Positions 1 through 8,184 of a stretch of DNA of 8,184 nt are shown here, in pieces. The number at the start of each line of letters is the position of its first letter. Within the stretch, counting starts at the first letter, position 1. A program made the position numbers and the translations under genes. Source of the stretch: a virus. Its lineage: Duplodnaviria; Heunggongvirae; Uroviricota; Caudoviricetes. A model generated the notes under the pieces. That model was not told where the DNA came from, did not search any database, and saw only the letters and a program-made list of their open reading frames with translations. The stretch lies in IMG/VR virus record IMGVR_UViG_2617270945_000004; one strand, written 5' to 3'.

Positions 1-462
1 GATTTTACGTCACTTAAAAAACTCAGGCCGCAGTCGGTAACCTCGCGCATACAGCCGGGCAGTGACGTCATCGTCTGCGCGGAAATGGACGAACAGTGGG
101 GCTATGTCGGGGCTAAATCGCGCCAGCGCTGGCTGTTTTACGCGTATGACAGGCTCCGGAAGACGGTTGTTGCGCACGTATTCGGTGAACGCACTATGGC
201 GACGCTGGGGCGTCTTATGAGCCTGCTGTCACCCTTTGACGTGGTGATATGGATGACGGATGGCTGGCCGCTGTATGAATCCCGCCTGAAGGGAAAGCTG
301 CACGTAATCAGCAAGCGATATACGCAGCGAATTGAGCGGCATAACCTGAATCTGAGGCAGCACCTGGCACGGCTGGGACGGAAGTCGCTGTCGTTCTCAA
401 AATCGGTGGAGCTGCATGACAAAGTCATCGGGCATTATCTGAACATAAAACACTATCAATAA
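1..462 (+). CDS. insB: IS1 transposase InsB reading frame, C-terminal part (partial, 5' end outside window)
   Basis: ORF track 85..462 gives the 125-aa tail from an internal Met; the same frame stays open back to position 1. The translation is identical to the minus-strand ORF 7705..8082 in the right-hand copy. Confidence 0.9.
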
Positions 463-477
463 GTTGGAGTCATTACC
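1..477 (+). mobile_element. IS1: IS1 insertion sequence, 3' portion (5' part lies outside the window); IRR-type terminus at 460-477 faces inward
   Basis: Sequence 460-477 (taagttggagtcattacc) is the reverse complement of the IS1 terminal repeat ggtaatgactccaactta. The InsB reading frame is open from position 1 and reads ...[39 protein letters not shown]..., ending HYLNIKHYQ at 462, just before the terminus. Identification is by recall of IS1, not a search. Confidence 0.93.
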
Positions 478-516
478 CACAGGCTAAATAGTTTGAATGA
501 TTAGCAGTTATGGTGA

Positions 517-723
517 TCAGTCAACCACCAGGGAATAATCCTTCATATTATTATCGTGCTTCACCAACGCTGCCTCAATTGCTCTGAATGCTTCCAGAGA
601 CACCTTATGTTCTATACATGCAATTACAACATCAGGGTAACTCATAGAAATGGTGCTATTAAGCATATTTTTTACACGAATCAGATCCACGGAGGGATCA
701 TCAGCAGATTGTTCTTTATTCAT
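517..723 (-). CDS. ybcW: Small prophage protein of unknown function, YbcW-like (68 aa)
   Basis: 68-aa [23 protein letters not shown]...; length and position (beyond bor and the ybcV-like gene, divergent from the latter) match my recollection of ybcW in DLP12. No functional motif recognised. Confidence 0.55.
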
Positions 724-1008
724 TTTGTCGCTCCATGCGCTTGCTCTTCATCTAGCGGTTAAAATATTACTTCAAATCTTTCTGTATGAAGATTTGAGCA
801 CGTTGGCCTTACATACATCTGTCGGTTGTATTTCCCTCCAGAATGACAGCAGGACCGCACTTTGTTACGCAACCAATACTATTAAGTGAAAACATTCCTA
901 ATATTTGACATAAATCATCAACAAAACACAAAGAGGTCAGACCAGATTGAAACGATAAAAACGATAATGCAAACTACGCGCCCTCGTATCACATGGAAGG
1001 TTTTACCA

Positions 1009-1419
1009 ATGGCTCAGGTTGCCATTTTTAAAGAAATATTCGATCAAGTGCGAAAAGATTTAAACTGTGAATTGTTTTATTCTGAACTAAAACGTCACAA
1101 CGTCTCACATTATATTTACTATCTAGCCACAGATAATATTCACATCGTGTTAGAAAACGATAACACCGTGTTAATAAAAGGACTTAAAAAGGTTGTAAAT
1201 GTTAAATTCTCAAGAAACACGCATCTTATAGAAACGTCCTATGATAGGTTGAAATCAAGAGAAATCACATTTCAGCAATACAGGGAAAATCTTGCTAAAG
1301 CAGGAGTTTTCCGATGGGTTACAAATATCCATGAACATAAAAGATATTACTATACCTTTGATAATTCATTACTATTTACTGAGAGCATTCAGAACACTAC
1401 ACAAATCTTTCCACGCTAA
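1009..1419 (+). CDS. ybcV: DUF1398-family prophage protein (YbcV/YdfO-like); start uncertain
   Basis: ORF track frame 886..1419. The in-frame ATG at 1009 ([13 protein letters not shown]...) gives 136 aa, the length I recall for YbcV/YdfO, with aagg about 10 nt upstream. The ATG at 886 would add 41 residues with no recognisable RBS. Confidence 0.5.
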
Positions 1420-1709
1420 ATCATAACGTCCGGTTTCTTCCGTGTCAGCACCGGGGCGTTGGCATAATGCAATACGTGTACGCGCTAAACCCTGTGTGCA
1501 TCGTTTTTAATTATTCCCGGACACTCCCGCAGAGAAGTTCCCCGTCAGGGCTGTGGACATAGTTAATCCGGGAATACAATGACGATTCATCGCACCTGAC
1601 ATACATTAATAAATATTAACAATATGAAATTTCAACTCATTGTTTAGGGTTTGTTTAATTTTCTACACATACGATTCTGCGAACTTCAAAAAGCATCGGG
1701 AATAACACC

Positions 1710-2003
1710 ATGAAAAAAATGCTACTCGCTACTGCGCTGGCCCTGCTTATTACAGGATGTGCTCAACAGACGTTTACTGTTCAAAACAAACCGGCAGCAG
1801 TAGCACCAAAGGAAACCATCACCCATCATTTCTTCGTTTCTGGAATTGGGCAGAAGAAAACTGTCGATGCAGCCAAAATTTGTGGCGGCGCAGAAAATGT
1901 TGTTAAAACAGAAACCCAGCAAACATTCGTAAATGGATTGCTCGGTTTTATTACTTTAGGCATTTATACTCCGCTGGAAGCGCGTGTGTATTGCTCACAA
2001 TAA
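1710..2003 (+). CDS. bor: Bor outer-membrane lipoprotein (serum-resistance protein family of lambdoid phages)
   Basis: 97 aa, MKKMLLATALALLITGCAQQ...: signal peptide with lipobox ITG-C. Sits convergent to Rz immediately past the lysis cassette, the canonical bor position. Confidence 0.85.
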   Translation: MKKMLLATALALLITGCAQQTFTVQNKPAAVAPKETITHHFFVSGIGQKKTVDAAKICGGAENVVKTETQQTFVNGLLGFITLGIYTPLEARVYCSQ

Positions 2004-2010
2004 TTGCATG

Positions 2011-2032
2011 AGTTGCCCATCGATATGGGCAA
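2011..2032. terminator. Hairpin between convergent bor and Rz (9-bp stem, 4-nt loop); possible bidirectional terminator, weak U-tracts
   Basis: gttgcccat-cgat-atgggcaac is a perfect 9-bp inverted repeat lying in the 31-bp gap between the bor stop (2003) and the Rz stop (2035). Flanking T-runs are poor on both strands. Confidence 0.3.
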
Positions 2033-2034
2033 CT

Positions 2035-2496
2035 CTATCTGCACTGCTCATTAATATACTTCTGGGTTCCTTCCAGTTGTTTTTGCATAGTGATCAGCCT
2101 CTCTCTGAGGGTGAAATAATCCCGTTCAGCGGTGTCTGCCAGTCGGGGGGAGGCTGCATTATCCACGCCGGAGGCGGTGGTGGCTTCACGCACTGACTGA
2201 CAGACTGCTTTGATGTGCAACCGACGACGACCAGCGGCAACATCATCACGCAGAGCATCATTTTCAGCTTTCGCATCAGCTAACTCCTTCGTGTATTTTG
2301 CATCGAGCGCAGCAACATCACGCTGACGCATCTGCATGTCAGTAATTGCCGCGTTCGCCAGCTTCAGTTCTCTGGCATTTTTGTCGCGCTGGGCTTTGTA
2401 GGTAATGGCGTTATCACGGTAATGATTAACAGCCCATGACAGGTAGACGATGATGCAGATAACCAGAGCGGAGATAATCGCGGTTACTCTGTTCAT
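2035..2496 (-). CDS. rzpD: Rz-type i-spanin (inner-membrane spanin subunit)
   Basis: ORF track 2035..2508; the lambda-Rz-like sequence begins at [36 protein letters not shown]... (153 aa), with an N-terminal TM helix and coiled-coil-like body. Its ATG (2496..2494) overlaps the endolysin stop TGA (2495..2493), the classic R/Rz ATGA overlap. Confidence 0.85.
2094..2276 (-). CDS. rzoD: Rz1-type o-spanin lipoprotein, embedded out of frame inside Rz
   Basis: 60 aa, [23 protein letters not shown]...[15 protein letters not shown]...: lipobox VVG-C and a proline-rich mature part. Lies entirely within the Rz gene in a different frame, as in lambda Rz/Rz1. Confidence 0.8.
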
Positions 2497-2990
2497 TGCT
2501 GACCCCACAAACAGATTTCACGCTCAATCTCACGACGAGTCATGAGACCTTTCCATTGCTTACCGCCAGCATATGTCCAGCGACGTAGCTGATCACATGC
2601 GCCTTTGATATCGCCCTGGTTTATTTTGCGAAGAAGCGTCGATGTTCTGAAATTGCCAGCACCCACGTTGTAAACGAATGAGTAAAGAGCGCCGCGCGTT
2701 GTTTCCGGTATATCGACTTTGATGTACGGGTTAATTTGTCTGGCGACAGTGGCAAGGTCTTTATTCAAGAGTGCTTTGCATTCTGCTTTGGTATACGTTT
2801 TACCGAGCATGATGTCTTTTCCGGTGTGTCCGTGACATACAGTCCATACGCCAACGATATCTTTGTATGGTACGTAGCTGACACCTTCCAGACCATCGTT
2901 ACCACTTGGGCCAGTAATTAACACTGATGCTATAGCAATTGCTCCGCCACCAATAGCAGCAGCAACGGCTTTTCGTAATGATGGAGGCAT
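2493..2990 (-). CDS. rrrD: Phage-21-type SAR endolysin (T4-lysozyme-like muramidase with N-terminal signal-anchor-release domain)
   Basis: 165 aa, [36 protein letters not shown]...: Gly/Ala-rich weakly hydrophobic N-terminal SAR segment. Residues E35, D44 and T50 fall where I recall the R21 catalytic triad. Its start overlaps the holin stop by 1 nt. Confidence 0.9.
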
Positions 2991-3205
2991 TATTCACCTC
3001 TCGCAGCCTTGCGCTTATCTTCTTTAATCTTGAAATAAAGGTTTGTCAGGTACGTCAGCAGGCCAAATACCAGGCTACCCAGCACACCTATTGCTGCCCA
3101 CTGTGAGGGCGTGACTTTATCGAGCAGCTGTAAAAACCAGTAACCGGCACTACCTGCTGAGGTGCCATAGGCGACACCCGTTGTTAACTTATCCATGGAT
3201 TTCAT
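2990..3205 (-). CDS. essD: Phage-21-type pinholin (class II holin) with dual-start motif MKSM
   Basis: ORF track 2990..3250. The S21-like sequence begins [26 protein letters not shown]... (71 aa) with GAGGTGGGG Shine-Dalgarno immediately upstream. Two TM segments and a charged C-terminus. Met1 and Met4 give the antiholin/holin pair typical of S21. Confidence 0.85.
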
Positions 3206-3330
3206 AACCCCACCTCGCAGACAAAGCGGGTGTAAATTGAGGGAATACAACGTATCGCAAAAAAGCAGAAACGTAACAGACTCGGAGTCAGTGAATAACT
3301 CAGGTATTGGGTTATCAGCTAATATCGAGA

Positions 3331-3366
3331 CTCAAAAAATGGAAAAACCCGCTCGACGGCGGGTTT
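3331..3366 (-). terminator. Intrinsic-terminator-like hairpin with U-tract on the minus (late-operon) strand, about 140 bp upstream of the pinholin start
   Basis: Plus strand 3345-3366 aaacccgc-tcgacg-gcgggttt (5 GC pairs plus 3 AT pairs). On the minus strand the hairpin is followed by tttttccatttttt (3331-3344). On the plus strand only ttt follows. Confidence 0.45.
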
Positions 3367-3710
3367 AAGCTGTGTGACGAAGTAACCACTCTTAACAGCA
3401 TAACCAATTTTTTACGTACGTAAACCACTAAATGATATTTGCGAGAATGCTACCGAGTATTGAAAACACCACTACAAATACATAAGCAAATCTCAACAAA
3501 TAACCAACAAATAATTTCCAGCGTTATTTTTAGCTGGTTTAAATTGAATCTTCAAATTATAGAGCGCTTATAAATAACAGCCATTAATATAAATTGGCTA
3601 ATAGATTTATTTTTATTCAGCCAAGAGCCATGAATAGGATTCGATAGAAAAAGTTCAGATAAAAATAGAGATCTACTTCACAAATCAAATGAGAAACCAA
3701 AACTTACATC

Positions 3711-3740
3711 TTGAAATAATCACATTGATTAGATGAATAT
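3711..3740 (+). promoter_or_regulatory. Candidate sigma70 promoter for the porin gene (TTGAAA-18-GAATAT) within an AT-rich upstream region
   Basis: ttgaaa at 3711-3716 and gaatat at 3735-3740, about 50 nt upstream of the porin ATG; the surrounding 3400-3790 is strongly AT-rich. Hexamer match only, no experimental basis. Confidence 0.25.
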
Positions 3741-3792
3741 TTATCGCGCAGTGACATCATTTTTTAATAATAGTTCAAAAAAAGGGCTCACG

Positions 3793-4875
3793 ATGAAAAA
3801 ATTAACAGTGGCAATTTCTGCTGTAGCTGCATCAGTACTGATGGCGATGTCTGCTCAGGCAGCTGAAATTTATAATAAAGACAGTAACAAGCTGGATCTG
3901 TACGGGAAAGTTAATGCTAAGCACTACTTCTCCTCTAATGATGCAGATGATGGTGATACTACTTATGCCCGTCTTGGCTTCAAAGGTGAAACCCAAATCA
4001 ACGATCAACTGACTGGTTTCGGTCAGTGGGAATATGAATTCAAAGGCAACCGCGCTGAATCTCAAGGTTCCTCCAAAGATAAAACCCGTCTTGCCTTCGC
4101 TGGCCTGAAATTCGGTGACTACGGCTCCATCGATTATGGCCGTAACTACGGTGTAGCATACGATATTGGTGCATGGACCGACGTTCTGCCAGAATTCGGT
4201 GGCGATACCTGGACCCAAACAGATGTATTCATGACTGGTCGCACCACAGGTGTTGCAACTTATCGTAACAATGACTTCTTTGGTCTGGTTGATGGTCTGA
4301 ACTTTGCTGCTCAGTATCAGGGTAAAAATGACCGCACTGACGTAACTGAAGCTAATGGTGATGGTTTCGGTTTCTCCACTACTTATGAGTATGAAGGATT
4401 CGGTGTAGGTGCAACCTATGCTAAATCTGACCGCACTAATAATCAGGTTATCTACGGTAACAACAGCCTGAATGCATCTGGTCAAAATGCTGAAGTATGG
4501 GCAGCTGGTCTGAAATATGATGCGAACAACATCTATCTGGCTACCACCTATTCTGAAACCCAGAACATGACTGTTTTTGGTAATAACCATATTGCCAACA
4601 AAGCACAAAACTTCGAAGTAGTTGCACAATATCAGTTCGACTTCGGTCTGCGTCCGTCCGTTGCTTACCTGCAATCTAAAGGAAAAGACTTGGGTGCGTG
4701 GGGTGATCAGGACCTGGTTGAATATATTGATGTAGGTGCAACCTATTACTTCAACAAAAATATGTCCACTTTTGTTGATTACAAAATCAACCTGATTGAT
4801 AAGAGCGATTTCACGAAAGCATCTGGCGTTGCTACCGATGATATCGTTGCTGTAGGTATGGTTTACCAGTTCTAA
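3793..4875 (+). CDS. nmpC: General-diffusion outer-membrane porin of the OmpC/OmpF/PhoE family, phage-borne NmpC/Lc type (360-aa precursor)
   Basis: ORF track 3733..4875. The likely true start is ATG 3793 ([23 protein letters not shown] signal peptide; aaaggg RBS). Mature N-terminus [17 protein letters not shown], the motif [18 protein letters not shown] and the C-terminal ...VAVGMVYQF (terminal Phe) are hallmarks of enterobacterial 16-strand porins. Confidence 0.9.
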
Positions 4876-4890
4876 TTTGATTACTAAAAG

Positions 4891-4925
4891 ATATGTTGCG
4901 GGAGGCTTTGCCTCCCCAACATATA
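4891..4925 (-). terminator. Imperfect 34-nt palindrome followed on the minus strand by cttttag; candidate tR'-like terminator of a short late-promoter transcript
   Basis: atatgttgcgggaggc-ttt-gcctccccaacatat (one mismatch in the stem). It lies about 140 nt downstream (minus sense) of the Q stop, where lambdoid phages place pR', qut and tR'. A second 7-bp hairpin aagtggc...gccactt sits at 4926-4947. Confidence 0.3.
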
Positions 4926-5011
4926 AGTGGCTCCCTCAAGCCACTTCCTTTAGGAGCACAACCTTGCTTCTAACTATATAAACCTTCTGTTATATATTAC
5001 CCTTTATTTTT

Positions 5012-5040
5012 GGGGGCGTCTCAACGCCCCATTTTTAATA
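5012..5040 (+). terminator. Rho-independent terminator-like hairpin with T-tract on the plus strand; probable porin terminator
   Basis: ggggcgt-ctca-acgcccc (7-bp GC-rich stem) followed by atttttaataattttt, the first clean hairpin-plus-U-tract downstream of the porin stop at 4875. On the minus strand it is followed by A-rich sequence. Confidence 0.4.
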
Positions 5041-5063
5041 ATTTTTAGTAAACAATTGGCATA

Positions 5064-5447
5064 TTAATTAGAGTTATTAACAACGATATCCATCTCTAAC
5101 CGGATATCTAATGCCATTAACATCCCTTCAATTATACCCTCAGCCTTCTGTAACCTTTTCCCGATATAACCATCAGAGCAGCAATGCTTACCTGCCAGTG
5201 ACATGAATGTCATACCGACTACATAATAATCTACTAATAAATCGTGCAAATCGCTGTTGTTCTTTTTCAGACGGGCCATGCACCCGCAAATGATCATCGC
5301 GTCATCGTCACAACATTGCGGGCGAGATTTTACTTTTGAAGTAATTAATCCCTTAAAACCGGCGGCAATGGACGACCAGGTCACATCTTCATGATTATTA
5401 GCCGCCCACGCTCCCCAACGCTCAAGAACCATCTGAATATCACGCAT
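5064..5447 (-). CDS. quuD: Late-gene antitermination protein Q (phage 21 / DLP12 QuuD type)
   Basis: ORF track 5064..5462. The start with a good RBS is ATG 5447 (ggag 7 nt upstream), giving 127 aa: [26 protein letters not shown]...[16 protein letters not shown]... Position is immediately upstream of the porin and lysis genes, downstream of the nin/rusA cluster. Confidence 0.8.
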
Positions 5448-5532
5448 CAACTTACTCCACAAAAATCAGACCAGAACGCCAATTACAAGCAAAAATCAAT
5501 AAAACAGTATTAGTTGATTGTTATCTCTGACT

Positions 5533-5673
5533 TCATACTCCTGCTCCTGTCAGGGTTTTGGCGTAATTCCTCAGTATTCGGTAATCGGTCAAAACAGAAC
5601 TGGGGAAACGATATAAGCGCAGGCGCATCCAGCGGTGGCGAAGAAGTTCTGCCATATTAAACTCAAACATCAT
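5533..5673 (-). CDS. ylcG: Small protein YlcG-like (46 aa), not in the ORF track
   Basis: Hand translation of the minus strand: [46 protein letters not shown], then stop. Its ATG overlaps the rusA stop (gaATGAtg). The 46-aa length and rusA-to-Q position match my recollection of DLP12 ylcG. Confidence 0.5.
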
Positions 5674-6032
5674 TCATTCCCCATTTCGGTGATGGTCAGT
5701 TCCAGCCTCCCACCTTTGGTAACAGGCATCTTCACAACGCGGTAATCAACGACCTGAGCATCATCCAGCCAGAAACCTGCTTTGGTGAGTGCGTCAAAAG
5801 CGGCTTTTTGCAGATTATCCAGGTCACGGCGACGGCGATCCGGCATGTGGCACTCAATACGGATTTTCACTGGCATAGCCAGGCCGATATCCAGCATTGC
5901 GTTTTTAATGATTCGGGTGACGTTATCGCGGTATGCCTGCCCTTCTGCGCTGATGTGTGTGCGCCCGCGATTATGGCGGTAATAGCGATTATTGCTCGGA
6001 GGCCAGGGTAATGTGATGCTGTAGGTATTCAC
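5670..6032 (-). CDS. rusA: RusA Holliday-junction resolvase (crossover junction endodeoxyribonuclease)
   Basis: 120 aa, [37 protein letters not shown]...[31 protein letters not shown]; matches the RusA family essentially along its full length. Its start overlaps the ybcO stop. Confidence 0.92.
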
Positions 6033-6319
6033 GCCTTAATAACCCCCTCTTTCAGCCAGATAACCTGTGTTCTCGCCATACCTTCCAGCGCGCATTCTTT
6101 TGCATATGCAGCATCGACAAAATGTGTGCGGCGGTCGATTTCGTCGTGGCAGGCAGAACATGCAATGGTGGCAATCAGGTCTGGCGGTTTCGTACCGGTG
6201 CCGCACAATCCAGTCAGCCGGATATGTGCCAGTACAGACGTTTCAGGGTTGCCATTACATACGCCAGGGATTCTTACCTGGCATTCCCGACCACGCGCTG
6301 CTTTTCTCAAATCAGCCAT
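6029..6319 (-). CDS. ybcO: YbcO-like prophage protein (DUF1364, Cys-rich putative nuclease), 96 aa
   Basis: ORF track 6029..6358. The start with a strong RBS is ATG 6319 (aggagga upstream): [62 protein letters not shown]... The start overlaps the ninE stop. Confidence 0.75.
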
Positions 6320-6482
6320 GACTCCTCCTTGCTGCCAGTCGCAACCATTTTTTATCAACCAGGCTGGCGGTATATCCGAGCAGTGTTGGTATTTCGGAAG
6401 GCTTCAGCTCCGGTTTACGCTTACGACGATTTGGTACTCTGTAGATGTGTCCGTTCATGACACGAATAAGCGGTGTAGCCAT
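6312..6482 (-). CDS. ninE: NinE-like small protein (56 aa), not in the ORF track
   Basis: Hand translation of the minus strand: [56 protein letters not shown], then stop. Its ATG (6482..6480) overlaps the ybcN stop by 1 nt and its stop overlaps the ybcO start. Confidence 0.65.
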   Translation of the reverse strand: MATPLIRVMNGHIYRVPNRRKRKPELKPSEIPTLLGYTASLVDKKWLRLAARRSHG

Positions 6483-6937
6483 TACGCCTCCTGTTTGTCG
6501 CGGAGCTGCTGGAACTCGCAGCTCTGCGGAATAGTCAGGTGGCGGCCAATATTCACCGCCCAGGCTTCAACCTTACACAGGAAGATATACATCTCTCCGG
6601 TATCAAGATCGGAGGTATGGCGTAACGACTGGATAGTAGTGATTTCGCCGGTTACGACATCAACCAGGTCCTTGGTTTCATAACCGAGGTATGTGTGTTT
6701 GAGAGCATCTTTTACCCATGCTGCGGTAGCGAACGATTTCCCCCTGCTGATGAGGTATTCACTGATTTCGCTGTACCACATGTGGCTGAGTGCATTCTGG
6801 GAAAGACTGCGTTTCTCACGCCACGGTTTAAGCACCATGCGAAAGCATTTTCCGTCCTCCAGATAAGGCTGGATCTGCTGGCCGATAGCGGTGAAGTTAC
6901 CGCGATGCAGTTTGATGCCATCTTGTGGTAGGTTCAC
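6482..6937 (-). CDS. ybcN: YbcN-like nin-region protein (151 aa), GTG start
   Basis: 151 aa, [55 protein letters not shown]... The initiation codon is GTG (plus-strand cac at 6935-6937), preceded by GGAGG with 6-nt spacing. Confidence 0.75.
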
Positions 6938-7058
6938 GCTTCACCTCCGCAGAGGTCAGACGCTGGATGCAAAAAATCGCAGGTGCATTTCTGCATCTGT
7001 GAAGGGAGAAGAGAGTTTGGATTGTATGTGCGCATAAACGTCCCCGTTTAGCGCAGAA

Positions 7059-7096
7059 GTCACCGGAGTTGTTCAAGCTCCGATGACTTTATTATT
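7059..7096 (+). terminator. Terminator-like hairpin with T-tract on the plus strand, between the lipoprotein gene and ybcN
   Basis: gtcaccggag-ttgttcaag-ctccgatgac (9 of 10 bp pair) followed by tttattatt. No plus-strand gene is evident upstream of it, so its function is unclear. Confidence 0.25.
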
Positions 7097-7127
7097 ACGA
7101 ATTGATTTTACAAAATCAAAAGGTATG

Positions 7128-7580
7128 TTAGTGACGCGGGTCTGTTATTATGCGAGAAGGGTTTCCGTATAAAACAAGGACCTTACTTCCTTGAGTAAAT
7201 AACGGATCTTTGCCTTGAACAATGGTCATTAAATTCCCATTCTCAGTTTCGACAACATATTCCATGCCTGTTTGTTTTGTTGCTGAAGATTCGATTGCTG
7301 CCCCGGCAATACCACCAATGACTGCACCACCAACGGCACCAACGATATTAGAACGAACTCCCCCACCAAGCGCAGAACCAGCGGTTGCCCCCACGGCAGC
7401 CCCAGCAGTCCCGCCTAACGCGGAAGTCCCACTGATATCAACCCCCCTAGCACTAATAACTGTACCAGCGATAGTTCGATTAACCATGCCCACAGAGCCA
7501 ACAGAATAACTATTTGGCGATATATTTTGTGCGCATCCAACCAACACTAAGAGTGGAGCAATTACGAATAATCGCTTCAT
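7128..7580 (-). CDS. SlyB/Pcp-family outer-membrane lipoprotein with glycine-zipper domain (150-aa precursor)
   Basis: MKRLFVIAPLLVLVGCAQ...: signal peptide plus lipobox LVG-C. Central Gly/Ala-rich GxxxG-repeat segment (GGTAGAAVGATAGSALGGGVRSNIVGAVGGAVIGGIAGAAI). The C-terminal part (MEYVVETENGNLMTIVQGKDPLFTQGSKVLVLYGNPSRI) resembles the SlyB C-terminal beta region as I recall it. Confidence 0.7.
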   Translation of the reverse strand: MKRLFVIAPLLVLVGCAQNISPNSYSVGSVGMVNRTIAGTVISARGVDISGTSALGGTAGAAVGATAGSALGGGVRSNIVGAVGGAVIGGIAGAAIESSATKQTGMEYVVETENGNLMTIVQGKDPLFTQGSKVLVLYGNPSRIITDPRH

Positions 7581-7689
7581 TTAGCTACCCTAACAGGAAA
7601 CATTGGACGAGAAAGATCAACACTTTCTAATGCTTGCAAGAACTGCGTTATGTTGTTTTGCACCGCGCGATTAACAGATTCGCGTGCTC

Positions 7690-8184
7690 GGTAATGACTC
7701 CAACTTATTGATAGTGTTTTATGTTCAGATAATGCCCGATGACTTTGTCATGCAGCTCCACCGATTTTGAGAACGACAGCGACTTCCGTCCCAGCCGTGC
7801 CAGGTGCTGCCTCAGATTCAGGTTATGCCGCTCAATTCGCTGCGTATATCGCTTGCTGATTACGTGCAGCTTTCCCTTCAGGCGGGATTCATACAGCGGC
7901 CAGCCATCCGTCATCCATATCACCACGTCAAAGGGTGACAGCAGGCTCATAAGACGCCCCAGCGTCGCCATAGTGCGTTCACCGAATACGTGCGCAACAA
8001 CCGTCTTCCGGAGCCTGTCATACGCGTAAAACAGCCAGCGCTGGCGCGATTTAGCCCCGACATAGCCCCACTGTTCGTCCATTTCCGCGCAGACGATGAC
8101 GTCACTGCCCGGCTGTATGCGCGAGGTTACCGACTGCGGCCTGAGTTTTTTAAGTGACGTAAAATCGTGTTGAGGCCAACGCCC
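7690..8184 (-). mobile_element. IS1: IS1 insertion sequence, 3' portion (remainder outside window), inverted relative to the left copy; IRR-type terminus at 7690-7707 faces inward
   Basis: 7690 onward reads ggtaatgactccaacttattgatagtgttttatgttcagataatgcccgatgac..., the IS1 end as I recall it, continuing to the window edge. It encodes an InsB identical to the left copy on the minus strand. Confidence 0.93.
7705..8184 (-). CDS. insB: IS1 transposase InsB reading frame, C-terminal part (partial, 5' end outside window)
   Basis: ORF track 7705..8082 (125 aa from an internal Met, identical to 85..462). The frame stays open to 8184, reading ...[18 protein letters not shown]..., consistent with the InsB N-terminal region. 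Confidence 0.9.

Follow-up and report, generated by a model that had tools for sequence, protein, structure and literature searches.

The intact Q antiterminator and lysis module of an IS1-bounded, DLP12-like prophage remnant

Why does a prophage remnant without structural genes hold an apparently complete lysis module? The question is raised by an 8,184-nucleotide stretch of DNA from a Caudoviricetes record (IMG/VR IMGVR_UViG_2617270945_000004; hereafter the window), in which positions 2035-5447 carry genes for a Q antiterminator, a pinholin (S), a SAR endolysin (R) and the spanin subunits Rz and Rz1. The original prediction explained their retention either by recent decay of the prophage or by selection for a use beneficial to the host. 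The qsr'/DLP12 prophage, the pinholin and SAR endolysin of phage 21 and Q933-type antitermination are all textbook material. Here, by comparison with such systems and with sequenced genomes, we conclude that the region is very probably the standard late-regulation and lysis module of DLP12/qsr' lambdoid prophages, and that intactness, the normal condition of so common a module, needs no strain-specific explanation.

Gene content of the block and its lysis genes

The protein-coding features of the module, its neighbours and the boundaries of the block are as follows:

1-477, plus strand: IS1 copy, cut at the window edge (PF03400; 99.6% identical to IS1A)
1710-2003, plus strand: bor, serum-resistance lipoprotein (PF06291; 94/97 residues identical to K-12 BorD)
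2035-2496, minus strand: Rz, inner-membrane spanin subunit, 153 aa from ATG (PF03245, E 2.8e-54)
2094-2276, minus strand: Rz1, outer-membrane lipoprotein spanin subunit, 60 aa (PF06085, E 2.9e-20)
2493-2990, minus strand: R, SAR endolysin (GH24 lysozyme), 165 aa (PF00959)
2990-3205, minus strand: S, class II pinholin/antiholin, 71 aa (PF04971, E 3.5e-35), with products S71 from Met1 and S68 from Met4 (start 3196)
5064-5447, minus strand: Q antiterminator (QuuD), 127 aa (PF06530, E 4e-53)
5533-6937, minus strand: nin-region genes ylcG, rusA, ybcO, ninE and ybcN (Pfam RusA, YbcO, NinE, NinB)
7690-8184, minus strand: inverted IS1 copy, cut at the window edge, with its IRR end adjoining the block

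All five frames of the module were confirmed as intact on the minus strand, with the canonical overlaps that had been claimed for them. S and R share 1 nt (TAATG), R and Rz share 4 nt (ATGA), and the Rz1 lipoprotein is embedded in Rz in the +1 frame at an offset of 220 nt, which is the arrangement of a two-component spanin. With 71 residues, two membrane helices and an N-terminus (MKSMDK) that offers a dual start at Met1 and Met4, S has the features of a class II holin; it is identical to both K-12 EssD and the S of phage PhiR34_1 (71/71), and its differences from S21 are conservative. R, as expected of a SAR endolysin, combines an N-terminal signal-anchor-release helix with residues E35, D44 and T50, which we take to be the catalytic triad (Glu/Asp/Thr) described in the R21 structure paper. 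It is identical at 163/165 residues to K-12 RrrD (4ZPU), and two residues differ from the R of PhiR34_1. Rz has cysteines at positions 14, 99 and 152 and is 152/153 identical to its PhiR34_1 counterpart, while the cysteines of Rz1 are at positions 9, 20 and 29, the lipobox residue being Cys20 after LVVVG. S-R-Rz/Rz1 may be competent for lysis in the source strain, going by the indirect evidence of their identity or near-identity to proteins in phage genome records.

Between the two IS1 copies, no virion or replication genes were found, and both this gene content and the inverted 477-nt IS1 arms agree with the IS1-bounded block described in the original prediction. The remaining genes are ybcW, ybcV, bor, a porin gene, ylcG, rusA, ybcO, ninE, ybcN and a gene for a glycine-zipper lipoprotein. 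The bor gene is the usual neighbour downstream of Rz, and the nin-region genes lie upstream of Q in the same order as in K-12 DLP12.

Type of Q and layout of the late control region

By homology, Q belongs to the Q933/H-19B subtype of PF06530. Besides being identical to K-12 QuuD and to the Q of PhiR34_1 (127/127), it shares 77-81% identity with the Q proteins of 933W and H-19B over residues 1-126; the C-terminus diverges after 'RLEMD', ending at 127 aa here versus 144 aa in H-19B Q. This assignment combines a strong family match and high identity with a cognate pR'-qut-terminator region that is clearly homologous to that of 933W/H-19B and invariant, the 933W sites themselves being annotated as 'putative'. 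The alternative of a Q21-type protein was rejected: only 38 of 169 aligned columns are identical to Q21 (22-31% identity), DNA homology to phage 21 is absent upstream of S, and the promoter region follows the 933W pattern. The PDB match to Q21 has E 7.6e-7 over 80 residues, and neither close Q21 similarity nor a Q21-type binding element (ATTGAGCA/AATGAGCA) in pR' was found. Homology to phage 21 DNA starts exactly at the S start codon, upstream of which phage 21 has Q21, its own pR' with a Q-binding element and two tRNA genes, and no porin. Downstream of that point the two cassettes share the overlaps and the dual-start motif, and their proteins are closely related (S 61/71; R 163/165 against PDB 3HDE, residues 1-26 included; Rz 149/153; Rz1 60/60). 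The label '21-type' that had been given to the module is therefore appropriate for its four lysis genes, but not for Q, which is of the 933W/H-19B type.

The gene calls of the original prediction were correct, but it left out a 360-aa antisense porin, as well as a promoter and terminator located away from Q (~3424-3335). The elements between S and Q are:

3335-3366, minus strand: tR'-like intrinsic terminator, an 8-bp stem (AAACCCGC/GCGGGTTT) and then a T run
3367-3396, minus strand: putative initially transcribed region, which includes a qut-like segment (GTTAAGAGTGGTTACTTCGTCAC...) and is homologous to a 933W segment
3397-3424, minus strand: predicted PR', with -35 TTTACG (3424-3419), -10 TATGCT (3402-3397) and a 16-nt spacer
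3793-4875, plus strand: intact nmpC/lc-type porin 'moron', 360 aa (PF00267, E 3e-153)
5013-5030, plus strand: porin terminator-like hairpin (GGGGCGTCTCAACGCCCC and then ATTTTT) in the convergent spacer between Q and the porin gene

The predicted PR' aligns with the annotated putative pR' of 933W (L009 667-694), the qut-like segment with the stretch bearing the annotated putative qut (L009 708-715), and tR' with the annotated terminator (L009 727-749). PR' agrees with the consensus at only 4+4 of 12 positions and scores too low to be listed by a generic sigma-70 scan; its probable position, like that of qut, is taken from homology to 933W annotations that are themselves labelled 'putative'. Located some 130 nt ahead of the S start, the tR' hairpin is present in the RNA fold (MFE -15.1 kcal/mol), although the 63-nt segment that contains it folds no better than shuffled controls (z = -1.55). 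PR' and the qut-like region are invariant in 11 sequences, and the promoter/terminator stretch is constant while the flanking spacer varies. A position of PR' directly downstream of Q was considered and rejected. Because homology to the 933W promoter is missing there and the only strong hairpin near Q is that of the porin terminator (5013-5030), whose minus strand has no T tract, the site upstream of S is preferred. This differs from 933W, where the 3' end of Q and pR' overlap: in the present block the two lie about 1.65 kb apart, with the antisense porin gene between them. The porin is also the most variable part of the module (87.6-98.9% nucleotide identity). Rfam and tRNA scans were empty, and no tRNA genes lie between Q and S, unlike in phage 21 and 933W; likewise, the cargo directly downstream consists of the lysis genes, whereas 933W and H-19B have tRNAs and stx.

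In the mechanism we propose, QuuD would act in trans on PR' and its qut-like site (~3424-3367, as placed by homology), which insertion of the antisense porin moron may have displaced from the Q gene. RNA polymerase modified by Q would then read through tR' (3366-3335) into S-R-Rz/Rz1, the S pinholin would depolarise the inner membrane, the membrane-tethered SAR endolysin R would thereby be released and activated, and the Rz/Rz1 spanin would disrupt the outer membrane. An early (PR/N) transcription unit to drive Q is absent from the window, no convincing Q promoter was found inside the block, where promoter-like sites are no commoner than in shuffled sequence, and generic sigma-70 scans listed no clear one. 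With Q deprived of an early operon and S insulated by tR', the cassette in this remnant is probably silent or expressed only at a basal level. The description of the module as 'potentially lethal' was thus overstated.

Open frames may also conceal a module that is dead, if one of its lineage-specific changes (Rz C18Y, R I40V or the weak PR' -10) abolished function. Two residues do differ from K-12 DLP12, PhiR34_1 and phage 21 alike, namely Y18 in the membrane helix of Rz (C in phages, S in K-12) and V40 of R. However, both changes are conservative and lie outside the catalytic and disulfide residues; V40 is found unchanged in many other genomes, the protein collection contains the exact R protein in 5,280 blocks, and PhiR34_1 has the identical sequence from PR' through tR'. 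We therefore regard loss of function as very unlikely.

Relatives in genomes and phages and the IS1 junctions

Among the closest known systems is K-12 DLP12 (qsr'), which has the same genes in the same order and orientation (quuD-nmpC-essD-rrrD-rzpD/rzoD-borD). The full DLP12/qsr'-type order was found here: ybcN-ninE-ybcO-rusA-ylcG-quuD-(nmpC antisense)-essD-rrrD-rzpD/rzoD-(bor antisense)-ybcV-ybcW. The two are collinear by blastn over window positions 478-7121 at 95-97% nucleotide identity, and their Q and S proteins are identical, with R at 163/165, Rz at 147/153 and Rz1 at 59/60. Several differences were observed: the porin gene is intact here but nmpC of K-12 is interrupted by IS5, Rz starts with ATG rather than GTG, 16 nt of the S leader (window 3253-3268) are missing from K-12, and beyond position 7121 the glycine-zipper lipoprotein gene takes the place of ybcL/ybcM. 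K-12 DLP12 resides at argU, whereas the closest relatives of the window are at the lambda attachment site (bioA/ybhB-ybhC). With the window ending inside IS1 on both sides, we call the element DLP12-like and leave aside a strict assignment to DLP12 (argU).

The finding region is 100% identical to the chromosome of E. coli FDAARGOS_1248, and at least 80% of it is present in 2,196 of 5,426 complete E. coli genomes (about 40%). All five genes are intact in 8/8 genomes spread over the ranking, and S, R, Rz and Rz1 are intact in 10/10 further loci, i.e., in 18/18 sampled copies. The whole Q-porin-S-R-Rz-bor block recurs in lambdoid phage genome records (such as PhiR34_1, ev243, mEp332 and 434B), 34 of which match it at 94-98.6% identity for 80% or more of its length; in those records, replication genes precede the module and terminase, portal and head genes follow it, whereas IS1 copies bound the block here. 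Intactness had been presented as something to be explained, but it extends across the population and the phage records.

One reading of the IS1 boundaries is that IS1 trimmed the prophage lately and that the lysis genes are simply too young to have mutated. Only 2 of 7,213 positions (window 478-7690) differ from FDAARGOS_1248, whose chromosome has no IS1 at either junction. Neither junction was found contiguous in any complete E. coli genome, and an exact search of species-representative genomes did not find the left one; from their absence in the complete E. coli genomes, the IS1 events appear young and lineage-specific. The underlying remnant, on the other hand, is neither young nor private: many strains carry it at the same bioA/ybhB-ybhC site, where several distinct deletion derivatives occur, and a second remnant, at argU in K-12 and about 4-5% diverged, still has intact Q, S, R, Rz and Rz1. 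It is thus unlikely that recent decay alone accounts for the intact module.

The same boundaries could be read as those of an IS1 composite transposon that mobilises bor, the porin and the Q-controlled lysis cassette as a 7.2-kb unit; if true, this would be a route, independent of phage particles, for spreading prophage 'morons' and lysis genes between replicons. The two IS1 copies are indeed inverted arms (1-477 and 7690-8166) that are 100% complementary over 477 nt, with both IRR ends facing inward, the left one adjoining the block at 477/478. But 80% or more of the block was found on no plasmid, both junctions are missing from all complete E. coli genomes, and the resident att-lambda remnant is collinear with the block. 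The right IS1 truncates a hypothetical gene, with its junction inside WP_000720581.1 of the relatives. The window cuts both IS1 copies, and the target duplications and outer IS1 ends lie outside it. The boundaries are more simply explained by two independent insertions of IS1 or by deletions that IS1 mediated, and we consider a composite transposon extremely improbable.

Selection on the module and its biological meaning

Whether such a cassette is decaying or domesticated is the published problem of the DLP12 lysis cassette, and the finding itself is already known. A 2013 study by Rueggeberg, going by its title, reportedly concerns control of the cassette by Q. The K-12 cassette is transcribed, and control by Q, RpoE and Hha has been reported (PMC7918800; PMC2408971). 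The RpoE control could not be mapped here, as a strict sigma-E-like pattern (GAACTT-N15-17-TCNNA) had no match in the window. Deletion of the cassette combined with a vesiculation assay has also been reported for K-12 DLP12 (Pasqua 2021, PMC7918800), in a paper that cites Toba 2011, Rueggeberg 2013 and 2015 and Leuzzi 2017 on the DLP12 puzzle.

These studies bear on the hypothesis that host selection retains the cassette since low-level expression of S-R-Rz/Rz1, modulated by Q and sigma-E, aids peptidoglycan turnover, control of vesiculation and biofilm formation. Deletion of the K-12 DLP12 operon raises vesicle formation about 4-fold, and osmolarity, pH and temperature all affect its expression (PMC7918800); Hha-linked lysis phenotypes involve rzpD (PMC2408971). 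In addition, of 10 att-lambda remnants, 5 lack the 5'-terminal 164 nt of Q; in these, PR'/tR', S, R, Rz, Rz1, the porin and bor are all still intact, although the intactness of R in these Q-truncated loci is by construction, as they were found by an exact-protein look-up for R. Mean pairwise piN/piS is low for S (0.014) and R (0.07), compared with 0.27 for Q and 0.30 for Rz. The dN/dS comparison that the original prediction had suggested thus gave low ratios in S and R, but neighbouring genes without a proposed host role (rusA, ybcO, ninE, ybcN and the porin) have similarly low ones, and we rejected dN/dS as a means of telling host-level from phage-level selection because of these neighbours and the bias that the exact-protein look-up puts on the R comparison. 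A low dN/dS does not reveal whether selection acts in free phages or in the host; the original prediction had likewise held that recent decay and selection cannot be told apart by sequence alone.

Near-identical modules in phage records also count against a purely host-level explanation. The 434B record marks a region of non-homology to 434 that covers Q, an IS5-interrupted porin and the S start, a layout shared with K-12 DLP12, and has a crossover in ylcG; this suggests exchange between DLP12 and a phage. Given these modules and the suggested exchange, phage-level selection together with gene flow could explain the conservation. Moreover, Shigella is stated to have lost the locus without harm (PMC7918800). 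We consider retention by host selection possible but less likely than not.

The reading that we prefer remains that of a standard DLP12/qsr'-type module in its usual, intact state. Retention of lysis genes in a defective prophage has already been studied experimentally in K-12 and has little weight as a discovery here, and with intactness as the population norm the window is not one to be prioritised. What is gained is a corrected map of the module, in which Q is of the 933W type, the antisense porin splits Q from its predicted promoter, and the tR'-like terminator would shield S.

Organization of the lysis segment and its IS1 borders

The window is a lambdoid prophage segment whose late genes run on the minus strand, and it has the following features.

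Features of the window (promoter and qut positions are putative, placed by homology to phage 933W)
7690-8184: IS1 copy, truncating a hypothetical gene
about 7577-7689: hypothetical gene, 3' stump
7128-7580, minus: glycine-zipper lipoprotein, 150 aa (weak PF05433 match, E 3e-4)
6482-6937: ybcN (NinB match weak, sub-threshold)
6312-6482: ninE
6029-6319: ybcO
5670-6032: rusA
5533-5673: ylcG
5064-5447, minus: Q, antiterminator
3793-4875, plus (opposite to the late genes): porin, complete gene
3424-3419, minus: PR' -35, TTTACG
3402-3397, minus: PR' -10, TATGCT
between the -10 and the hairpin, minus: qut-like initial transcribed region
3366-3335, minus: tR'-like hairpin, 8-bp GC-rich stem plus T run
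2990-3205, minus: S, pinholin/antiholin
2493-2990, minus: R, SAR endolysin
2035-2496, minus: Rz, spanin subunit
2094-2276, minus: Rz1, spanin subunit, embedded in Rz
1710-2003, plus (opposite to the late genes): bor
1009-1419: ybcV
517-723: ybcW
1-477: second IS1 copy

As originally predicted, Q, S, R, Rz and Rz1 are all intact, with open frames and strong Pfam matches, and they overlap in the canonical way: S and R share TAATG, R and Rz share ATGA, and Rz1 lies in the +1 frame of Rz. The ORF and Pfam map between the IS1 copies likewise agreed that the block carries no virion or replication gene. In the sequence check, S begins with MKSMDK, the dual-start motif as annotated for S21 of phage 21, residues E35, D44 and T50 are present in R, Cys99 and Cys152 in Rz, and the lipobox Cys20 plus Cys29 in Rz1. 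This description of the module was right, but it had missed a complete porin gene in its middle and the site of the putative late promoter. The porin is intact, of the nmpC/lc type and lies antisense to the late operon; genes of this type in lambdoid phages were described by Blasband et al. (1986, as cited in PMC11677980). The lipoprotein gene lies upstream of ybcN, at the position of ybcL/ybcM in the DLP12 prophage of E. coli K-12.

The paired inverted IS1 copies are the sole feature specific to the window. Their arms match perfectly as inverted repeats along 477 nt (99.6% identical to IS1A), and in both copies the IRR end is turned toward the block, so that the transposase reading direction of each points into it. 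Neither junction was found in 5,426 complete E. coli genomes, and none was found on plasmids. Positions 478-7690 differ from the E. coli FDAARGOS_1248 chromosome at 2 of 7,213 positions, both outside 2035-5447, which is 100% identical; this chromosome has no IS1 at either position matching the junctions. That the IS1-bounded block is a composite transposon is possible but unsupported. A plasmid record assigned to Bacillus thuringiensis CT-43 (HM037272.1) contains 2.3 kb 95.8% identical to the E. coli lysis-porin region, which is most likely a contamination or cloning artefact.

Relationship to known modules and the putative displaced late promoter

The finding is a correctly described, very common and well-studied module, and an ordinary DLP12-type late module is, with high confidence, its best explanation. 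K-12 DLP12 is collinear with the window at 95-97% identity, and its proteins match those of the window at 127/127 (Q), 71/71 (S), 163/165 (R), 147/153 (Rz) and 59/60 (Rz1) residues. The corresponding values for phage PhiR34_1 are 127/127, 71/71, 163/165 and 152/153 for Q, S, R and Rz, and those for phage 21 are 61/71, 163/165, 149/153 and 60/60 for S, R, Rz and Rz1. R also matches each of the solved structures R21 (3HDE) and RrrD (4ZPU) at 163/165. Two residues of the window, both probably neutral, are Y18 of Rz (2443-2445; C in PhiR34_1 and phage 21, S in K-12) and V40 of R (2871-2873; I in K-12 RrrD, PhiR34_1 and phage 21); the V40-bearing R protein was found unchanged in many other genomes.

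The label "21-type", originally given to the whole module, holds for S, R, Rz and Rz1 but not for Q, because Q is closer to that of phages 933W and H-19B (77-81% identity) and the DNA homology to phage 21 begins precisely at the S start codon. The match of Q to solved Q21 is weak (E 7.6e-7 over 80 residues), with identity in 38 of 169 aligned columns.

The annotated (putative) pR', qut and terminator of 933W lie immediately 3' of Q. In the window, no homology to this promoter was found just after Q, where the terminator of the porin gene is located; the segment that does match is upstream of S. Thus, about 1.65 kb with the antisense porin "moron" separates Q codon ~120 from the putative PR', and the Q alignment shows the C-terminal tail of 933W Q replaced by this insertion. 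A generic promoter scan of the window did not list the putative PR' site. Among 11 sequences, the stretch from the -35 through the terminator is invariant except for one stem change common to two of them, and the surrounding spacer is variable, including a 16-nt indel. The S leader contains a 16-nt segment, CTGCTTTTTTGCGATA (3253-3268, minus strand), between tR' and the S ribosome-binding site, which is present in the window, PhiR34_1 and most sampled genomes and is deleted in K-12 DLP12 and two sampled genomes (L012 and L014).

Distribution in genomes, phages and related remnants

Of the 5,426 complete E. coli genomes, 2,196 contained at least 80% of the 3.4-kb region. Q, S, R, Rz, Rz1 and the porin were intact in all eight genomes sampled at even rank steps over the 93-99% identity range. 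The porin was by a wide margin the most variable component (87.6-98.9% nucleotide identity and a 15-nt length variant, versus at least 93% in Q, S, R and Rz), a pattern that diversifying selection on a surface protein could produce.

The complete Q-porin-S-R-Rz-bor block also occurs in 34 phage records at 94-98.6% identity; in PhiR34_1, terminase, portal and head genes come after it. In mutant phage 434B (OL657227, 2208-5799), a region marked in the GenBank annotation as nonhomologous to phage 434 takes in Q, a porin interrupted by IS5 and the beginning of S; the crossover is located in ylcG. Since nmpC of K-12 DLP12 is interrupted by IS5 in the same way, we read this region as a substitution acquired from DLP12, which we take to be of the classical "qsr'" type. 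434B thus seems to be a present-day sequenced recombinant of this type, and if it is, Q and the late promoter of DLP12 would be able to serve a phage.

The closest relatives (L001 7117-30118, L002 and L004) are placed between bioA/ybhB and ybhC, the lambda attachment site, and have a lambda-type integrase; this location differs from argU, the site of K-12 DLP12. These relatives are plainly defective: their terminase is truncated, the tail fibre survives as a fragment, and genes for immunity and replication are missing. K-12 DLP12 is 95-97% identical to their ybcN-to-tail-fibre half and has similar terminase and tail-fibre gene fragments.

A look-up of the exact R protein matched 5,280 of the collection's blocks. 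Among ten loci returned by this look-up, in which intact R is guaranteed by the selection, five (L019, L020, L021, L022 and L026) lack the first 164 nt of Q through a different deletion, the ral/cIII/kil region being fused to Q nucleotide 165 (fragment at about 3710-3925), which destroys Q. Intact copies of PR'/tR', S, R, Rz, Rz1, porin and bor persist in these loci, three of which (L020, L022 and L026) visibly adjoin ybhC and ybhJ. This fits selection on part of the porin-lysis-bor segment, and simple chance fits as well.

Expression and retention of the module

The module had been called potentially lethal, but it is probably not dangerous in this remnant: no early PR/N unit able to drive Q was found in the window, and an intrinsic terminator lies ahead of S. 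Promoter-like sites upstream of Q were no commoner than in shuffled sequence. DLP12 rusA, which precedes Q within one transcription unit, is not known to be expressed in K-12 except where an insertion sequence provides a promoter. A Q933-type antiterminator would control the module at the displaced PR', and tR' together with the missing early transcription would hold it quiet.

A dN/dS comparison of the kind proposed with the original prediction gives low values for S and R, but similarly low ones for neighbouring genes. Mean pairwise piN/piS over 11 sequences was 0.27 for Q, 0.014 for S, 0.07 for R and 0.30 for Rz (constrained by the overlapping Rz1), and pairwise comparisons gave comparably low ratios for rusA, ybcO, ninE, ybcN and the porin, so conservation of the lysis genes does not stand out within the block. 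With low ratios common to the neighbours, decay and host selection cannot be told apart from sequence, as had been stated. Persistence, recent or neutral and combined with gene flow from phages, has at least a low probability. Retention by host domestication can be held only tentatively, and the same puzzle has been set out for K-12 DLP12 (Pasqua et al., 2021; PMC7918800). According to that article, the K-12 cassette is under the control of a Q-type antiterminator (citing Rueggeberg, 2013), RpoE (citing Rueggeberg, 2015) and Hha (Garcia-Contreras, 2008; PMC2408971), and Shigella has lost the locus (citing Leuzzi, 2017). Deletion of the K-12 cassette increases vesicle production about 4-fold (PMC7918800), and the cassette-deletion and vesiculation experiment originally proposed has thus already been published for K-12.

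Follow-up and report, generated by a model that had tools for sequence, protein, structure and literature searches.

The stretch of DNA analysed here, called the window throughout, is 8,184 bp long and is the Q-to-lysis region of a lambdoid prophage remnant of the DLP12/qsr' type, cut by IS1 on both sides. Both ends of the window are partial IS1 copies in inverted orientation, and the prophage segment enclosed by them carries a porin gene between the antiterminator gene Q and the lysis cassette:

1..477, partial IS1 (left), 100% complementary to 7690-8166 as an inverted pair
1710-2003, + strand, bor
2496..2035, - strand, Rz
2276..2094, - strand, Rz1, embedded in Rz
2990..2493, - strand, lysozyme of the SAR type
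3205..2990, - strand, holin of the P21 type
3793..4875, + strand, porin gene of the NmpC/Lc/'OmpD' type, 1083 nt and 360 aa, with a Porin_1 match and the RefSeq CDS ends
3793-3861, + strand, signal peptide of 23 aa ending SAQA; the mature protein begins AEIYNKD
5447..5064, - strand, antiterminator Q of the QuuD type, 127 aa (PF06530, E = 4e-53), convergent with the porin gene
6032..5670, - strand, rusA
6358..6029, - strand, ybcO
6937..6482, - strand, ybcN/NinB-like gene
between the IS1 copies, - strand, ninE
between the IS1 copies, + strand, DUF1398 gene
7690..8184, partial IS1 (right), pairing over 7690-8166 with the left copy

The window is colinear with the cryptic prophage DLP12 of E. coli K-12 at 95-97% identity. 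Our search of complete genomes retrieved several E. coli chromosomes that are 100% identical over the interior (478-7690), the two IS1 junctions being found together in no complete E. coli genome, and an exact search of the GTDB representative genomes did not recover the left IS1/prophage junction. Since inverted IS1 copies bound the 7.2-kb segment, the element has to be considered a prophage remnant, not a phage; the porin had been described as phage-borne in the original prediction, which is better worded as borne by a cryptic-prophage remnant.

The porin-containing ORF spans 3733-4875 (+) in the ORF list, the true start being the ATG at 3793: RefSeq WP_000737275.1 annotates exactly the same 1083 nt from 3793, the PA-2 lc record has its signal peptide annotated from the same ATG, and a polymorphism (A7/A8) in a run of A residues puts the upstream ATG at 3733, in frame here, into another frame in PA-2, ev243 and Turner. 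The protein matches the Pfam family Porin_1 (PF00267) over model positions 1-337 of 337 (E = 3.1e-153), and 48 solved porins align with it end to end, their mature chains starting at query residue 24, with OmpK37 as the best PDB match (E = 2.3e-137). It conserves the loop-3 motif LPEFGGDTW (PEFGGD) and a C-terminal VYQF ending in Phe, and its gene contains no internal stop, so that the initial claim of a complete porin with signal peptide and conserved barrel motifs is borne out. The 62-68% full-length identity to solved porins points to a predicted 16-stranded trimeric beta-barrel acting as a diffusion pore. The gene is opposite in orientation to Q, holin, lysozyme and Rz, all of which lie on the - strand, as had also been noted from the sequence; the coordinates were confirmed. 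A long ORF of 280 aa (3832-4674) runs opposite to the porin gene; it probably represents the usual codon-aligned antisense frame, the porin being poor in TTA/CTA/TCA codons. The PA-2 'ORF1' was not kept as an ORF in the window.

At the protein level the porin is 91.4% identical to both PA-2 Lc and K-12 NmpC (the latter with IS5 removed in silico), it reaches 98.1% identity to its counterparts in coliphages ev243 and ev099, and it shares 62.0% and 64.7% identity with K-12 OmpF and PhoE, respectively. These values, together with the flanking Q and holin genes, agree with its earlier assignment as an OmpC-family porin in the position known for NmpC and Lc. PGAP names the product 'porin OmpC' (gene ompC) in all genomes among the matches listed, which would make the gene the chromosomal ompC or a recent duplicate of it. 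Such an identity has practically no probability and is refuted by the 63.9% identity to K-12 OmpC, as against 91-98% for Lc, NmpC and the copies from phages, and by the constant neighbourhood of this porin, always flanked by Q and holin. The RefSeq name therefore misleads porin counts as well as readings of OmpC-related antibiotic or phage resistance.

The alignment to OmpC, OmpF, PhoE, NmpC and Lc, suggested along with the original prediction, places the allelic differences mainly in surface loops of the C-terminal half. Eight phage-type alleles differ at 47 alignment columns, 42 of them after residue 180, grouped around residues 182-187, 216-231, 263-267, 302-312 and 335-347 (approximate limits). 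These groups fall where indels are frequent in the alignment of OmpC, OmpF and PhoE, segments that are the external loops L4 to L8 in the OmpF and OmpC structures. Residues 1-180, L3 included, are almost invariant among these alleles. This pattern is the surface-loop diversification that would be expected with exposure to phages and antibodies.

Sequences matching the 1,083-nt porin gene are present in 4,049 of 5,426 complete E. coli genomes, many of them 100% identical. A probe of 300 nt centred on the K-12 insertion point, scored as intact when at least 80% of it was covered in one piece, found the gene uninterrupted across the K-12 IS5 site in 2,207 of the same 5,426 genomes, the IS5-split state appearing as half-length probe matches in K-12 derivatives. 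On the phage side, 36 records carry the porin with the same neighbours and in the same orientation, among them PA-2 (J02580), many isolated Lambda-like phages and phage 434B, whose porin is the K-12 copy acquired together with its IS5. Intact nmpC/ompD genes had been already reported in wild E. coli, for example in EAEC 042 and strain AW1.7. It is correct, as first stated, that the porin is uninterrupted where K-12 nmpC has its IS5, but the rarity thereby implied is not supported by these counts: given the genomes, the phage records and the wild-strain literature, the uninterrupted copy is the ordinary state. The porin gene and its ipeX 3'UTR are already known and very common, there being nothing new in the porin itself; about 40% of the complete E. 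coli genomes have an intact nmpC/lc-type gene, as do many isolated temperate phages.

The porin gene is preceded and followed by regulatory sequences of its own:

3594..3792, + strand, porin promoter region (PnmpC) and 5'UTR, by homology to PA-2 and K-12
3665-3685, + strand, CRP site 2 as annotated in PA-2, identical in sequence
upstream of the ATG at 3793, + strand, ribosome binding site AAGGG
4876..5042, + strand, porin 3'UTR, the ipeX RNA region, with four hairpins followed by an intrinsic terminator
5013-5030 (stem), then ATTTTT, to 5036, + strand, intrinsic terminator of the porin transcript

Among seven porin-bearing sources, the promoter region 3594..3792 is 92% invariant. In K-12, deletion of positions -199 to -1 abolishes PnmpC activity, and the transcription start site has been mapped by 5'RACE (PMC11677980). 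The other CRP site of the 1986 PA-2 record, 'CRP site 1', is unlikely to play a role in porin regulation because it coincides with the conserved initial transcribed region of the late promoter described below. Downstream of the gene, the interval of 188 bp from the porin stop to the Q stop shows about 97% identity to K-12 and PA-2, and its fold on the porin strand has a minimum free energy of -61 kcal/mol vs -30.6 for shuffled sequences (z = -9.07). Judged by homology, this 3'UTR is the known ipeX RNA; Rfam, searched in E-value mode with the whole window, returned no match at any position, the ipeX region included. According to later papers that cite Castillo-Keller et al. (2006), PA-2 brings about lysogenic conversion of the porin repertoire with down-regulation of OmpC via ipeX, and ipeX lowers both OmpC and OmpF. 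The porin transcript of a lysogen would add an outer-membrane porin and, via ipeX, lower OmpC/OmpF, as in PA-2 conversion, and we presume that the porin is expressed in its particular host.

It might be argued instead that the porin is intact but quiescent in its host, with a silenced AT-rich promoter and no phenotype in ordinary conditions. The region upstream of the gene has indeed 29-37% GC, and nmpC is reported to be a quiescent porin gene in E. coli B (Prilipov et al. 1998, as cited in later work). On the other hand, the PnmpC transcript is readily detected in K-12 growing in M9 glycerol (PMC11677980), and NmpC is reported to add to the heat resistance of strain AW1.7 (Ruan et al. 2011, as cited in later work). 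Furthermore, ipeX RNA is measurable in clinical isolates, and lysogens of PA-2 reportedly produce Lc, according to work by Schnaitman. We regard quiescence as unlikely.

The Q protein encoded next to the porin is 78% identical to Q933W (98/125 residues, E = 4e-75), the tails of both proteins diverging after RLEMD; with 127 aa it is shorter than the members of the Q933 family (144 aa) and has a different C-terminal tail. In phage Stx1_121427, the Q gene is 84% identical in nucleotides to that of the window and is closely followed by the pR' element of this family. A search with the late-strand terminator-like hairpin found upstream of the holin gene (3366..3345) revealed that the homologous element of the window lies elsewhere, between porin and holin:

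3424..3397, - strand, predicted late promoter pR' of the 933W type, by homology to 933W, SC370, Ss-VASD and Sakai Sp5
3424..3419, - strand, -35 hexamer of pR', TTTACG
3402..3397, - strand, -10 hexamer of pR', TATGCT, with a 16-nt spacer from the -35
3424..3411, - strand, 14-bp palindrome TTTACGTACGTAAA, overlapping the -35
3394..3335, - strand, predicted initial transcribed region, conserved block plus hairpin
3394..3382, - strand, conserved block TAAGAGTGGTTAC
3366..3345 (stem), - strand, intrinsic-terminator-like hairpin with the U-run UUUUUCCAUUUUUU after the stem

An element of 82 nt (3343-3425) matches 360 phage records and is annotated as pR' plus terminator, directly at the Q end, in 933W, SC370 and Ss-VASD. 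The order in the window is TTTACG, 16 nt, TATGCT, GT and TAAGAGTGGTTAC ... AAACCCGCCGTCGAGCGGGTTTTT, and the 933W row of the alignment reads TTTACG, 16 nt, TATCAT, GA and TAAGAGTGGTTAC ... AACCCGCCGATGCGCGGGTTTTTTT. The element exists once in the window, and positions 3335-3424 are 98.9% invariant among the seven porin-bearing sources, as compared with 77-86% for the flanking non-coding DNA; PA-2, ev207 and Turner have one stem mismatch in the leader hairpin. The hexamers of the window are weak (8/12 consensus matches) and were missed by a simple promoter scan, which called the homologous Sakai Sp5 promoter (TTTACG-16-TATCAT). The Sakai Sp5 pR' transcript, StxS, has its start determined by dRNA-seq, an RNase E site at +173 and a 3' end at +258 (Term-seq). 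When the Sakai start is set at A846, the sole downstream GTATT falls at +173 and the T-run of the terminator ends at about +258, in exact agreement with the published RNase E site and 3' end; by analogy, transcription in the window would start at about A3390. A fragment upstream of essD has been used in K-12 as the lysis-operon promoter. We infer from these similarities that 3424..3397 has pR' activity and regard the leader hairpin (3366..3345) as a candidate site of Q-dependent antitermination, which may be a partial terminator because the Sakai leader ends at +258 and not at the first hairpin. No counterpart of the Sakai +258 terminator was found before the holin gene in the window.

According to the original prediction, late transcription under the control of Q has to pass antisense through the whole porin gene before it reaches the lysis genes. 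The location of the sole pR'-type module of the window (3424..3335) between porin and holin, 1,639 bp away from the Q stop (5064 to 3424), contradicts it: pR' is on the holin side and not between Q and the porin, so that the porin is not embedded in the late transcript and Q-dependent transcription need not cross it. We therefore consider it likely, with good confidence, that an NmpC/Lc/'OmpD' porin cassette has its place between Q and pR'. Homology to the 933W type ends at two points, one immediately before the -35 (about 3425) and one around codon 120 of Q (about 5088), which would delimit a cassette of about 1.67 kb and imply that the Q tail was replaced. Such an autonomous lysogenic-conversion cassette (roughly 3425-5090) would comprise the AT-rich promoter, the coding sequence, the structured ipeX 3'UTR and the terminator. 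On the late strand, the proposed order is Q, the opposite-strand porin cassette, pR' with its start at about 3390, leader and hairpin, a spacer of about 130 nt and the holin gene (3205). The promoter would fire away from the porin, through the hairpin at 3366..3345 and into the holin, endolysin and spanin genes; the porin and the late operon thus diverge, the porin and Q converge, and Q would presumably act on pR' across 1.7 kb.

The lambda paradigm would place pR', qut and tR' in the 188-bp spacer between Q and porin, and antisense transcription would then read through the whole porin gene. We find this improbable, though it is not without arguments: pR' directly follows Q in lambda and in 933W, the spacer is conserved, a weak promoter-like sequence (TTGAGA-19-TAATAT) is present on its late strand, as is a long hairpin with CUUUUAG behind it, and ev087 and PhiR40_1 have a TTGxxx-17-TAATGT sequence plus a hairpin right behind their Q genes. 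However, the promoter scan called no late-strand promoter in 4876-5063, where the candidate has a spacer of 19 nt, ipeX on the opposite strand accounts for the conservation, and the single-copy homologue of the pR' of this Q family is located on the other side of the porin. Because of this homologue at 3424..3335, the candidates in the spacer were rejected: TTGAGA-19-TAATAT (5024..4994) and a -10-like TATAGT for pR', and for tR' the hairpin on the late strand at 4926..4893, with its CUUUUAG. Moreover, a strong terminator inserted in the nmpC/quuD spacer of K-12 had no effect on the antisense-driven IS5 genes, which its authors took to mean that transcription does not come across from the side of Q.

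A further possibility, to which we give some credit while doubting it, is that both routes operate, pR' at about 3400 being Q-dependent and, once an intact phage is induced, an N-antiterminated early rightward transcript running past Q in antisense and silencing porin and ipeX in lytic growth. Q and porin are convergent and only 188 bp apart, and the only late-strand terminator candidate in their spacer has a bulge in its hairpin and a short U-run. Terminators are ignored by N-modified polymerase in lambda. Antisense porin RNA could therefore arise upon induction of intact phages from N-modified early transcription past Q. Against its relevance here, the prophage of the window is a remnant in which no N/nut region is seen, and the K-12 experiments, done in uninduced cells, saw no transcription come in from the side of Q. 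The arrangement with the porin cassette between Q and pR' is the one that we favour, and models in which porin expression and lysis interfere transcriptionally should look instead to the convergence of Q and porin and the divergence of pR' and PnmpC.

The gap between Q and pR' is occupied by other opposite-strand genes in related phages. In PhiR40_1, Q is followed by an uncharacterised opposite-strand ORF of 148 aa and then by the pR' element (L007 2317-2399), and in phage cdtI the opposite-strand genes after Q are orf53 and orf54, with the leader-hairpin part of the element behind them; ev087 has a Blc lipocalin gene on the opposite strand after Q, and the 933W-type element was not found in this phage. 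It is tempting to speculate, if only tentatively and from sequence comparison, that the gap is a recurrent opposite-strand cargo slot of lambdoid phages with Q933/QuuD-type antiterminators, filled by porin and ipeX, by the PhiR40_1 ORF or by orf53/orf54 of cdtI, and that the 14-bp palindrome at the -35 (TTTACG-NN-CGTAAA) is the Q-binding element. If true, the cargo of the slot would stay outside the late transcript, and its terminator and structured 3'UTR would be a barrier to transcription leaving Q. The promoter pR' would have been moved 0.6-1.7 kb from Q, and the timing of lysis could change if this Q family prefers to act in cis.

The closest parallels to the window are found at several levels. 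As a protein, its porin belongs to the general-porin fold family together with OmpC, OmpF and PhoE of E. coli and OmpK37 and OmpK36 of Klebsiella, with all of which it aligns end to end, but it is a separate paralogue, mobile and prophage-encoded, whose loops 4-8 have sequences of their own. As for the late promoter, the Stx phages 933W and Sakai Sp5 have a homologous -35, spacing, -10, block and first hairpin (77-78% over 82 nt). Their pR' overlaps Q at its 3' end, with the tRNA and stx genes downstream of pR'/tR' on the same strand, whereas Q and pR' of the window are kept apart by opposite-strand cargo of about 1.67 kb. The Stx leader runs to the +258 terminator and gives StxS, whereas only about 185 nt separate the predicted start from the holin ATG in the window, where no homologue of the 3' part of StxS was found.

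The K-12 NmpC/DLP12 region is like the window in locus, gene order and orientation, with 95-97% DNA identity outside the porin loops. Both follow the order ybcN-ninE-ybcO-rusA-ylcG-quuD, porin on the opposite strand and essD-rrrD-rzpD/rzoD-borD-ybcV-ybcW, and they share the pR' element and the ipeX 3'UTR. They differ in that K-12 nmpC carries IS5B at about window position 4818, some 58 nt before the stop and after codon 346 of 365, which the window lacks; in the porin allele, of 360 aa in the window and 365 aa in K-12, with the differences in the loop 4-8 regions; and in the IS1-bounded segment of the window, with a gene for a glycine-zipper lipoprotein where DLP12 has ybcL/ybcM. PA-2 lc (GenBank J02580) is 92.4% identical to the window over 2.1 kb of DNA, with the same signal peptide and both annotated CRP sites identical in sequence, and 36 columns of the protein alignment differ between its Lc and the window porin, two indels of 3 and 2 residues among them; unlike the window, which is a remnant, PA-2 is viable as a phage. 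The same layout is found in coliphages ev243, ev099, PhiR34_1, PhiR68_2 and others, at 97-98.6% DNA identity from holin to Q, these being, unlike the window, complete, isolated and inducible Lambda-like phages.

The 7,212 bp of prophage DNA in the window are enclosed by an inverted pair of IS1 copies, and two open reading frames (ORFs) have to be considered besides the NmpC/Lc-type porin gene and its neighbours:

Window 1-477 and 7690-8184: inverted pair of IS1 copies whose 477-nt arms are 100% complementary.
Window 3832-4674, (-) strand: 280-aa antisense ORF with a TTG start, codon-aligned with the porin gene on the other strand.
Window 7128-7580, (-) strand: lipoprotein-like ORF of 150 aa with a Gly/Ala-rich glycine-zipper segment.

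The IS1-bracketed arrangement is either composite-transposon-like or the product of an IS1-mediated rearrangement. Both junctions together were found in none of the 5,426 complete E. coli genomes of the collection; the right one is present in NCTC9104 and the left one in SCPM-O-B-12142. Towards the right IS1, homology to K-12 ends at window 7121, and the position held here by the lipoprotein-like ORF, whose PF05433 match is weak and falls under the Pfam cut-off, is occupied in K-12 DLP12 by ybcL/ybcM.

Within the porin gene, the 280-aa antisense ORF has probably arisen as a side effect of the porin's codon usage. Codons 5-7 contain CAGTGGC (window 3806-3812), a candidate site for the sRNA RybB, being complementary to its 5' seed. 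The first hairpin of the ipeX region downstream of the porin (window 4893-4926) is a long palindrome followed on the late strand by CUUUUAG, and could therefore serve as an additional terminator of transcripts leaving the antiterminator gene Q; the stem substitutions in phages ev243 and ev207 appear, as judged by eye, compatible with pairing. RybB targets in E. coli reportedly include nmpC mRNA (PMC3333887).

On the other side of the porin, the 'CRP site 1' of the 1986 PA-2 record, carried into later work as OCrp1 of PnmpC, corresponds to window 3370-3390, the same place as the conserved initial transcribed block of the inferred late promoter pR', on the opposite strand. Since the porin ATG lies ~400 nt downstream, the site probably plays no part in porin regulation. 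Between the pR' leader hairpin and the holin start, K-12 DLP12 lacks 16 nt of leader (window 3256-3271) that are kept in the window and in all phage copies compared. The -35 of this 933W-type promoter is overlapped by a perfect 14-bp palindrome, TTTACGTACGTAAA (window 3411-3424), which may be a protein-binding site, e.g. a Q-binding element. Its counterpart in the Stx phages 933W and Sakai Sp5, TTTACGATCGTAAA, is likewise a perfect palindrome, the central TA of the window being changed to AT with the symmetry preserved.

Opposite-strand cargo directly behind Q is not confined to this locus: further lambdoid phages whose Q genes are related carry it too. In ev087 (L006, 2302-2826) it is a Blc lipocalin, with which no pR'-leader element was found, whereas such an element follows the cargo both in PhiR40_1 (an uncharacterised 148-aa ORF; element at 2317-2399 of L007) and in cdtI (orf53/orf54, DUF6731; element at 3424-3479 of L008).

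Follow-up and report, generated by a model that had tools for sequence, protein, structure and literature searches.

A SlyB-like glycine-zipper lipoprotein gene beside IS1 is the second gene of a two-lipoprotein operon in DLP12-like prophages

Introduction

How does a gene for a SlyB-like lipoprotein come to lie directly beside an IS1 element in a DLP12-like prophage segment, and does it belong to the phage or to the bacterial chromosome? The question is raised by an 8,184-nucleotide stretch of Caudoviricetes DNA (IMG/VR record IMGVR_UViG_2617270945_000004), which we refer to in its full length as the window. The Escherichia coli protein SlyB (Pcp; PDB 7ojf/7ojg) is an outer-membrane lipoprotein that is induced by PhoPQ and contains a glycine-zipper 2TM hairpin. 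A preliminary description of the window took the gene for a second, horizontally carried SlyB copy, proposed that IS1 may have replaced or altered its promoter, and considered both prophage cargo and flanking host DNA as its origin.

Here we find that positions 7128-7580 of the window are the intact second gene of a two-lipoprotein operon that occupies the ren-ylcH/ninB slot of DLP12-like prophages. Searches of the literature on SlyB, glycine zippers, prophages and morons, and with the accession and PHROG identifiers, turned up no published account of the cassette. The orf6 and orf10 genes of PMC7724020 are other genes, and PMC12502783, which merely cites the SlyB paper, does not describe the cassette.

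Results

A distant relative of SlyB

The region between ybcN and the end of the window contains the following features, all on the minus strand:

6934-7035, minus strand: ylcH homologue of 33 amino acids, part of the prophage backbone, directly upstream of ybcN (88% identical to K-12 YlcH)
7036-7127, minus strand: spacer 3' of the SlyB-like gene (alignment with K-12; RNA fold)
7128-7580, minus strand: SlyB-like lipoprotein gene, an intact open reading frame of 150 amino acids with ATG start, stop included
7290-7430, minus strand: glycine-zipper helical hairpin of the SlyB-like protein, residues 51-97 (AF2 secondary structure, GxxxG counts, sub-threshold Pfam matches)
7533-7580, minus strand: signal peptide and lipobox of the SlyB-like protein, residues 1-16 (read from the sequence)
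7577-7689, minus strand: 3' remnant of a partner lipoprotein gene, comprising two bases of codon 150, codons 151-186 and the stop (identity to the intact locus)
7690-8184, minus strand: IS1, running off the window (open reading frame list, sequence, inverted repeat, IS1 annotations under the matches)

The translation in the open reading frame list begins MKRLFVIAPLLVLVGC... and contains the lipobox L13-V14-G15-C16 in the context LLVLVGC16-A-Q. Cys16 is invariant in an alignment of 30 relatives, and the alanine at position +2 leads us to expect an outer-membrane destination. The stretch from residue 51 to 97 equals the SlyB hairpin in its numbers of GxxxG (seven) and small-xxx-small (18) motifs. 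In a phmmer search of the sequences in the PDB, residues 2-149 align with residues 3-155 of E. coli SlyB (7ojf) at an E-value of 1.3e-14, and a profile built from the 30 relatives matches SlyB at 6e-15; the BLASTP identity between the two proteins is 33%. The AF2 model, of moderate reliability (pLDDT 66.9), predicts a strand (36-50), two helices (55-71 and 75-101) and C-terminal strands (102-146). With this model Foldseek returned SlyB (7ojf_A) as the sole significant match in the PDB (E 3.3e-8, TM 0.54-0.57). The lipobox, the GxxxG zipper and the likeness to SlyB noted in the preliminary description are thus borne out by both sequence and predicted fold.

The Pfam glycine-zipper models PF05433 (Rick_17kDa_Anti; 21.1 bits against a gathering cut-off of 24.2) and PF13488 (16.9 bits against 25) match residues 55-103 below threshold; the case for homology is made by the direct alignment with SlyB. 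Among NCBIfam models nothing exceeds threshold, the YiaD model reaching merely E 0.074, and the PHROG match is to phrog_13877, a family with no assigned function. The possibility of a spurious open reading frame was rejected: an identical protein is listed in 12,761 blocks of an assembly collection, and hundreds of homologues at 63-77% identity occur in gamma-, beta- and alpha-proteobacteria. On sequence grounds, the protein is a genuine but distant member of the SlyB family and belongs to a separate, large and tight clade.

The resemblance to SlyB extends over the whole chain. The two proteins are of similar length (150 and 155 residues), align end to end, and share the order of lipobox, beta-strand, two-helix glycine-zipper hairpin and C-terminal beta-domain, with an equal number of GxxxG motifs. 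They differ in sequence and in genetic setting: SlyB is encoded by a monocistronic gene, whereas the SlyB-like gene follows another in a two-gene operon, is carried by phages in E. coli, has no PhoP box that we could find, and scores below the PF05433 threshold. A scan for PhoP boxes in an E. coli locus with the intact cassette (L001) gave matches no better than chance, and none upstream of the first gene.

A further difference concerns lipid binding. In SlyB, residues I65, V69 and F73 are reported to be needed for phospholipid binding and function (bioRxiv 10.64898/2026.06.08.730324). This triad aligns with T58, A62 and T66 of the SlyB-like protein and is therefore absent, subject to some uncertainty in the alignment register, as the helix is rich in glycine; across the clade the three columns contain T/A/G, A/L and V/T/A. 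Relative to SlyB, hydrophobicity in the clade is shifted from helix 1 to helix 2. The missing triad argues against labelling the protein simply as a second SlyB and suggests that any cargo or lipid it may enclose probably differs from that of SlyB. The idea of a second SlyB copy needs refining: this is a separate clade at 33% identity, with a seemingly obligate partner and without the phospholipid residues.

The protein is also distinct from other recently described relatives. Yersinia slyB paralogues are 62-67% identical to SlyB and hence far closer to it than the protein studied here (bioRxiv 10.64898/2026.06.08.730324). SlyB and YfgH have been described as ring-forming outer-membrane stabilizers (bioRxiv 10.64898/2025.12.22.696046; 10.64898/2026.06.08.730324), and YfgH, OsmB and YiaD have been proposed to act as stress-specific outer-membrane stabilizers (bioRxiv 10.64898/2025.12.22.696046). 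The last three resemble the SlyB-like protein as lipoproteins with a GxxxG-rich helical segment, but have no significant sequence match to it. We know of none that is paired with an LptE-fold protein such as the one described below.

A truncated partner gene upstream

Positions 1-477 and 7690-8166 of the window are perfect inverted repeats, corresponding to two copies of IS1. The right-hand copy consequently begins at 7690, and the gap to the start codon (7581-7689) is exactly 109 bp, as first described. The insB-proximal inverted-repeat end of this IS1 abuts the gap directly. These 109 bp are not an intergenic promoter region; they are a gene remnant, containing the last 36 codons of a partner gene whose TGA stop overlaps the ATG of the SlyB-like gene by 4 bp (ATGA).

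In L001 the partner gene is intact (12638-13198) and encodes a 186-residue lipoprotein that starts MKKIILLAMIIGSLTGCAS... and matches phrog_12521, a PHROG family with no assigned function. No Pfam family matches any of 37 members of the partner family, which give at most sub-threshold signal-peptide or lipobox matches, and the family profile finds no relative among PDB sequences. Database entries label the protein as a UDP-N-acetylglucosamine acyltransferase or as a member of the YajG family. These labels are not supported by family models, and given the results with Pfam and PDB sequences we regard both as weakly founded. For YajG in particular, none of the 37 members matches PF03923, and PRK11627 aligns (E 0.17) with the signal peptide only; a direct comparison with E. 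coli YajG gave an hhalign probability of 74% (E 2.8e-5) and 26% identity by BLASTP (E 2e-4).

The predicted structure places the partner with the LptE/PqiC/PelC-like two-layer alpha/beta sandwiches. The fold comparison gave the following values:

DUF330 protein XCC0632: 13.6
PelC: 10.5
LptE: 9.9
PqiC: 9.6
CsgG: 9.2
TraT: 7.1

The partner is set apart from lipoproteins of the LptE, PqiC (DUF330), PelC, CsgG-N and YajG types by its lack of a Pfam family or a PDB sequence match, and by conserved residues that are its own. The most conserved of these fall in the segments ARPDE-KG, RARES-NR-QNNI-FLQALE and KPMFP.

Conservation of the gene pair

With the partner as bait, the SlyB-like gene was found immediately downstream in 57 of 62 loci from species-representative bacterial genomes and in 34 of 39 viral contigs, or 91 of 101 loci when pooled. 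In enterobacterial copies the two genes overlap by 4 bp, as in E. coli. This adjacency and the overlap suggest that the two proteins depend on each other. A search for a third conserved neighbour found shadow open reading frames and lineage-specific neighbours only. The pairing is not absolute, as Budvicia, Brachymonas and Massilia horti have the partner alone. In Photorhabdus (L048, 6001-8049) a partner without a SlyB-like gene lies beside an apparent CRISPR repeat array.

The adjacency is kept across Proteobacteria and in three different positions within unrelated temperate phages. Apart from the slot in lambdoid prophages, one position is seen in a siphovirus contig that is Pantoea-like (L101), where the tape measure gene and minor tail genes flank the module, and another in a provirus of high GC content (L104), where cI/cII-like genes are its neighbours. 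The majority of copies reside on chromosomes, in ordinary surroundings outside any phage, and those of Stenotrophomonas share their synteny. A Stenotrophomonas-like module also appears in a locus titled Nocardiopsis yanglingensis (L030), an actinomycete; this is likely to be assembly contamination. In Edaphovirga cremea (L004, 5444-6453) the module is chromosomal, with gene 1 split into open reading frames of 60 and 125 amino acids, and lies between a lipid A acyltransferase gene (lpxP-like) and fis/dusB. A 2026 preprint places a different Yersinia slyB paralogue in this same hot spot.

Phage cargo in a variable prophage slot

Over positions 6940-7689, up to the end of IS1, the window matches 280 complete E. 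coli genomes with 100% identity. The 1.5-kb cassette occurs in these 280 of 5426 genomes (5%), always on the chromosome, and is contiguous in 274. Within E. coli it is always internal to lambdoid prophages, which occupy different sites: L001 lies at argU/fimZ and L002 beside ybhC. In ten further contexts the gene order is ren or recombination-gene remnants, a 63-residue reverse open reading frame, the 186-residue partner gene and the 150-residue SlyB-like gene, followed by ylcH, ybcN, ninE, ybcO, rusA and Q, while immunity regions and late cargo vary. The sequenced phage PhiR30_1 has the same arrangement.

In DLP12 of K-12 the corresponding slot contains emrE-ylcJ-ybcK-ybcL-ybcM. The right edge of the slot lies near 7119, about 8 bp past the stop of the SlyB-like gene, where the window becomes homologous to DLP12 again. 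The original observation that the gene departs from DLP12 at this point is correct for the content of the slot, but ylcH, which had been counted among the displaced genes, is still present at 6934-7035; its counterparts in L001 and L002 bear the label hypothetical protein. The GC content of the cassette (32-42%) is lower than that of its flanks (50-56%).

Synteny, internal position in prophages, presence in 5% of genomes and the arrangement in PhiR30_1 together settle the question of origin left by the preliminary description: judged by its genomic contexts, the cassette is phage cargo in the variable ren-ylcH/ninB slot and not flanking host DNA. Like the lambdoid morons (bor, lom and the emrE-ybcM genes of DLP12), it is a discrete, AT-rich insert that encodes envelope proteins, occupies a fixed slot in the backbone and is variably present; it differs in that an independent promoter and terminator and expression in the lysogen are putative. 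In L001 a promoter-like sequence (GTGATA-16-TATAAT) precedes gene 1 by 30 bp, although such sites are not found above chance. A role as a component of the lysis cassette was rejected on two grounds: the gene maps to the early-right region, and copies of it are also present on chromosomes where no phage is involved.

Several other elements of the segment were observed. The 63-residue open reading frame separates ren from gene 1 and runs opposite to the cassette (L001 13455-13643, plus strand; L003 7996-8187, minus strand). Its product is very hydrophobic, has an annotation in PhiR30_1 (XSB42264) and gave no match to Pfam or PHROG families; the frame may be part of the cargo insert. Between the cassette and ybcN, the minus-strand backbone RNA of positions 6966-7089 folds unusually stably, with a z-score of -5.3. 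It includes a 12-bp GC-rich hairpin (7057-7089) and, within ylcH, a second, terminator-like one that has a U-run (6978-6995). This folded region is conserved in K-12 DLP12 and occupies the position of lambda tR2. Elsewhere in the window, an NmpC/OmpD-type prophage porin gene (3733-4875, plus strand) appears uninterrupted, unlike the porin gene of K-12 DLP12, which is split by IS5.

The IS1 insertion and the state of the operon

IS1 sits after the first base of codon 150 of the partner gene. Residues 1-149, including the signal peptide, are lost, as is a 250-bp AT-rich region upstream of the gene. The suggestion that IS1 replaced or altered the promoter is accordingly right in that the native upstream region is gone; the 109 bp that remain are the tail of the partner gene, and the insertion cut off residues 1-149 as well.

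A promoter scan of positions 6900-7800 found no minus-strand sigma-70-like site between IS1 and the ATG, nor anywhere in 7581-7800, and no terminator-like site was found between insB' of IS1 and the SlyB-like gene. Because insB' (7705-8082, minus strand) is co-directional with the SlyB-like gene, we infer that read-through from IS1 is the only plausible source of transcription. The SlyB-like gene itself shows no decay: its DNA is 100% identical to that of intact copies, and its Shine-Dalgarno sequence (AGGG, 7 nt before the ATG) is retained. With the 5' end of the operon lost and the partner missing, the module in the window is probably weakly expressed and functionally impaired, although the gene might still be expressed and useful.

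The right-hand IS1 junction is absent from the 5426 complete E. coli genomes and from metagenome contigs, and the whole two-IS1 arrangement is likewise absent from those genomes. This suggests that the DNA stems from a source rich in IS1, perhaps a Shigella-like one. Both insB-proximal IS1 ends face the 7212-bp DLP12-like segment, which runs from ybcW to the SlyB-like gene, an arrangement that resembles a composite transposon.

Discussion

We consider it likely that the two lipoproteins form a phage-cargo operon whose products build an outer-membrane assembly that alters the envelope of the lysogen, and that in the window this operon has been cut by IS1 and impaired. The SlyB-like protein would be sorted to the outer membrane by the Lol pathway and anchored there by its N-terminal lipid. 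By analogy with SlyB, its glycine-zipper hairpin may insert into the outer membrane and form rings. Rings of SlyB itself surround lipids and outer-membrane proteins. With the phospholipid triad missing, the ring of the SlyB-like protein would probably enclose a different cargo or lipid, and the SlyB-type nanodomain mechanism may not apply here.

Structural relatives of the LptE-fold partner form rings or plugs beneath the outer membrane. By analogy, the partner and the SlyB-like protein probably form one assembly at the inner face of this membrane, a physical interaction suggested by gene adjacency only. Temperate phages may carry the pair to alter the envelope of the lysogen, most likely in its robustness and possibly in the accessibility of surface receptors. 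In the window, the insertion at 7690 removed the AT-rich upstream region together with codons 1-149 of gene 1 and left the SlyB-like gene with its Shine-Dalgarno sequence, without its partner, and with read-through from the co-directional IS1 as its sole plausible route of transcription.

Other readings of the locus deserve consideration. It is conceivable, though unlikely, that the pair serves superinfection or surface exclusion or serum resistance: its outer-membrane ring would shield a receptor porin, sequester it, or stand as a physical barrier to incoming phage, pili or complement. Parallels would be Cor and Llp among phage lipoproteins and the plasmid protein TraT. However, neither cassette protein matches any PADLOC defence model, the model of the SlyB-like protein shows no significant similarity to TraT (Foldseek E 0.07), and many LptE-fold proteins score above TraT in the comparison with the partner. 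The module is also found mostly in chromosomal, non-phage loci, with conserved synteny in Stenotrophomonas, and such ordinary chromosomal copies argue for a general role in the envelope.

Rather less probable is that the gene acts by itself as an extra, autonomous SlyB, a stress-induced outer-membrane stabilizer transcribed from a new promoter or by read-through from IS1. The intact reading frame, identical to functional-looking copies, the retained ribosome-binding site and the co-directional insB' without an intervening terminator-like site would all permit this. Against it stand the position of the gene directly downstream of the partner in nine-tenths of the loci (91/101) and its overlap with it in enterobacteria, the lack of a sigma-70-like promoter on the minus strand of 7581-7800, and the PhoP-box scan, which did not rise above chance even where the cassette is intact. 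The missing phospholipid triad and the low identity to SlyB likewise speak against a stand-alone SlyB function.

We are more doubtful still about a specific variant of exclusion, in which the two proteins together would be a split, TraT-like alpha-helical outer-membrane ring, a phage-portable exclusion or complement-resistance device that cages a receptor or caps the membrane. TraT, the lipoprotein for surface exclusion and serum resistance in F-like plasmids, combines an LptE-like core and two transmembrane alpha-helices in one ring-forming chain (PMC12658005). The cassette is comparable in that it is borne by a mobile element, encodes outer-membrane lipoproteins and jointly supplies both building blocks. 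It differs from TraT in distributing them over two separate genes, and has neither a sequence match nor, as noted above, a significant fold match to it.

That the gene is a conserved host gene at a prophage-chromosome boundary is negligible as an explanation and refuted for E. coli: homologous pairs are chromosomal in other genera such as Edaphovirga and Stenotrophomonas, but the E. coli cassette always lies inside lambdoid prophages, flanked by ren (or what is left of recombination genes) on one side and ylcH-ybcN on the other, at different attachment sites, in a sequenced phage genome and in only one in twenty E. coli genomes.

We return to the two-lipoprotein envelope operon as the preferred reading. 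For annotation, the message is that the SlyB-like gene in the window should be read as the remaining half of an operon that IS1 has cut. Homology to SlyB is in itself unsurprising; what is new is a widespread SlyB-family clade with a conserved partner of LptE-like fold, without the phospholipid residues, and mobilized by temperate phages. Should the two proteins act as one assembly, the SlyB principle would reach beyond single proteins to two-component systems, and Bor/Iss, Lom and the prophage porins would be joined by a new class of phage-borne, envelope-modifying cargo. The two-lipoprotein module is thus a concrete and testable lead for outer-membrane biology and for lysogenic conversion.
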